This document shows, one piece after another, positions 1-64,000 of a stretch of DNA of 64,000 nt. Where the stretch lies: the IMG/VR virus record IMGVR_UViG_3300037067_013378, positions 71,614 through 135,613 of that record; one strand, given 5' to 3'. Made by a program: the position numbers and the translations under genes. The notes below the pieces were generated by a model, which worked only from the letters and a program-made list of their open reading frames with translations, ran no database searches and had not been told where the DNA came from. Source of the stretch: a virus. Lineage: Duplodnaviria; Caudoviricetes. How positions within the stretch are numbered: position 1 is the stretch's first letter; every line of letters begins with the position of its first letter.

Positions 1-750
1 AATTATGATAAAGTAAAAAATACAGTTAATAATAAACGAGAAAATAAAATTAATGAATATAATAAAAACCCAAAATATTGTAAAAATTGTGGAGAAATAA
101 TATCATTTGAAAAAAAGAGAAATTTTTTCTGTTCTCATTCTTGCTCTGCTGAATTTAATAATAAAGGTGTTATAAGAAATAAAAATGGAAATAGTGAAAA
201 TTTATTAAAATATAGCAAAAAACTCAAAGAATCACATAAAGATTATTATGATAATCCGAAGTTATGTTTATGTTGTGACAAACCTCTTAAATATGTAAAT
301 AGAGATTCTAAATTTTGCTCAAATAAATGTAGAAAAATGTATTATAAACAAAATGTTAGTGTTTATAAACTTTATAAATCATTTACAAATTTTAAGTTTC
401 ATGTATATAAATATACAGATTATTTTAATTTAAATTTAGTTGAAAAATTTGGTTGGTATAAAGCAAAAAATCATGGTAATAATTTAAATGGTGTTAGTAG
501 AGATCATATATTTTCTGTTAAATGTGGTTTTGAAAATTTTATAAATCCTTTATTATTATCACATCCAGCAAATTGTGAATTAATGTTACAAAGTGATAAT
601 TCAAGAAAACATATTAAATCTAATATCAATATAGAAGAATTATTATTAAAAATTGAAAATTTTGATAAAAAATATGGAACATTTTATAAACAAAAATTAA
701 AAATTGTAATAGAATATGATGATTTAATTAATGAAAAATTTTTTATTTAA
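1..750 (+). CDS. HNH-type endonuclease with CxxC zinc repeats (5'-partial; frame open from base 1)
   Basis: Frame 1 open from window start: NPKYCKNCG..FCSHSCSA repeats and C-terminal SRDHIFS..HPANCELM. Confidence 0.65.
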   Translation, partial: NYDKVKNTVNNKRENKINEYNKNPKYCKNCGEIISFEKKRNFFCSHSCSAEFNNKGVIRNKNGNSENLLKYSKKLKESHKDYYDNPKLCLCCDKPLKYVNRDSKFCSNKCRKMYYKQNVSVYKLYKSFTNFKFHVYKYTDYFNLNLVEKFGWYKAKNHGNNLNGVSRDHIFSVKCGFENFINPLLLSHPANCELMLQSDNSRKHIKSNINIEELLLKIENFDKKYGTFYKQKLKIVIEYDDLINEKFFI

Positions 751-754
751 ATAT

Positions 755-825
755 TGCCCTTTGGTGTAACGGTAGCACCACAGATTTTGGTTCTGTTGGC
801 TAAGGTTCGAATCCTTAAAGGGCAA
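755..825 (+). tRNA. tRNA-Gln(TTG)
   Basis: Cloverleaf, ACAGA-TT TTG GT-TCTGT, TTCGAAT T-loop. Confidence 0.95.
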
Positions 826-872
826 CTTTTTTAAAAATAGAACTATATATATTTAATATATAGTTATAATAT

Positions 873-945
873 CGGGATTTAGCGCAGTTGGTAGCGCACA
901 TGCTTTGGGAGCATGGGGTCATGTGTTCGAGCCACATAATCCCGA
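873..945 (+). tRNA. tRNA-Pro(TGG)
   Basis: CATGC-TT TGG GA-GCATG; acceptor CGGGATT/AATCCCG. Confidence 0.95.
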
Positions 946-1020
946 CTATGTTGAAAATCAATTAATTGAGAAATTTTTATTTTTAAATAATTTTTATTAC
1001 CTTTACAAAAAATTATTTTT

Positions 1021-1371
1021 ATGAGAATTTCTTTTGATTTCGATAAAACATTAGAAAAATCTTGGATTCAAGATTTAGCAAAAACATTCATTAAAAATGA
1101 TGATAATGTTTTTGTTATAACATCAAGATCACCTAAAATACCAAATATTGACCTTTTTAATGTTTGTGAAAAATTAGGAATTAAAAAATCTCAAATATTT
1201 TTTGTTGATATATTTCCAAAGTTGGATGAAATAATAAGATTACAAATTGATATTCATTTTGAAGATGATTTTTTAGAATTTTTAGAATTAAAAAAACAAG
1301 GTGTTAACTGTGTTTTGATTGATACTACAAATTTAGAATTCTTTCAACAAGAAAAATTTGAACAAGAATAA
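1021..1371 (+). CDS. HAD-superfamily phosphatase-like protein
   Basis: ISFDFDKTL motif I, VITSR motif II, HFEDD motif IV. Confidence 0.7.
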   Translation: MRISFDFDKTLEKSWIQDLAKTFIKNDDNVFVITSRSPKIPNIDLFNVCEKLGIKKSQIFFVDIFPKLDEIIRLQIDIHFEDDFLEFLELKKQGVNCVLIDTTNLEFFQQEKFEQE

Positions 1372-1374
1372 AAT

Positions 1375-1446
1375 GCAGTGATCGTATAATGGTTAGTATA
1401 TTGGGCTTCCAACCCAAGGGTGAAAGTTCGATTCTTTTTCACTGCT
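1375..1446 (+). tRNA. tRNA-Gly(TCC)
   Basis: TTGGG-CT TCC AA-CCCAA; canonical D/T loops. Confidence 0.95.
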
Positions 1447-1504
1447 CAAAAAGTTTATTTAAGCCTCATATAATTAAATATATACTTAAAAAGTGTATGT
1501 TTAA

Positions 1505-2515
1505 ATGTCTAAATTATGTGAGAAAAATCCTATTAAAAAATATAAATTAATTTGTATTCAATGTGGGAATGAATATGAGTTAGAAATAAAAGAATCTTTC
1601 TTTAAAAGAAATATTTATAGGAAAACTTGTTCAGATAAATGTTCTCATTCTTATTCTTCATCATTTGTAAGTGGAACTAAAAAAATATCATGTTTTGGTT
1701 GCGGAAAAGAAATTGAAGTTAATATAAGAGCAACTAAAAAAACATATTGTAAAGACTGTAAGAAAAATACAAAATATTATTTATATAAAAATAATAATAG
1801 ATATAAAATAAATGAAAATTATCAAAAAATTTGTAAATATTGTGGTCAAGAAAAATGTTTATATCCAGAAATATGTAACAATTATAAACAAATAAATACT
1901 TTTATTAAATATTTAAATTTTGATAAAACAAAAATTGGATCATTAGAATTTTATGATGAATATTATAAAGTAAAAGAATTATTATATAAAGAATATTATG
2001 AAAATGATTTATCATTATTACAAATAAGTAAAAAATATAATAATATAAATTTTAAAACATTAGCACTTATTTTTGAACGTTTTAATATTAAATTGCGAAA
2101 TCAATCTGATGCTGTATCAAATGCTTATAAAAATGGTTTAATGAAATTAAATAATGTAAATGTTTATCCATATAAATCTGGATATTATACAACAAAATTT
2201 AATGAAAAATGTTATTTTAGATCATCATATGAATTAGAATATTTTAAATTTTTAGATGAAAAAAATATATTTTTTAAATCTGAAACATTAAGAATTAATT
2301 ATTTTGATAAAGTAAAAAGAAAATTTAGAACAGCAATACCAGATATATACATACCTAATGAAAATAGAATAATTGAAATTAAAAGTAGTTGGACATATAA
2401 TAAGAAAAATATGGATGATAAAATTTTAGAATATAAAAAATTAGGATATAATGTTACTTTAATTATTGGTGGTAATAAATCATTATTTCAGAATTGTGAA
2501 ATAATTGAAAAATAA
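1505..2515 (+). CDS. Free-standing PD-(D/E)xK (TnsA-like) endonuclease with zinc-finger N-terminus
   Basis: FRSSYELEY..PDIY..IIEIKS; several CxxC pairs. Confidence 0.7.
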   Translation: MSKLCEKNPIKKYKLICIQCGNEYELEIKESFFKRNIYRKTCSDKCSHSYSSSFVSGTKKISCFGCGKEIEVNIRATKKTYCKDCKKNTKYYLYKNNNRYKINENYQKICKYCGQEKCLYPEICNNYKQINTFIKYLNFDKTKIGSLEFYDEYYKVKELLYKEYYENDLSLLQISKKYNNINFKTLALIFERFNIKLRNQSDAVSNAYKNGLMKLNNVNVYPYKSGYYTTKFNEKCYFRSSYELEYFKFLDEKNIFFKSETLRINYFDKVKRKFRTAIPDIYIPNENRIIEIKSSWTYNKKNMDDKILEYKKLGYNVTLIIGGNKSLFQNCEIIEK

Positions 2516-2565
2516 AATAAACTTTTTAAATATTTTTTAATATATAGTATAGTTTTTTGAAATAT

Positions 2566-2635
2566 GCAGGGATCATCTAATTAAGACCTTAACTTCCAGT
2601 TAGGGAATGGGTGTAAAATCGCTTTCCCTGCTCCA
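2566..2635 (+). tRNA. Atypical tRNA-Gly(TCC) with encoded CCA
   Basis: Acceptor GCAGGGA/TCCCTGC-T-CCA, CTTAA-CT TCC AG-TTAGG; no D-loop GG, no TTC T-loop. Confidence 0.7.
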
Positions 2636-2636
2636 T

Positions 2637-2709
2637 GCCGATGTAACTCAGTTGGTAGAGTAGCTGATTTGTAATCAGCAAGTCGTAGGTTCGATCCCTA
2701 TCATCGGCT
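2637..2709 (+). tRNA. tRNA-Thr(TGT)
   Basis: GCTGA-TT TGT AA-TCAGC. Confidence 0.95.
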
Positions 2710-2726
2710 CATTTTTTAAATTTATT

Positions 2727-2975
2727 ATGAATTACATATTGTTATCAAATAGAAAAAGAAAACATGAATCCTTAAATTTTGTAGGAAAAAGTGTATTAGA
2801 TGGTAGATTTATTTATGAAATTTTACTTGATAAAATAAATAAAAACGATTTTTTAATAAATCAATTACATTGTAGAATGAAAAATATTGAAATAAGACCA
2901 GAAGTAATCCTTATGCATATTTCAACAACACAAATGAAAAACACCATCAATGTATATAATCCTTATAGTTATTAA
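2727..2975 (+). CDS. Hypothetical protein
   Basis: ORF track only. Confidence 0.4.
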   Translation: MNYILLSNRKRKHESLNFVGKSVLDGRFIYEILLDKINKNDFLINQLHCRMKNIEIRPEVILMHISTTQMKNTINVYNPYSY

Positions 2976-3001
2976 TATCATTAATAATAAAAATATATTA
3001 A

Positions 3002-3442
3002 ATGTTAATTGAAAATATAAAAGATTTACAATTTAAAAAAGATGAAGTTTTCAAGAATGAATATTTTTGGATAAGATATGATAATATTTATTTAACTGAT
3101 GAGTTTGCTAAATTGTATATAAAAGAATATAAACAAAAAGTTGATAGAATTATTTTTACACCAACAACAATAAATATGAGTGTTAAACTAAATTTCATAA
3201 ATGTTAAACTTAGTATATATTTTAGAGAAATTCATTTTGATAATAATGATGAAAAGAAAAAATATAAATGGTTAGTTTGTGGGTCTTCTGGAAGTCATGG
3301 ATTTAATGGGTTAGAATATACAAAAAAAGAAACATTTGGTGTTAGAACAAGAAGAAAAGTTATTAAACATATGGTAAATCTTTTTTTAGAAAATAAAAAA
3401 TTAAATAGGATAGAAAAAATAAAAAATATTTTGTATAATTAG
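3002..3442 (+). CDS. Hypothetical protein with C-terminal RxxK[IL]xx[IL] motif
   Basis: Ends RIEKIKNILYN. Confidence 0.6.
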   Translation: MLIENIKDLQFKKDEVFKNEYFWIRYDNIYLTDEFAKLYIKEYKQKVDRIIFTPTTINMSVKLNFINVKLSIYFREIHFDNNDEKKKYKWLVCGSSGSHGFNGLEYTKKETFGVRTRRKVIKHMVNLFLENKKLNRIEKIKNILYN

Positions 3443-3457
3443 TTAATTTTATAAAAT

Positions 3458-3743
3458 GGTTCCGTAGCTCAGTTGGATAGAGCAACAGACTTCAAGTTAG
3501 GAGCTTTAATATGGAATAAGTAACATATTAAATGGACAATGCTATATCGGTGGAGTCTTAACAGGTCAAGCTGATGATAATACCGAGGGAACTTCATAAA
3601 TTATGAAGACACCGTAGAGAGTAATACGCATTGCACCTGAAATGGTGAAGATGGATTCCAGACCACAAACATTGAAAAATGGTGGTGAAAACCATAGTGG
3701 TACGCTAATCTGTAGGTCAAGGGTTCGAATCCCTTCGGAATCA
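3458..3743 (+). tRNA. tRNA-Arg(TCT) interrupted by a group I intron
   Basis: Exons 3458-3492 and 3705-3743 join to ACAGA-CT TCT AA-TCTGT; acceptor GGTTCCG/CGGAATC. Confidence 0.9.
3493..3704 (+). ncRNA. Group I self-splicing intron (212 nt, no ORF)
   Basis: 5' exon ends in U, intron ends in G; P3 CAATGC/GCATTG, P4 TCGGT/ACCGA, P8 CACC/GGTG, R/S-like GTAGAGAGTA and AAGATGGATTCC. Confidence 0.85.
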
Positions 3744-3788
3744 CTTTTTTATTTTAATGATATATAATTTAAAAATAATTTTTTGTGA

Positions 3789-4682
3789 ATGTTAATTTGT
3801 AAAATATGTAATAAAGAATTTAAAAATTTAAATGGGTTATCAAAACATTTATTAACACATCAATATAATTTAATAGATTATTATATTAAATTTGAAAATT
3901 TTAAAATTCCAAAATGTATATACTGTTCTAAAAATGCTAAATTAAGAAAAGGTATTATTTTCAATAAAACATGTTCTTCTGATGATTGTTTATCAAAAAT
4001 ATCTAAAGATAGAAAACATTCAGAAAAAAGTAAAAAAATAATATCGGATAAAAGAATAAATTATTTATTAAATAATAAAGATAAACACCCTTGGAAAAAT
4101 AATAATAAATTTATATCAAAACCATGTGAGTATTTTAAAAAAATTCTTTCAGAACATAATATAGAATATATAAGTGAGTTTAATCCAATAAAAGAACGCA
4201 ATTTTTCAATAGATATAGTAATTTTAAATAAAAAAATAGGTATAGAAATTAATGGTAATCAGCATTATAACAAAGATAAAACTTTAAAAAAATATTATAA
4301 AGAAAGAAAAGAAATAATAGAAAAAGATGGTTGGATTATATATGATATTCATTATAGTAAAGTATATGATATTAATTTTATAGAAAAATTTATACATAAT
4401 TTATTACAATTTCAAAATCAAGTGAATGTTGATTTCAATTTTAATATAAATAAAATTAAAAATAAAATATTTTGTTCAAATTGTGGCACTGAAATAACTA
4501 AATATTCTAAATCAGGATTGTGTAAAAAATGTGTAAAAACAATTTGTATTAAACGTAAATGTATAAACAGACCAACATATGATGAATTATATGAAAAAGT
4601 TAATAGATTTGGTTATAGAAAAACTGGAAAAATATATAATGTGTCTGATACTTGTATCAGAAATTGGTTAATTAAAAATTAA
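3789..4682 (+). CDS. DUF559/Vsr-like endonuclease with C2H2 and NUMOD3-like N-terminus and C-terminal HTH
   Basis: IDIVILNKKIGIEINGNQH..GWIIYDIHY; RKHSEKSKKIIS; YNVSDTCIRNWL. Confidence 0.75.
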   Translation: MLICKICNKEFKNLNGLSKHLLTHQYNLIDYYIKFENFKIPKCIYCSKNAKLRKGIIFNKTCSSDDCLSKISKDRKHSEKSKKIISDKRINYLLNNKDKHPWKNNNKFISKPCEYFKKILSEHNIEYISEFNPIKERNFSIDIVILNKKIGIEINGNQHYNKDKTLKKYYKERKEIIEKDGWIIYDIHYSKVYDINFIEKFIHNLLQFQNQVNVDFNFNINKIKNKIFCSNCGTEITKYSKSGLCKKCVKTICIKRKCINRPTYDELYEKVNRFGYRKTGKIYNVSDTCIRNWLIKN

Positions 4683-4714
4683 TGTTTATATTTGTATAAT
4701 AAAAATCAAAAACT

Positions 4715-5212
4715 ATGTTATTATTTTTCACAAAAAGGTTCAAAAAAAGAGTAGAAATATCTAAAAGTATTATTGAAGAAATCAATAAGAAAGATATTTC
4801 AAAGTGGAAATATATTTATAATGGTTTTGATATTTACATTAATAAAAGTAAAGGTATACGATATATTAAGCAAAACAAAAAATTTTACAATAAGGAGAAT
4901 GATATATTTATCAAGGTTAAAAAAAGATTTGGTTTTACCAGTGATGTCATGAAAAATATTGATTATATAATCAAGGCTATTGAGAAAAGAATCAGAAAAG
5001 AAGAAAAAGAATACGTTAAAAACAGCAAGAATAATACTGAAAAGAAAATAAAAAGAAAAATTTTAGAAGTTAAAAAGGAATTAAAGATTAAAAATTCCAC
5101 TTTACATGAACTTTCAAGAATGCCTGATGGTGGTGATGTTTTATATAAAAAAACATATAATAGGGTTAATGAATTAGAAGAAAAATTAAAAGAATTAAAA
5201 AAATTATTATAA
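4715..5212 (+). CDS. Hypothetical protein
   Basis: ORF preceded by TATATTTG promoter. Confidence 0.6.
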   Translation: MLLFFTKRFKKRVEISKSIIEEINKKDISKWKYIYNGFDIYINKSKGIRYIKQNKKFYNKENDIFIKVKKRFGFTSDVMKNIDYIIKAIEKRIRKEEKEYVKNSKNNTEKKIKRKILEVKKELKIKNSTLHELSRMPDGGDVLYKKTYNRVNELEEKLKELKKLL

Positions 5213-5214
5213 TT

Positions 5215-5667
5215 TTATTTATTTAAATCTTCTACATCAGTAAAATAATCTTCAATATTATCATTTTGAACTGTTTCTTGCCATTCATCTTTTGACATAG
5301 TTTTTTCTTCAAAAAACTCTAAATTTTCAATTTTAATGATTTTATATTTTTTTGGATGAATGTAAAATGCTGGATATCCTCTTTCAAAAGAATATGTTAA
5401 TCTTCTAAATGTTCTTGGTGATATTAAACCATTAACATATGGTAATATTATAACGGTGTTCACATCATCCACAAATTTATAAAAACTACCTCTTATTTCG
5501 GGTGTATTATAAACAAAAGGATTATCAAAATATATATTTATTAATTCCAGTGCTTGACTTTCTGCTCTTGTGTCAAATATAGATTTAGGGTGAAAAAAAT
5601 ATACTTTTTTATCACTCTTTTTTTCATTTAACATAAAATCTTTAAAATTGACAATATTTTTATTCAT
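5215..5667 (-). CDS. Hypothetical protein with capsid-targeting-like N-terminus
   Basis: MNKNIVNFKDFMLNE. Confidence 0.6.
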   Translation of the reverse strand: MNKNIVNFKDFMLNEKKSDKKVYFFHPKSIFDTRAESQALELINIYFDNPFVYNTPEIRGSFYKFVDDVNTVIILPYVNGLISPRTFRRLTYSFERGYPAFYIHPKKYKIIKIENLEFFEEKTMSKDEWQETVQNDNIEDYFTDVEDLNK

Positions 5668-6451
5668 TTTTTATATTTTCTTTTATTATAGTACTTGTGC
5701 CGAATCTATCAGCATAATCATAAAATTTTTCAATATCTTTAACATTTCTAATACCACCACTAACTTTTATTTTAATATATTCTGGTAATATTTTTCTCAT
5801 ATATTTAACTTTATCAACTTCTGCCCCTATTTCTTTAGTACCAGTTGATGTCATAACAAAATCTGCACCACCTCTATCACATATTTCACAAGCTTTTTTA
5901 ATTTCTTGTATAGTTAACATACCACTTTCAATTATTACTTTAAATATAATACTATTTCTATGACATATATCAGCAACATCCAATAAACTTTTTTCGATTT
6001 TATCATATTTATTGTCTAAATCTTCTTGTTCTTCTTTAATTTCTTCTTTTGATGAATTCTTGTCATTAATTTTTGATTTTAAAATATCTTCTAAAACTGT
6101 AGCTTCTTTTAAAGTTTTATAATTTAAAACAAAATCTATTTCATCTACTCCATCAGATATAGCTGTTGTAACATCTTTAATATTTTGTTCTGATTTATTT
6201 TGACCATCTGGAAAATTAATAACTGTACAAATTCTTATTTTTTCGTCTTCTAAAAAACCATATGCATCTGAAACGTATTTTGGATCAACACAAACAGAAT
6301 AAAAATTATTTTCTTGTGCTATATCACAAATTTCTTTTATTTTATCAACAGATGTATCGTTCTTTAAATATGTAAAATCTATCATATTATTATATTTGCT
6401 GATATTTTTATCAGCTTCTTCATTTAGAAAGTTTTTATATTTTTTAATCAT
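5660..6451 (-). CDS. deoC: Deoxyribose-phosphate aldolase
   Basis: IDFTYLK, TVINFPDG, EIDFV, KVIIESG, KVSGGIR, RFGTS; Schiff-base position reads FVMTSTG rather than FVKTSTG; helical insertion. Confidence 0.85.
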   Translation of the reverse strand: MIKKYKNFLNEEADKNISKYNNMIDFTYLKNDTSVDKIKEICDIAQENNFYSVCVDPKYVSDAYGFLEDEKIRICTVINFPDGQNKSEQNIKDVTTAISDGVDEIDFVLNYKTLKEATVLEDILKSKINDKNSSKEEIKEEQEDLDNKYDKIEKSLLDVADICHRNSIIFKVIIESGMLTIQEIKKACEICDRGGADFVMTSTGTKEIGAEVDKVKYMRKILPEYIKIKVSGGIRNVKDIEKFYDYADRFGTSTIIKENIKNE

Positions 6452-6467
6452 TATATAATATGTAATT

Positions 6468-6483
6468 TTTAATATATATTAAA
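6468..6483. promoter_or_regulatory. Palindromic TTTAATATATA(TTAAA) putative phage late promoter serving divergent genes
   Basis: Motif recurs shortly upstream of many starts (852, 7765, 16343, 41348, 63351 on +; 18599, 22987, 31373 on -). Confidence 0.55.
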
Positions 6484-6509
6484 GTTATGAAATCAAAAAA
6501 TTATTTTTT

Positions 6510-6884
6510 ATGAAATATTTAAAAACATATAATGAGTCTTTAAGAGATAAAATGACACCTAAATCAGATGAAGAAATTTTAAAAGAATTAGGAGATTTAA
6601 CACCAGATGATATGTTATTTCAATCTTCTAAATATAATTTTTTAAAAGGTGTCAAAAAAGCATTAGAAATGGGTGCTGATATTAATTATAAAAATAAAAT
6701 TAATAATACATCATTAATAATGTCTTCTGGAAAAGGTTATAAAAATGTAGTAGAATTATTATTAAAAAACGATGCTGATGTAAATATAAGAAATATTGGT
6801 GGGTTTTCTGCTTTAAATTTGGCTTCAAAGAAAGGTTATAAAGAAATAGTTGAACTACTTAAAAAATACGGTGCTAAAAAATGA
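6510..6884 (+). CDS. Ankyrin repeat protein
   Basis: GADINYK, VVELLLKNDADVN, IVELLKKYGA. Confidence 0.9.
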   Translation: MKYLKTYNESLRDKMTPKSDEEILKELGDLTPDDMLFQSSKYNFLKGVKKALEMGADINYKNKINNTSLIMSSGKGYKNVVELLLKNDADVNIRNIGGFSALNLASKKGYKEIVELLKKYGAKK

Positions 6885-7321
6885 AATATTTAAAAACATT
6901 TGAAAATTATACATTTAAATCTGAAAGTCAAGAAAAAAGATATAAACCAATTTTAGATAAAATTTATAATGCTAAAGTTGGTGATATATTAGATAATGAT
7001 GTTATATATCAGTATGTAGAATTTTTAACAGATAGTGCAGATAAATATGAAGAAAGTTTTGTTGATGGTGATTTAGGTGAAAGAATAGATAAATATGATA
7101 AATTTATATTAAAATTAATACCAATTGATAAAATTAATATTGATGAATTTTATTTATATCAAATAGATGTAGATAATTATGGTATTATGTATAATAAAAC
7201 AAAAACATATCCACCAATTGTATTAGAAGCTGATTTTACTATAATTGATGGTACACATAGAGCTAACGCATTACATAATTATGGTGTTAAAGATATATTA
7301 GCTTTTGTAGGAATAAAATAA
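6881..7321 (+). CDS. ParB/Srx-like N-terminal domain protein
   Basis: PPIVL..IIDGTHRA motif. Confidence 0.7.
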   Translation: MKYLKTFENYTFKSESQEKRYKPILDKIYNAKVGDILDNDVIYQYVEFLTDSADKYEESFVDGDLGERIDKYDKFILKLIPIDKINIDEFYLYQIDVDNYGIMYNKTKTYPPIVLEADFTIIDGTHRANALHNYGVKDILAFVGIK

Positions 7322-7329
7322 AAATAATA

Positions 7330-7749
7330 ATGATTAAAAATTATAAATATTTTATTAATGAAAATAAAACAAGTCGTATAATTTGGCGTGAACTTGTTTT
7401 AAATAATTATTATGAAAATGGTGTTTATGTAATTAATAAAATATATAATAAAAAAAATAATAAATTATTATATTTATTAGTAAATAAAAATGCTAAAAAT
7501 ATTAGAGAAGTTACAGAAAGTTTTGCGGGAATAGATTATATAAACTCAAATGTTGAAGATTGTTTTAAAACTAATAATTTAGAAGCAGCAATAAATATAG
7601 CTAATAATATTTGGGATGGTTCAACATTTAATTCTTATCGAGTAATAAATATTGAAAATAATGAAATTATATATCAAACACCATCAAATATTAAAGATAT
7701 AGATAAAGAAATAAGAAAAGTTAAGTTTAAAATGTTAAATAAAGAATAA
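7330..7749 (+). CDS. Hypothetical protein
   Basis: MIKNYKYFINE N-terminus. Confidence 0.6.
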   Translation: MIKNYKYFINENKTSRIIWRELVLNNYYENGVYVINKIYNKKNNKLLYLLVNKNAKNIREVTESFAGIDYINSNVEDCFKTNNLEAAINIANNIWDGSTFNSYRVINIENNEIIYQTPSNIKDIDKEIRKVKFKMLNKE

Positions 7750-7795
7750 TTTTAATTAAATATTTTTAATATATAATTAAAAATTAAAAATTTAT

Positions 7796-8401
7796 ATGAA
7801 ATACGTTAAAACATTTGAATATTATAGTAAAAAAGAAATTTCTGATGATAATAAATATTATAAAAAATTTATTTCTTCAACAAAAGAAGAATTAGAACAA
7901 ATAAGACAAGATTATGTAGACTTGAAAAGAGAAGCATTAAAAAATCTAAATAAAGATTTACATGATAAAGATAATACTGGTAGTATTAGTAGTTCTGATG
8001 TATCAGATACAGAATTATTTGATTATTTAGATAAAGAAAAATCAAAAAAATTTCAAGAGTATTCAAGAGTTTTAGATTTTAAAGATGGTTTTAAAAGAAA
8101 AGAAAACAAGAAAAAAGTTAATGAAATGATGTCTAAAATTCCTGATGATGATAAGAAAAAATCGGACAAAGAAATAATTCGTGCTGCTATTATTGCTGAA
8201 TATGATGCAATAAATTTATATGAACAATTATCTAAACAAGCAAAGAATGAAAATATTAAAAAAGTTTTATTAGATATAGCTAAAGAAGAAAAAACTCATG
8301 TTGGTGAATTTGAAACGTTATTAGTTATGTTAGATAAAGAACATGAAGAAGAATTAAAAAATGGTGAAAAAGAAATTGAAGAATTAATAAAAAACAAATA
8401 A
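7796..8401 (+). CDS. Ferritin/rubrerythrin-like domain protein
   Basis: RAAIIAEYDAINLYEQ..LLDIAKEEKTHVGEF di-iron ExxH motif. Confidence 0.8.
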   Translation: MKYVKTFEYYSKKEISDDNKYYKKFISSTKEELEQIRQDYVDLKREALKNLNKDLHDKDNTGSISSSDVSDTELFDYLDKEKSKKFQEYSRVLDFKDGFKRKENKKKVNEMMSKIPDDDKKKSDKEIIRAAIIAEYDAINLYEQLSKQAKNENIKKVLLDIAKEEKTHVGEFETLLVMLDKEHEEELKNGEKEIEELIKNK

Positions 8402-8406
8402 CATCA

Positions 8407-9678
8407 ATGAATATTAAAAAAATTAATAAGTTTAATGAAGATTTATCTGATGCTGGTATTCCTAAAGATTTTTTAAATAAAGCAAAAGAAGATAAATCAA
8501 AACCAAATATGCAAGATTTTATGAAAAGTGGAATGGAATCTTTTCATACAATAAATGATGTTAAAAGGAAAGAATCTAAATATTCAAATGAAGAATTGAT
8601 AGATATCGCACTTAAAACCGTAAAAAAACTTTTTAAAAATAATAAAAGTTTTAATATTGATGATGTGAATTTTGATTTAGAAATTTTAGATCAACCTTCA
8701 CCAGAATTAAAACAAGGAACAAAAGCTGGTTTAAGTGATGATGATTTCACATCTAAAAAAAATCAAGAAGAAGAAACTGTTAAAAATGAAATAGATAAAA
8801 GAAGAATTATAAATTCTTTAACACAAGGGTTTGCTATGGCTTCACAAGAAGGTATTATTTTAGAAGAAGATAATGATTTACCATCTGAATTATTTCAAGA
8901 TTATTTTAAATTAATGAAAATAACTCATGACACACATTGGAATATTCCAGATGAAATTGTAGATGATACTGAAACATCACATGAAATGGCAGTTCCATTA
9001 GGAAGAAATTTTTTGAAATATGATGATGAAACTGAACAATATACTGTGGTAGCTAAAGGTTTTATTTTAATAGTTCTTATACATGAAATGGTATTAGGGT
9101 TATATGAATTAATTGCTATGCATGGTCAAACTGGTAAATCTCCAGAAGAATTAAAAAAAGTATTTCAGTTCACAGACACCATGAGAATAGAAACAGAAGG
9201 ATTAAAATATGGACCAGAGATGGTTAAACATCTTCGTACATTTTATAATAATCTTGAAAATCGTTTAATTAAAAAAGGATTAATTTTTGAAAAACAAGAT
9301 ATTTTAGCTTCTTTGTTAGCTACATTTTACACATATCCAGCCAGAGAGTTTATTTCAATATGTGAAAAACTTTTTAGTTTAAAAGAAGAAGAACAACCTT
9401 TTGAATTTTTCGAAAAAATTTATATGAATATAATTGATAGTTCAAAAGGTAATGGTGAAAATGAAGAAGAAATTCAATCACAAGATGATAATGAATTGAT
9501 AAATTTTATGAAAAAAGATACCAAAAAATCAACCACAAAAGAAGAAAATAAAAAGAAAAATTGGGTTAATATGGGTATTAATGAATTAAATTATCAATTA
9601 AACATAGCTATTGACAATGAAGATTGGGAAACAGCTAAAGAAATTCAGGCTATGATTAGTAGAAAAACAGAAAAATAA
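8407..9678 (+). CDS. Hypothetical protein with C-terminal UVR-like helix pair
   Basis: LNIAIDNEDWETAKEIQ; LIHEM motif. Confidence 0.65.
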   Translation: MNIKKINKFNEDLSDAGIPKDFLNKAKEDKSKPNMQDFMKSGMESFHTINDVKRKESKYSNEELIDIALKTVKKLFKNNKSFNIDDVNFDLEILDQPSPELKQGTKAGLSDDDFTSKKNQEEETVKNEIDKRRIINSLTQGFAMASQEGIILEEDNDLPSELFQDYFKLMKITHDTHWNIPDEIVDDTETSHEMAVPLGRNFLKYDDETEQYTVVAKGFILIVLIHEMVLGLYELIAMHGQTGKSPEELKKVFQFTDTMRIETEGLKYGPEMVKHLRTFYNNLENRLIKKGLIFEKQDILASLLATFYTYPAREFISICEKLFSLKEEEQPFEFFEKIYMNIIDSSKGNGENEEEIQSQDDNELINFMKKDTKKSTTKEENKKKNWVNMGINELNYQLNIAIDNEDWETAKEIQAMISRKTEK

Positions 9679-9688
9679 TATTATTAAT

Positions 9689-9889
9689 ATGAAATATTTA
9701 AAAACATTTGAAAATTTTAGTTCATCAACTGAAAAGGAAATTGAAGTTAAACCAAGAACTAAACCTTCACCAACACCAACAATTAATCCAATTAAACCAC
9801 CAAAACCTGTGGTTATACCTTCACCTAAAAATGAAGAAGAAGAGATTAAAAAAATAATAAATAGGTATAACAGATTGAAAAATTTGTAA
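9689..9889 (+). CDS. Proline-rich small protein with MKYLKTFE N-terminus
   Basis: ORF track. Confidence 0.6.
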   Translation: MKYLKTFENFSSSTEKEIEVKPRTKPSPTPTINPIKPPKPVVIPSPKNEEEEIKKIINRYNRLKNL

Positions 9890-9933
9890 TTAGACCCATA
9901 TATTATTAATATATATAAGAAAAAATATAAATT

Positions 9934-10314
9934 ATGAATAAGTATTTAACTTTAATATGTGGAATTAATGGTGTTGATCCAAATAGTGTTATTAAATTTT
10001 TAGGTGAAGATGATGAACATTATTTAAGAGCCGTTGTTGGTGATATGGAATATCGTTTAATGTTAACAAGTTATCAATATCCAATAAAAAGACCAAAAAT
10101 AGTCGGAAAATATATTGATAAAGATATTAATACAGAAGAAGTTATTGAAGATGATAACGAAAGTGATGATATTAAAGAAAATGATGAAAAAAACAATGCT
10201 AATGAAGTTATTGATAATATCAACCAGATAAGTAAAGATATTAGTAAAGATAACACATTATTTAAGCAAGAATCAACAGAAAAAAGAGGTAGAGGTAGAC
10301 CTAAAACTAAATAA
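9934..10314 (+). CDS. Hypothetical protein with C-terminal AT-hook
   Basis: KRGRGRPK. Confidence 0.6.
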   Translation: MNKYLTLICGINGVDPNSVIKFLGEDDEHYLRAVVGDMEYRLMLTSYQYPIKRPKIVGKYIDKDINTEEVIEDDNESDDIKENDEKNNANEVIDNINQISKDISKDNTLFKQESTEKRGRGRPKTK

Positions 10315-10315
10315 T

Positions 10316-10339
10316 AAGCACTTAAAAAGTGCTTTTTTT
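10316..10339 (+). terminator. Intrinsic terminator
   Basis: AAGCACTT/AAGTGCTT hairpin plus T-run. Confidence 0.7.
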
Positions 10340-10398
10340 ATTTTAAAATATTTTTTTATATAAAATATTACTTTTATCTTTGTTCTAAATAAATATAT

Positions 10399-10782
10399 AT
10401 GAATATGGACAAGTATACTTTTAAAACAGAAAACTTCAAGTTGTTAATGGGTAAAAGATATAGAAATACCGATAATCTATTAAATGAAGTTGATAGAAAA
10501 ATGAGTTTTTCTGGTGATACAGCAAGTGAACTTGTTATGTCTTATTTACATGAAAGAATTGATATGTTGATATCTTGGGAATTTGTTCTACTTTTTTTAA
10601 CCATGTTAAGTGTGGTTTTTATCTCTTTTTCTCCAATATTTAAAATAATTGCACCAATTTTTATTGTTATTTCAGCTACATTCAGATTTAAAGTTTTGAA
10701 AAATATTAAATCAATCACATTTATTCATGGTACTATAATGAGTATGGCTGGTATATATAATGAAAAAACCGATGAAGAATAA
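10399..10782 (+). CDS. Membrane protein
   Basis: Two hydrophobic segments. Confidence 0.6.
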   Translation: MNMDKYTFKTENFKLLMGKRYRNTDNLLNEVDRKMSFSGDTASELVMSYLHERIDMLISWEFVLLFLTMLSVVFISFSPIFKIIAPIFIVISATFRFKVLKNIKSITFIHGTIMSMAGIYNEKTDEE

Positions 10783-10819
10783 ATCAACATCGGTTTAGAA
10801 AATTATAAAATTTCATTTA

Positions 10820-11221
10820 TTAAGCACCTTCACCAAAATTATGTCCACCAATTCCACGTGCTGTTTTAACCGAAGTAGATGCTTTATATCCAACTTTTCC
10901 ATTAGCTTCTACAACATAACCAATTGCGCCATTAGCTTCATAATCAGCTTTTGCTTGATTTAAAATTTTCAACATATCTTCTGTACTCATTTTATCAATA
11001 AGAATTTTAACTTTAGCCCAAAATTTTCTACTTAAATCAGTAACTTTTGATGCTTCTTGAAATAATTCAACAAATACATTTTTAACTTCTTCTGCTTTTT
11101 CAACTGATAAGCCAGCAATTTTAGCTATAATTTTTTTTACAGATGTGAAAAGACCTTCATCTATTATTTCAACATTTTCTAAATCTGCTGAAAAACTTTC
11201 AAATGTTTTAATATGATTCAT
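10820..11221 (-). CDS. Hypothetical (putative virion internal) protein
   Basis: MNHIKTFESF N-terminus. Confidence 0.6.
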   Translation of the reverse strand: MNHIKTFESFSADLENVEIIDEGLFTSVKKIIAKIAGLSVEKAEEVKNVFVELFQEASKVTDLSRKFWAKVKILIDKMSTEDMLKILNQAKADYEANGAIGYVVEANGKVGYKASTSVKTARGIGGHNFGEGA

Positions 11222-11279
11222 AATTATTATCTTATTTTTTTATTATATATTAAATCAAAAAAATGGTTTTTTGTTAATT

Positions 11280-11936
11280 TTAAGCAATTATTGTGATTAA
11301 AATATCTTTATCTTGTAAAATAATCTTTATTTTCTCTCTATCTAATATTTCTTGAAAAATATCATCTTTATCTTGAATATTTTGTAATTGCCAATTATTT
11401 CCAGAATTGCTTGTAAAATAGATATATTTTTTATCTTTCTTTTTTAATTCTATTGTTTTATTAGTAAGTTTATCATAAAAATTTTTTATATCATCATTCA
11501 CACTATAAAATTTAACATCACTCCATTTTTTATCAATTTTTCTTTTACTTTGAAAAATAATATATTCGGGTTTATCTAATGATGATTTATTTTCTTCATG
11601 AATAAGGAAAAATTTTATATCTAATGTGTTTTCTAAGAATGTTTCTGCATCATCACTTTCTTCAATTTGTGTTTTTTTAAGTTTTTTATCTTTTAATTTT
11701 TTATTAAAACTTCTATTATTATAAAGTTCTTCTATTGTATAATTAGTTTTAAAATTATCTGGATTTAATTCCAATGTTTTAAATATATCTTCTTCTTTAG
11801 CTTGTATAGAATTTAATAATAAATCACTATCTGTTACTATTGATTCAAGTATATTAACATCAGCAACCAATTCAACCATCTCAGGTGATATTAAATTTTC
11901 ATTTATAAAATCATTATAATTATTCAAATATTTCAT
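11280..11936 (-). CDS. Hypothetical protein
   Basis: MKYLNNYNDFINE N-terminus. Confidence 0.6.
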   Translation of the reverse strand: MKYLNNYNDFINENLISPEMVELVADVNILESIVTDSDLLLNSIQAKEEDIFKTLELNPDNFKTNYTIEELYNNRSFNKKLKDKKLKKTQIEESDDAETFLENTLDIKFFLIHEENKSSLDKPEYIIFQSKRKIDKKWSDVKFYSVNDDIKNFYDKLTNKTIELKKKDKKYIYFTSNSGNNWQLQNIQDKDDIFQEILDREKIKIILQDKDILITIIA

Positions 11937-11952
11937 ATATTTATATATTAAA

Positions 11953-12915
11953 TTATTGTATATTATATTTATTAGTTTTTAAATTTTTCTTTATTTTAAT
12001 AGAATGTATTAAATTATTTTCTTTTAAATCAACATTTGTTGTTTTTAATAATTCTTTATTTATTTTATCAAAATTATAACCTAATTCCCACCATTTTAAC
12101 ATATCTTCTTTATTAAAAATAATAGAATTTTTTGTCAATTTATATGGTGTATAATAAAAATTCATAGTTATTTCTTTTTGTTCACCAGATAAACTTCCAA
12201 CTAATATATCATCTCTTGATATCTCAATATTCATAACATCTATAATTCTCATAAAAACATTAAAAACGTTTTTTGCTTCCCAACCATCTTCATAATTAGG
12301 ATTTTTTTCTTTTAAAATTATTATATCAATTTCTTCTGCTCCAGCATCAATAGCTTTTTGAATAGGTATTGTGTGTATTAAACCACCATCAACATAATCA
12401 TATCCATCTTTTTTAACAACTTCAAAACCAACAGGAACAGAACATGAAGCATACATCCAATCACAAAAATCTTTATAATTACAATCTTTTTGTAATTTAA
12501 ATTCTGCTTTAGCCGTAGTTAAATTTGAAACACAAACATATATTTCTTTGTTTCTTTTTATTGATTCATTAAAATTTTCTTCTGTAAATATTTTTTCTAT
12601 TCTTTTTCTTAATCTTGATCCATCACCAATAGAATCTTTTCCTGTTAAAACTCTCCAAACAGCATTCAAAATTCTAACTTTACCTTTTTGTGTAAATGGT
12701 GAGATTTTAAATATAGATTTGTTATCGACACTTGTATATTGCTGTTTTAATTTATCTATATCACCTATTGAAGTACTAGGTATAATTAAACTTCCTGTTG
12801 AAGAAGCTACATATATATCCCAATCTTTATTTTTTAATTTAATTAAATTTTCAATAATTCCTCCGCTGAATGCTCCCTTAGAGCCTCCACCTGATACTAC
12901 TAAAGCTTTTTTCAT
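11953..12915 (-). CDS. Patatin-like phospholipase
   Basis: SGGGSKGA, ASSTG nucleophile, DGG motif. Confidence 0.9.
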   Translation of the reverse strand: MKKALVVSGGGSKGAFSGGIIENLIKLKNKDWDIYVASSTGSLIIPSTSIGDIDKLKQQYTSVDNKSIFKISPFTQKGKVRILNAVWRVLTGKDSIGDGSRLRKRIEKIFTEENFNESIKRNKEIYVCVSNLTTAKAEFKLQKDCNYKDFCDWMYASCSVPVGFEVVKKDGYDYVDGGLIHTIPIQKAIDAGAEEIDIIILKEKNPNYEDGWEAKNVFNVFMRIIDVMNIEISRDDILVGSLSGEQKEITMNFYYTPYKLTKNSIIFNKEDMLKWWELGYNFDKINKELLKTTNVDLKENNLIHSIKIKKNLKTNKYNIQ

Positions 12916-12944
12916 AAAAAATATTTTTTATTTATATATAAAAT

Positions 12945-12980
12945 AAAAAGGTCAATTATATATTATAATTGACCTTTTTT
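12945..12980. terminator. Intrinsic terminator (symmetric)
   Basis: AAAAAGGTCAATTATA/TATAATTGACCTTTTT. Confidence 0.7.
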
Positions 12981-13001
12981 AAATATTTTTAATAAAAAAA
13001 A

Positions 13002-14123
13002 CTAATCTATTTTATAATATTTTTTCACTAATTCTTTAGCTTTATCTGATGATAAATTCATTATTCTTTTACTACCTCTTTTTTCAATAACTTTAAAATA
13101 ATACATCATTTTAAAAAAGTTTTCTAATTCTTTTGGTGTTGCTTGAATTTCATTCATTATAATTATATCTTTAATATCATTAGCAGATGGTAAATTATCA
13201 CCTACTTGAATACCTTCAAAAACAACATCTATTAAGTTATTATAAACAACCCATTTTTTATAAGCTGGTTTACTTAATATTTCCTGTTCATATTCAGTAA
13301 CTATTCTATAATTATAATATTTATCAAAATAAATACCAATAATAATAACAGTTTCAATACAAAAAGATATTAAAATAAAAATTAACATATTAGATGAATT
13401 TTCTTCTTTCATCGAACTTAATTTAATATTTTGTTCATTTTTTATAATTTCTATTTTTTGATCTCTTTCTTTTTCGTATTTTTCAATTCTAATATTATTA
13501 TCTTTTATTTTATTATTATTTTGTTCTATTAATTTTGTATATCTACTTGCATATGCTGTTTTAGCAGCTTCTAAAAAACCATCATTTTGATTGGTTAATG
13601 ATGTATTTTCGCTTTGTAATGGTTTAATAAAAGTATTAAAATAAAAATTATTTAATGAATCAATTTGTGTTGTTAAATTAGTTTCAGTTTTAGTTATAAT
13701 AACTTGTTCATTATTCATAAATCTTTGAGCTCCATTCATACTTAAATAAAAAGAACCAGCTACTAATATTAAAACAGATAAATTAAAAGTAAACATATTA
13801 CTTTTAAATAGACCAAATTTATTTCTTATCAATTCTGTGCTAAATAAACCAAAAACATGTCTTTTTAATAATTCATACATAGATAAAAATAATATAATTG
13901 CTATTGATATAATTAAAAAATCACTTATATCAGAAAAAGCACTATTAAATAATGATTTAACAAAAAAATATGATAAAAATACAGAAACTATATTACCAAA
14001 CCATGAGAATAACCACAAACCTTTATCTGTTAATTTATGTCTATCACGATAGCTTTGTTTTACTGTATTTTCTTTTAATTTTAAATATTCTTCATGAGAA
14101 ACATACCCTTTTTCACTTGCCAT
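13002..14123 (-). CDS. Multi-pass membrane protein with coiled coil
   Basis: Four hydrophobic helices flanking a coiled-coil segment. Confidence 0.65.
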   Translation of the reverse strand: MASEKGYVSHEEYLKLKENTVKQSYRDRHKLTDKGLWLFSWFGNIVSVFLSYFFVKSLFNSAFSDISDFLIISIAIILFLSMYELLKRHVFGLFSTELIRNKFGLFKSNMFTFNLSVLILVAGSFYLSMNGAQRFMNNEQVIITKTETNLTTQIDSLNNFYFNTFIKPLQSENTSLTNQNDGFLEAAKTAYASRYTKLIEQNNNKIKDNNIRIEKYEKERDQKIEIIKNEQNIKLSSMKEENSSNMLIFILISFCIETVIIIGIYFDKYYNYRIVTEYEQEILSKPAYKKWVVYNNLIDVVFEGIQVGDNLPSANDIKDIIIMNEIQATPKELENFFKMMYYFKVIEKRGSKRIMNLSSDKAKELVKKYYKID

Positions 14124-14141
14124 TTTTATTCATTTTAATTT

Positions 14142-15071
14142 TTATAATAATAAACTTTCTATTTTATTTTTCCTTACTAAATTTTTTATTTTATTATCAT
14201 CTTTTCCTGTTATATGAGAAATACCTTGATATAAAATTTCTTTATTGTTTATATATAAATAACTTTTTTTGTCTATAAATAAACTTTTAATATTTTGTTC
14301 TAAACTAAAAGTAAAATTTTGACCATATGTGTTGATAATATGTGTTGATAATGAATTTGGATTTAAATGTTCCCTATCAGAATCAACATAAAAAAATATA
14401 TTAGTGTTACCATATATATAATAATCATTAATATAATTTTTTAAATTTATAAACATATATATTGCGTAAGAATGAATCAAATTATAATATTTTTTATTAT
14501 TTATATAAATAAAATCTTTTTGATTTAAAATAAACTTACCATTACTATACATATCATAAAAATATATAAGAAAATTATTCAAAATGCTTTCTTTAACATT
14601 ATATGATAATTTTTTAATTATGAAATCGTATTTTTGAAGAATATTATATATAACAACACCCAATTTTTCATTTTCAAATATAATTTTATCATTAAACCAT
14701 AACATAAGAAGAATTTTAATATAAAATCTTTTAAATTCTATTCTTCCTGAATTAACAATAGATTTTTCATAAACCTTGTTTAAATAAATAAAATTTTTAT
14801 TAAAATCATTATTTAATAAATAATTATCAAAATTATAATTTAATAAATTATTATATGAATTTAAAAAACATTTATCAATATTGTTGTTTTTTATATCTTT
14901 TATAGTTTCTGGTTTAATTTTTACAATTTTTAATAAGTCTGTATAAATATTATTCCAAGTAATATATGTAAATTTTTGATTATTCAAATCATAATTTGAA
15001 AAATAATGAATTAATAAATCAAGTATATGAACATCATGTTTTGTTGATGATATATTATTTTCACTATTCAT
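14142..15071 (-). CDS. Hypothetical protein; weak resemblance to family B polymerase motifs
   Basis: FFYVDSD and KKSY..QGI near C-terminus; ends RKNKIESLLL. Confidence 0.45.
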   Translation of the reverse strand: MNSENNISSTKHDVHILDLLIHYFSNYDLNNQKFTYITWNNIYTDLLKIVKIKPETIKDIKNNNIDKCFLNSYNNLLNYNFDNYLLNNDFNKNFIYLNKVYEKSIVNSGRIEFKRFYIKILLMLWFNDKIIFENEKLGVVIYNILQKYDFIIKKLSYNVKESILNNFLIYFYDMYSNGKFILNQKDFIYINNKKYYNLIHSYAIYMFINLKNYINDYYIYGNTNIFFYVDSDREHLNPNSLSTHIINTYGQNFTFSLEQNIKSLFIDKKSYLYINNKEILYQGISHITGKDDNKIKNLVRKNKIESLLL

Positions 15072-15113
15072 TTTATAATTCTCATATTTTTAATTAATAT
15101 AACATAATATATA

Positions 15114-16280
15114 TTAATCTGATTCACTTGAATTAAATCCAATTTTTTTAACAGAATTTAATGCTTTATCAACTAAATCGACTGATGGTTTATCATAAAT
15201 GTCTGATATAACTGTTGGATTTGTGAATTTTTTATTTATTTTTAAATGTTCAGCTAATCTATTGGCTTCATTAACTGATAAAGCTTTAAATTTATGATTA
15301 ACTTTTAATCTACCTGCTCTTAATAATGCAGGGTCTATTTTTTTATTTTCTACATTAAATGTAGCTATAATTTGAACACTTATTGCATCATTTAATAATC
15401 CATCACTTATATTTAAAATATTAGCTATTGCTTGGGTTCTTTCAAAAGCATCTCCTGTTAAAACATTTTCAGCATCTTCAAGAATTAATATAGAATTTTT
15501 ATATTTTGAAATAAATGATATTAATTCTGGATTTGCTAATTCATACATTAAATATGATGGTACATAAATAAAAGTTTTATCATCACTTAATTCTGATATT
15601 AATTTTCTAATGTATGTAGTTTTACCAGCACCAGAATCACCATAAAATAAATATAAACCATTATCACTATTTTTTAATGAATCTACAATTTGTTTATGTT
15701 TATCAACAAATTTATCACCATAATTTAATGCTATGTCAACATTCATTTTTCTAATATACGTACCTCTCAATTCAAATCCACTCATTTCTGATGCTGAAAT
15801 AATAAAAAATTGATTTTTTACCGATGGCATATGAATTATATCTTTTAAATTTGGTATAAATTCATCTGTTACATATTTCATTTTAGTATGATCATAAAAT
15901 ATTTTAATCATACTAATTTTATTTAATTTTTCATTTTCGTCTACTAAATCTAAATAATCATCATCATCAAGATTTTTTTCTTCATCATAAAATGATAAAA
16001 ATATATTTTCTTCTTCAATATAAATAAGATATTGGTGCATTTTTTGTTCTCTATTTTTTATATCTACATTTAAATCTGTTGAAACTATAATATTTTCATC
16101 TTTTATATTAAATTTTGTTTTTAAAAATTTCCAAAATTTTTCTGAATAAATGTTGTGTACAACAGTATACAAATTTGGAATTCTATTATAATGTAATGTT
16201 ATTAAGGACATTTCTACATTAAATTCTTCTGTGTTTTTTAACTGAATTAAATCTTTAAAATTAAAATTTAGCATACTCAT
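15114..16280 (-). CDS. AAA+ ATPase
   Basis: Walker A GDSGAGKT, Walker B ILEDAE, SRH DPALLRAGR. Confidence 0.9.
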   Translation of the reverse strand: MSMLNFNFKDLIQLKNTEEFNVEMSLITLHYNRIPNLYTVVHNIYSEKFWKFLKTKFNIKDENIIVSTDLNVDIKNREQKMHQYLIYIEEENIFLSFYDEEKNLDDDDYLDLVDENEKLNKISMIKIFYDHTKMKYVTDEFIPNLKDIIHMPSVKNQFFIISASEMSGFELRGTYIRKMNVDIALNYGDKFVDKHKQIVDSLKNSDNGLYLFYGDSGAGKTTYIRKLISELSDDKTFIYVPSYLMYELANPELISFISKYKNSILILEDAENVLTGDAFERTQAIANILNISDGLLNDAISVQIIATFNVENKKIDPALLRAGRLKVNHKFKALSVNEANRLAEHLKINKKFTNPTVISDIYDKPSVDLVDKALNSVKKIGFNSSESD

Positions 16281-16380
16281 AATATTATTTATTTTTTAGT
16301 GATTTAATATTATAGTAATTTATTATAAATAAGTTTAGAATTTTTAATATATAATTATATTAAAAAACAATTAAATAAAA

Positions 16381-16686
16381 ATGAAACATTTATCTAAATT
16401 TAAAGATTTTTTATCAGAAAAAAATAATTCTGATGATATGTGGTCAAAAGATGTTGAAATTAAAAAAGGAAAATTATACAATATTCTTAATATACCAAAA
16501 GATAAAAAAATAATTGATGTTTATACATCTGGAAAAGAATTAGCTAAAGATTTATTAAAAGCTGTTAATGGAGATAAGAAAAAAGCTGTTGGTATGTTAG
16601 CTTTTCCAGCAAATTTAAATAAAGATTATGATATTTTTGATATTGCATTAAAACATTTAGATATATTAGATAAAGAAGAAAAATAA
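16381..16686 (+). CDS. Hypothetical protein
   Basis: MKHLSKFKDFLSE N-terminus, late-motif upstream. Confidence 0.6.
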   Translation: MKHLSKFKDFLSEKNNSDDMWSKDVEIKKGKLYNILNIPKDKKIIDVYTSGKELAKDLLKAVNGDKKKAVGMLAFPANLNKDYDIFDIALKHLDILDKEEK

Positions 16687-17390
16687 TAATTTATGAGAAA
16701 AATTTATTTCTATGTAATTTTTTTAATATTATTTATATCTTGTTACACAAACAAAAATATTACAATTTCACCAATAGTTCAAGAAGAATTGCAAATTATA
16801 AATAATATTGAAATTGTTGAATATGATAGTATATCATTAATTAAAGAAGATAGTATTATATTAACAGAAACATATATAGAAGAAATAAAACATACGCCTT
16901 ATATAAAAAACAATATAGAAAAAGGAACATTAATATATCAAATTGATTCATTTTTTATTATAAATACAACAACAAGAGTTGAAGCTAAAATAATTAAAGA
17001 AAAATATGATACCATACCTAAGTATATAATAGAAACTTTCTCTAAAAATAAATCTGGAAAAATTAAAAAATATATTATACCTGTTGGTAATATTATGAAT
17101 ATGGAATTAATATCTTTAGATGAAAAAGCTTTTAATATAAATAAAATTAGCTCAGATAATCAAGAAGTGAGTGATAATGTTATAGCAGAATGGATTTGGG
17201 GTGTTACCCCCTTAAAATAGGAAATTATACATTAATTCTTAAAGCTATAATAAAAGAAAACAATACAAGTAAAGATATTATCGTTTTTGATAAACAAATA
17301 AATGTTTTAAATAAACCAAAAAAACATTTATTATTTAATATTAAACATGATGATATAATAAAAAATAAAAATAACATTTTATATTTAGAA

Positions 17391-18719
17391 ATGAACTACC
17401 ACTAAACTAATGATTTAGTAGTTTCAGGTTTCATAGACTCGTCTACTGACAACGCCTCCACCTGTTTTTGTTTAATGTCCGACTCAATTCCTGAACCAGA
17501 CAATATTTTTAGACCTTGTTTTAAAATATTTTTACTTGCGTTAAAATCTCTATCATGATTTTCTCCACAAGAAGGACAAATCCATTCTCTAATGTTTAAA
17601 TTTAAATCTTGGTAAATCCATCCACAATTAGAACACATTTTTGATGAAGGAAAATATCTATCTATTTTAATAAAATGTTTATCGTTCCATTCACATTTAT
17701 ATTCCAGTTGTCTATAAAATTCACCCAAACTAACATCAGAAAATGATTGAGCTAAACTATGATTTTTCATCATATTTTTTACTGATAAATCTTCAACACA
17801 AATGATATCGTGGTTTTTGACTATTTCTGTGCTAATTTTATGTAGATAATCTTTTCTAATATTAGTTATTTTTTCATATATTATTGCAAGTTTTTTTCTT
17901 TGTTTATTTCTACTTGAACTATTTTTTACTTTTTTTGATAATTGTCTTTGTTTATGTTTTAATTTCTTTATATTATTTTTTAATGTTTTTATATTTTCAT
18001 AAATTTTTCCATCTGAAAGTATAGCTAAATCTTTTATACCAGTATCTATTCCTATTTTTGAACCAGTTTTTTCAAACTGTTCATGTTGAACTTCACAAGT
18101 TATTGATACATAATATTTTCCTGTTGTTGATTTAGATATCGTAGCAAATAATATTTTATCATTAATTTCTTTATATAAACATATTTTTATTCCTTCATTA
18201 AATTTTGGAATATACAATATATTATTTTTTATGGTTACAGATTGTGGTGTTTTAAATGACTGTCTATCATATTTTGATTTAAATTGTGGAAATTTAGTTT
18301 GTTTTCTAAAGAATTTCATATATGAAACATCTAAATTTCTTAGAGCAGACTGAAGTGATTGACTATTAATTTCTTTTAACCAAATAAAATTTTCATCCTT
18401 TTTTAACTGAGTTAAATCATTTGCATTATCATAATAATTAAGAGTTTTCTTATCTTCAATATAAGATTCTTTTCTTTTGTTTAAATAATGATTAAAAACA
18501 AATCTACAAGCACCGAAATGTTTAGACAACAATATTTCTTGTTCTTTTGTTGGATAAATTCTAAACTTAAATGATTTAAATATAGTTTTCATTATAACTA
18601 TATATTAAATTTTTTAAGTCTATTTTTACATTTTTTATACTTTTTTGTAGATTTTTTTTTAATTATTTTTAAATTATATTTGAAATTCATCCACGAAACT
18701 AAAGATTTCGTGGTTTTCT
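17391..18719 (-). mobile_element. IS200/IS605-family (IS1341-type, TnpB-only) insertion sequence
   Basis: Related subterminal hairpins CCACGAAA-N7-TTTCGTGG (18691-18713) and CCACTAAA-N7-TTTAGTAG (~17399-17421); right end TCAT, flanking TTGAA; no TSD. Confidence 0.8.
17402..18592 (-). CDS. tnpB: RNA-guided endonuclease TnpB
   Basis: HTH FKFRIYPT, RuvC GIDTG / VEDL / DRDFNA, zinc ribbon CSNCG..CPSCG. Confidence 0.95.
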   Translation of the reverse strand: MKTIFKSFKFRIYPTKEQEILLSKHFGACRFVFNHYLNKRKESYIEDKKTLNYYDNANDLTQLKKDENFIWLKEINSQSLQSALRNLDVSYMKFFRKQTKFPQFKSKYDRQSFKTPQSVTIKNNILYIPKFNEGIKICLYKEINDKILFATISKSTTGKYYVSITCEVQHEQFEKTGSKIGIDTGIKDLAILSDGKIYENIKTLKNNIKKLKHKQRQLSKKVKNSSSRNKQRKKLAIIYEKITNIRKDYLHKISTEIVKNHDIICVEDLSVKNMMKNHSLAQSFSDVSLGEFYRQLEYKCEWNDKHFIKIDRYFPSSKMCSNCGWIYQDLNLNIREWICPSCGENHDRDFNASKNILKQGLKILSGSGIESDIKQKQVEALSVDESMKPETTKSLV

Positions 18720-19066
18720 TTCAATGAAAATATAAAATATGATTCTGTTTGTTCAAATTTAGAATGGGGTGGTGATGGTGAGATTATATTAGAAATAGAA
18801 AACGAAGAAGATTTTGAAATAGTTAAAAGCGGAACATATGACATCGTTGATAATAAAAATCATTTTAATTATAAATGGAGCATTAAACCAATTGGTAAAT
18901 CTAAAAATTTGAAATATAAAATTTATATTAATGGTGATTATGAAAAGATATTAATAACTGAAAATAAAATTAAAATTAAAAATAATTTAAAATATTCTTT
19001 TAATAATTTTATAGATATCACAATAAAAAGGTGGTATTATATTATTTTCACACTTCTAATACCAGC

Positions 19067-19296
19067 TTACTTTTGGTTAAAAAAGAAATTAAAAAAAAAT
19101 AAATTAATATTTTTATATTTCTTAATTATTTCATATGCAGAATTTAATTTTTGAAAATTTCTATTGGCTACTTCTTGATTTTCTTTAGTATCAAGAACCC
19201 ACTTGTCTGGATGCCACTTTATAGCTAATTCTTTATAACGCTTTTTTATTTCTATTTCTGTTGATTGCTGTGGATTTAAATTGTTTTATATTTCAT
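19067..19296 (-). pseudogene. J-domain (DnaJ-like) gene, frameshifted near its start
   Basis: EIKKRYKELAIKWHPDKW..FQKLNSAYEII; ATG at 19296 is out of frame by one base. Confidence 0.65.
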
Positions 19297-19985
19297 AAAA
19301 TATCTTTAATTTTTATATCTCTTATTAATTCATTAAAAATTTGTCTAAATTCTTTATTGTGTAAACCTTTTATAATATAATCATAATATTCAATACTCAA
19401 ACCATATGCATTAATACCTTGATTTTTTATTATTTCGTTTAATTTTTCGTATTTTTTTCCTTTTTCATTTAACATTTCACCTGAAAACACATCAAATTTT
19501 ATCTTTTTTTCTTTTAAGTTATTAATATTATACATTTTAGAATATGAACCAATTAAACTTATTTCATATGTTTTTTTAATAATATAATTAAAACTTTTTT
19601 GTGGTATTATATCTGTTTTTATTAATTTGGGTTCATAAACTTGAATAGGTATAAACATTTGTGTATATTTCCTAAATATATCTGTTTTTCCAATAAAAAT
19701 TATTTTTTTATCTTTAAAGAATTCTATATTTTTTAATGTACCATTAAAGTGATAAAGATATCCACTAAAATTTTTAACTTCACATTTTGGATAAAAAACT
19801 TTTAAGTTTACATTTCTAATGTTATCAATATTATAAATAAAATTAGCTTTGTTCAAATTTAATATAACATCACCTGATACATTATCATAAAAATTTATAT
19901 TTATTATTTTTTTACTTTTATAATATGTAACATAATTATGATAATTACATTCACCAATAAATGGTGTTATTTTATTTAAATCCAT
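19293..19985 (-). CDS. Hypothetical protein with C-terminal RxxK motif
   Basis: Ends RDIKIKDIL. Confidence 0.6.
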   Translation of the reverse strand: MDLNKITPFIGECNYHNYVTYYKSKKIININFYDNVSGDVILNLNKANFIYNIDNIRNVNLKVFYPKCEVKNFSGYLYHFNGTLKNIEFFKDKKIIFIGKTDIFRKYTQMFIPIQVYEPKLIKTDIIPQKSFNYIIKKTYEISLIGSYSKMYNINNLKEKKIKFDVFSGEMLNEKGKKYEKLNEIIKNQGINAYGLSIEYYDYIIKGLHNKEFRQIFNELIRDIKIKDIL

Positions 19986-19998
19986 TATTTTTTATTAG

Positions 19999-20073
19999 TG
20001 GGCCTGACAGGGCTTGAACCTGTGACTTCCAGATTATGAGTCTGGCACTCTAAACCAACTGAGTTACAGGCCC
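19999..20073 (-). tRNA. tRNA-Ile2/Met(CAT), probably Ile2
   Basis: CCAGA-CT CAT AA-TCTGG; GGGCCTG acceptor typical of Ile2. Confidence 0.9.
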
Positions 20074-20254
20074 AGTTTAAAGATTTTTATATATTGTATA
20101 AATATAATATAATTATTTATTATAACAAAATATTTTCTTAAAATAATATATTTTTATCTAATTTATTTTGTTTTATTAATTCTACATCTTTTTTCTTTAA
20201 AATAATTAAAATATTCTTTTATAATATTTTCGTCAATTGAATATCTGAAAACCA

Positions 20255-20554
20255 TTATAATTTTTTTATAATTTTCATTTTATTAGCTAAATACCAAACA
20301 CCACCTTGATGTTCTGGTCTAACCATTTTTTGAAAATCATCTATTTCTACTTCATACCAACATCTTTCTTTTTCTGTTAAATGTGGAGCAAAAGGTTTTG
20401 ATGTACAGTGCCAAAATGGTCTATATGTATATCCTTTTGTTGGATGTGGTTCAGCATGTAACCAAACACCAATAGGTATTACTAATTTTTTATTAATAAA
20501 AAGTGGCCCAATTGTACCATTTTTTCTAACTCTTAATAATTTATAAGCTTTCAT
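20255..20554 (-). CDS. Hypothetical protein
   Basis: Well-formed ORF, RPFWHC..QGGVWYLA. Confidence 0.65.
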   Translation of the reverse strand: MKAYKLLRVRKNGTIGPLFINKKLVIPIGVWLHAEPHPTKGYTYRPFWHCTSKPFAPHLTEKERCWYEVEIDDFQKMVRPEHQGGVWYLANKMKIIKKL

Positions 20555-20557
20555 ATT

Positions 20558-21260
20558 TTAATGTTTAATATCTAATATATTATAAATCTTTTTAATTCTA
20601 TCATAATTATTAAATTCATTTTCATTTGTGAATAAAACAATTTCATCATCTTCTAATGAATCTAATATTTCTATTTTCAAATTTTTAAATATTGAATGAC
20701 ATCCAATTTTATATATTTGTTTTATAAAATTATAATGAATAAAATCAGACACATATAAGAATTTTATTTTAACATTATTATCTTCTTCTAAACATTTTAT
20801 TATATAAAAAAAATTAGATGTAAATTTTAAACATAATGGTTGATCAACATGAATATAATCATATGTTTCTATATACTCTTTAAATATCATCTTCAATAAT
20901 ATTATTATTCAAATCTGGATAAATTTCTTTTAATTTAAGAATTCTATCTATGTTTTCAAATTCATATAAACTCGTAGTGAATATAATTTCATCATTTTTA
21001 AAATTATAAGCTTTTATATATTTTTTATATAACTTATTATATGGTTTATTAATATGATAATTACGTGAACTTACTAAATAAGAACCAATATTATATGAAA
21101 CAATTATATAATCAACATTTAAATAATTAGTTTTTATTTTAAATTCATTAGATAATGACATTATATATTTTGATAATAATGTTGCTTTATCTTTCATACT
21201 TAAAGATATCTGTTGTAATTCTTTTTCAATATCATAACCTAATTTATAAATACCTATCAT
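20558..21260 (-). CDS. Two tandem related hypothetical genes (20558-20896, 20880-21260)
   Basis: Shared DEI.(L/F)T...EF.N.DRI.K C-terminal segment. Confidence 0.55.
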
Positions 21261-21421
21261 TATTCTTCAGTGTTAAAAGATTTAGGATGTTTAGGTTTTC
21301 TTGTATAGGTTTTTTCTGATTTATGAACCTTATGCATAGATTTAAATCCTTTGTTAAGTTCAAGTTCGGCTTCTCTTGAACCTCTTCTGTTAGCTTTTAT
21401 ATAATCAGAAACTTTTTTCAT
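21260..21421 (-). CDS. 53-aa basic protein, not in ORF track; possible ArfA/BrfA-like ribosome-rescue peptide
   Basis: MKKVSDYIKANRRGSREAELELNKGFKSMHKVHKSEKTYTRKPKHPKSFNTEE; TATATTTG promoter at 21441-21448. Confidence 0.55.
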   Translation of the reverse strand: MKKVSDYIKANRRGSREAELELNKGFKSMHKVHKSEKTYTRKPKHPKSFNTEE

Positions 21422-21476
21422 AAAAGTATTTATTAAAATACAAATATAAGTTTTTTCTAAATAATAATGAAAAATA

Positions 21477-21993
21477 TTATAAAATTTCTTTTATTTTTCT
21501 TATTCTAATATTCTTTTTTGAATTATAAGAATTATCACAATCTGGATTAATACAATACTTTTTTCCAAACAGTTTTGGTTTTCTTATTCTCGATGAACGA
21601 CATATTGGACAATCACAATTAGAACCTTCTCTAATTATTCTACCAATTGGAGGTTTTGGTGGTTTTGGTGGTTCTGGTATTCTGTTATTCATCTATTTTA
21701 TTTAATTTATTTATTCTTTCTTTTCTAATTTTTTCTTTTCTTATTGTTTCTTCATCAATACCATAAATTTCAATTGGTTCACATTGTTTAATAATATATG
21801 GACATATAATTAAACCTTGATATTGTTTGTATGCTTTCCTAATATCACTATTCCAAAACTTCCAAGATTTAATTAACTTAAATAATTTTTTAGAATCTAA
21901 ACCTTTATCACCATCATCATTAATATAAACTGCAGATTTTATTCTCCAACCAAACATGGATATCATATCATCAATGTTATAGAATTTTTTCAT
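21477..21993 (-). CDS. Two small hypothetical genes (21477-21692 zinc-ribbon; 21685-21993), both with RxxK motif
   Basis: CPIC..CINPDC; end RIRKIKEIL and RINKLNKIDE. Confidence 0.55.
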
Positions 21994-22056
21994 ATAGATA
22001 ATATTTATAATTTATTTAAAAGTTTTAACTAAATTTAAAATATTTTTATTATATTT

Positions 22057-22965
22057 TTAAATATCATAAACTTTAAACCATTCTTTAAGTGTTGATTTAC
22101 CAATTTTATATTTTTGACACATTTTAGCTTTTGATTTTAAAATATTATAATCTTCTATTAATTGTTCTTTTGGTAGTATTGATTTTGTTTTAAATTGTTC
22201 AACAATATCTTTTATATTATATTTAATTAACCATTTTTTAACAGCGTTATCAGTTACATTATATTTTTTACCAACTTGTATATTACTTTTTAATATTTTG
22301 AAATCTTCTAATAATTGTTCTTTAGTTGGTATATTCTTATTCATGAAAATATTACGACACTCATTAGAACAAAATGTTTCATTAGATGTTTCTTTACCAC
22401 ATTCTTTACAGATATTTAATTTTTTTACTGTTCTTTCAACTTTAATTTTTTCTTTTTTAATGTAAATATTTGGTGTTTTAATATCTTTTATATCATCAAT
22501 TGTTTCTATAATATTTCTATTTTTTAAATTTTTTGAACGAAATGTTTCTGTTAAACTATGACAATTTGGACATAATATTTGTAGATTTTCAAGTAAATTA
22601 TTACTATTATCACCATCTATATGATGTAATTCTATTGGTATAGGCTGTCCTAACCATTCTGTATTATTACAATTCTCACATCTATGTTCTTTTAATCCTT
22701 CTTTTATTAATCTATTTTTTAATTTATGTGTATTTCTATATGGAGAATTTTTAACTAATATTTCTTCTAATGTTTGTTTAAATACACTTTTTTTATTTAT
22801 TCCTTTTCCAGATGGATTGGTAAAATAACAATTTAATTCTATTGCTCTTTTTTTAAAAGAATTAAAATGTATTCCTAATTTTTTAGCAGCTTGTGCCATA
22901 GTTAATGATGTTTTACAAACTTCAATAAATACATCATCATTAATTCTGTCTTTTATTTTTAACAT
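22057..22965 (-). CDS. HNH homing endonuclease with duplicated C-terminal HTH
   Basis: CENC..ELHHIDGDNSNNLLENLQILCPNCH. Confidence 0.9.
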   Translation of the reverse strand: MLKIKDRINDDVFIEVCKTSLTMAQAAKKLGIHFNSFKKRAIELNCYFTNPSGKGINKKSVFKQTLEEILVKNSPYRNTHKLKNRLIKEGLKEHRCENCNNTEWLGQPIPIELHHIDGDNSNNLLENLQILCPNCHSLTETFRSKNLKNRNIIETIDDIKDIKTPNIYIKKEKIKVERTVKKLNICKECGKETSNETFCSNECRNIFMNKNIPTKEQLLEDFKILKSNIQVGKKYNVTDNAVKKWLIKYNIKDIVEQFKTKSILPKEQLIEDYNILKSKAKMCQKYKIGKSTLKEWFKVYDI

Positions 22966-23052
22966 ACTTTAATATTATTTTTAAAGTATATATTAAAAAA
23001 AAGTAGGCACAAAAAGAAAAATAAATACGTGTCTATTAAATTATAGAAAATA

Positions 23053-23082
23053 AAAAAGACACTAATTGAATTAGTGTCTTTT
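23053..23082 (-). terminator. Intrinsic terminator after tRNA-Leu
   Basis: AAAAGACACTAATT/AATTAGTGTCTTTT. Confidence 0.7.
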
Positions 23083-23085
23083 AAG

Positions 23086-23174
23086 TAGCGGTAGTCGGAG
23101 TTGAACCGACAAGGCAGCTTTCGCTAACCGATTGATTTTAAGTCAATTGCGTTTCCCAATTTCGCCATACCGCC
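23086..23174 (-). tRNA. tRNA-Leu(TAA)
   Basis: ATTGA-CT TAA AA-TCAAT, long variable arm. Confidence 0.93.
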
Positions 23175-23217
23175 ATCATATAGAACAAAGTTAGTAATAA
23201 TTTTTTAATAAACAAAA

Positions 23218-23478
23218 TTAATATTCATATTTTAATATAATTTTATTATGATTACATATAATTTCATTAATTAATTTTTTATTACAATTAACCATAACAT
23301 AAACATCATCTAAATTATTTGAAGAAGTATTCAAAATATTTAATAGTTCATCTCTATCTAAATACGGTTTATTACCACTTGGATGCCAAATTACATTTTT
23401 ATTAGACAAAATAATTTCATTACTACGTATAAGTTGTGTACCATATTTAACTATGGTATATACATCATAGTTTGGCAT
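23218..23478 (-). CDS. Hypothetical protein
   Basis: ORF track. Confidence 0.45.
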   Translation of the reverse strand: MPNYDVYTIVKYGTQLIRSNEIILSNKNVIWHPSGNKPYLDRDELLNILNTSSNNLDDVYVMVNCNKKLINEIICNHNKIILKYEY

Positions 23479-23893
23479 TTTTTGTAATTTTTCAATTAAT
23501 TCTATTTTTTCATAAAATTATTTCTTATTTTTTTCTTTCTTTTCTTCTTTCTTTTCTAACTTTTTCCATTCACTCTTAGGACAATAATTATAACCATTAT
23601 TTAGATAAGACTTAACATCTTTTTCTTTAGCTCTTATTACATCGCTGTTTCTCTTTAATGTTTTCATATTAATTATTATTTTTTGTTAACAAAATACTAT
23701 TTTTATCTAATTTTTTATTGTGTTGATAAATATTATCATGTTTAAATTTTAAAGATTTTATATCAAGTTCCTTATTACCTATAATTTTTCCTTCATTAGA
23801 AAAAATAAGTTCAAATGCTCTAATATCTATCATAATTTTTATTTTTCTTCTTATATTCAACAAAACAAAATTTGTTTATTTTATTTTCATATG

Positions 23894-23967
23894 TAGCGAT
23901 GATCAGAGTTGAACTGATGACCCTTGGATTATGATTCCAATGCTCTAACCAACTGAGCTACATCGCT
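23894..23967 (-). tRNA. tRNA-Met(CAT), elongator-like
   Basis: TTGGA-AT CAT AA-TCCAA. Confidence 0.92.
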
Positions 23968-23970
23968 ATT

Positions 23971-24363
23971 TTAGCTTAAAATTTCTTTTGAAATTTGGCT
24001 TGCCATTTTTAAATCAATAGAATTAATAATAGGTAATTTTTTTAATTCAACAATAATTTTACCCATATCTTTCATACCAGAAAAATTATTTTTTGAAATG
24101 ATATCACTTATAATATTTTTAGTTTGATCGTAACTAATAGTTACTGGTAAATATTCATTTATAATAGAAACTTCCATATTATTCTTCATCATTTCAGCAT
24201 TTTCCTTCATTTTACGAAGTATTTTTAAAATATCTTCGTCACTAACATCTTTACCAATTCTATTCATTTCTCCAATAAAAACTCTTAACAAAGACTTTTT
24301 ATTTTCATTCTTATCAAGCATAGCTTGTTTAAGATCACTTTGTATTCTTTCTTGTAGTTTCAT
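23971..24363 (-). CDS. GatB/YqeY domain protein (true start 24363)
   Basis: MKLQERIQSDLKQAML..EYLP..MKDMGKI; track start lies inside a tRNA. Confidence 0.85.
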   Translation of the reverse strand: MKLQERIQSDLKQAMLDKNENKKSLLRVFIGEMNRIGKDVSDEDILKILRKMKENAEMMKNNMEVSIINEYLPVTISYDQTKNIISDIISKNNFSGMKDMGKIIVELKKLPIINSIDLKMASQISKEILS

Positions 24364-24381
24364 AGATTTATAATTATTTAG

Positions 24382-24455
24382 TGGCGGGAGATGGACTCGA
24401 ACCATCGACCTTCAGGTTATGGGCCTGACGAGCTACCAACTGCTACCATCCCGCA
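24382..24455 (-). tRNA. tRNA-fMet-like (CAT) with C33
   Basis: TGCGGGATGG..GGTAGCTCG, TCAGG-CC CAT AA-CCTGA, 1:72 mismatch. Confidence 0.9.
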
Positions 24456-24503
24456 ATATGTCTATTCAAATATAATATATTTTTTATCATTTAACAAAAA
24501 AGA

Positions 24504-26033
24504 TTAAATAAAATTTTTTATTTTTTCTTTTCTTAGTTCTTTAAGTAAATTTAATTTAACTTCAAATATATCAGAACCTCTAACTCTATAAAATCTTACC
24601 ATTATATTTAATTTATTATTAGTATAGATATCAAATAAACTTAAACCATATAATTTTAATAAATCTTTAATATTATTTTCAATTATTTCTGGTTTTAATT
24701 CTGAATTTTTTAAAGATAATAATTTATGTATAATATTATTTTTGTAATTATTACAAACTTTATTATAATCAGATTGTGTCATTTTCTATATTTGTTAATT
24801 TAAGTTTTCTAATTACCTTATCAATATTACTTATATTTACTTTAAAAAATTTAATATATTGATGTTTGTTATAACATAATATAATTTTATCGGTTTCTAT
24901 TTTATCAAAAATTTCTATTATTATTTCAGCTTTGTCGTTTATATTACTGGAAGATTTTTTACATTTTTTTAATGTGTTTGATATTAGATTAATTAATTGT
25001 GTGTTACTATAAAAACAAACTTCATTGAAATCAGTTTTCATTTTATTTAATACATTTATATAAATATCATCTATATTCATTTAAAAAAATATTTTATTTT
25101 CTTTTTTAAATATCTGCATATATTCTTTAAGATTTTCCACAATTTCTTTTTTAGACAATTTTCTAATTTCTTTATCATTAAAAATATTTTCGTATAATTC
25201 TCTAAAGAATTCTAACAATAATTTTTCTTTATTATTATTTACTATATATTTTAATTCTACAATTTCATCTTTCAGTTCATCCACTTCTTTTTGAAGTTCT
25301 AATATTTTATCTTTATCATCCATGTTAATTAATCATTAAAAATATTATTTAATTTATATTTTCTTATAATTTGAGTTATTCTTTTTTTATTAATATAAAA
25401 TACTGGATAAGCTCTACCTTCAATTGATATTATAATTTTTATTATTTTCTAATTTATATATAAAAGTTGATATTTCATTTTCTCTATATGCAATAGAGAA
25501 AAGTGAATATACATCTTCAATTAATATATACAAATTTTGAAAATTTATTTCCGTTTTATTTGAAAACTTTTCTAATAATTTTTCTAATATATACAATTCA
25601 AATTTTATCATGATTTATTAAAAATTGGATTTTCTATTATGTTATATTTTCTTTTATTTTTTATTTCCAAAGCATTATTTATTTTTAAAATTCTACTATA
25701 TTTTTTTCTTTCAGTTTCTATATGTTCAAAAAAATGTTTACTTTTTTCATTTAAAGTTTCATTAATAATACCATCACAAAAACCACTATAAGATGATAAT
25801 TTGATTAATAAAAAATTAAGATTAAGATTATTTTGTCTTATTATATTTTTTAATAATGTAGTATCATCATATTTATTAGTTTTTGTTACAATAAAAATAT
25901 TATTATAATAAACAAAATAATAAATTGAATCTTCTACTTTAGTTGTTTGTAACATATAATAATCTAAAGTTTTTATTAAATTAATATAATTTTTTTCTAT
26001 ATTATTATTAAATACGTGTAATAAAAATTCCAT
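24504..26033 (-). CDS. Cluster of small hypothetical genes (24504-24782, 24769-25080, 25081-25323, 25420-25611, 25608-26033)
   Basis: Abutting co-oriented ORFs, three with RxxK motif. Confidence 0.55.
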
Positions 26034-26049
26034 AGTTTTAATTTTTTTG

Positions 26050-26135
26050 AGATGGGTGTGAGATTCGAACTCACGCTGGCATTTTATTGCAACAATTTTG
26101 CAGATTGTTCCCTTCAACCACTCAGGCAACCCATC
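26050..26135 (-). tRNA. tRNA-Cys(GCA) with long variable arm
   Basis: ACAAT-CT GCA AA-ATTGT, U73, 86 nt. Confidence 0.88.
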
Positions 26136-26659
26136 ATATAATCAATAGTTTTTTCTTCGTATATTCTTCTTATTTTATTTTTTAAAACATTTTCAATATG
26201 TGTTATATTTACATTATTTAAATTTATTTTTTCTAATATTGAAAGAGTTTCTTCTGAAAGAACCCACTGCAATTCTAATTTAATTTTATATTCAAAATTT
26301 TCTTGTATATTTTTAATAATTAAAGGTGAATCTGACCATCCACCATATTTAAGAAAATATTCTATATCATTATAATTAAACAAAGAAACTGCACCCATAT
26401 AAACATATTGTTTATTATTTGGATATTTATCATCAAGAAATTTTAATTTTGGATTTAATTCTAATAATTTATTATACCTTTCTAATGTAGGTTTATTATT
26501 ATCACTAAATCTAAAATCATTCAAAAAAGATAAATTCCAGTTTTCATATAATTTACAATCTAAAATTAAAGATAAAAACAAACTATAAAAACATTCATGT
26601 TTTTGTTTATTATCATGAATATAATATTTTTCATTATTTGTTTTTATTAAAGATAACAT
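26114..26659 (-). CDS. Hypothetical protein; stop codon lies inside tRNA-Cys
   Basis: ORF track. Confidence 0.55.
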   Translation of the reverse strand: MLSLIKTNNEKYYIHDNKQKHECFYSLFLSLILDCKLYENWNLSFLNDFRFSDNNKPTLERYNKLLELNPKLKFLDDKYPNNKQYVYMGAVSLFNYNDIEYFLKYGGWSDSPLIIKNIQENFEYKIKLELQWVLSEETLSILEKINLNNVNITHIENVLKNKIRRIYEEKTIDYMMGCLSG

Positions 26660-26807
26660 AATAGTTTAAAATATTAATATAAAATTATAAGACAATATAA
26701 ATTAATAACAATAAAAATAATTAAACAGATTATACCAACAATATTTTGATATTTATTATACCATATATCACTATTAAAAAAATTAATAATATTTTTAATT
26801 TTATTTA

Positions 26808-27248
26808 TCATAATATTTTATTTAATTTATGAACTCTTTGAATTTTTTTAACACTTTCTTTATTTGTTATTTTTGTTGTATTTAAATTTTCTGGAATTAT
26901 ATTCAATATTAAATATTTCTTTTCTTTTCTTGAAACTCTTGATATATATCCACATCTACATAAAGAATTAAGATAATTATCTATTTTTTTATTAGCTGAA
27001 TCATTCATAAAATTATAATACTCACTATCATTAATATCAAAAATATCATCAACCTTATAAGAATTAATAAAATCAATTAAATAATTAAAAGGTTTCTTAT
27101 AATGTAAAAGATATCTTTCACATAAAAAATAAGAATAAGTATCATGTTGTATATGACCTAATTTTAACAAATTTAATATAGATGCTATAAATTTTATATT
27201 ATCTACATCTTTTCTTTTTTTCAGTATATCTATTTCTCTTGCTTCCAT
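26808..27248 (-). CDS. Hypothetical, winged-helix-like, with RxxK motif
   Basis: IDNYLNSLCRCGYISR; ends RVHKLNKIL. Confidence 0.55.
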   Translation of the reverse strand: MEAREIDILKKRKDVDNIKFIASILNLLKLGHIQHDTYSYFLCERYLLHYKKPFNYLIDFINSYKVDDIFDINDSEYYNFMNDSANKKIDNYLNSLCRCGYISRVSRKEKKYLILNIIPENLNTTKITNKESVKKIQRVHKLNKIL

Positions 27249-27253
27249 TCTTT

Positions 27254-28531
27254 TTATTTTTTACTCTTATCATATGTTCTGGACTTAGCTTTGAAAGATA
27301 ATCTGTTAAAATTCGACCTACAAATTTTAGATTTCAATATATCATCTTTTGCTATAAAAACCCAACCTTCTGCTAATTGTGTTGGATTATTACCGAAAAC
27401 AGTGTAAAAATTATCTACATCTTTAAGTAACATTTCAGATGTTTCTGGTAATTTAAAATTATTATCAAGAATAGGAACTGTGTTTAACATCATTTCTTTA
27501 ATCATATCAATGAATTCATCATATGGGTAATAAAGAGATGTTTTAATATCAAAACTATTGTAAAAACAAATAGTTTTTTCTTTCAGTTTATAAATATTAC
27601 CTTGAATACCATCACCAACCAATTCACCTTGCAAAGAAAAATTAGGAATATTAAATTTAGAAGAAAATTCCCTCATTTTTTCTTCTACATTTAATTTTAT
27701 TGTAGTACTCCAATAATAGTTTACCAATTCATCATTCTCTGGTTTTTTGTAATTTATATTTCTACCACAAACACTAAACTCACCATTTTTTAAATTACAT
27801 GCGATGCTTGTACCTTCAAGTTTTTCGGTCTTATAATACAAGAATTGTTTTAATTTCTCATAATTTTTTTCCAAATTTTCAACTCTTTCTTCATCACTAA
27901 CCAAAATACCTACTTGTGCTAAATCACCAAGTACAATACCACCGTTAGAATTAACTTCAGGTGCTACATATTGAATAATACCTATAATATCAGTAACATC
28001 AAAATCTTCATCTAAAACTCTAACGTTTTTATTATATTCATTATTTGTTTGTTCAATAAAAACCTTATTGTTATTTGTAAATATTTTAGTGTTTTTATTA
28101 TTCAAAATTGATAATGGAAAACAAATACCTTGTGAAATCTGACCAAAAATTTCTCTTGTTTTAATACGAAATTTTCTTTCCCTTAAAAATTCAAATTCTG
28201 GTCTTGTGTTTTGTTTAGAAATTTCTTCCATTTCTTTCTTTATAGAAATTTTTTCTTCATCAACTTTTGATTTAGATAATTTCTTCTGTAATTCTTTCCA
28301 ACTCTGTTGTAATTCTTGTGATAAACCATCAGGCAAAACAGAATCAACTTCAACATATATACACAAATCACCAGCTTTAAACTCATTCTTCTTAACTACA
28401 ACATTCCAACCTCTAACTTTAGCTAATTCTAAATTATCAGAATCTTCAATTTGTGAAATATTTAAAATCTTTGCAACAGTTGCAAGTTTTCTGATATTTG
28501 CTGTTTCATTGATGTTTTGTACGTTTTCCAT
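27254..28531 (-). CDS. RNA ligase, DRB0094/Rnl2-related family
   Basis: RKLATV..GWNVVV..DSVLP N-domain; TEKLEGTS (motif I), QGELVG, EGWV, SFKAKS. Confidence 0.9.
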   Translation of the reverse strand: MENVQNINETANIRKLATVAKILNISQIEDSDNLELAKVRGWNVVVKKNEFKAGDLCIYVEVDSVLPDGLSQELQQSWKELQKKLSKSKVDEEKISIKKEMEEISKQNTRPEFEFLRERKFRIKTREIFGQISQGICFPLSILNNKNTKIFTNNNKVFIEQTNNEYNKNVRVLDEDFDVTDIIGIIQYVAPEVNSNGGIVLGDLAQVGILVSDEERVENLEKNYEKLKQFLYYKTEKLEGTSIACNLKNGEFSVCGRNINYKKPENDELVNYYWSTTIKLNVEEKMREFSSKFNIPNFSLQGELVGDGIQGNIYKLKEKTICFYNSFDIKTSLYYPYDEFIDMIKEMMLNTVPILDNNFKLPETSEMLLKDVDNFYTVFGNNPTQLAEGWVFIAKDDILKSKICRSNFNRLSFKAKSRTYDKSKK

Positions 28532-28538
28532 AATTTCA

Positions 28539-28937
28539 TTATTTTATTTTAGTCCAAACAATTTTCAGTGAATCTTCTTTTGATATCCAAATCATTTTAT
28601 TATTCTTAATTGAAAATAAAAAATTGATTTTGTTATCTTTATTTATATCTGTTTTTTCAAAATATGTTGAATCTTTAAAATATTGTTTATTTAAAATTAT
28701 ATTATCTGAAATAATATTAAATGAATCCGTAGGATATTTAAAACTTATTTTTTGGTCTGTTAATTGCAAATAATAAATATTATCGTGTGTAAAAATACAT
28801 TGAAACCAAAAATCATCATCATAATAAGTAAATCTCTCAGATTGCCACTTACCATAAATGTTATCATTTAATGTAGTTATATCTTTATTACAACCACAAA
28901 AAATAATCATCAATATTATTAAATGTAATTTTTTCAT
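28539..28937 (-). CDS. Putative lipoprotein (lipocalin-like)
   Basis: Signal ending FCGC; IYGKW. Confidence 0.55.
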   Translation of the reverse strand: MKKLHLIILMIIFCGCNKDITTLNDNIYGKWQSERFTYYDDDFWFQCIFTHDNIYYLQLTDQKISFKYPTDSFNIISDNIILNKQYFKDSTYFEKTDINKDNKINFLFSIKNNKMIWISKEDSLKIVWTKIK

Positions 28938-29305
28938 ATATCTTTATCTGCTTTTCTTTTATTACAAATTTCACACATAGTTCTATAATTAGATATTATA
29001 TTTTTTCCACCTTTAGATTTTGCTTTTATATGATCTTTTGTAAACAAAATCTCTTTTCCATCAGAATTCACACCATATAAATTTAAATGATAATTTAATG
29101 ATGGGTCTTCTTTAATTCTTTCAACAGCAAAATATTTTCCTTCTATACCACAATCACAACACTTAATACTATTTTGAAACACTTTATATCTTTGTGATGT
29201 AATTTTAACTGGTACATTAAATAATGTAATATATTCATTTTTACCTGTTTTGTTTTTTAAATCAGGTAAAATATTCAAATCTATTATTCCAACTCTAATT
29301 ATCAT
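28934..29305 (-). CDS. Small HNH endonuclease
   Basis: CCDCG..TKDHIKAKSKGG..N..MCEICN..K. Confidence 0.85.
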   Translation of the reverse strand: MIIRVGIIDLNILPDLKNKTGKNEYITLFNVPVKITSQRYKVFQNSIKCCDCGIEGKYFAVERIKEDPSLNYHLNLYGVNSDGKEILFTKDHIKAKSKGGKNIISNYRTMCEICNKRKADKDI

Positions 29306-29405
29306 AAAAAATTATATAGCTGCATAAATAGCAACAAATGTTATACTTATAATCATAAATATAAGTAAAACAACATACCAATTAATTGAAAATGTTTTCA
29401 TAATA

Positions 29406-29699
29406 TTATACATTATTATATTTAGAAACTAATTCATCTCTCAAATCATCAGTATATTTTGAATTAGGTATAAAAATGATGTTTGTACCAATACCACCAA
29501 TAGTTGATGGTTTATGAAAAACATAAAAATTGGTATCTCTTTTAATCCTATCTGAAATGTTACCAGATGAATTATATACATGTACTAATGTAAAAGTGTC
29601 GTTAATCTTATTATTTCTTATATCTTTAAGAAGTTCAATAACATTATCCATATCATCAAGAGATAGATTTGAAAATTCGTTTACAATTGTTTGTATCAT
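29406..29699 (-). CDS. Hypothetical protein (likely start 29699)
   Basis: TATATTTG promoter just upstream. Confidence 0.5.
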   Translation of the reverse strand: MIQTIVNEFSNLSLDDMDNVIELLKDIRNNKINDTFTLVHVYNSSGNISDRIKRDTNFYVFHKPSTIGGIGTNIIFIPNSKYTDDLRDELVSKYNNV

Positions 29700-29751
29700 A
29701 ATATTAAAATTTGACACAAATATAAGAATTTTTTGTTGAAATAAAAAATAA

Positions 29752-30648
29752 TTAATAATAATATGTTTTTTTATAATCATTTTCTAAAAAATAGGCATAT
29801 TTTATTAAAAAATTTTTTTCATAACCACCAGCGACTTCATCTGAATTTACATAAACCAAATTATTAAAATAATCAATATTTTCTTTATATTGTTCTTTTA
29901 TATAATACCAATTAAAACCACCATCTTGAACAATTATTTTATTAAAATTAGTAGATAAAATAGTTAATTTTTTTGTAAATGTAATATATAAAGCATACTT
30001 ATGACTAATTGGATAATATAAAAAATCATTACTCATGATTATATTGATATCACCTGTTATAAATGGGTACTTATTAAATAAACTATTTTTAATAAAAAAC
30101 CATTTACTGTTACAATTTAGTAAATAACTTAAATATTTTTGTTTTTCACTTGAATTTAAAAAACATAAATGAGCATCTTTTATATTTATATTAGAAACCT
30201 CTTTAAAAATATTGTTTAATTCAATTTCTATTATTTTTCTAATTTTATTTGATCTAAGCCATTCATAAATCAAATATTCAGCTATTAAAGGATATTTTTC
30301 TTTTATATCTAAATTTATATCACCAGATTCTATAATTTCGAAAATATTTGAAAAAATATCTTTAGCCTTTTGTTCGCTTTTTCCTAATATAGATGTTTCT
30401 ACATAATAAACATCATTTAAATTTAAGTGTTTTGCCATTTCATCAGATAATCTATAATAATTATTTTTACTAAAAACCTCTTCACATGTTCTTTCACCAT
30501 GTTCATTATAAATGTTTTTATTATTTTTTACCAAATAAAAAATTTTAGATTGTCTGTCATATGAATTATCATATGAAAAGTTTATTAATTGTGCCATTAT
30601 TGGACTTATATGATGATTTTGTGCCATTACTAAATTATTAATTTTCAT
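29752..30648 (-). CDS. DUF4238-like protein
   Basis: QNHHISP N-terminus; FITGD..YYPISHKYAL. Confidence 0.55.
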   Translation of the reverse strand: MKINNLVMAQNHHISPIMAQLINFSYDNSYDRQSKIFYLVKNNKNIYNEHGERTCEEVFSKNNYYRLSDEMAKHLNLNDVYYVETSILGKSEQKAKDIFSNIFEIIESGDINLDIKEKYPLIAEYLIYEWLRSNKIRKIIEIELNNIFKEVSNINIKDAHLCFLNSSEKQKYLSYLLNCNSKWFFIKNSLFNKYPFITGDINIIMSNDFLYYPISHKYALYITFTKKLTILSTNFNKIIVQDGGFNWYYIKEQYKENIDYFNNLVYVNSDEVAGGYEKNFLIKYAYFLENDYKKTYYY

Positions 30649-31348
30649 AATTTTTTAACCATTTTCTTATAGAATTATCTGAAACATTATATTTTCTTCC
30701 TGTTCCAGAATAACCTAATTCATTAATTTCAATAATTAATTGTTCATATGGTGGTCTTTCAACTTTTCTTTTTTTAGAATCTTTCTTATAACATTCTAAA
30801 CATCTATCACTATTTTTTGCCATTATATTACCGCATTCAGGACAAATATGTTCCTTTTTTTCTTTTTTAATTTTAATAGGTTGTATTTTACTTTTAAGAT
30901 TTTTTCCACAATGTGTATCAAGTGTTGCATTACAATTTGGACAAACAATTCTTAAATTTTCTATTCTGTTATCATTAGGTACACCATTTTTATGGTCTAA
31001 AATTAAACTCATATGCTTACCATTCCATTCTTCTCCTTGTCCACACATTTCACATATTCTTTCTTTTAATCCTTCTTTATATAATCTTTCTTTTAAATGA
31101 TTTGATGATTTATAATCTGATTTTTCTACTAAAATTTCTGTTAAATCTCTCTTAATATAATTTTGATTTAATAAATTTTTAGTTCTTCCAAAATGACTAA
31201 TATCAATATTAAATAATTTTATATAAGATGTTAAAGTATTATAATTACCTCCAAAATTTTTTAAGTTTAAATTTTTTAAAACATCTGTTTTATTATTAGA
31301 ATTTAATATAATTTCTCTTAATTCTTTTTCTGTAATATTCCATTTCAT
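30638..31348 (-). CDS. HNH homing endonuclease with C-terminal HTH
   Basis: LDHKNGVPNDNRIENLRIVCPNC; GRKYNVSDNSIRKW. Confidence 0.9.
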   Translation of the reverse strand: MKWNITEKELREIILNSNNKTDVLKNLNLKNFGGNYNTLTSYIKLFNIDISHFGRTKNLLNQNYIKRDLTEILVEKSDYKSSNHLKERLYKEGLKERICEMCGQGEEWNGKHMSLILDHKNGVPNDNRIENLRIVCPNCNATLDTHCGKNLKSKIQPIKIKKEKKEHICPECGNIMAKNSDRCLECYKKDSKKRKVERPPYEQLIIEINELGYSGTGRKYNVSDNSIRKWLKNYEN

Positions 31349-31412
31349 AATAGATTCTGTTATTTTTTAATTTATATATTAAAAAATATCGAACCCATTC
31401 GGAAAAAAAATG

Positions 31413-31495
31413 TGGGTGCAGAGAGATTCGAACTCCCGAAGTCCTAAGACTGATGCTCTACAGGCATCCGCAGTTGACCACTTTGCTATACACCC
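31413..31495 (-). tRNA. tRNA-Tyr(GTA)
   Basis: GATGC-CT GTA GA-GCATC, long variable arm. Confidence 0.93.
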
Positions 31496-31528
31496 ATTTA
31501 ATAAAAAAAGAAGTGTAATATATTTCAA

Positions 31529-31921
31529 TTACACTTCTTCATCTTTAAACAGTTCTTTTAATTTCAGATAACGAACTTTTTTCACCAAAAAACCTTGAAT
31601 TATTTTCTTCATTTCCTCATTCGAACCGAAGTAAGAATGATCAGATAATAAATACAACAATTCAACTTTTTCAGGTTCAAATTGTCCTTCAAATCCATAA
31701 CAAGAACAGTGTCCACCATGAACCTCATACAGTTCACCCGAAGATTTCTCTAAGAGTAAAAAATAAGAAGATTCTTCATACCCATCGCCATTAACTTCAG
31801 CAATTAAGATAAAGTATCTTTCTATCTCATGTTTTTCAACATGGTAGCTATATACAACATCATTAACAACATCGTCATATGACATACCTGAGTAGTCATC
31901 TAAAAATAAAAATTTTTCCAT
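31529..31921 (-). CDS. Hypothetical phage protein
   Basis: LYEVHGGHCSCYGFEGQ; RYLKLKELF. Confidence 0.7.
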   Translation of the reverse strand: MEKFLFLDDYSGMSYDDVVNDVVYSYHVEKHEIERYFILIAEVNGDGYEESSYFLLLEKSSGELYEVHGGHCSCYGFEGQFEPEKVELLYLLSDHSYFGSNEEMKKIIQGFLVKKVRYLKLKELFKDEEV

Positions 31922-32052
31922 AGTTATAATTGATTAGTTTTTTGGTAATTAAGAAATACATATCCTAATCGTTTTAACCAATTTGTTAACTAAGAATGAT
32001 TTTTACTTTTAAAATCTGTGTAAAGATAATAAAATATTTTTAATTATAAAAA

Positions 32053-32529
32053 TTATTTTCTTTTATTTAAAATATAATGTAATGTTCCTTTACTTGATAT
32101 ATTAAAATGATTCATTGTTTCTTTATATGAACGACATTTATTATAAAAATCAATAATTTCATTTGCTTCATATTTAATAATAAAAGAGGATGCATGTTTA
32201 GCATGTTTTTGTCTTTCTTCTTTAGGTGTGTCCATCATATTTTGACTTTTTGTGCCAAAATTAATATTATTCCAACTATTATCAATCTTATTGTTATTTA
32301 AATGTCTAATATCATAATTACTTTCATAAATTATATCACCAAATTTTTGATAAGCGACTAATTTATGAACATAACAACACATTATTTTATTTCCAAATCG
32401 TAAAGAAAAAATATAATAATTTTTTTTACTATCTAAATATATTTTTCTTTTTTTATTATATATGTTAAATACATTTCCATATTTATCTACATAATAACCT
32501 TTTTCATAAGCAATTTTTTCTACATGCAT
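32053..32529 (-). CDS. HNH endonuclease (HNH_3/I-HmuI-like)
   Basis: VHKLVA..IRHLNNNKIDNSWNNI..TKSQN. Confidence 0.85.
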   Translation of the reverse strand: MHVEKIAYEKGYYVDKYGNVFNIYNKKRKIYLDSKKNYYIFSLRFGNKIMCCYVHKLVAYQKFGDIIYESNYDIRHLNNNKIDNSWNNINFGTKSQNMMDTPKEERQKHAKHASSFIIKYEANEIIDFYNKCRSYKETMNHFNISSKGTLHYILNKRK

Positions 32530-32583
32530 AACTATTTTTATTTTTTATATCAATAAAATATAAAATAGTTTAAATATTTTTAG

Positions 32584-32657
32584 TACTGCCGATGAGATTC
32601 GAACTCACATTTCAAATCTTGAAGGGATTTTTTCCTGGCCAATTAGAAGACAGCAGC
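32584..32657 (-). tRNA. tRNA-Glu(TTC) with C33
   Basis: AAATC-CC TTC AA-GATTT. Confidence 0.88.
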
Positions 32658-32686
32658 ATATAAAATAATCAAATATTTATAAAAAG

Positions 32687-32762
32687 CGGTGCGTATGGGA
32701 TTTGAACCCATGAACTCAAGCGTGACAAGCTTGCATGATAGACCAGACTTCACCAACGCACC
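32687..32762 (-). tRNA. tRNA-Asp(GTC)
   Basis: CAAGC-TT GTC AC-GCTTG, G73. Confidence 0.93.
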
Positions 32763-32769
32763 ATATTAT

Positions 32770-32785
32770 CAACATGTCAAAGAAC
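32770..32785 (-). promoter_or_regulatory. boxA-like antitermination element
   Basis: GTTCTTTGACATGTTG; core shared with 41172-41185. Confidence 0.6.
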
Positions 32786-32793
32786 AATTTTTG

Positions 32794-32866
32794 CGGGAAT
32801 AACAGGGATCGAACCTGTAACCTACTGGTTAACAGCCAGTTGCTCTACCAATTGAGCTATATTCCC
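32794..32866 (-). tRNA. tRNA-Asn(GTT)
   Basis: ACTGG-CT GTT AA-CCAGT. Confidence 0.95.
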
Positions 32867-32877
32867 AAAAAATATAG

Positions 32878-32951
32878 TTGCGGGAGGTGGATTCGAACCA
32901 CCGACCTCTTGATTATGAGTCAAGCAAGCTGACCAACTGCTCTACCCCGCA
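32878..32951 (-). tRNA. tRNA-Met(CAT), initiator-like body
   Basis: TGCGGGGTAGAGCAG; CTTGA-CT CAT AA-TCAAG. Confidence 0.92.
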
Positions 32952-32960
32952 ATATTTCTT

Positions 32961-32973
32961 TTAAAGAACTCTT
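32961..32973 (-). promoter_or_regulatory. boxA-like element after first tRNA of array
   Basis: AAGAGTTCTTTAA, identical to 40987-40999. Confidence 0.6.
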
Positions 32974-32975
32974 AG

Positions 32976-33057
32976 TACCCCTAGAAGGACTCAAACCTTC
33001 ACGCCTTTCGGCACATGATCCTAAGTCATGGATGTCTATCAATTCCACCATAGGGGC
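32976..33057 (-). tRNA. tRNA-Leu(TAG)
   Basis: CATGA-CT TAG GA-TCATG; A19/U56 variant. Confidence 0.9.
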
Positions 33058-33060
33058 ATA

Positions 33061-33091
33061 AAACAAAAAAACCAGCTTTTCGGCTGGTTTT
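33061..33091 (-). terminator. Attenuator terminator ahead of minus-strand tRNA array
   Basis: AAAACCAGC-CGAAAA-GCTGGTTTT plus T-run, 3 nt before tRNA-Leu. Confidence 0.85.
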
Positions 33092-33113
33092 CTTTATATA
33101 TTTATTCAAATCT

Positions 33114-33209
33114 TTATTTTGAACATACACATAGTTCCACCAGCTTAGATTTTGTCATCTCTTCATCTAAGTTATTAAGTAGATAATTATATATGTTACA
33201 ATTTTCCAT
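33114..33209 (-). CDS. Leader peptide A (31 aa) MENCNIYNYLLNNLDEEMTKSKLVELCVCSK
   Basis: ATG..TAA read by hand; contains GCTGGT complementary to terminator 5' arm; codons 1-18 match downstream tRNAs. Confidence 0.8.
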   Translation of the reverse strand: MENCNIYNYLLNNLDEEMTKSKLVELCVCSK

Positions 33210-33281
33210 TTGAATTTATTTTAATTTTATTTTTACTTATATATTCTTTTTAAAATGTCATTTTTTTCCGAAATGACTTTG

Positions 33282-33313
33282 CAAATATAAAACTTATATT
33301 TCAATATTCCAAA
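33282..33313 (-). promoter_or_regulatory. Bacteroidota-type housekeeping promoter for leader A
   Basis: TTTG-N20-TATATTTG. Confidence 0.75.
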
Positions 33314-33376
33314 AAAGTTTGCACATTTTTTTAAAAATATTTAAAATATTTTTCATTTATCTGATTATCAATATAT

Positions 33377-34108
33377 TTATTTTAAAGAATCATATGCTTT
33401 AGTTTTATCCATGCCTAAAACTTCAACTTTAAATTCGTAATTATTCATTAAATAATCTTTATTAACTACATCTAAAACAATATTACCTACATGTCTTCCT
33501 ATATTACCATCATGATTAGAATATACATCAATATTATATCCATCAGCAAAATTTCTTGACCAACTCATAGCTTGAACTTCTAATATAATATTTCTCCAAA
33601 TTTTTCTTCCACCTTTTTCTGGAATTTTAATTTTACCTTCTTTCATAAATTGTATAATTTTCTTTAAATATTCATAAGCTAAACCACAACCATGATATGA
33701 ATCTTTATCTATTAATAGTTCTTCTTGAACACTTTCATTAGTTATTTTATCATAATATTCTTTCTCATATCTGGTTTTATCATCTTTGTGAATAATTTCA
33801 TTACCATCTTTATCAAAATATGTTTTATATTTATTTTTAATACCAGAATATGATATATAATTAACATCCATAATAGCTGAACCATCTTTCATAACAGATA
33901 AAATACCTTTAAAAATTTGAGCATTTGGTTTATTAGTTATCTTATATTGTTTTTCAATTTTATCATCACCTTTCACTTCAATTTCTTCTGATTCAAAAGA
34001 AGAAACTTTATTTAAATATTTTTCTTTATAATTATTACCTATTCTAATATTTTAAGGTGTATCATTATTTTCGTTTAAGAAAGAATTAAAGTCTTTTATA
34101 TTTTTCAT
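33377..34108 (-). pseudogene. Hypothetical gene with one in-frame TAA at codon 19
   Basis: MKNIKDFNSFLNENNDTP*NIRIG.. continues in frame into ORF 33377-33976. Confidence 0.55.
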
Positions 34109-34563
34109 TTTAAAAAATTATTTTTTATTATATATATATATTTTTTTCCATTATAATTTAATGCTGTATTTCCATATTTATTTTTAATATTAACATCTGC
34201 ACCATTTTTTAATAATAATTTAATAATATTTTTATGATTAAATTTTGAAGCTATTATTAAAGCTGTATTTCCACCATTATTTTTAATATTAATATCTGCA
34301 CCATTTTTTAATAAAAGTTCAACTATATCTTTATATCCATAAAATGTTGCATGTAATAAAGCTGTCCACCCAATATTATCTTTATAATTAATATCAGCAC
34401 CTTTATCTAAAGCTATTTTAACACCTTTTATATAATTATTTTCAGCAGATTGTAATAATATATTTTCTGGAGATAAATCACCTAATTCTTTTAAAATGTC
34501 TTCGTCTGATTTAGGTTTCATCTTATCACGAAGACTTTCATTATATGATTTTAAATATTTCAC
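34105..34563 (-). CDS. Ankyrin repeat protein, paralogue of 6510-6884
   Basis: Shared MKYLK.YNESLRDKM.PKSDE.ILKELGDL.P; GWTALL, GNTAL repeats. Confidence 0.9.
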   Translation of the reverse strand: MKYLKSYNESLRDKMKPKSDEDILKELGDLSPENILLQSAENNYIKGVKIALDKGADINYKDNIGWTALLHATFYGYKDIVELLLKNGADINIKNNGGNTALIIASKFNHKNIIKLLLKNGADVNIKNKYGNTALNYNGKKYIYIIKNNFLK

Positions 34564-34637
34564 TCAAAAATATTTTTATTTTATATATTAAATAAATAAA
34601 AAATAAAAATAATATATCATACAATCAAATGATATAA

Positions 34638-35174
34638 TCAATTATTATCTTTTAAAGTGATAATAAAATCAAACATAATTTCAAATTCTTTATAATCTTT
34701 ACAAAAATGAATATGTTTCATATAACCAACATTTACATGTTGCATAATTTGATTAAATATATCATTCCACATTTCACCTATAATAAATATATCAGGTTTC
34801 ACTTTAGTTTCTCTTGTAATATCTAAAAGTAAAAATAATTCAGACATAGTTCCGAAACTACCTTTTTGTATAATAAAAACTGATAATTCTGAAATTAAAT
34901 AATTTAATCTTTCAAATATATTTTTACAAACAATTGTTTCTGATAGATAATCATTTCCTTTTGTAGATTTAAATAATTCACAAGTATAACCAATAACTTT
35001 ACCACTTGATTCATTAGCACCTTTAAATACAGCTTCCATAAGTCCTCTGTATCCACCGTTTTTAATAATATATTTTTTCTTAGCTAAAAATTCGCCAATT
35101 TTAACACTATCTAAATATTCAGGTGTATCAGTAATATTATAAGAACCACCAAAAAATGTTGCGTATTTTTTCAT
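34638..35174 (-). CDS. LOG/lysine-decarboxylase-like nucleotide-binding protein
   Basis: FFGGS, NGGYRGLMEAV, ERL, KGSFGTMSEL. Confidence 0.85.
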   Translation of the reverse strand: MKKYATFFGGSYNITDTPEYLDSVKIGEFLAKKKYIIKNGGYRGLMEAVFKGANESSGKVIGYTCELFKSTKGNDYLSETIVCKNIFERLNYLISELSVFIIQKGSFGTMSELFLLLDITRETKVKPDIFIIGEMWNDIFNQIMQHVNVGYMKHIHFCKDYKEFEIMFDFIITLKDNN

Positions 35175-35182
35175 ATAAATTT

Positions 35183-35491
35183 TCAATAAATTTTTTTAAC
35201 ATCAATATTTAAATAATTTTTTGCATATTTTCTAAATAAAATTATTATATCAGTTAATGATATTTTATAATCAGAATTTAAATAAAAAAATATTTCTTTA
35301 TTGACAACTAAATTTTTTGTTTTTATATGATATATAAAAACACCATTATAATTTTTATCATAAAAATTAAAAGCTAATTCATTTATTTCATTTTTTGTTA
35401 AATTAGAAAAAATATTATGTAAATATTTTTATTCTGGTTTCATACGAACCAGTTTAATTTTTTCAATATCTTTATCTAATTTATCTTTCAT
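35183..35491 (-). pseudogene. DKDIEKIKLARM-family gene with in-frame TAA at codon 21
   Basis: MKDKLDKDIEKIKLVRMKPE*KYLHNIFSNL; paralogue 55975 has E at this position. Confidence 0.65.
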
Positions 35492-36198
35492 TAATATTGT
35501 TCAATATATTTAAAATTCATATTAAAATATTTATTTGTCAAAGATAATATCTTTTTTTCAATATCACAATTTATTAATATTTTAGAATATTTCTTCAAAT
35601 TGTTATCAAGTAATAAACTCATAAATAAAGAATTATTATAATATAATATATTTTCATTATCAGAATAATATTTCATATATGAATATGTGTGTATATTATC
35701 GTGAAAATAATATGTTTTATCTAAAATACTATTTAGTTCTATTTTTAATTTTATTAATATACTATAAATAAATTTATCGTCTGGCTTCATTCGAGCCAGT
35801 TTAATTTTTTCAATATCTTTATCTAATTTATCCATATTAAAAAATTAAATAATATATAATTTTTCATATTTATCTTGATTTAAAATATCTAACATTGTTA
35901 CACTTGTTAAAGATAAATTATAATATTCATTTATTTTGTTTAAAAACTTAGATAATATTAAATTTTTATTAAAAATTTCTGAATTATATAAAAAAAGAAA
36001 TAATTGACTACCACAAAATAAAACATTATTATCAATAACAAATAATATTTTCTTATCTGAATTTATACATATTTTTAAGGTATTATCATTAAAATTGTAA
36101 GTATTGCAATATTTAATAGTTTCATAAATAATTCTATCAAAATTACTCATTCTATTAATCTTTATTTTTTCAATATCTTTATCCAATTTATCTTTCAT
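35491..36198 (-). CDS. Two DKDIEKIKLARM-family genes (35491-35835, 35845-36198)
   Basis: Shared N-terminal motif. Confidence 0.7.
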
Positions 36199-36280
36199 AA
36201 AACAAATATAGTAATTTTTTAATAAAAAATGGTGTATTTAATTAAATACACACTATAATAATATATTTTAATTATTAATA

Positions 36281-36793
36281 CTAAAATCCACCTTTATCAC
36301 ATGTTGCAAATTTTTCAACAAGATGAAACCATTTTTCAGCTTGAAATCTTAATTTTTTAGATTTTTTCATTTCATTTAAAAATTTTACTCTCATATGGTG
36401 TTGAACAATGTAACGAATTTTATCAGGATTACCACCTACTGATTTAATCCATTCAATATTTTGTTCTATATACACAAGAGATAAATCTTCATGTCCATGT
36501 GCTGAATATGTATTTTTTTCTTCATTAAAGAAAGTTGTGTCAATTTTACCTAAATCATGAAATACACCAGCAAGAATAAGATTTATATTCTTATATTTTT
36601 TATGTAAACGATTAGTTACTACTTTAGTATGAATATACAATAGGTCTTCTGGATGCCATTCTAAATTTTGATGAATCATTTTCATTTTATTAATATCATC
36701 AACCAATTCTTTTGGCATAATAGGAAGTAACACTTCTTCAAAAAGGTTATTACTCTTACTAAAAATAATATGTATTTTCTTAAAAAATCTCAT
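36281..36793 (-). CDS. Stand-alone HD-domain protein resembling the HD domain of CCA-adding enzymes
   Basis: QNLEWHPED..HT..LAGVFHDLGK..HGHE..HHM. Confidence 0.8.
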   Translation of the reverse strand: MRFFKKIHIIFSKSNNLFEEVLLPIMPKELVDDINKMKMIHQNLEWHPEDLLYIHTKVVTNRLHKKYKNINLILAGVFHDLGKIDTTFFNEEKNTYSAHGHEDLSLVYIEQNIEWIKSVGGNPDKIRYIVQHHMRVKFLNEMKKSKKLRFQAEKWFHLVEKFATCDKGGF

Positions 36794-36848
36794 TATTTAT
36801 AAATTATACTACAAAATTAATAAAAATATATATAATAAAAAAATTTTA

Positions 36849-37820
36849 TTAATCAAAAGTTTGATTCATTTGACTTGATATTCTAACCATCTCATCATAT
36901 TCATCTGCAGTAAGATCATTAAAGAAAAAACCAATTGGGTTTATTTTCTTATTATCTTTCATTACTTCATAATGTAAATGTGGGCCAGTTGATTTACCTG
37001 TGTTTCCAACTTCACCAATAACATGATTTCTTTTTACTACTTGTCCTTTTTTAACATTTATTTTACTCATATGAGCATATAATGTTTTATAACCATAACC
37101 ATGATCAATAATAACATGATTACCATATCCTCTACCACCAGTATAAGATTTAACTTTATCATCTATATGAATAATAACACCATTACCTGTTGCATATATA
37201 GGTGTACCATTTTTAGCACTAAAATCAATACCATAATGAAATTTTTTAGTTCTATATATTGGGTCTATTCTATATCCCCAACCTGATGCTGTTCTTTTTA
37301 ATGTTCTATTTGAAATAGGTTGTATAGCTGGTACATGTTCAAAAAATTTTTTGTTTTTTTGAACTTGCATTTGTAATGTATCCATTTCATAATAAGAAAC
37401 TGAAATTTTATATTCTAATTGTGAAATTCTTTTATATGTTTTATTTACTATTTCTAAATAATTAGAATTATTAACTTTCTCAATTTTATTTATATCAAAA
37501 TCTTTAATATCATCATATAAATTAGGATTAGAAGCAAATAATTCTCTATATATTGATGTATCTCTAATTAAAACTTCATCTAATAAAAAATTAAGACTTC
37601 TTAATCTTATATTCATTATTTGATAATCAAGATATAAATTATCAATTTTTTCTATTAATTTCTTTTCTTTAGGTGTGTTATAAAAATATGATATAGTTAA
37701 AATTGAAGTAAAACCGAATATAATAAAAAATAAAATATAAATAAGTAATTTTTTAAATGAAAATTTTATTCTTTCATAATTTAATGTTTCTTTGTTATAT
37801 TTATACTTTTTAATGAACAA
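36849..37820 (-). CDS. M23 family peptidase (Bacteroidota-like, N-terminal TM)
   Basis: HYGIDF, YAHMS, STGPHLHYEV. Confidence 0.92.
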   Translation of the reverse strand: MFIKKYKYNKETLNYERIKFSFKKLLIYILFFIIFGFTSILTISYFYNTPKEKKLIEKIDNLYLDYQIMNIRLRSLNFLLDEVLIRDTSIYRELFASNPNLYDDIKDFDINKIEKVNNSNYLEIVNKTYKRISQLEYKISVSYYEMDTLQMQVQKNKKFFEHVPAIQPISNRTLKRTASGWGYRIDPIYRTKKFHYGIDFSAKNGTPIYATGNGVIIHIDDKVKSYTGGRGYGNHVIIDHGYGYKTLYAHMSKINVKKGQVVKRNHVIGEVGNTGKSTGPHLHYEVMKDNKKINPIGFFFNDLTADEYDEMVRISSQMNQTFD

Positions 37821-37904
37821 AATATATTTTTATTTTTATATATTAAAAATAAAAATGAGTAGATAAAAATAAATCTACTCATTAAACAATAAAAATATTA
37901 TTAT

Positions 37905-38192
37905 TTATTCATCTAAAAATAGATATTCTTCTTTTATCATATCTTCTAAATTATCTCTATCGTCTTCTGATAATTCACCAAATTCTTCTTCATACCATTC
38001 AACTAATTCATCAATTACAGATTGAGAAGCATTAGGATTAATATCTTTTTCATATAAAGATTCAAAATTATCTTCATTATAATCATTATCTAAATTACTA
38101 TCATCTGATGTTCTTTCATTATACATCATTTCAACTGTCAATTGAGAATAATTATCTTTTAATAATTCAAAATTCTTTTTTAAAATACTCAT
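37905..38192 (-). CDS. Acidic hypothetical protein
   Basis: ORF track. Confidence 0.55.
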   Translation of the reverse strand: MSILKKNFELLKDNYSQLTVEMMYNERTSDDSNLDNDYNEDNFESLYEKDINPNASQSVIDELVEWYEEEFGELSEDDRDNLEDMIKEEYLFLDE

Positions 38193-38325
38193 AATATTAA
38201 AAAATTATTTTTTACATATATATAAAAAAAATAAAAAAAAGTTTATTAAATATAATATATTATATATATCATTATTCTGGACCTTTTTTCATACTTTGAT
38301 ATATATTTTATAATATTGTTAAATT

Positions 38326-38886
38326 TTATTTTTTAATCTTTTTAATATTATAACCATTATTTTTTAAAAATTCTAATAATTTTTCTTCTAATGATTCACT
38401 TATTGGTGAATTTTCTTTTATAATTGATTCAGATAACATTTTTTCTAATTCTGGAAATAAATAATTTTTAATCATATCTCTATTAGAATATGCATAAATT
38501 TCTGCTATTCTTTTTTGTCTAAATTCTTCTAATTCTTGATCTTTCATAGTGTTTTCTTCATTAAGATTTTTCATTATTTCTTCATAATCTTGTTCTGGTA
38601 CAATAATTTCTTCTTCCATTAATTTATCAATAGGAACATAAACAGTTATATTAAAACCAATTAAAGTAACACCTTGCTTGCTTATTTCTTTTATTTGAAA
38701 AATTTCATAAGTTTCATTATTTTTATATATTATCTTACCACCTAAACCTACTATATTATTTAAACGTTTTAAAAAATTTTTATATTCCTTTCTTTCATTA
38801 TATTTATGTGTTATATATAAACCAACAACAGTAGTTAATAAGAAAGATATTATACTTAAAAATATGTGTATTAATTCAAATTCCAT
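38326..38886 (-). CDS. Membrane-anchored hypothetical protein
   Basis: N-terminal TM helix. Confidence 0.6.
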   Translation of the reverse strand: MEFELIHIFLSIISFLLTTVVGLYITHKYNERKEYKNFLKRLNNIVGLGGKIIYKNNETYEIFQIKEISKQGVTLIGFNITVYVPIDKLMEEEIIVPEQDYEEIMKNLNEENTMKDQELEEFRQKRIAEIYAYSNRDMIKNYLFPELEKMLSESIIKENSPISESLEEKLLEFLKNNGYNIKKIKK

Positions 38887-39068
38887 AAAAATATATTTAT
38901 TTTTTTAATTATATATTAATTGTTATAAGTCAAATATTTAAAGTTTTTATAATAGTCATTATGTCACAATTACATATATTTTAAGACATTTTGTCATATT
39001 TTTTGAAATGGTATATGTTTTGTAAATATATGTTATAAATTAACAAAAAATAAAGAAAGGAGTAAATT

Positions 39069-39488
39069 ATGACATTATTAAAATTAAGAAATTCAGAACC
39101 AAGTTTTAATTCTTTTATTGATGAATTTTTTGATAAAAATTCATTTCTATCAAATTATTTAAGTGATATTAAAACAAATATAAAAGAATTAGATGATAAG
39201 TATGTTTTAGAATTATCACTTGCTGGTTTTAAAAAAGAAGATATCAAAATTGATATTGATAATGATATCTTAACTATTTTATCTGATGTAAAAACAGAAA
39301 ATGAAGAAGAAACTGATAACTATAAAAGATACGAGTTTAGAAAATCTTCATTTCAGAAATCATATTCAATACCATCTGATGTAGATATAAATAAAATTAC
39401 AGCATCACAAGAAAATGGTGTTCTTAAAATTGAGTTGGTAAAACAAGAAGATAAAATAAAACAAATAAAAACAATTGAAATTAAATAA
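39069..39488 (+). CDS. Small heat shock protein Hsp20
   Basis: LAGFKKEDIKI..FQKSY..ENGVLKI alpha-crystallin domain. Confidence 0.93.
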   Translation: MTLLKLRNSEPSFNSFIDEFFDKNSFLSNYLSDIKTNIKELDDKYVLELSLAGFKKEDIKIDIDNDILTILSDVKTENEEETDNYKRYEFRKSSFQKSYSIPSDVDINKITASQENGVLKIELVKQEDKIKQIKTIEIK

Positions 39489-39516
39489 AAAAAGCCACTT
39501 AATTGTGGCTTTTTTT
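39489..39516. terminator. Bidirectional intrinsic terminator
   Basis: AAAAAGCCAC/GTGGCTTTTT between convergent genes. Confidence 0.8.
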
Positions 39517-39862
39517 AACAACTAAAATTATCATTTTTAAGAATTATTTTTGAGAAAAAATTGTATATTATTTTAATATTTAGAATATGTAAAATATTTT
39601 CATTTATTTTATTTTGTATCATATAATAATCCATATTATATTCATATGTTAATTTTTTAAAAATTTTATAATTATAAATAAAATATTTCGATTTTATATT
39701 ATATTTTGCAAATAATTTATTATTCTTAAAATAAAAAATCATATCAGGATATTTATCATCATATTCAATATTCAATTTTGAAAATGATTTATAAATAAAT
39801 CTATCTTCTGGTTTCATTCTTGCTAATTTAATTTTTTCTATATCTTTATCTATTTTATCCAT
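39515..39862 (-). CDS. DKDIEKIKLARM-family protein
   Basis: MDKIDKDIEKIKLARMKPE. Confidence 0.7.
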   Translation of the reverse strand: MDKIDKDIEKIKLARMKPEDRFIYKSFSKLNIEYDDKYPDMIFYFKNNKLFAKYNIKSKYFIYNYKIFKKLTYEYNMDYYMIQNKINENILHILNIKIIYNFFSKIILKNDNFSC

Positions 39863-39911
39863 TATAATTCAAAGTAAGTAGTAGATTAAATTAAATATTT
39901 AAATATTATTT

Positions 39912-40288
39912 TTAAAAAATTTGAAAACCTTTATTAAAAAAGATTTTTTTAGTTAGTAATATTTCAGAATGATGCCATATTTTTAATAGTAAAACATCTT
40001 CTTTTGTTTTTTGTATAAAATATTTTATTATTAAATCTGTTATATTTTGATCAATTATTCCTTCTGTATTTCTTAATGCAAAATAAATATAATTATGATT
40101 ATAATATAATTTATGTCTATCTTTATCATAATTAAACATGAATTCGTTGTTATATAAATAATAATCACGTAAACTTTTATCCACTCTAATCTTTTTTAAA
40201 AGTGGAAACATATAATAAAAAATCTTTCATCCTTTGACAATCTTGCCACTTTTATCTTTTCAATATCTTTATCTAAACTATCTTTCAT
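39912..40288 (-). pseudogene. DKDIEKIK-family gene frameshifted in a T-run
   Basis: MKDSLDKDIEKIKVARLSKDERFF is one base out of frame with ORF 39912-40211. Confidence 0.6.
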
Positions 40289-40493
40289 TTTTTCTTTCTT
40301 CATTTATTTCTTGTAAAGTTTTACATTTCTTTCCAGTTTTTTCTTCTATACACTTTTTATGATATTTATCTTGCCACATAGTTTCACTAAACCCATTCTT
40401 TTCTTCTTTCTCATGCCAGAAAAATAAAAATGGTTTGTTGCATATTTCACAACATTTTTCCATTTCAGTATAGTGATGTATAGTTTTTTTCAT
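40278..40493 (-). CDS. Small zinc-binding hypothetical protein
   Basis: CEIC..HKKC. Confidence 0.5.
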   Translation of the reverse strand: MKKTIHHYTEMEKCCEICNKPFLFFWHEKEEKNGFSETMWQDKYHKKCIEEKTGKKCKTLQEINEERKNER

Positions 40494-40640
40494 TATGATA
40501 ATTTTGTACAAATATAATAAAATAAAATGTAATAAAAAATATTAATAAAAAATAATGTATATGAATTAATAGTAAATTAAAGCATTTAAGGGTTTTTATT
40601 TCAATAAAATATAAATTATTTAAAAATATTTTTAAACTTT

Positions 40641-40671
40641 TTTGTTTTTTAAAATATAAGTACTATATTTG
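40641..40671 (+). promoter_or_regulatory. Bacteroidota-type housekeeping promoter for leader B
   Basis: TTTG-N19-TATATTTG. Confidence 0.75.
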
Positions 40672-40725
40672 CAAAATCAAATTTAGAAAAAAACGATATT
40701 TTTTAAAGAATATATAATAAAACAA

Positions 40726-40830
40726 ATGAGAAATAATATTAACATATCAGTGATTAGTTCGATTAAACGCCATTGGTCATTTAAAAACCAAATGGGTCTG
40801 GTATGCTTATATCTTTTTTGTAATGTATAA
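40726..40830 (+). CDS. Leader peptide B (34 aa) MRNNINISVISSIKRHWSFKNQMGLVCLYLFCNV
   Basis: ATG..TAA read by hand; contains GGTCTGG complementary to terminator 5' arm; codons 8-20 match downstream tRNAs. Confidence 0.8.
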   Translation: MRNNINISVISSIKRHWSFKNQMGLVCLYLFCNV

Positions 40831-40856
40831 ATAAGAAAAAATTAAAAGAGATAAAG

Positions 40857-40889
40857 AAAATCCAGACCACAAAAAGGTCTGGATTTTTT
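40857..40889 (+). terminator. Attenuator terminator ahead of plus-strand tRNA array
   Basis: AAAATCCAGACC-ACAAAAA-GGTCTGGATTTT plus T-run. Confidence 0.88.
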
Positions 40890-40911
40890 GTTTTATGTGG
40901 TTTTTTGAAAT

Positions 40912-40985
40912 GGGGGTATCGGCAATTGGCTAGTCAAACTGACTCCAAATCAGTATCAGTGGGAGTTCGAATCTCTCTGCCCCTG
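40912..40985 (+). tRNA. tRNA-Trp(CCA)
   Basis: ACTGA-CT CCA AA-TCAGT, G73. Confidence 0.9.
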
Positions 40986-40986
40986 C

Positions 40987-40999
40987 AAGAGTTCTTTAA
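40987..40999 (+). promoter_or_regulatory. boxA-like element after first tRNA of array
   Basis: AAGAGTTCTTTAA. Confidence 0.6.
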
Positions 41000-41004
41000 T
41001 ATAT

Positions 41005-41079
41005 GGTGCTTGTAGTTCAGTTGGTTAGAATGTCTGATTGTGGATCAGAAGGTCATCAGTTCAAATCTGATCAAGCACC
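41005..41079 (+). tRNA. tRNA-His(GTG)
   Basis: TCTGA-TT GTG GA-TCAGA, G-1/C73. Confidence 0.95.
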
Positions 41080-41082
41080 CTA

Positions 41083-41257
41083 AATTTATCGGTTGAAAAA
41101 CAGATAAATGATAATTATCGGCTAAATAGGCGATAATTTACAATTATAGACTAAAAAGGCTATAATTTAGGTCTTTGACATGTTGGTATTGAAAATTTTT
41201 TAAAAATTAGGTTTGTAGACCTATAAACAAGTTTTATAGGTTTATAGACCTATAATT
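41083..41257 (+). repeat. Tandem degenerate hairpin repeats in tRNA spacer
   Basis: Three ~29-nt units (AATTATCG-N10-CGATAATT type) then AGGTTTRTAGACCTATAA twice. Confidence 0.6.
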
Positions 41258-41258
41258 T

Positions 41259-41331
41259 GGAGTGATGACCGAGTTGCTCAAGGTGTTGGTCTGAAAAACC
41301 AATAATGTAGGTTGGATTCCTACTCACTCCA
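41259..41331 (+). tRNA. tRNA-Phe(GAA), C19/G56 variant
   Basis: TTGGT-CT GAA AA-ACCAA; T-loop TTGGATT. Confidence 0.85.
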
Positions 41332-41378
41332 CTCAGAACCAATATTATTTAATATATACTTTAAAAATAAAGTGTTAT

Positions 41379-42245
41379 ATGAATAATATTAATTGGGTTG
41401 AAGTTCAAAAATTTTATGATGATAATCATTTTTGGAAAGATGTTTTAAAAGAATTTAAGTTAAATAACGAAAAATTATGTAATGGTGTTAAATTAGGTTA
41501 TTTTAAAACAAGAAATAGAGAAGAATCATCAAAATTACATAACCAATTATATCCAAGAAAACATACAGAAGAAAGTAAAAAATTAATATCAGAAAAAAGA
41601 AAAAAATTTTTAATTGAAAATCCAGATAAAGTTCCATATTTAATGAATCATTATTCTAAAGGTGATAGTTATCCAGAAAAATATTTTGAAAATATTCTTA
41701 AAAAATATAATATTAATTATATTAAAAAATATAGAATTCACACATATGAATTAGATTTTGCAATTTTAGATAAGAAAATTGATATTGAAATTGATGGAGA
41801 ACAACATTATTTAGATAAAAGAATTATTGAATCTGATAAGAGAAGAAATATTTATTTAGAAAATGATGGCTGGGTTATATTAAGAATAAGATGGTCAGAT
41901 TATCAAAAATCAAATAAAGAAGAATATGTTAAAAATTTTATTAATTATTTAAACGATTTAACTTTAAATACACCCATATTTAATATAATTGAAAAAATTG
42001 ATTCACATAAAAATTATTGTGAATGTGGAAATATAAAATGGAAAAGTTCAAAAATTTGTTTATCTTGTTATAATAAAAAAAGAATGTTATATAAAAAACC
42101 ATCTTATGAACAATTACTTAATGATATAAAAGAAACAAATTATTCTGCAACAGGAAGAAAATATGGAGTTTCAGATAATTGTATTAGAAAATGGTTAAAA
42201 AAATATAAAACGGAATATAGCTCAGTTGGTAGAGCATCTGACTGA
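41379..42245 (+). CDS. DUF559/Vsr-like endonuclease with NUMOD3-like motif and C-terminal HTH
   Basis: YELDFA..IEIDGEQH..GWVILRIRW; GRKYGVSDNCIRKW. Confidence 0.85.
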   Translation: MNNINWVEVQKFYDDNHFWKDVLKEFKLNNEKLCNGVKLGYFKTRNREESSKLHNQLYPRKHTEESKKLISEKRKKFLIENPDKVPYLMNHYSKGDSYPEKYFENILKKYNINYIKKYRIHTYELDFAILDKKIDIEIDGEQHYLDKRIIESDKRRNIYLENDGWVILRIRWSDYQKSNKEEYVKNFINYLNDLTLNTPIFNIIEKIDSHKNYCECGNIKWKSSKICLSCYNKKRMLYKKPSYEQLLNDIKETNYSATGRKYGVSDNCIRKWLKKYKTEYSSVGRASD

Positions 42246-42283
42246 TATTCAGAAGGTCGATGGTTCAATTCCATCTATTCCGA
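42211..42283 (+). tRNA. tRNA-Ile(GAT)
   Basis: TCTGA-CT GAT AT-TCAGA. Confidence 0.92.
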
Positions 42284-42354
42284 CTAAATTAAAAAATATT
42301 TTTATAAAAATTTTTTAAATTCAAAAAATTATATTACATTTGTATTATAAAAAT

Positions 42355-42428
42355 GACCTCTTAGCTCAGTTGGTAGATGCACCACACTTTTAATGTGGGG
42401 GTCCTGGGTTCGAATCCCAGAGGGGTCA
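42355..42428 (+). tRNA. tRNA-Lys(TTT)
   Basis: CCACA-CT TTT AA-TGTGG. Confidence 0.92.
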
Positions 42429-42448
42429 CAAAAATTTTTAAGAATTGA

Positions 42449-42644
42449 AAAATGGGAAGTTGGCTTGGAAGCAGCCAGTAACCTTGGAAAAGTACAAACT
42501 TTTAAAGAGTGATTTGAAGCCTTATGTGATGAATATGAGTTCCGTATTATTAATCCCTAAAAGATTTGGGAAAATTACATTAAAAGTACCAAACACTAGA
42601 GGTTGTAATCCTTACAAATCTTTGGCGTAACAGCACACCATTTT
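42449..42644 (+). ncRNA. Structured RNA containing the 23S rRNA H43/H44 (uL11-binding) motif with two insertions
   Basis: GTTGGCTTGGAAGCAGCCA ... TTTAAAGAGT ... GCGTAACAGC-ACA closed by AAAATGG/CCATTTT. Confidence 0.75.
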
Positions 42645-42665
42645 ATTTTAAAAATTTTTGTAAGT

Positions 42666-42693
42666 CCTCTCACCTTATCGGTGAGAGGTTTTT
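42666..42693 (+). terminator. Intrinsic terminator inside the tRNA array
   Basis: CCTCTCACC/GGTGAGAGG plus TTTTT. Confidence 0.75.
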
Positions 42694-42703
42694 GCTATTG
42701 TAA

Positions 42704-42776
42704 GGGGGTGTAGTTTAACTGAAAAAAACCTGACACTACGGATGTCATAATGGGAGTTTGAATCTTCTCACCCTCA
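42704..42776 (+). tRNA. tRNA-Arg(ACG), A19/U56 variant
   Basis: TGACA-CT ACG GA-TGTCA. Confidence 0.85.
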
Positions 42777-42798
42777 CTAAAAAATAAAAAATTATATT

Positions 42799-43023
42799 AT
42801 GATGAACATTAAAGAAATTATCAAAGATAATAAAGTATATTTTCACTTTATTAGAGCAAATAATGCTTTTTATAAAATTTTATATAATGATATATGGTAT
42901 ATGTTTCCAGTTTCTTTATTAGAATTAGGAGATGCTACATTATTATCTGAAGATAAAGCTATATTTTTCATGAGGTATATTAGAAAAGCTTTAGAAAATA
43001 ATGAATTTGTTATAGCAACATAA
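42799..43023 (+). CDS. Hypothetical protein
   Basis: FPV..LGDATL..DKAIFFMRYIRK. Confidence 0.65.
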   Translation: MMNIKEIIKDNKVYFHFIRANNAFYKILYNDIWYMFPVSLLELGDATLLSEDKAIFFMRYIRKALENNEFVIAT

Positions 43024-43027
43024 ACAT

Positions 43028-43116
43028 GGAAGGTCGAAATGGACAGAGCTTATCCGTTTTGAAAACGGTGATGTCAGTGAGTAACTGATGTAGGAGTTGG
43101 ATTCTCCTACCTTCCG
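43028..43116 (+). tRNA. Atypical tRNA-Ser(TGA)
   Basis: Acceptor GGAAGGT/ACCTTCC-G, long variable arm, CCGT-TT TGA AA-ACGG; weak D-arm, TTGG T-loop. Confidence 0.7.
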
Positions 43117-43205
43117 CTTTTTGAATGATTTATAATTCACTATCTTATATTTTTTAAGTTATTGAATGATTTATCATACGTATAAGGTTTAAATCTTATT
43201 AATAT

Positions 43206-43283
43206 AGGATGTTAGCGCAGTTGGTTTAGCGCATCTGCCCTACAAGCAGAGGGTCATCAGTTCAAATCTGATACATCCTACCA
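43206..43283 (+). tRNA. tRNA-Val(TAC) with C33 and encoded CCA
   Basis: TCTGC-CC TAC AA-GCAGA. Confidence 0.92.
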
Positions 43284-43378
43284 AATTAAAATTTTTCAAA
43301 AAACTTCAAAAAAACTGACATTTTTCAGTTTTATGATATCATCAAATAATATATACATAAAAAATATATTATATAAAG

Positions 43379-43768
43379 ATGAAAGAGAAATTTATTCCTT
43401 ACCACACACATTTAATAGTAAAAGGTTATATTTATAATCCACCTATGAATGAAGAAAAATTAAATGAATTTTTTATAGATTTAGTAGAATCTGTTAATAT
43501 GAAAGTTGTGGCTGGCCCAACATCAGTCTATGTTGATGATTTAGGTAATGAAGGTATGACAGGAACAGTTACGTTAGCAACAAGTCATGCAAGTCTTCAT
43601 GTGTGGTCAGAAGAAAATCCATCACTTTTTCATTTTGATTTATACAGTTGTTCTAAATTTGATCACAAAAAAGTTTTAGATTTTATTGGTGATAGATTTG
43701 ATATGATTGATTATAAATTTTGGTTTATTGATAGAAATGATGATTTTCAACTTATTGACAAAAATTAA
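43379..43768 (+). CDS. S-adenosylmethionine decarboxylase proenzyme-like protein
   Basis: GMTGTVTLATSHASLHVWSE..DLYSC. Confidence 0.8.
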   Translation: MKEKFIPYHTHLIVKGYIYNPPMNEEKLNEFFIDLVESVNMKVVAGPTSVYVDDLGNEGMTGTVTLATSHASLHVWSEENPSLFHFDLYSCSKFDHKKVLDFIGDRFDMIDYKFWFIDRNDDFQLIDKN

Positions 43769-43769
43769 A

Positions 43770-43802
43770 AAAATGCTCTACCTTTATAAGTAGAGCATTT
43801 TT
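43770..43802. terminator. Bidirectional intrinsic terminator
   Basis: AAAATGCTCTAC/GTAGAGCATTTT. Confidence 0.8.
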
Positions 43803-43817
43803 CAATTTTTATATAAA

Positions 43818-44186
43818 TTAAGAAATAACTACAGTTTTAAATGTAAAATTTAAATTTAAAGCTTCGGAATAATATTCACCAAGTTCTTTTAAATCTTCAT
43901 CATCTTCTTCATAACCCCAAATAATAGTTTCAACATTTTTTGTTAAATCTATTTTTCGTAAAATGTTATAAATACATTTACTTGAAGAAGTATTGATGTA
44001 TTCTAGTTCAAAAGATATAGTTAATTTATTATTTTTTAATAAATTTAACAAAATTTCTTCAACATTTGAATAGAAATTAATAGCGTGTTCAGGGAAAGAT
44101 TTACCACTTAATGTGAAAATGTTTTTTTCATCATCAAAATAAATTGTTGGTGTGTTAGGTGATTTTTCAATTAATAAATTATTCAT
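43818..44186 (-). CDS. SiaC/DUF1987 family protein
   Basis: TPTI..LSGKSFPE..YINTSSSK..W.YEEDDED. Confidence 0.85.
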   Translation of the reverse strand: MNNLLIEKSPNTPTIYFDDEKNIFTLSGKSFPEHAINFYSNVEEILLNLLKNNKLTISFELEYINTSSSKCIYNILRKIDLTKNVETIIWGYEEDDEDLKELGEYYSEALNLNFTFKTVVIS

Positions 44187-44342
44187 AAAATAAGGTTTTA
44201 AAAAGTTTTGTAAATATTTTTAAAGAAAGTGCAAAGTTATATTTAAAAAATGTATAAAAAAATTTATTATATTTAAAAAAATATTATATTTGTTGAACAT
44301 TTAAATTTGTTATATTAATATATAAAAATAAAAGACTAAATT

Positions 44343-44708
44343 ATGGCTGTATCAAATTACCATGAACCATATTTTAATATTGATAGAGAAAATAATAGAA
44401 TTGATTTAAGTGGTAGATCAACTATAGAATATGCTTATAATCATTATATGGGTATCATAGAAAAAGTGAAAGAATATATAAAAGAAAAACCAGAAAAGGT
44501 TGATATACATGTAAAATTAGATTATTTTAATACTACATCATCAAAATGTATTTTAGATTTGTTTAAAACTTTTAGAGAAATATCAATGTTAAAGCATAAT
44601 ATTACAATATATTGGTATTATGAAGAAGATGATGAAGATATAAAAGAAGCTGGTATGGATTATAGTGAAATTTTAACATATATAAAATTTGAGTTTGTTG
44701 AATTTTAA
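44343..44708 (+). CDS. SiaC/DUF1987 family protein
   Basis: LSGRS..YFNTTSSK..WYYEEDDED. Confidence 0.85.
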   Translation: MAVSNYHEPYFNIDRENNRIDLSGRSTIEYAYNHYMGIIEKVKEYIKEKPEKVDIHVKLDYFNTTSSKCILDLFKTFREISMLKHNITIYWYYEEDDEDIKEAGMDYSEILTYIKFEFVEF

Positions 44709-44953
44709 ACAAAATATAAATTATAATATATAATAGATATGAAAGTATGCATGACAGATATAGTGAAAATTATTTTAAATAAAAAATTTTCAAATAAAGA
44801 AATAAAAAATGATAAAAATTTAAAAAAAGATGATACTTTTGTTATATTAGGTAATGTGTATAAAATATCATCTAAATAAAATATTTTATTATGAATTGTA
44901 AAAAAATAAATAAATTAGCTATGATGTAAATTAAAAAAATAATATTTACACAT

Positions 44954-45184
44954 ATGTCTAAGTCTTATAAAAAAACACCAATTTTTGGTATAGCAGGTTC
45001 TTCAGAAAAAGAAGATAAAAGATTTGCGAATAGAGCTTTTAGAAGAATATCTAAAGTTTTATTGAATAAAGAAGAATACGAAAAAATACCAATAAGAATG
45101 AGAGAAACAATTGATGTTTGGTGTATGTCAAAAGATGGTAAATCTTATTGGTCTAATGCTCCAGATAGATTTTATAGAAAATAA
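44954..45184 (+). CDS. Small basic hypothetical protein
   Basis: MSKSYKKTP..KRFANRAFRR..WCMSKDGK. Confidence 0.65.
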   Translation: MSKSYKKTPIFGIAGSSEKEDKRFANRAFRRISKVLLNKEEYEKIPIRMRETIDVWCMSKDGKSYWSNAPDRFYRK

Positions 45185-45228
45185 AATTTTTTAAACTTTT
45201 TCATAAAAAATAATATAATTTAATTATT

Positions 45229-45315
45229 GGAGAGTTGGCCGAGTGGTTGATGGCGTTAGTCTTGAAAACTAAAGTACGGGAAACTGTATCGGGGGTTCGA
45301 ATCCCTCACTCTCCG
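45229..45315 (+). tRNA. tRNA-Ser(TGA)
   Basis: TTAGT-CT TGA AA-ACTAA, long variable arm. Confidence 0.95.
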
Positions 45316-45338
45316 CTTAAAAAATATTAATTTTTTAT

Positions 45339-46050
45339 ATGACTGATTATGAAAAAGAAATTATATCTTATAGAAAACAAGGTAAGACTTATAAAGAGAT
45401 AAAACAAATCTTAAAAATTTCTAAATCTACAATATCTTATTATTGCACTAAAAATAAATTAAATATATTATTTGAATCTACTAAACCTTCTAATATAGAA
45501 GAAATAATTTTATTTAAAAATGAATATCATACAGCAAAAGATACAATAGATAAATTTAAATTAAGTAGATATACTTATTATAAGTATATACACCCATTAG
45601 TTCAAAAAAATGTTTCCTTTAATAAAAAGAAAAAAAAAAGAATTAAGTGTTTTTTGTTGTTTAAATTGTGGAAAAGAAATATTATCTTTATATAAAAATA
45701 GAAAATTTTGTGACCATGATTGTCAGAATGAATATTATTTTAATATTAAAATTGAAAAATGGTTAAAAGGTGAAATAACAGGTAAAAGAGGGAAAACAGC
45801 AACAGCAAGTTGGATAAAAAAATATTTAATTAAAAAATTTGGAGAAAAATGTATGATATGTGGGTGGTCAGAAAGAAATCCATACACATTAAATATACCA
45901 ATAGAATTAGAACATATAGATGGTGATTATACTAATAACAATATTGATAATTTAATATTATTGTGTCCAAATTGTCATTCATTAACACCAACATATAAGG
46001 GTGCAAATAAAAAAGGAAGACCACGATCAAAATATTATAGAGGATTGTAA
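45339..46050 (+). CDS. HTH + HNH endonuclease split by a frameshift in an A10 run (~45630-45639)
   Basis: N-half HTH (45339-45695); C-half ELEHIDGDYTNNNIDNLILLCPNCH (45610-46050). Confidence 0.75.
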
Positions 46051-46094
46051 ACTTTTTTAAAAAATTAAACTATATTAAAAAAAATATTTAAATT

Positions 46095-46952
46095 ATGAAA
46101 TCACAAAGATCATCAAGAGTGAATATGAAAGAATTAGAAATTTTTGATTTTTTCTATATTGATACAAATTTACCAAAACATAAAAAGGTTAATGATAGTG
46201 AAAATCATTTTACTGTTCGAAATGATTTTCTTGTTGAAAATGATTTTGCACCATCTACTGGTGGTTTTTATGGACAAAATATGTCAATAAAACAAAAAAT
46301 TAAGAATTGGATAATTTCAAAATTAGATTCTAATAAAAAAGATAAAAAAATAAAAAGAGTTATAAGTATTCCAGAGTTTTTTACTTCTATGTCAAAATCA
46401 TTTGAAGAATTAACATCAGTTTTAGATGTAGCTTTATATTATGAAAAAGCTTTAGTGCAAGCAAATGAAAATGGACAAGTTGCGTTAGAGCAAAAAATTA
46501 AAGATAATATCAACATAGTTAAATATGAAGCACAATTAATTTCTATTGGTTTAACAAAATATGTAACAGAAAAACAAGTAATAGATTTATTTGAAAAAGT
46601 TGGTGAAGATAAAAATTTAAAATTAACTTGGATAAAAAATTTTAATAGAATTATACCAGAAAATGTTTATAAGATAAAAAAAGATGTAGATAGCAGGTTA
46701 ATTTTTGATAATTATGTAATTTTACATTATGATCCTATTAATAATGGAGAAAAACTTACAAAAGAAGAAATAGAATATAAAAAAGACCCAATTTTATTTG
46801 GTTTAATTAATAATAGTAAGAAATTATATTATGTTGCTGATTGGAAAGATGATTATTGTGACCTTACACTTGAAGAAATGTTTAACACACTTGGTGAAAA
46901 TGTTTTAGAGATTAATAATAAAAACGTTAAAACATTTATTGATAAAATTTAA
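46095..46952 (+). CDS. Hypothetical phage protein
   Basis: IKNFNRIIP..DPILFG..LYYVADW.D.YCDLT. Confidence 0.7.
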   Translation: MKSQRSSRVNMKELEIFDFFYIDTNLPKHKKVNDSENHFTVRNDFLVENDFAPSTGGFYGQNMSIKQKIKNWIISKLDSNKKDKKIKRVISIPEFFTSMSKSFEELTSVLDVALYYEKALVQANENGQVALEQKIKDNINIVKYEAQLISIGLTKYVTEKQVIDLFEKVGEDKNLKLTWIKNFNRIIPENVYKIKKDVDSRLIFDNYVILHYDPINNGEKLTKEEIEYKKDPILFGLINNSKKLYYVADWKDDYCDLTLEEMFNTLGENVLEINNKNVKTFIDKI

Positions 46953-46957
46953 AAATT

Positions 46958-47430
46958 ATGAGTAGTTTTAATGATTTTCAAAAAAAGTATGGTATATCAA
47001 AAATAACATTTATATCTGAAAGTACAATATCACCCATATGTAAAATTGATTTTGTTAATAATAATATTTTAAATATAAATTTACCAAATTTTGATATTAT
47101 AAACACAAAAGAAAAATTATATAAATATATAGAACAACCTTTGATAGAATATTATAAAAAAATAAGAAAACAAAAATTAGATGAAATTCAAAAATAAAGA
47201 ACATTATAATGAGTAGTTTTGATAATTTTGATAAAATGTATGGTGTTTCACGACTTTGGTTTAAAGGAAAAACTATTTGTAAAATTAAATTTATTAATGA
47301 TGATATTTTGGATGTTTATATACCAAATCATATAAATACAAGAGAAAATTTATATGAACATATAGAAAATGATATAAGAAAATATTTTAGAAAAATAAGA
47401 AAACAAAAATTAGATGAAATTGCAAATTAA
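46958..47430 (+). CDS. Tandem paralogous small genes (46958-47197, 47209-47430)
   Basis: MSSF..F.K.YG..ICKI.F.N..IL..KIRKQKLDEI in both. Confidence 0.7.
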
Positions 47431-48106
47431 AGAATATCGTAATGATTGGTTTGAATTTTATCCTAATTTTGGATTTAATATATCATATGATTTTGCATCA
47501 TATTATCATGATGTACCACAAATTCATTTTCATTTTATTTGGGGTAGTTTTTATATTAATTTAATTAATTATAAGAATGTTATAAACAAAATCTTTAATA
47601 AAAATATTGAATCTTATTATGAATATAATCCACCATCATATGGTGTTTATTATCATTCAAAAGCTTTTTGGTTTAAATATGGTAAAGATAAAGTTAAATG
47701 TATAAGATTACCTTTTTATTATGATTGGATTAGAACATCATATTTAAAAAAAGATGGTACATGGGGTGTAGATAAATCAAGAAAAAGATTTTCTGATATT
47801 TTTAATTATGAAAATCAATTATGGTCTGAAAAATATCCTTATGTTTATAAATTAAATAATGGTGAAATACAAGAAAGAATAGCAACAGTTACTGTTGTAG
47901 AACGAGAATGGAGAATGTTATTTATTAAATTCACTAAATTGTTTAATAAGATAGATAAAAGTATAGATATTAATTTTGATAAAGAAGTTGGTGAAAGTTT
48001 TGGATCATATAAAGGTGGTTGTTATGGGTGTTCTTATACAATGTTAAAAAATGAAACACCAGAACAAACATTAAGAAGAATGGAAAAAGAAAGAATTTTT
48101 AAATAA
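47414..48106 (+). CDS. Hypothetical protein
   Basis: EREWR..EVGE..GSYKGG. Confidence 0.65.
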   Translation: MKLQIKEYRNDWFEFYPNFGFNISYDFASYYHDVPQIHFHFIWGSFYINLINYKNVINKIFNKNIESYYEYNPPSYGVYYHSKAFWFKYGKDKVKCIRLPFYYDWIRTSYLKKDGTWGVDKSRKRFSDIFNYENQLWSEKYPYVYKLNNGEIQERIATVTVVEREWRMLFIKFTKLFNKIDKSIDINFDKEVGESFGSYKGGCYGCSYTMLKNETPEQTLRRMEKERIFK

Positions 48107-48148
48107 TAGGGTTTTGTATATTTAAAGGTCTTACATTAAAGACTTTTT

Positions 48149-48616
48149 ATGAGAAAAATATTGTTTTTATTTTTATTATTTTTTTTATCATCTTGTTCAT
48201 TATTTAAAACTTCAGAATTATATAAAGGTTATACGGTGTTACCTTTAGTTAAATCTAAAGGAATGTTATTTTTAAATGTTACGTTAAATGGAAAAAATGC
48301 AATGTTATTAATAGATACTGGTTCAAGTAAATCTATACTTGATATAAATAAAGAAAATAAGTATAATTTTAAACACACAAATTTTAAAAATGAAAGATTT
48401 ATTGGTATTGGTGGTATTCAAGATATTTACATTGTTTATGATTATAAAATTGATGGTTTTTTAATTTCAATGGTTGGAACTACGTTAGAAGAAATAACAC
48501 CATATTTTTTTAGTGATGGTATAGAAATTGTTGGAATAATTGGTTCTGATTTTTTAAATGATAAAGAAGCAAAAATTGATTATACAAATCAAATATTATA
48601 TATTAAAAATTATTAA
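48149..48616 (+). CDS. Retropepsin-like aspartic protease, lipoprotein
   Basis: LSSC lipobox; LIDTGSS, GIIGSDFL. Confidence 0.85.
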   Translation: MRKILFLFLLFFLSSCSLFKTSELYKGYTVLPLVKSKGMLFLNVTLNGKNAMLLIDTGSSKSILDINKENKYNFKHTNFKNERFIGIGGIQDIYIVYDYKIDGFLISMVGTTLEEITPYFFSDGIEIVGIIGSDFLNDKEAKIDYTNQILYIKNY

Positions 48617-48690
48617 TATTGTTAAATATAATTTTTTTCTTATATTTGTTTATATTTTTAAATAAAATTAATATTATTAAATATAATTTT

Positions 48691-48779
48691 GGAGAGGTGC
48701 TTGAGTCTGGTTTAAAAGGCCAACCTGCTAAGTTGGTGTACGAGAAATTGTACCAAGGGTTCGAATCCCTTTCTCTCCG
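48691..48779 (+). tRNA. tRNA-Ser(GCT)
   Basis: CCAAC-CT GCT AA-GTTGG, long variable arm. Confidence 0.93.
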
Positions 48780-48846
48780 CATATATTAATAATTTTAAAC
48801 TTTTCTATCTTTTATAACTATAATATTTATAAAAAAATAATAAATT

Positions 48847-49428
48847 ATGAAATCAGAGCTTCAAAATCAACTTGTCAAAAAATATCCAGAATTTTTTGAA
48901 TATCTTAAAGATTATAAAGGCCCAATTATGCCAATCTCTTTTGGTTTTAGTTGTGGGGATGGGTGGTATTTTATACTTGATACTTTGATGTCAAGTATTC
49001 AATTTTACATGAATAATAAAAATAAACAAAAAATTATTAAAAATATTTTTTTAAGATGGTTATTTAATAGAAAAAGATTTATATTTAAATTATTATCATA
49101 TTCTAAATTTGGTAGAAAATTAAATACTAAAATACTATTTGAGTTTTCTTCTAAATTTGAAAGAATAGAAAGAAATGATATTAAAGTTGATTTAATTCAA
49201 GTAAAAGAAAAATTTGGAACTTTAAGATTTTATATTCATGGTGGTGATGAATATATAAATGGTATGATATCACTTGCTGAAAGTATGTCATATCATACTT
49301 GTGAAAACTGTGGTTCAACAGAAAATATAGGAACAACAAAAAGATGGTTATCAGTTTTGTGTGAAGATTGTGCAATTAAATTAAATAAAAGAGATTCTTG
49401 GGAAAGAAGTGATAATAATAACAATTAA
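48847..49428 (+). CDS. Hypothetical phage protein
   Basis: CGDGW..QVKEKFGTLRFY..CENCG..LCEDC. Confidence 0.7.
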   Translation: MKSELQNQLVKKYPEFFEYLKDYKGPIMPISFGFSCGDGWYFILDTLMSSIQFYMNNKNKQKIIKNIFLRWLFNRKRFIFKLLSYSKFGRKLNTKILFEFSSKFERIERNDIKVDLIQVKEKFGTLRFYIHGGDEYINGMISLAESMSYHTCENCGSTENIGTTKRWLSVLCEDCAIKLNKRDSWERSDNNNN

Positions 49429-49438
49429 AATAAGTAAT

Positions 49439-50071
49439 ATGTTTGACAAAGAATTAGAAAATAAATATATATTTAATACAAGAGTTCTTGCTGCTAAAGA
49501 ATATTTGAAAAAGTGGCATCCTGATAATTATGATAAATTTATAAAACAATTAAGTGAATACCATTTAGCTGTTTTAGGTTCTATTTCAAAGGATGTTATA
49601 ACTAAAACAGGTTTAGATACATATGAACAAATTGTTGAATTGATAAATCAATATGCATCAGATAAAATTTTAAAAAATAATTCTAAAGAAGATAAAAAGA
49701 AGAAAGGATTAGTTTTAATAAAAAATTGGAATCCCGATAATTATCATGATTTATTAGATTATATTGATGATGATGAATTAATAAAATTATCAGAAGTAAA
49801 TAAAGATATTATATCTACTTATGGATTAAATACAGTTATGGATATTAAGACTTGCATAAAGAAAAATGAAACATCTAAAATAAGTAACTTTAATGTTGAT
49901 TTTTATAATGGTAATTATAATGAATTTTTATATAATACTTTCATTTCTTTTAGAAAGATTCATGATAATAAAATAGATACTGACATTAATGTAAAAGATT
50001 TTGATTATGAATTTTTTGGTGGTTTGATGGAAAATTTAATTAAAACTTATATAAAGTATCATAAAAAATGA
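49439..50071 (+). CDS. Hypothetical protein with internal W.PDNY repeat
   Basis: KKWHPDNYD / KNWNPDNYH. Confidence 0.6.
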   Translation: MFDKELENKYIFNTRVLAAKEYLKKWHPDNYDKFIKQLSEYHLAVLGSISKDVITKTGLDTYEQIVELINQYASDKILKNNSKEDKKKKGLVLIKNWNPDNYHDLLDYIDDDELIKLSEVNKDIISTYGLNTVMDIKTCIKKNETSKISNFNVDFYNGNYNEFLYNTFISFRKIHDNKIDTDINVKDFDYEFFGGLMENLIKTYIKYHKK

Positions 50072-50818
50072 TAATTGATATTGAAATTTTAGAATCATAT
50101 TTAAATTCTTTAAATCAATGCGAAAATATTGAAAATATTAAAATTTTATGTAGAAATAGTGAAGATGTTATATTTCAATGTCATTATAAATTAATAAATA
50201 ATTCTGAAGATATTCATATAAATATTTTTACTGTAAATATTAATGATATTAAAAAATGGATTAGAGTAAACAAATTAAAAAATATTTTAGAATAAAAATG
50301 TGTGATATTAATGAGAAAAATATAGAAAAATATATTAATTCTAATATTGAAATATTAAATTTTTATAAAACTACAAATATTAAAATTTTAAATATTATTA
50401 AAATAGATGATGATTTTATCACATTAAAAATTCAACGAGATTTTTGTAAAAATTGGTCATATGGAGAAACAATTTTAATTGAATTAAATAAAAAATATTT
50501 TATTAATTGGTTAAGAATTAACAAATTAAAAAGAATATCATGGAAATAACAGAAAAACATATTGTATATTATATTGAAAATAAAGTTGAAAATAATGAGA
50601 AAATAAAAATACAAAAATATTATATGAATATGAATTCTGGAAATATTCAGGTTTTTTATATGAAAATTAAAGATAAGAATAATACTGATATTGAAAAAGA
50701 TAGATATGGTTTTACTGTGTTATCACAAAATATTAATTTTTTAATAATTAATAAAAAAGACATTTTAAAACATATAAGAAAACAAAAAATTAATAATTTA
50801 ATAGATGAAAACAATTGA
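50068..50818 (+). CDS. Three tandem small genes with RxxK motif (50068-50295, 50298-50549, 50540-50818)
   Basis: End RVNKLKNIL, RINKLKRI, RKQKINNL. Confidence 0.6.
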
Positions 50819-51329
50819 AACATTAAAAGAAAATAAATGGTTATCGTTAAAGATAATGAAATATCCAGAAAAAGGTGTACATGGTTATGTTTATTCACAT
50901 GAAACAAGATGTGATGGGAAAATTGTTTCTATCTTACCATATAGAATAAAATATGGAAAAATTGAATATCTTTTAAGGAGAGAAGTTACACCATGTTGGG
51001 GTGTAGATAAACAAGTTATTAGTTCAATTACTGGTGGTGTAGAAAATGATGATCCACATACAACGGTTATTCATGAAATATTAGAAGAGGCTGGATATGA
51101 TGTAACTAAAGAGCAATTAATACCACTTGGTACATCTTTTGGTATTAAGAGTTCAGATACAGTTTATTATTATTTTTCAGTTAATCTTACTGATATGAAA
51201 AGAGAAGTTGCAAAAGGTGATGGTTCAGAATTAGAAGCGCAAGCTGAATGTGTTAGGAGTAAAAATATTGATGGTGCTGTTGTTCCTTTATTATATACAG
51301 CTTATTATTTATTACAAAAAGAATTATAA
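50805..51329 (+). CDS. NUDIX hydrolase
   Basis: GGVE..HEILEEAGY. Confidence 0.8.
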   Translation: MKTIETLKENKWLSLKIMKYPEKGVHGYVYSHETRCDGKIVSILPYRIKYGKIEYLLRREVTPCWGVDKQVISSITGGVENDDPHTTVIHEILEEAGYDVTKEQLIPLGTSFGIKSSDTVYYYFSVNLTDMKREVAKGDGSELEAQAECVRSKNIDGAVVPLLYTAYYLLQKEL

Positions 51330-51333
51330 TAAT

Positions 51334-51795
51334 ATGGCACTACCACATTTTGGAGGTAAATTTAATAATATTGATATTATTTATAATTCATTATTTGAAA
51401 TATCTACTAATATAGATAATAAAAATAATTTATTAAGAAATAATATATTAGGAATATATAATAATAAAATGATTTTTTTTGAATTTGATAAATCATTTGA
51501 AATAATAAATAAACATATTGGAGAAATTATTGATTTTAAAATAAATATTCAAAATAAAAAAGGAGAAAACGTTTTTAATCTTAAATTTAACAATTTTAAA
51601 TTTATTGGATATTTAAATTTTTTAAATTTTGATTATAATTCAAATGATGAAAAAAATTTAGAAGTTAAATATGATTTCACAGATATTCAATATATTAATA
51701 ATAAAAATTTAAAACAGTTGCGTATTGATAAAATAAATGATATCTTTGACGTTAAAAATAATGATTATATTATAAAAAAGGAATTTTTGTTATAA
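51334..51795 (+). CDS. Hypothetical protein, weakly tail-tube-like
   Basis: MALPHF..IYNSLFEI; RIDKINDIF. Confidence 0.45.
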   Translation: MALPHFGGKFNNIDIIYNSLFEISTNIDNKNNLLRNNILGIYNNKMIFFEFDKSFEIINKHIGEIIDFKINIQNKKGENVFNLKFNNFKFIGYLNFLNFDYNSNDEKNLEVKYDFTDIQYINNKNLKQLRIDKINDIFDVKNNDYIIKKEFLL

Positions 51796-51800
51796 AAAAT

Positions 51801-51988
51801 ATAATCGACCATACGCTGTGTAAACAGAGGAAACTCCCGACATCATAGCTTAATTCAGGAGATTTAAAAATCGTTTGTACTGAAAAGGATGCAACCAGAA
51901 ACAGTTTAAGAAGGTGAGCTATTCGATAATAACAAGGTTTGGGCGAAGATAAATGTATGGATAGAACAGAATCGGGGTTACGGGTTAT
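51801..51988 (+). ncRNA. rnpB: Minimal RNase P RNA
   Basis: GAGGAAACTCCCGA and AACAGAATCGGGGTTA form P4 with compensatory changes; P2 CCATAC/GTATGG; P3 CTGT/ACAG. Confidence 0.85.
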
Positions 51989-52036
51989 TTTTTTATTTCA
52001 AAAATATTTATTATATTTACACCAAAATATATTGTT

Positions 52037-52852
52037 ATGAAATTTAAAGCTAAATTTCCAATACCAACTAAAGATTTCCAAAAAATAGAATGGGTTGATT
52101 TTATTGTTGAATCTAATGTTGAAGAAAATTCAACTGCTGGAGATGAAATTGAATATAAAGCAATTATACCTGATTTTATGTTCGATGAACTTGCTGATAG
52201 TGAACCACGTTTTAAAACTAAATATGATATTAATAATCGTAATGTAAGTGGTTTATTTCCTAAAAGTATAGTTAGGAGAAAATTTCAAAAAACTCAAACT
52301 TCAATATTGTTATCTTCTCTTAGAGATTATTTTAATGAATTAACAACTCTATTAGTTGATAAACATTCAGTTCAAACTGAGAGTATGAAAAAGAAAATAT
52401 TTATTTCTTTTAATCATAGTAATGAACACACTACAAACGGATTAAATTGTGCTTATACTGGTGAAAGAATTAATCAAACGTTTAGATATTTTATTGGATA
52501 TGAAGTGATGACAGATAAATTTTCAAATCTTCTAAATAGAAAAGTTGAAAAACGTTACATCACAAAAATCGGATACGCCTCACCTATGGCATCTGTTCAA
52601 TTATACAATTCTCATTTTAAAGAAAGAGAAGATTTGTTTTTACCGATACCAAATCTTAATGAAAGTGTAGAAGATTTTGAGAAAAGATATTCTATTATAG
52701 ATTGGACAGAAGAACGAGAACAATTTTGTGAAAGAATAAAACAAACTTTCATACAAGTGAATAATGAGTTGGCTGAATTTTTGAAAGATATTGATTCAGA
52801 AAAAATTGATTTTTTAATGTCTTCAAATAAATTAAAAATTTTAGGTCAATAA
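52037..52852 (+). CDS. Hypothetical protein
   Basis: 271-aa ORF. Confidence 0.7.
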   Translation: MKFKAKFPIPTKDFQKIEWVDFIVESNVEENSTAGDEIEYKAIIPDFMFDELADSEPRFKTKYDINNRNVSGLFPKSIVRRKFQKTQTSILLSSLRDYFNELTTLLVDKHSVQTESMKKKIFISFNHSNEHTTNGLNCAYTGERINQTFRYFIGYEVMTDKFSNLLNRKVEKRYITKIGYASPMASVQLYNSHFKEREDLFLPIPNLNESVEDFEKRYSIIDWTEEREQFCERIKQTFIQVNNELAEFLKDIDSEKIDFLMSSNKLKILGQ

Positions 52853-52864
52853 ATTATACACAAA

Positions 52865-53757
52865 ATGAGAGATAATGAGATATATTTTGATAAATTTAAA
52901 AATTTTTACTATACGAATGGTTTTTATTTCAGAAATTTAGAAGATGCGAAAAATTTCATATGGGAAAAAGATAAAAATGTTATCATAAAATATTCATTTG
53001 AAACACACGAAGAGAAAATAAAAAGATTAAGAGCAGAGAGAACTTCAAAAATAAAAGAAATATTAGAATAAATTTTTCAACTTTTTTTATTTTTTAGTAT
53101 ATAAAAAATAAAAAATATGAATAAAGGTTTAAATCAAAAACTAAATATTACATATGATTTTGATGATGTTATTACAAAAACATATGTAGATTCTTGTTTA
53201 GATTCAACAGCAGAAACATCTAATAATTATATTATAGATTATAGTAAATATCAATCATTATTAGAAGAAAAAGAAGTAAGAAAGAATAGAATAGATAAAT
53301 TGTACGAAATATTTAAAGACTAAAAACTATGATAAAAAAAAGAATTTGTTCAGTTAAACATTTTGAAAGAATGTTAATTTATTTCAAAAAAACTGCTATT
53401 AAGCAGATGTTAAATAATCCACATATTAATAATAAATATTATAATGTTATTAATAGTTTCATTTTAACTGAAACATTAAACGATGATAAATCTTCACAAA
53501 TTGATGATTGTTTAGAATCCTTATTAAAAACATTTAAACATAATCCTTATAAATCAAATTCTGGTTTTCAGAAAAAGGATTTAATGTACACTATAAATAG
53601 TTTTTGGGTTACATATACATATGAAACATATGATAATAAAAGAATAAAAAATAATGATTATTCAAATTGTTATATTTGTTTTAGAATTTTTATGAAAATA
53701 GATAGCCACAGGAAAAAAAGAGTAGCTATTTGGAAAGTTAAAGTAAATTGGTTGTAA
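52865..53757 (+). CDS. Small hypothetical genes (52865-53071, 53117-53323, 53329-53757)
   Basis: First two end in RxxK motif. Confidence 0.55.
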
Positions 53758-53761
53758 AATT

Positions 53762-54187
53762 ATGGAAGAATTTAAACACCCAAGAGTTGGAGTAGCTATT
53801 GCTATATATAATAAAGAAAATAAAATTCTTTTAGGTCATAGAATAGGTAAACATGGTTATGATACTTGGTCAGTACCTGGTGGTCATCTTGAAAAATATG
53901 AATCTCCAATTAATTGTGTAATTAGAGAAACATTAGAGGAAACTGGTATTGATTTAAATCCTTACGTACATTTAATCAAAGAAGATATGTTTGTAAATAA
54001 TATATTTTTTGAATCTGATAGACATTATATAACATTAGTTTATACTTTATTTATTGATGAATATTTAGAAGCTAAAATTGTAGAACCAGATAAGTGTGAT
54101 AACTGGAATTGGTTTTCATTAGGTGAAATTCCATCAAATTTATTTTTACCACTTAAAAATTATTTAAATAAAAAACATAACATTTAA
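53762..54187 (+). CDS. NUDIX hydrolase (NUDT15/MutT-like)
   Basis: PRVGV..PGGHLE..RETLEETG..EPDKC..W.WF. Confidence 0.9.
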   Translation: MEEFKHPRVGVAIAIYNKENKILLGHRIGKHGYDTWSVPGGHLEKYESPINCVIRETLEETGIDLNPYVHLIKEDMFVNNIFFESDRHYITLVYTLFIDEYLEAKIVEPDKCDNWNWFSLGEIPSNLFLPLKNYLNKKHNI

Positions 54188-54472
54188 ATGACTTTAAATG
54201 AATATCTTATTAAAAATAATATAGATTGTGAAAGACATTTTAAACTTGATTTAAGTGTTAAGAATCTTTTAATAGGAGAAAATTTATTATTTATGTGTAA
54301 AAGTGATGGAAAAACATTTAAAGATTTGAATATTGCTGAATATTATGTACACACAACAGTATTTAATAATTTTTTCTTTTTAGATTTAAAAGAAATATAT
54401 AATAACATTGAAGTGTATAATAGTATTACATATATAAGGTATAAAAAATTAAAACAAATATTAAATAGTTAA
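54188..54472 (+). CDS. Hypothetical protein with RxxK motif
   Basis: RYKKLKQIL. Confidence 0.5.
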   Translation: MTLNEYLIKNNIDCERHFKLDLSVKNLLIGENLLFMCKSDGKTFKDLNIAEYYVHTTVFNNFFFLDLKEIYNNIEVYNSITYIRYKKLKQILNS

Positions 54473-54736
54473 ATCTTTTGTATAATCAAAATTAAAAAAA
54501 TATTGTCTTTTAGAAATAAGTTTATCTGTTAATATATCATCAACACCATTACTTATTAAATAATCTTTTATTTCTAAATCAGAACTTTCTTCATCATTTT
54601 GTAATGTTGATAAAATAAAACTCCATTCTTCGTTTGGATATTCATTTGTTAATATTTCCATAAAAGATAAAAATTCTTCTTTACTATCATATTGTTCATT
54701 AATATTAAATGATTCAAATTTTTTAATGTATTTCAT
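54461..54736 (-). CDS. Hypothetical protein
   Basis: MKYIKKFESF N-terminus. Confidence 0.6.
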   Translation of the reverse strand: MKYIKKFESFNINEQYDSKEEFLSFMEILTNEYPNEEWSFILSTLQNDEESSDLEIKDYLISNGVDDILTDKLISKRQYFFNFDYTKDLTI

Positions 54737-54803
54737 TTTCCAAAAATTATTTTTTATTATATATTAAAAATAATATATACAAAATATAAAACAATATGTA
54801 GAT

Positions 54804-55736
54804 ATGAATATACAAAAATTTTCATTATTAGAATCAAATAATTATTCAGAAAAATTATTAAGACTTCTTGCAAGAAAAAAAATTTTACCTGAAATACAAG
54901 ATGTTTATAGTAATTGGAAACAAGATGAAAATGGTATTGATGTGATGTTAGGTTCAGGTGGTATTTGTCAAGATATAGCAGAAAAAATTTGTTCTGTTTT
55001 AATTGAAAATGATATAGAATGTACAACAGTATCACAAGAAATTGATGAACAACATGTTTACACTGTTGCTAAAATGGATGATGGTGTTTATATTATAGAT
55101 GTTTCACCTTATACTTATGAAACAGGTGGTGGTTATAATTGGAAAAAAATACCAAATGTGATATTTGAAGAAAGTGATATTATAATTAAAAGAATTAGTC
55201 CTGATGTAGATGATTATAATAGTTACATATATGAATCTATATTTGAAAATATTTCTAATATGGGTGACGATATACAAATATTAAAAAGTAGTAATATGTC
55301 AGGGAATACAGAAAATAAACAAAATGATAGTTTATCTGGAGATACTGGTAATAAACAATATCAACCAAAAGAAATTATAGTTGATGTTGAAAATAAAGAT
55401 GATGAAATAATAAAAGATATAATTAATAGATTTACATTATTAATTAAAAAAAGAAAGATTAGAAATTTAAGAGTTTTAAAAATTACTGGTATTTTAAATA
55501 AATTGGATATATCAGCATTAAAATATAGTAAATTGGATATAATTATGTCAAACAATGATGAAATAATAGCCACATATACACTTAATATAAATAAAATTTC
55601 AAACATAAAAATATCTATTAATAAGAATTTAGTATTTGATTTAGACCACAAAACATATGATATTAATGCTATGATTGAAAAAATGGTAACATATTATAAA
55701 AAATATTTAGAACATAAAAATTGGAAAATAAAATAA
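54804..55736 (+). CDS. Hypothetical protein with possible Cys-His-Asp triad
   Basis: GGICQDIA..QHVY..IID. Confidence 0.55.
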   Translation: MNIQKFSLLESNNYSEKLLRLLARKKILPEIQDVYSNWKQDENGIDVMLGSGGICQDIAEKICSVLIENDIECTTVSQEIDEQHVYTVAKMDDGVYIIDVSPYTYETGGGYNWKKIPNVIFEESDIIIKRISPDVDDYNSYIYESIFENISNMGDDIQILKSSNMSGNTENKQNDSLSGDTGNKQYQPKEIIVDVENKDDEIIKDIINRFTLLIKKRKIRNLRVLKITGILNKLDISALKYSKLDIIMSNNDEIIATYTLNINKISNIKISINKNLVFDLDHKTYDINAMIEKMVTYYKKYLEHKNWKIK

Positions 55737-55811
55737 TTCTTTTTATATTTGTAATATGAATACATTATTTCCACAAATTAAAAGAAATATTTGATAAATA
55801 AATTAAATATT

Positions 55812-56506
55812 ATGGAAAGAAAAACAGGTTATTATTGGGTTAGAACTGGTAAAGGTTGGGAAGTTTCAAAATGGGATAGTTCTGAAAAATGTTGGTATTT
55901 AACTGGTGCTAATTTTAGATATTTTAATAGAGAATTGTTAGATATTGATGAAAATATGATAATTAGAAAAAATATTGATGAAGAACCAATTGGATAAAGA
56001 TATAGAAAAAATTAAATTAGCAAGAATGAAACCAGAAGAAAAGTTTCTCCACGAAACTTTTTCTAATTTAAAACAATATGAAGAAAATAATATAATTTAT
56101 TATAAAAATAAACATCATATTGTTTGTTGTTATGATAAAATATATAATACTGTTACATATGATTATAGTATTTATAGTGAATTATATAAAAAATATAAAA
56201 TGCGTGATAAAGATATTTATATTTTAGTTGATGATAGAAAAAACAATACATTATAAAAATATTAATATACCTCATCATAATATTTAAAAAATCATGGAAA
56301 AAATAAAAGAAATTGTTAAAAGTTTTAAAACTTATGACGAATTATATCAATTGATTGTTGATTTTAATTATGATGTTAAAAATGTTTTATTTAAAAAACT
56401 TGATACAAATGAATATCCTGAATTAGATTTGATGATTGAATATTTTATAAAAAAAGAAGACTTTGAAAAAGTCATCATTCTTAGACATATACAAAAAACT
56501 TTATAA
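55812..56506 (+). CDS. Small hypothetical genes (55812-55997; 55975-56256 DKDIEKIKLARM family; 56294-56506)
   Basis: ORF track and shared motif. Confidence 0.55.
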
Positions 56507-56580
56507 TTTTTTTAATAAATATTTTTATTTTAAGAAATTTATTTATATATTTGCAAGATAAAATATTTAATCTTTAAAAT

Positions 56581-56877
56581 ATGAATGATAACGACACAAC
56601 AACAGTAAAACCATCTATCTTAAATGATTTTGGTTTTGAAAATGTGACAGAAGATACCTATAAATTATTAATACATAATGATCATGTTAATGATATGCTT
56701 CATGTTGTATTGAGTTTAGTGGCTATATGTAAACTGTCACCAGAAGAAGCATCATCAATAATGATGGAAGCTCATATTAATGGTAAAGCTGTTGCAAAAA
56801 CTGGTTCACTTGAACAAATGAACAATATGAAAAAAGCTTTAAATAATATGAATATTGAAGCTACGGTGGAATTGTAA
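56581..56877 (+). CDS. clpS: Clp protease adaptor ClpS
   Basis: LLIHNDHVN..V..L..A..IMMEAH..GKA. Confidence 0.85.
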   Translation: MNDNDTTTVKPSILNDFGFENVTEDTYKLLIHNDHVNDMLHVVLSLVAICKLSPEEASSIMMEAHINGKAVAKTGSLEQMNNMKKALNNMNIEATVEL

Positions 56878-56900
56878 ATCATAAATTAAATTATATACAT

Positions 56901-59315
56901 ATGCTAAATTATTCTGAGAATTACAAAAAAATTATTGAGAACGCTAAGAGATCATCAGATGGTCTTGTTCAACCAGCGAATTTGCTTAAAGGTATCATGA
57001 TGACACCTGAAAGTACAGCTTATAGAGCTTTGGAATATTTAAATTTAAGACCAAATGTAGATTTACCTGATATTGGTGTGGAACTTCAGGAATCTTATAA
57101 AGTGACATCTTTTACTGAAAATATTCTTAAACAATCTGAACTTGAAGCAGTAAGACTGTCTTCTAAGGTGATTAAATCAGAACATCTTTTACTTGCAATA
57201 GTAAGGGCGAATTCCATAGAAAATATCAAGGTTGCTGATATTGAGATTGTTATTGACAAAATAACAAAAGAAGATTCTGATAATGGTTCTTTAACACCAG
57301 ATGGAAATGTTGACAGTAAGTCATCAAATAAGGGTAAACAGACCATTCTTGATAAATTTTGCATTAATTTGAATGATAAAGCAAAAGAAGGTAAACTTGA
57401 TCCCATTATTGGTAGAGAGAAAGAAATGCAAAGAATTGAACAAATTCTTTCAAGACGTAAAAAGAACAATCCTGTTCTTATTGGTGAAGCAGGTGTTGGA
57501 AAGACTGCTATTATTGAAGGTCTTGCACAAAGAATTGTTAATGGTGATGTTAATGAATATCTCATTGATAAGAAAATTCTTGTTATGGATATGAATTCAA
57601 TTGTAGCTGGAACTAAATTCAGAGGCGAATTTGAAGAAAGAATTAAGAAAATTATTGATGAAATCATCAAGGATAAAAATTTTATTGTTTATATTGATGA
57701 AATTCATACAATTGTTGGTGCTGGTTCTTCACAAGGTGCTTTGGATGCTGCTAATATTTTGAAACCTGCACTATCAAGAGGTGAATTTTCTTGTATTGGT
57801 TCAACAACCATGAAGGAATATCGTCAGATTGAAAAAGATGGTGCATTGGAAAGAAGATTTCAGAAGGTTATTATTAATGAACCTACAATGGATGAAACTA
57901 AGAAAATTCTTTATAGTTTGAAAAATAAATATGAAGATTTTCATGGTGTCGTTTATTCAGATGACGTTATGAGTGAGTTTTTATCTTTGTCAAATCGTTA
58001 TATGAACGAGAGAAAATTTCCTGATAAGGCCATAGATATTATGGATGAAGTTGGTTCTTATGCCAAAATCAGAAGGATTAAATCAGAAGAACTTCTTCAG
58101 AAAGAAAAGGAACTTGAAGATTTGAAAAATCAAAAAATCAAGTATGTTGAAGAACAATTGTTTGAAAAAGCTGCAGCCACAAAACAAAAAGAAAAAGTGG
58201 TTCAGAAAGAAGTTGATGAACTCATGGGTAAGCTTAAAGAAAATAAAATAGCTGTTACAAAAGAAGATGTTTTTGAAGTAACATCAGTTATGACTAATAT
58301 TCCATCAAAGAATATTACGGAAAACGAAATTGATAAGTTTATTCAACTTGAAAAGAACATCAAGTCTGTTTTTGTTGGACAAGATGAGTCTGTTGATAAG
58401 ATAACAAAAGCTCTTATTAGAAATAAGGCTGGTCTTGGTAATAGTAAAAAACCTATTGGTGTATTCTTGTTTTTAGGCCAAACTGGTGTTGGTAAAACTT
58501 ATTTGACTAAGTTGTTATCAAAGAATCTTTTCAATTCAGAAGATGATTATATTCGTGTTGATATGAGTGAATATATGGAAAAACAATCAGTTTCGAGATT
58601 GATTGGTGCATCACCTGGGTATGTGGGTTATGAAGAAGGTGGTCAGCTTACAGAAAAAGTAAGACGAAAACCGTATAGTATTATCCTTTTGGATGAGATT
58701 GAAAAAGCTCATGCAGATGTTTGGAATATTCTTCTTCAAATATTTGATGATGGTGTTCTAACTGATAGTCAAGGTAGGACAGTTAATTTCAAAAATACTG
58801 TTATTATCATGACTTCAAACATCGGAAGTAAAAAAGCTGTTGAATTTGGAACTTCAATTGGTTTTAATTCACAAGATAATGATAAATCACAATCTATTGT
58901 TGATAAAGAGTTGAAAAGTAAATTTTCACCTGAGTTTTTGAATAGGATTGATGATATCATTAAATTCAACTCTTTAACTGAAAAGGATGTTAAGGGTATT
59001 ATTGATATCGAATTGAACAATTTCTCAAAGTTGTTACTTGATACAAATGATGTTACCATAAACTTTTCAGAGTCTGTTAAAGATTTAATTTTCAAAAAGG
59101 GTTGGGATGCAAAAATGGGTGCAAGGCCGATTAAGAGAACTATTCAACATCTTGTTGAAGATGAAGTATCTTTGATGGTTTTGAGTAAGAAAGTTAACTC
59201 TGGTGATGAAATCAATTCTGAATGTAAAGATGGTGATAGTGTTATAACATTTACTATAGTGAACAAGAAGAAGGTAGAATTTAACAAAAAAAATTTAGGT
59301 GAAGTTGTTTTCTAA
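56901..59315 (+). CDS. clpC: ATP-dependent Clp protease ATPase subunit (ClpC-type)
   Basis: Two AAA modules GEAGVGKT / GQTGVGKT, UVR segment, IGF loop, GARP. Confidence 0.93.
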   Translation: MLNYSENYKKIIENAKRSSDGLVQPANLLKGIMMTPESTAYRALEYLNLRPNVDLPDIGVELQESYKVTSFTENILKQSELEAVRLSSKVIKSEHLLLAIVRANSIENIKVADIEIVIDKITKEDSDNGSLTPDGNVDSKSSNKGKQTILDKFCINLNDKAKEGKLDPIIGREKEMQRIEQILSRRKKNNPVLIGEAGVGKTAIIEGLAQRIVNGDVNEYLIDKKILVMDMNSIVAGTKFRGEFEERIKKIIDEIIKDKNFIVYIDEIHTIVGAGSSQGALDAANILKPALSRGEFSCIGSTTMKEYRQIEKDGALERRFQKVIINEPTMDETKKILYSLKNKYEDFHGVVYSDDVMSEFLSLSNRYMNERKFPDKAIDIMDEVGSYAKIRRIKSEELLQKEKELEDLKNQKIKYVEEQLFEKAAATKQKEKVVQKEVDELMGKLKENKIAVTKEDVFEVTSVMTNIPSKNITENEIDKFIQLEKNIKSVFVGQDESVDKITKALIRNKAGLGNSKKPIGVFLFLGQTGVGKTYLTKLLSKNLFNSEDDYIRVDMSEYMEKQSVSRLIGASPGYVGYEEGGQLTEKVRRKPYSIILLDEIEKAHADVWNILLQIFDDGVLTDSQGRTVNFKNTVIIMTSNIGSKKAVEFGTSIGFNSQDNDKSQSIVDKELKSKFSPEFLNRIDDIIKFNSLTEKDVKGIIDIELNNFSKLLLDTNDVTINFSESVKDLIFKKGWDAKMGARPIKRTIQHLVEDEVSLMVLSKKVNSGDEINSECKDGDSVITFTIVNKKKVEFNKKNLGEVVF

Positions 59316-59351
59316 TATGTGATTATTTAGTTTAAGTTTTGATTGTGATGT

Positions 59352-59382
59352 GGCGGTATAAGAAATTATATCGCCATTTTTT
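59352..59382 (+). terminator. Intrinsic terminator
   Basis: TGGCGGTATAA/TTATATCGCCA plus T-run. Confidence 0.7.
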
Positions 59383-59481
59383 CTATTTCTATTAAATTAG
59401 CTGTAACCGTTGGTATTTCATCTATAATTTCATCAATTTTTATTTTATATTCATATTGTAAAATATATTTAATTAATAAAT

Positions 59482-59835
59482 CTAATAATACTTTACTGTG
59501 ATTTGATATAAATTTTTCAAAATATGATTTTTTATATCTATTTCATTTATTTTTTTAATTCTTATTTTTCTTTTCATTTTATTAATATAATCACTTTCTT
59601 TTGAAATGTTAAAAACATATTGTTCAGCTATTTTAATTCCATATGTACATATATCTTCTGCATTACTTTCACAACCTAAAAATGATAAAATACCTTCAAC
59701 TCTAATTAAAACACCTAATTGATTATTAGAATTTCGATACATTGCAAAACTAACTAATTCTATATTAGTACCACCAAATGATTTTTTTAAGATTTCTATA
59801 GCTGAATAAATTACTGGTGATATATCGGTGTTCAT
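59482..59835 (-). CDS. Hypothetical protein
   Basis: RIKKINEI near C-terminus. Confidence 0.55.
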   Translation of the reverse strand: MNTDISPVIYSAIEILKKSFGGTNIELVSFAMYRNSNNQLGVLIRVEGILSFLGCESNAEDICTYGIKIAEQYVFNISKESDYINKMKRKIRIKKINEIDIKNHILKNLYQITVKYY

Positions 59836-59838
59836 AAA

Positions 59839-60924
59839 TTATAATTTTAAATATCTAAAATCTTGTTTATAATCTATTTCTAAAAGTGTGTTATAAATTA
59901 AATTTATGGCTTCTTCAACATCATCCATATTAATCATTTCAACTGTTGTGTGCATATATTTTAATGGTATAGATATTAAAGCAGTTGGTATGTTATTTAA
60001 AAAAGCTTTATCTGCATTAGTACCACCATTACCAGTTGATATTGCATTTTTATATTTTATATTATTTACACTTGCTGTTTCTTTAAATAAATTTAAAAGA
60101 TTTTTTTGAACACAGGTACTATTTGTTAAAATTGCACCATCACCAAGTTTTGCATCACAACCCAACATTTTTTTGGAACTTACCAAAGGATTTGTTGAAT
60201 CAAAAAATACATCAAATATAATTGCAACATCAGGTTGAATGTTTTTTGTTGCTATTTGTATACCAAATCCACCAACTTCTTCTTGTACACTATTTAAAAT
60301 ATATAGATCATATGGTAGTTGTTTTTTATTTTCAAATATTTTTTTAACTACCATAGTGTTAATATAACTACCAATTTTATCATCTAATGATTTACCAACT
60401 AAAAATTTATCATTTAAAAATCTTGCTTTTACATTATAAATAATAGGATCACCTATTTCAACACCCATATTTATTACTTCTTCTTTAGATGTTGCACCAA
60501 TATCAATAAATAAATTTTTTGCTTCTGGTTTAATGGATGCATCACCATCTCTTTTTAAATGAATAGGTATCCAACCAAAAACACCATCAACTTCACCATT
60601 TTTAGTTAAAATAGTAATATCTTTTGATAAAGCAAGTTGAATATCACTTCCACCATTTTTTATTGGGTGAATTAAACCATTATCATCTATATGATTAACA
60701 ACATAAGATATTTCATCTATGTGAGCATCAATAAGAACTTTAAATGGTTCTTTTGTTGGGTATATTTTCGATTTTATTACACCATATGTATTACCATAAT
60801 TATCTTCCTTAACATAATCAACATAATTTTTAATGTAATCACTCCAGAATTTTTGAAGTTTTGATTCATACATAACTGGACTTGGTGTGTTAATTAAATC
60901 TAATAAAAAATCTTTATCTTTCAT
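59839..60924 (-). CDS. M42 family aminopeptidase
   Basis: DAHIDEI, LDDK, VQEEVG, YMHT. Confidence 0.92.
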   Translation of the reverse strand: MKDKDFLLDLINTPSPVMYESKLQKFWSDYIKNYVDYVKEDNYGNTYGVIKSKIYPTKEPFKVLIDAHIDEISYVVNHIDDNGLIHPIKNGGSDIQLALSKDITILTKNGEVDGVFGWIPIHLKRDGDASIKPEAKNLFIDIGATSKEEVINMGVEIGDPIIYNVKARFLNDKFLVGKSLDDKIGSYINTMVVKKIFENKKQLPYDLYILNSVQEEVGGFGIQIATKNIQPDVAIIFDVFFDSTNPLVSSKKMLGCDAKLGDGAILTNSTCVQKNLLNLFKETASVNNIKYKNAISTGNGGTNADKAFLNNIPTALISIPLKYMHTTVEMINMDDVEEAINLIYNTLLEIDYKQDFRYLKL

Positions 60925-61072
60925 AGCTTTTAAATATTTTTAATAAAAATAATATTTTTTTGTTATATTAACAAATAAAACAAAAAATATTTTTAATTAT
61001 AAATATATAGATTATATTTTGGTTATGTTAAAAACTATAAGTATATTTGAAAAAATACATTCTTAATATTAT

Positions 61073-61483
61073 ATGAAGAGATCAGCAGGTTTAGTTATTA
61101 TTTATGACAATAAGATTTTATTAGTACATCCAACAAAACACCCTTGGATTCATTCTTTTAGTATACCAAAAGGTATGATTGAAGAAAACGAAACTGTTTT
61201 AGATGCAGCAATTAGAGAAACATTTGAAGAAGTTGGTTTATTTATAGATAAAAATCAAATAAAAGATAATGAAGAATATCTAATATGTTATAGAGATAAA
61301 CATAATAAAATATATAAAAAAATTTATTACTATATTGTTAATTTAGAATATAATGATTTCGATGTTATACCTTTTCAAAATCTTCAAGTAGAAGAAGTTG
61401 ATTGGGCTGGATTTTTATCTAAAGAAGAAGCAATTAAAAGAATAAGTCCTAAATTAATTTCGGTTTTAGACCATTTAAAATAA
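61073..61483 (+). CDS. NUDIX hydrolase
   Basis: SIPKG..AAIRETFEEVG..EVD. Confidence 0.88.
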   Translation: MKRSAGLVIIYDNKILLVHPTKHPWIHSFSIPKGMIEENETVLDAAIRETFEEVGLFIDKNQIKDNEEYLICYRDKHNKIYKKIYYYIVNLEYNDFDVIPFQNLQVEEVDWAGFLSKEEAIKRISPKLISVLDHLK

Positions 61484-61489
61484 TTTTTT

Positions 61490-61948
61490 ATGTTAATAAA
61501 TAATAGTGTATTTAAAGAATTATTAAAGTATGATTCTATATTTTTTCTACTTAATGATAATTATATAAATAGAAAACTCGTATCATCTTTATATAAAGAT
61601 TTATATAATTATAATAATGATATTGAATATGTTTCAGATATTTATAGTTATAGAAGAAAAGATGAAGATAAAAATATATTTTTTATAAATAATTATATTA
61701 ATAAATCTAATTATCAATTTAATGTTTATAAAAATGATAAATTTATTATTGTTGGTTATGATGATAACGTATTAAATAATTTATTAAAGACAATAGATTT
61801 AGTAATTTCTTCTCCATTTGAAGATGATTTTTTCATATTAAAGGATAGATATAATTTTATATATTATAATGATTTTTTTAAGTATCTAAATTCATTAAGA
61901 AAAAATATAATTAGACAAGAAAAAATAAAATCTCTTGAAATTTTTTAA
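61490..61948 (+). CDS. Hypothetical protein with RxxK motif
   Basis: RQEKIKSL. Confidence 0.55.
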   Translation: MLINNSVFKELLKYDSIFFLLNDNYINRKLVSSLYKDLYNYNNDIEYVSDIYSYRRKDEDKNIFFINNYINKSNYQFNVYKNDKFIIVGYDDNVLNNLLKTIDLVISSPFEDDFFILKDRYNFIYYNDFFKYLNSLRKNIIRQEKIKSLEIF

Positions 61949-62006
61949 TAATTTTTTAAACATTTTAATAAATATTGTATATAAATAAAAAATAATTTTT
62001 ATAAAA

Positions 62007-62399
62007 ATGGAAAGTATAATAGCATTTAGTTTAATTAGTGTTCTTTTGATTGTTGCTGGTTTTATGTTTTTTATAAATAAAAAGAAAGAAACGGCATCTG
62101 TACCAGATGAAACTACAGAAATAATTGGTAATGAATGGAAAACACAATCTTTAGAAAGTACTAAAGAATTTGTTGATAACACACTTAAAGAAATTAAAAA
62201 TGATGCCATCAATAAAGAAAAAAGTAAAAAAGTAGTTAAGAAGGTAAAAACTACGGTTCTTGAAGAAGGTAAAGAAATAAGTAATAATAAAGTTGTTACT
62301 TCACCAAAACCTAAGATTGTAAAATCACCACAAAAAGCTAAACCTAAATCTAAAACTTCTACTACAAAGAAGAATAAAACAACTAAACCTAAGAATTAA
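62007..62399 (+). CDS. Membrane-anchored protein with Lys-rich tail
   Basis: N-terminal TM, K/P/T-rich C-terminus. Confidence 0.65.
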   Translation: MESIIAFSLISVLLIVAGFMFFINKKKETASVPDETTEIIGNEWKTQSLESTKEFVDNTLKEIKNDAINKEKSKKVVKKVKTTVLEEGKEISNNKVVTSPKPKIVKSPQKAKPKSKTSTTKKNKTTKPKN

Positions 62400-62402
62400 T
62401 TT

Positions 62403-62429
62403 AAAAAGCCACATTAAAGTGGCTTTTTT
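62403..62429. terminator. Bidirectional intrinsic terminator
   Basis: AAAAAGCCAC/GTGGCTTTTT. Confidence 0.8.
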
Positions 62430-62432
62430 CAT

Positions 62433-63293
62433 TTAAAATGTATTAATATCATTTTCATCAATAATTCCTAATTCTGATAATTTATCTCTAACTGCTGCAT
62501 ATTTTTTGGGGTCTTCTAAATTAGCTATTGCTTGTAATATTTTTTTAACACCTTCTTTATTTTTTGTGTTTTTAATATTATTTACAATTTCATCTAAATC
62601 GTCAGCATTAACATTTAAAGATTCTTTAGATATTTCTCCAATATTTTTTGTTATTTTATTATAAATATTAGAATCAAACCATTGTTTTAAAATATCTCTT
62701 AAATTGTTTATTTGATCTTGTGTTACTTCATTTTTTGATGTTTCACCACTAACATTAGCATCTTTTTCGTTTTCTTTAAAACCTATTGGATTTTTTAATA
62801 TAGAAAAATTCTCAATATTTAAATCACTACCTAAATTTTCAATTAAAGAATCTGTAAAACCTTTAATATATTCTATTCTTTTTTTATCATCTTTTTGATC
62901 AAATATTTTTTTAAAACCTTTTGGAGGATTATCACCAAATATTTCACTAAAAGATATTTTAGTGTTTGATAATTTTTTTGATGCCGTAGTAAATGCTGAA
63001 TATAAACTTATAATATTTGAATAAGAAGCATCCCTAAGTTTAATTAAATCACTAACGTTTTCTAAATCTTTAGTAAAATTTTCTTTACTTATTATAATAA
63101 ATCTTTTTAAAATATCAAAAACTTCTTTTGGTTTTCTCTTGTTTTCGATATCTTTAAAAACTCTTTGAGTTTGTTCTGTGTAGATTTTATCTATACCTTG
63201 AAACATCATATTAAATAGTTTTTTTAAAAAATCAAAAATACCTGCTTCATTTAACACTTCTGTATACGTTTCAAAAGTTTTTAAATATTTCAT
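62433..63293 (-). CDS. Hypothetical (putative virion internal) protein
   Basis: MKYLKTFE..LNE N-terminus. Confidence 0.65.
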   Translation of the reverse strand: MKYLKTFETYTEVLNEAGIFDFLKKLFNMMFQGIDKIYTEQTQRVFKDIENKRKPKEVFDILKRFIIISKENFTKDLENVSDLIKLRDASYSNIISLYSAFTTASKKLSNTKISFSEIFGDNPPKGFKKIFDQKDDKKRIEYIKGFTDSLIENLGSDLNIENFSILKNPIGFKENEKDANVSGETSKNEVTQDQINNLRDILKQWFDSNIYNKITKNIGEISKESLNVNADDLDEIVNNIKNTKNKEGVKKILQAIANLEDPKKYAAVRDKLSELGIIDENDINTF

Positions 63294-63364
63294 TATATTT
63301 CATATTAGTTTTTAACTATATATAAAAATAAAATATTTGAAGTATATTATTTTAATATATAAAC

Positions 63365-64000
63365 ATGAACAATAATTCTAATATTATTATAAAAATTAAA
63401 ATATTTATCAAGATGTATAATGAAATGAGTTTTCTTTTTAATAAAACTATTAAAAGTAATAAATTTTTAGATTTAGATGCATCACAAGTTTCTAATGAAA
63501 ATACTTTATGGGGTGAGGTTAAGCCAAATTCAAATAACTATACTGTTTATAAGGATTTGAATTATTTCAATTCACAACCTGGACAAATACAAAATTATAT
63601 TAAAGAGAAAATATATGATAATGATAGTGATGACACAAATCCATATATTTCTTTATTGAAAGATACACACTTTCAAACTGGTTCAAAAAGATTAAAACCA
63701 TCATATTTCACATATTTAAGAGATTTGGGTGTATATCCTTTAAATAGACTTATAATATTAAGAAGATTTCCAGAAGGTGTTGCTGTTCATGATAATTTAG
63801 AACGAATAGCTGCTACACCAATTGCAACTGTTATAGGATGGGTTAAAGAAGATTCTGAAATATTTGATATATCTTTTAATGAAGATTGGACTACTGAAAA
63901 AAGGTATTTACATGAAGTTGTTTATGATATATTACAGAATGAATTTAAAATAGGTGGTGCAGATAAAGTTATTCCACACCCGGGTTGGACACAAGGTTTA
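63365..64000 (+). CDS. 3'-partial hypothetical protein
   Basis: Open frame to window end (YLRDLGVYPLNRLIILRRFPEG), late motif at 63351. Confidence 0.6.
   Translation, partial: MNNNSNIIIKIKIFIKMYNEMSFLFNKTIKSNKFLDLDASQVSNENTLWGEVKPNSNNYTVYKDLNYFNSQPGQIQNYIKEKIYDNDSDDTNPYISLLKDTHFQTGSKRLKPSYFTYLRDLGVYPLNRLIILRRFPEGVAVHDNLERIAATPIATVIGWVKEDSEIFDISFNEDWTTEKRYLHEVVYDILQNEFKIGGADKVIPHPGWTQGL

Follow-up and report, generated by a model that had tools for sequence, protein, structure and literature searches.

The window (the whole stretch of DNA that was analysed, 64 kb) makes up the final part of a 135.6-kb virus record in IMG/VR (IMGVR_UViG_3300037067_013378; 21% G+C) of a phage from groundwater and landfill metagenomes. 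CheckV places the completeness of the 135.6-kb record at ~19%, so the phage may be several hundred kb in size. The window contains 25 tRNA genes together with phage-type genes for an RNA ligase (phrog_968; 27254-28531, - strand), an 804-aa Lon-like ATP-dependent protease (phrog_4871; 56901-59315, + strand), an endolysin-type peptidase and homing endonucleases, and it also encodes an IS200/IS605-type transposase-family protein (phrog_506; 17402-18592, - strand). A 288-aa HNH/homing-endonuclease-like ORF (41379-42245, + strand) lies within the tRNA array between tRNA-Phe and tRNA-Ile, its 3' end overlapping the start of tRNA-Ile, and a 14-bp perfect terminator-like hairpin (40855-40889), which could act as a terminator on either strand, is situated just upstream of a + strand tRNA block (Trp, His, Phe).

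Between tRNA-Lys and tRNA-Arg of this array, the sequence reads as the first-pass annotation had stated, in the order GGGAAG-TTGGCTTGGAAGCAGCCA, 21 nt, CTTTTAAAGAGT, 110 nt closed by GATTTG/CAAATC, TTTG and GCGTAACAGC-ACA-CC. This had been proposed to be a phage RNA that follows positions ~1055-1104 of 23S rRNA, in the GTPase-associated centre (GAC). The GAC, positions 1051-1108 of the E. coli 23S rRNA, consists of the top of helix H42 with helices H43 and H44 and is the minimal uL11- and thiostrepton-binding domain. The equivalence is borne out by a covariance model (R1; the window is 1 of its 15 seed sequences), which aligns real 23S GACs end to end and sets the extent at ~1049-1110, so that the RNA reproduces the uL11 site (the top of H42, with H43 and H44) as a structure closed on itself. 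The features at the locus are as follows, with rRNA positions in 23S numbering:

42320-42348, + strand: weak promoter-like site TTCAAA-17-TATTAT, upstream of tRNA-Lys
42355-42429, + strand: tRNA-Lys(UUU), the upstream neighbour, whose 3' end is 19 nt before the RNA
42449-42644, + strand: the whole GAC-mimic RNA, 196 nt (R1 match of 97.4 bits, model positions 1-144)
42449-42455 with 42638-42644, + strand: closing helix of 7 bp, AAAAUGG/CCAUUUU, equivalent to the top of H42 (1049-1055/1104-1110)
42457-42501, + strand: H43, the base of which pairs AAG (42457-42459) with CUU (42499-42501)
42478-42498, + strand: 21-nt extra segment after A1077 in H43, weakly structured, where other members carry a hairpin
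42502-42506, + strand: UUAAA = 1082-1086, with the tertiary pair U1082:A1086
42507-42510, + strand: GAGU = G1087 A1088 G1089 U1090
42511-42620, + strand: inserted domain of 110 nt, branching from H44 between 1090 and 1091
42621-42624, + strand: UUUG linker, family-specific and not in rRNA
42625-42634, + strand: H44 tip GC-GUAACA-GC = 1091-1100
42635-42637, + strand: A1101 C1102 A1103
42666-42693 (hairpin 42666-42688), + strand: intrinsic-terminator-like hairpin of 9 bp (6 G-C) followed by TTTTT, 22 nt after the RNA
42704-42777, + strand: tRNA-Arg(ACG), the downstream neighbour

The new closing helix and the downstream terminator that the first-pass annotation had described are thus both present, and terminator-like sites exceed expectation (4 found, 0.7 expected). 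Promoter-like matches are no commoner than in shuffles of this 21% GC DNA (25 compared with 18.9 +/- 4.8). The inserted domain is closed by GAUUUG/CAAAUC as claimed (42511-42516 with 42615-42620; first pair G-C), and its size, given earlier as ~115 nt, is corrected to 110 nt plus the conserved UUUG, 114 nt in all. No ORF of at least 30 aa lies on the strand opposite the element, and a 61-aa ORF with a TTG start (42445-42630, + strand) overlaps the RNA.

All pairs of the GAC three-way junction are found in the window, namely 1051-1055/1104-1108, those of H43 (1057-1059/1079-1081 and 1062-1064/1074-1076) and those of H44 (1087/1102 and 1091-1092/1099-1100). In H43, the basal helix is followed by U1060 and U1061 and then by the top helix GGC/GCC (42462-42464 with 42474-42476), which is capped by the loop UUGGAAGCA (42465-42473). 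The nucleotides that make the tertiary contacts are likewise present: U1082:A1086, U1060 and A1088 of the long-range pair, A1084, A1085, G1055-C1104 and C1072 with C1092-G1099. In the two-loop cleft pair A1067 and A1095, which is associated with thiostrepton and factors, A1095 is kept and position 1067 (42467) is a G. The window therefore holds one of the two cleft adenines only.

R1 finds the RNA as its sole match both in the window and in the whole 135.6-kb record (42449-42644, + strand; 97.4 bits, E ~6e-26). The same model aligns the 23S rRNA of Salmonella, Acinetobacter and Staphylococcus over model positions 1-144 with 53-65 bits, and in these alignments only the inserted helix and UUUG are deleted from the true 23S sequences; the numbering 1049-1110 comes from this computed alignment with real 23S rRNA. 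The phage RNA resembles the 23S GAC in having the same secondary structure, conserved nucleotides and tertiary partners and an H44 loop of the form GUAAYA. It differs in being a separate gene of ~90-440 nt located in phage tRNA arrays, in having a short closing helix of its own where the rRNA has H42, in carrying a domain and UUUG between 1090 and 1091, and in having a relaxed 1067-1070 loop (with G1067 in the window), and it has no L10 site (lower H42, Kt-42). The possibility that the segment is a fragment of a 23S gene was rejected, as it is not continuous with H41/H42 or H45 and is flanked by tRNA genes and an A/U-rich spacer, and cmscan gave no LSU rRNA match at the locus.

The homologue search among phages suggested by the first-pass annotation uncovered a large family. 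Over 300 related loci came to light through pattern scans and BLAST leads, almost all of them in phage DNA. BLAST of the whole element against isolated phages gave only short matches in unannotated spacers, which in Cronobacter phage GAP32, Aeromonas phage 4_4572 and Xanthomonas phage XacN1 share the architecture of the window RNA. Further isolate carriers are Pectobacterium phage CBB, Serratia phage BF, Erwinia pEa_SNUABM phages, Acinetobacter phage ME3, a Vibrio jumbo phage, Pseudomonas phages pf16, Milchi and Astolliot, and Ralstonia phage RSP15. A 17-nt pattern from the 3' half matched at least 120 viral contigs; of 124 loci, at least 108 also have the 5' half upstream, and these comprise 96 distinct sequences, 119-443 nt in length. 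A subtype scan re-found 6 of its 15 matches among the loci of the first scan, from which we estimate that the first scan caught roughly 40% of exact-pattern members. A second pattern, for the U1092-A1099 form, added at least 108 more contigs. Sampling by exact pattern biases the 3' half of these sequences towards the pattern and leaves the 5' half and the insert largely unbiased. R1 matches at least 90 other members at 42-115 bits, and the hosts of the family range from 21% to 65% GC.

In 596 Gb of prokaryote genomes the pattern occurs at 69 places, including 36 clear members (at least 60 bits), nearly all of them in MAG contigs. In the one isolate contig examined, from Flintibacter muris DSM 110149 (L193:1117-1298), the RNA is flanked by a tail-fibre gene and by the gene for a 730-aa polynucleotide kinase-phosphatase/RNA ligase fusion, after which follow several DNA methyltransferase genes; with these neighbours, the locus is taken to be a prophage or co-assembled phage DNA. 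Paenibacillus phage Pd_22F (MZ092003.1, ~83.9-84.0 kb; L131:1495-1556) has an ordinary 23S GAC segment that lacks an insert and is bordered by rRNA sequence. This segment lies within 1.7 kb of unannotated DNA close to the end of the record and seems to be host rDNA that entered the assembly rather than a member of the family.

The window copy has the GAC core, the insert helix with its covarying first pair, the UUUG linker and a purine at 1101 that can pair with U1090, which define the family, and it occurs in the family's usual setting, a virus record in which the RNA lies co-oriented within a tRNA array. Apart from its insert and the G at 1067, it is an ordinary member. It has no close relatives in the material searched: the pattern GTTGGCTTGGAAGCAGCCAG occurs in 0 viral contigs, the motifs of its insert have no near relative among ~330 loci, and BLAST of the 10-kb surroundings against isolated phages gave no match. 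Comparison of 42150-43050 with contigs of four landfill runs returned identical sequences or unrelated tRNA matches and hence no informative variation.

The conservation of structure was assessed by writing the structure from the rRNA equivalence and counting on an alignment of 31 sequences. Paired cells amount to 94.2%, compared with 71% in shuffles and 33-51% with slid partners; 15 of the 21 pairs have changes on both sides, and the covariation score is 0.607 against 0.156. All helices covary, and in the closing helix 6 of 7 pairs have compensatory changes. The AUG/CAU to AAG/CUU change at the base of H43, which the first-pass annotation had read as compensatory, is real, and across the family (n=31) pair 1058-1080 is UA in 12, AU in 9 and GC in 8 sequences. 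At the pair that opens the inserted helix, 19 of the 31 sequences have GC, 9 have AU and 3 have UA, and the tertiary pair 1082:1086 is UA in 19, CG in 9 and AU in 3, and so is paired in 100% of them. Outside the helices, G1059, U1060, A1084, A1085, G1087 and A1088 are invariant in 94 members, while G1055, G1089 and U1090 are each kept in 93 of 94, as is the first U of the linker, which lies outside the search pattern. The pair G1055-C1104 is invariant in the 31-sequence alignment. In the rRNA, the junction is held by A-minor triples in which A1085 docks on G1055-C1104 and A1084 on the neighbouring pair 1054-1105 (PMC1919483).

A second tertiary contact varies in a concerted manner. All 94 members with C1092-G1099 have C at position 1072, and 76 of the 81 with U1092-A1099 have U there, which indicates that the 1072/(1092-1099) triple switches as a unit, although kinship among members inflates these counts (the 81 members represent 69 distinct 5' halves, with many insert types). 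Each of the two forms, C/C-G and U/U-A, occurs in at least 100 phage contigs with many insert types, and phage ME3 carries the switch. This triple is reportedly a known feature of the GAC, described by Conn, Gutell and Draper in 1998. The loop 1065-1070 is variable, with 1067 being A in 81, G in 10, C in 2 and U in 1, 1068 being G in 75 and A in 19, and 1070 being A in 79 and G in 15 members; G1067 is commoner in the U/U-A form (32/81 compared with 10/94). Judged from these comparisons of sequence, the RNA keeps the tertiary fold of the GAC, and chance resemblance is excluded: this is a conserved, structured RNA gene. The first-pass claim that it is the structure rather than the rRNA context which is being kept holds for every helix, for 1082:1086, for the 1072/(1092-1099) triple and for the invariant A1084, A1085, U1060 and A1088.

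The family also departs from rRNA in sequence. It has U1090-A1101 where enterobacteria have A1090-U1101, with G1101 in pf16, although both search patterns demanded A at position 1101. With a purine at 1101 to pair with U1090, H44 can stay continuous and the insert can leave it as a side branch. Phage ME3 has AAG/CUU where the 23S rRNA of Acinetobacter has AGG/CCU, and pair 1082:1086 is A:U in Serratia phage BF but U:A in enterobacterial 23S; since both phages differ from host 23S at covarying positions, the RNA is not a recent copy of host rDNA.

The inserts range from ~40 to 370 nt and fall into several subtypes, with no motif common across subtypes and with subtype-specific motifs such as CACCCCGUAACUGGUAAGG and GGGGAAGGA...GACCCUUAGAG. 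The smallest members (91-107 nt) are almost pure GAC, and among these L012, L157 and L165 are compact, giving 91-nt matches in which little is added to the GAC core beyond a short hairpin at the site of the insert. The window insert shares CCGUA, AGUACCAAAC and CCUUA (the last just before the closing strand), in the same order, with the type found in GAP32, CBB and ME3, and is without the central GGGGAAG domain of that type. By itself the 110-nt insert folds no better than shuffles (z = -0.81), and the same applies to the 21-nt segment in H43 (-0.6 kcal/mol, with no stable hairpin), so no confident internal structure is assigned to either. The insertion site after A1077 (also seen in L010, L043, L067, L088, L094, L095, L117 and others) is used in 11 other correctly parsed members, mostly by stem-loops, and in several members the loop of this stem-loop has GAGCA or CAGCA. 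Comparison of the inserts with the complete Salmonella 23S rRNA gave only short, noise-level matches, and they are therefore not obviously derived from rRNA. Some relatives do carry a second rRNA-like element: a sarcin-ricin-like hairpin, [AG]GUAC-NNNA-GGAA, with covarying stems, is found in three 315-nt inserts (L040, L056 and L098; ~225-232 nt in) and also in L135/L141 (e.g. UAGUAC-GAGA-GGAA and close variants, AGUAC-GNRA-GGAA), and the motif occurs 0 times in 1.2 Mb of flanks. Such RNAs thus hold both rRNA halves of the factor-binding site. The window insert has no such hairpin.

Across the family, a tRNA gene lies within 300 nt in 48 of 97 distinct members and within 1 kb in 58 (many of the loci being short), neighbouring tRNAs are on the same strand in 564 of 565 cases, and the gap to the adjacent tRNA is usually 0-10 nt upstream and 3-17 nt downstream, as is the spacing within tRNA arrays. 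There is no preferred identity of the neighbouring tRNA, and all-against-all BLAST of 2,253 flanking ORFs revealed no conserved protein neighbour, the largest cluster covering 5 of 97 loci. Pfam analysis of the 150 nearest ORFs found no family with more than three matches; the most frequent was the CCA-adding enzyme (3/150), and there were single matches to RNA ligase, an RNA-repair HAD domain and RF-1-domain proteins. In XacN1 a 2'-5' RNA ligase gene stands beside the RNA. No uL11 gene is present in five complete carrier phages, and neither uL11 (PF00298) nor RelA/SpoT (PF04607) was found in the 135.6-kb record, which covers ~19% of its genome. With no conserved protein neighbour and no uL11 gene in the five complete carriers, the partner of the RNA has to be supplied by the host or encoded elsewhere in the phage. 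The terminator is not a feature of the family as a whole, as a terminator-like hairpin lies within 100 nt downstream in only 9 of 97 members.

The comparison with Rfam proposed by the first-pass annotation matched the GAC part to no described family. At gathering thresholds, Rfam 15 detected only tRNAs in the window and 20 related loci, and in E-value mode over 42300-42800 nothing covered the GAC part and the weak matches were judged spurious. One of them, to L10_leader (RF00557), scores 23.5 bits over 42571-42704 compared with a gathering score of 44; the identification was rejected because the score is far below gathering and the match is made by the A/U-rich spacer and the terminator hairpin only, and no rplJ lies downstream. 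The leaders for L10, L1, S8, S15 and L20 likewise imitate the sites of ribosomal proteins on rRNA. They are, however, partial mimics in the 5' UTR of the operon that they control, whereas the phage RNA is a near-complete copy of the domain, is encoded by phages, adjoins no ribosomal protein gene and is mostly flanked by tRNAs. It also resembles phage tRNA arrays and other mimic RNAs encoded by viruses or cells (tRNA-like RNAs, 6S RNA, phage pseudo-ToxI), being a structured phage RNA beside tRNAs that is probably excised by the enzymes which process these and plausibly acts by mimicry, but unlike in these the mimicked object is a functional centre of the large ribosomal subunit. We know of no described precedent for an RNA mimic of such a centre. 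The searchable literature yielded no description of a phage GAC mimic, and papers may exist beyond it. A survey of structured RNAs from IMG/VR, which is the same kind of data as ours, reported no rRNA-like candidate, and the family may hide among its 8,495 unnamed DNA-virus candidates (Fremin et al., 2023; PMC10690425). The phage GAC-mimic RNA family is apparently undescribed.

As to function, we propose that the RNA binds uL11 of the host away from the ribosome and during infection would serve as a stand-in or sink for the ribosomal site, and give this reading a probability of roughly 0.45. The protein uL11 recognises the folded 58-nt domain, and since the five complete carriers have no uL11 gene of their own, binding of host uL11 is the simplest reading of a conserved GAC fold. 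The RNA would be transcribed with the tRNA array, possibly from the weak promoter-like site through tRNA-Lys to the terminator; tRNA processing would release its 5' end and the terminator would set its 3' end, and it might accumulate as a stable RNA in the manner of a tRNA. Through the tertiary fold that is kept, it would then hold host uL11 away from ribosomes. One possible effect, and a speculative one, would be a lower occupancy of ribosomes by uL11 and hence less uL11-dependent activation of RelA. As uL11 is abundant and mostly bound to ribosomes, such a sink would need high levels of the RNA. In the ribosome, the loop 1067-1070 touches the N-domain of uL11, thiostrepton and EF-G, and the relaxation of this loop in the family, with G1067 in the window, argues against a strict mimic for factors or thiostrepton. 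Simple binding of uL11 leaves the invariant GU/UUUG junction and the large, diverse inserts unexplained, and the sarcin-ricin-like hairpin in some relatives points to factors rather than uL11.

A different and less probable role would be that of a decoy for attackers of the GAC, whereby a host defence effector, an interbacterial toxin or an antibiotic that recognises H43/H44 would be titrated away from the ribosomes on which the phage depends. A parallel idea is that phage tRNAs replace or out-compete the tRNAs hit by anticodon nucleases. By this analogy the location of the RNA in tRNA arrays would fit, as would the neighbouring genes for RNA repair or tRNA maturation (CCA-adding enzyme, 3/150; the RNA ligase and the RNA-repair HAD protein; the Pnkp-RNA ligase fusion of L193; the 2'-5' RNA ligase of XacN1), but these neighbours are few. 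The nucleotides G1093, U1094, A1095 and A1098 are kept, although all four were fixed by the search patterns. We know of no anti-phage system that targets the GAC, which speaks against this role; against a catalytic enzyme the RNA would have to be very abundant or very tightly binding, and with carriers whose hosts range from 21% to 65% GC the attacker would have to be very widespread. GAC-directed toxins do exist, however, for example Tre23, which ADP-ribosylates H44 at 1095-1098 (PMC8661411).

The long-insert relatives, in which both halves of the factor site are present, raise the prospect that the RNA is a platform for translational GTPases or RelA-type enzymes off the ribosome, where EF-G, EF-Tu, IF2 or RelA might be bound, sequestered or stimulated with or without uL11. 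EF-G is reported to bind isolated oligonucleotides of both domains (a finding attributed to Munishkin and Wool, 1997). We regard this reading as improbable, since the loop that contacts factors, 1067-1070, is the least conserved part of the core and has G1067 in the window, the window insert lacks the sarcin-ricin-like hairpin, and the L10/L12 site (lower H42, Kt-42) is missing.

The conservation of the junction nucleotides, which equals that of the core, and the subtypes of inserts with their own conserved motifs could also mean that the GAC fold is a mere folding module or handle, and that the function resides in the variable insert or in the invariant GU/UUUG three-way junction. This is somewhat more improbable still: the GAC core is the only part common to all members, the inserts extend over ~40 to 370 nt with no motif shared across subtypes, and the smallest members of 91-107 nt are almost pure GAC. 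The terminator 22 nt past the RNA and the weak cmscan match to L10_leader (23.5 bits) would suit a cis-acting attenuator that senses uL11, in which free uL11, once bound to the RNA, would alter termination at 42666-42693 and thereby determine how much transcription continues into tRNA-Arg, tRNA-Ser and tRNA-Val. We consider this very unlikely, given that a terminator-like hairpin follows within 100 nt in only 9 of 97 members, that no alternative pairing between the RNA and the terminator was seen, and that the L10_leader score is far below the gathering score of 44 and derives from the spacer and terminator hairpin only. Finally, the overlap with the 61-aa ORF (42445-42630) and the occurrence of plain 23S fragments in phage records (e.g. 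L131) might suggest a protein-coding stretch or functionless, captured host 23S rDNA, but both are contradicted by the covariation data, with hundreds of diverged members keeping their pairs through compensatory changes, sharing features foreign to rRNA (the insert, the UUUG linker and A1101, which is G in pf16 and was fixed as A by the patterns) and each having a closing helix of its own, and with insert lengths that vary regardless of reading frame, so that we give them almost no weight.

On a broader and tentative view, to which we give fewer chances than to uL11 binding, large phages may carry a portable piece of the ribosome, that is, the uL11/GTPase-centre RNA, in some cases with a copy of the sarcin-ricin loop, with which they would, off the ribosome, capture uL11 and factors of translation or the stringent response, or intercept immune effectors aimed at this site. 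Were this true, it would give phages direct control over the cycling of host translation factors or over ppGpp signalling.

The interest of the finding rests on the family rather than on the window copy. Few functional sites of the ribosome are as conserved and as well studied as the GAC, and a free-standing, independently evolving viral copy of it in hundreds of phage lineages would represent a new class of viral mimic RNA. The family also supplies hundreds of naturally occurring sequence variants of a classic RNA tertiary fold, in which C/C-G and U/U-A triples recur. Direct tests are possible in cultured carriers (GAP32, CBB, XacN1, ME3, pf16, RSP15 and Aeromonas phage 4_4572), and the ~91-nt members L012, L157 and L165 would be useful minimal constructs for binding tests. 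If the RNA binds uL11 or factors, this would be a new means for phages to adjust translation, the stringent response or defence.

Follow-up and report, generated by a model that had tools for sequence, protein, structure and literature searches.

RNase P RNA is a universal and ancient ribozyme that trims new tRNAs, and to our knowledge the sole natural form without a specificity domain (S-domain) known so far is type T, from one hyperthermophilic archaeal family. Does a phage carry another such RNA and, if so, from which type would it derive and what would it do during infection? We consider this question for a window of 64,000 nt at the right-hand end of an IMG/VR record of 135.6 kb, in which a phage RNase P RNA had been placed at 51801-51988. 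Judged from sequence comparison, the evidence below confirms a real, conserved and phage-borne minimal RNase P RNA (mini-RNA) at 51795-51994.

First of all, the extent of the gene and the ease with which it is detected need to be established. A covariance model built from eight hand-checked sequences (R1) finds the mini-RNA gene on the + strand, ~200 nt long, with 184.5 bits and the model complete from position 1 to 206, giving ends that are slightly wider than those first noted; the same scan finds one copy in the record. A GC peak at 51803-51993 matches the element exactly, with ~40% GC versus 22% for the genome, and the element lies between two ORFs on the same strand, at 51250-51795 and 52037-52852. 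Standard Rfam models, on the other hand, largely pass over the gene. A scan of the whole window at gathering thresholds returns tRNAs only, and the models for type T (RF02357), bacterial type A (RF00010) and bacterial type B (RF00011) have zero matches on the record at E<=10. In a permissive scan, the archaeal model RF00373 aligns end to end (model 1-288) with 53 bits and an E-value of 4.9e-14, below its gathering score of 84 bits, and squeezes 117 S-domain model positions into 35 nt. A search with RNase P models thus recovers the gene through one sub-threshold model. RF00373 has zero matches on five related records, though two of these (G001 and G003) carry copies detected by BLAST or R1, and the family relatives are unmatched by it. 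The window copy is the AT-rich extreme of its family and falls below every Rfam gathering threshold. Taken as a single sequence, its minimum-free-energy fold is no better than that of shuffles (z +0.67), and promoter and terminator scans at the locus also do no better than shuffles. What upholds the placement is the full-length RF00373 match, the GC peak, the intergenic position and, above all, covariation far beyond chance.

The claim that P1-P4 and the terminal conserved regions are present stands as well: the elements of the catalytic core are all there and covary (Table 1). P4 reads exactly as predicted, AAC-U-CCCGA with UCGGG-GUU, and shows compensatory changes across 58 relatives. CR-IV of the window copy, also given as GAUAAAUG, is present as first noted and has an A where bacteria usually have a G.

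Table 1. Features of the mini-RNA gene and elbow-variant tRNAs, in window coordinates.
Feature	Position	Strand	Observation
P1	51796-51807 with 51981-51993	+	12/12 pairs changed on both sides (58-sequence alignment)
P2 CCAUAC/GUAUGG	51809-51814 with 51955-51960	+	100% paired, 5/6 pairs doubly changed (8 sequences)
P3 hairpin, CUGU GUAA ACAG	51816-51827	+	Covaries; length variable across the family
CR-I / J3-4 and P4 5' strand GAGGAAACUCCCGAC	51827-51841	+	GAGGAAA-UC invariant, 58 sequences
P4 AAC-U-CCCGA with UCGGGGUU	51832-51840 with 51972-51979	+	Bulged U at 51835
P5 CAUC/GAUG	51841-51844 with 51888-51891	+	99.6% paired, 4/4 pairs doubly changed
S-domain remnant	51845-51887	+	43 nt between the P5 strands; P7 and hairpin covary
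Remnant, in order: J5/7 AUA, P6 strand GCUU, P7 UUCAG/CUGAA, hairpin GAUU..AAUC, J GUUUGUA	51848-51851 (P6 strand)		
J5/15 CAA, P15 (CCAG/UUGG), L15 internal loop, P16, P17	51892-51942	+	P15, P16 and P17 covary
GGU, 3' side of L15	51936-51938	+	Invariant in 8-sequence alignment; GG at least 90% conserved in 58
P17 loop GGUGAGCUA carrying P6 3' strand GAGC	51916-51919 (GAGC)	+	
CR-IV / J15-2 AGAUAAAUG	51947-51955	+	Between P15 and P2; AGAU-AAUG invariant in 58, partly by construction (see text)
CR-V / J2-4 and P4 3' strand AACAGAAUCGGGGUUA	51965-51980	+	
Elbow-variant tRNAs	32975-33057, 41259-41332, 42704-42777, 43028-43117		tRNA-Phe(GAA) at 41259-41332, tRNA-Arg(ACG) at 42704-42777; tRNA-Ala(UGC) elsewhere in G000

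Second, the architecture is borne out by compensatory change. Among eight hand-checked relatives, 95.7% of cells are paired versus 32-41% in slid controls, a value reached by none of 500 shuffles, and 45 of the 59 pairs have changed on both sides. In 58 distinct relatives, aligned by fitting to the R1 model and thus leaning toward structure, 93.8% of cells are paired versus 32-45% in slid controls, and 42 of the 47 nested pairs are doubly changed; structural conservation is clear on both counts. P1, P2, P3 and P5 follow one another in the canonical order, and in each of them 87-100% of cells are paired and double changes occur. As a pseudoknot, P4 lies outside the R1 model; it is paired in 56-58 of the 58 relatives at all eight positions, at least two standard pair types occur at five of these, and RNAalifold predicts the helix unaided. 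Its third pair is C-G in 37 and G-C in 21 of the 58 relatives, and C-G is the majority state of the family, not a peculiarity of the window copy. The P6 pseudoknot, in which GCUU of J5/7 pairs with GAGC of the P17 loop, shows two compensatory events, to A-U in L087 and to C-G in L078. The core motifs GAGGAAA-UC, AGAU-AAUG, ACA-AA and the AA of J5/15 are invariant in the 58 sequences, the invariance of AGAU-AAUG being partly by construction, since the search pattern required it. A chance match is rejected on this covariation.

Change in the RNA can also be followed over a shorter distance. A contig from a related phage (X1), which extends over the RNA into the first part of the downstream ORF, has 7 differences in the ~200-nt RNA versus ~41 in the next 240 nt, and three of the seven (at 51878, 51885 and 51964) move toward the family consensus. 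No sequencing run recorded as RNA holds the stretch. One run labelled as cDNA and flagged as probably DNA (X2) yields a single 152-nt contig on 51827-51977, whose bare flanks are not evidence.

Third, how much of the S-domain is gone? In bacterial RNase P, it is P10-P14 with CR-II/III that, as one module, stack on the tRNA elbow. The predicted loss holds for this module, which is absent from the window copy according to the RF00373 alignment and to the short distance between the P5 strands; it does not hold for the whole domain, because a 43-nt remnant is retained. Within this remnant, P7 has 5 bp and the hairpin is short and variable in the family, and the module as a whole, which replaces the S-domain, is moderately conserved. 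P18 is missing from the window copy and present as a hairpin in some relatives. The length is about half the usual bacterial one, as had been proposed, at ~200 nt versus 405 nt for a canonical Achromobacter copy. Some members appear to be reduced differently (L081, L086, L080 and L079), and by eye L086 (~207 nt) and L081 seemingly keep S-domain-like segments.

The family was assembled by pattern and by model. BLAST finds a 64%-identical copy in the 344-kb relative. A first DNA pattern was too strict, and its two matches were chance matches inside coding sequence. The pattern then used, built from the shared cores, consists of GAGGAAANTC, a gap, AGATRAATG, a gap and ACARAA; it selects 16 loci in viral contigs, 88 in metagenomes and 14 in genome assemblies, and R1 confirms 17 matches in the smaller and 68 in the larger of these sets. 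This gives at least 66 distinct family members from large phage contigs, metagenomes and one cultured Achromobacter genome, a lower bound that is biased toward pattern-matching copies, because only pattern-selected loci were scored with R1. Lengths in the larger set run from 192 to 239 nt and GC contents from 31 to 66%. R1 also detects a divergent copy, with 86 bits, in a 675-kb relative, and zero copies in a complete 640-kb relative (G002); the gene is thus accessory and dispensable. Four family members compared by BLAST with cultured-phage records have no match there. We found no description of a phage-encoded RNase P RNA in the literature, our coverage of which is incomplete, so that this absence is not proof of novelty; a survey of huge phages leaves RNase P unmentioned (PMC7162821), and for megaphages only tRNAs and one tmRNA are reported (PMC8172020).

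From which type does the mini-RNA descend? Several features point to bacterial type A, rather than the archaeal minimal type T, as the source. RF00010 is the best Rfam model for the GC-richer members, over its whole length, with 118.5 bits for L086, 82.7 for L104, 80.7 for L080 and 61-64 for L143, L081, L084 and L076; its gathering score of 100 bits is passed by L086 only, the other scored relatives lying at 61-83 bits, and the window copy has no match. Together with this model preference, P6, the GGU of L15, P15-P17 and an occasional P18 form the basis for type A descent. With type A (RF00010; E. coli M1 RNA, rnpB), the mini-RNA has in common P1-P5, the P4 pseudoknot with its bulged U, CR-I, CR-IV and CR-V, the P6 pairing between J5/7 and the P17 loop, P15-P17, an L15 with GGU and, in some relatives, P18. 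In E. coli the order is P5, AUA, P6 strand, P7, the same as in the mini-RNA. The differences are equally clear. Type A RNAs have ~350-400 nt and the mini-RNA ~200 nt; it is without P10-P14 and CR-II/III, has one hairpin in place of P8 and P9 and, in the window copy, no P18; its P2 has 6 bp and the third pair of P4 is C-G in most members; and it is a second, accessory copy, carried on phages and on tRNA-array islands.

Like type T, the mini-RNA occurs naturally, has a length of ~200 nt, retains the catalytic domain (C-domain) with most of the S-domain lost, and escapes the standard model. Type T RNAs have an archaeal type-A-like C-domain, a 3-bp P2, a shortened P15, a 2-nt linker between P5 and P15 and a GC content of 61-78%, and their protein partners are Pop5, Rpp30 and Rpp29 (PMC3579882); they are catalytically active, and the minimal form occurs only in Thermoproteaceae according to the P finder study (PMC7191817). 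Membership of type T is rejected for the mini-RNA on its 6-bp P2, its 3-nt CAA linker and the lack of an RF02357 match. The resemblance is confined to architecture and reflects convergent reduction, not shared ancestry. Engineered bacterial RNAs reduced to the C-domain (such as the Eco CP RPR) are a further parallel: they have the same catalytic domain without the S-domain and still cleave substrates, with reduced efficiency (PMC5839562). These, however, are laboratory truncations, whereas the mini-RNA is natural and conserved and, unlike them, keeps P7, one hairpin and a conserved joining strand.

The record that carries the window copy is part of the genome of a very large phage of the T4-like kind. 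Among its genes are those for a T4-type major capsid protein (gp23) and a portal (gp20), relatives of the portal including 675-, 640- and 344-kb records; the record's CheckV completeness is 19%, and it uses the standard genetic code with an ORF cover of 89%. Besides 28 tRNAs, it has genes for an RNA ligase, a ClpB-like ATPase and TnpB. The ligase, with a PHA02142 OB-fold domain, lies amid tRNA genes (27254-28531, - strand) and may serve in tRNA repair; the TnpB gene, of the IS605 OrfB transposon-type nuclease family, lies at 17402-18592 (- strand). Also seen were a 1235-aa phage protein with a Cas9-type RuvC_III domain (L004:1676-5383, + strand; G000 1676-5383), a hybrid histidine kinase with PAS and receiver domains (L005:10722-12764, + strand) and an ankyrin-repeat protein (L007:12600-13769, - strand). 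Among the tRNAs, a tRNA-Cys(GCA) of 87 nt (26049-26135, - strand) is atypical among Cys tRNAs in its long variable arm. The ORF downstream of the mini-RNA has 38 homologs, and exact-word searches with the ORFs on either side brought up no related locus among viral contigs.

Proximity to tRNA genes is a recurrent feature of the family. A same-strand tRNA lies within 30 nt of the mini-RNA in 21 of the 66 members and within 3.5 kb in 37, and 43 have a tRNA anywhere in the locus; in L076 a tRNA-Thr gene flanks it on either side, separated from it by ~5 nt. The window copy has its nearest same-strand tRNA 3,014 nt upstream, and at this distance of 3 kb co-transcription with tRNAs is not evident. 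The cultured bacterium Achromobacter anxifer LMG 26857 has a 224-nt member inside an array of 32 tRNAs (L104 6073-6297, equal to G019:C5:14076-14299), and elsewhere in the same genome a normal 405-nt rnpB (G019:C15:118742-119146), which makes the mini-RNA an extra copy travelling with tRNA arrays. No T4 portal was found in the Achromobacter genome, a result of little weight since the control also matched nowhere. Other carriers have a tmRNA (100.8 bits; L076:6-363, - strand) and a tRNA with a CUA anticodon, likely an amber suppressor (L082:3246-3318, - strand).

What, then, would the RNA do? Bacterial RnpA binds the C-domain and the 5' leader of the substrate, and in type A RNAs the GGU of L15 pairs with the 3'-CCA end of the tRNA. 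We consider it likely that the mini-RNA serves as an accessory catalytic subunit, working with host RnpA in the maturation of phage tRNAs; the pattern of conservation favours an enzyme. A bacterial type A RNA would have lost P10-P14, the elbow reader with CR-II/III, and in the window copy also P18. The remaining RNA would fold into a catalytic core and recruit host RnpA, and pre-tRNAs would be positioned via the acceptor stem, the 3' CCA end and the leader instead of the elbow. The RNA could then remove the 5' leaders from the numerous tRNA transcripts of the phage, which would add processing capacity during infection; in relatives with ~5-nt spacers between tRNAs, processing of the tRNA ends would also release the mini-RNA itself. 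Such a mechanism is feasible, since type T is active (PMC7191817) and the bacterial C-domain is catalytic on its own, if less efficient (PMC5839562).

It is also conceivable, though unlikely, that the RNA is an active ribozyme with changed substrates, acting mainly on phage tRNAs with unusual elbows, on tRNA-like elements, or on phage mRNAs and operon spacers. The original prediction had linked the loss of the S-domain to altered elbows in the phage's own tRNAs, and in this record the alteration is indeed found: T-loop position 56 is U or G in 5 of the 28 tRNAs (Ala-UGC, Leu-UAG, Phe-GAA, Arg-ACG and Ser-UGA, the last, at 43028, being missed by Rfam at gathering score). The D-loop GG is missing or changed in those elbow-variant tRNAs that were inspected, and these matching changes suggest a swapped elbow pair. 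The moderately conserved remnant module could, moreover, form a new recognition element. The link, however, is not a general one. Variants at position 56 number 0 of 26 tRNAs in L076, 0 of 32 in L104 and 0 of 13 in L086, and with canonical T-loops in these carriers no family-wide elbow link is shown; AT pressure on the record's genome may instead lie behind the variant elbows. The conserved GGU of L15 likewise points to ordinary recognition of tRNA precursors by their 3' CCA.

More improbable still is that the RNA acts as a decoy or regulator, the C-domain being kept to sequester or redirect host RnpA and so shift host tRNA and mRNA processing toward the phage. The C-domain is established as the part that binds RnpA, and the carriers are mostly without an RnpA of their own: none was found in 15 of 16 carrier records, among them genomes with completeness values of 98% and 100%. 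Without its S-domain the RNA would be a weaker catalyst on tRNA (PMC5839562), and given the poor in vitro performance of ribozymes consisting of the C-domain only, it may have a different role. A decoy, however, would have no need of what is most strictly conserved, namely the active site and substrate contacts (the context of the bulged U in P4, the AA of J5/15, the GGU of L15 and ACAGAA), and its close packing into tRNA arrays is consistent with an enzyme working on those transcripts. The one exception among the carriers, G018 (the record of L091), has an RnpA homolog (PF00825, 50 bits) 19 kb from its mini-RNA; with the two on one phage (G018:C1:35853-36140 and 16730-16957), an all-phage holoenzyme could be formed. 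Finally, that the gene is a decaying remnant of a captured host rnpB with no present function is scarcely credible: it is truncated, below Rfam thresholds and absent from one complete relative, but decay is excluded by the covariation, with 66 copies at 31-66% GC sharing the same architecture and compensatory changes in every helix, and the smaller number of differences in the RNA than in the adjoining ORF of X1 also speaks against it.

An accessory enzyme that works with host RnpA thus remains the preferred reading. More tentatively, and with some doubt on our part, it might be extended to a whole class: large phages and mobile tRNA-array islands would carry an RNase P that is independent of the elbow by virtue of the module replacing the S-domain, and a phage-directed holoenzyme, with host or phage RnpA, would process phage tRNA arrays, release its own RNA from them and sustain the supply of tRNA should host RNase P become limiting or be switched off.

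What is new here is a structural variant of a known ribozyme, a second reduction, this time from the bacterial type and borne by a virus, with a function that we infer. If true, the phage holoenzyme would be the first viral RNase P, with the smallest natural bacterial-type P RNA. A second and independent reduction would show that, in vivo and in ordinary bacteria, the catalytic domain suffices by itself, and it would also show that standard annotation thresholds miss such genes. The family provides natural minimal ribozymes for structural and mechanistic work, and the copy in a cultured Achromobacter makes experiments possible. For the phages themselves, the takeover of translation, through tRNAs, tmRNA and synthetases, would be extended to tRNA maturation.
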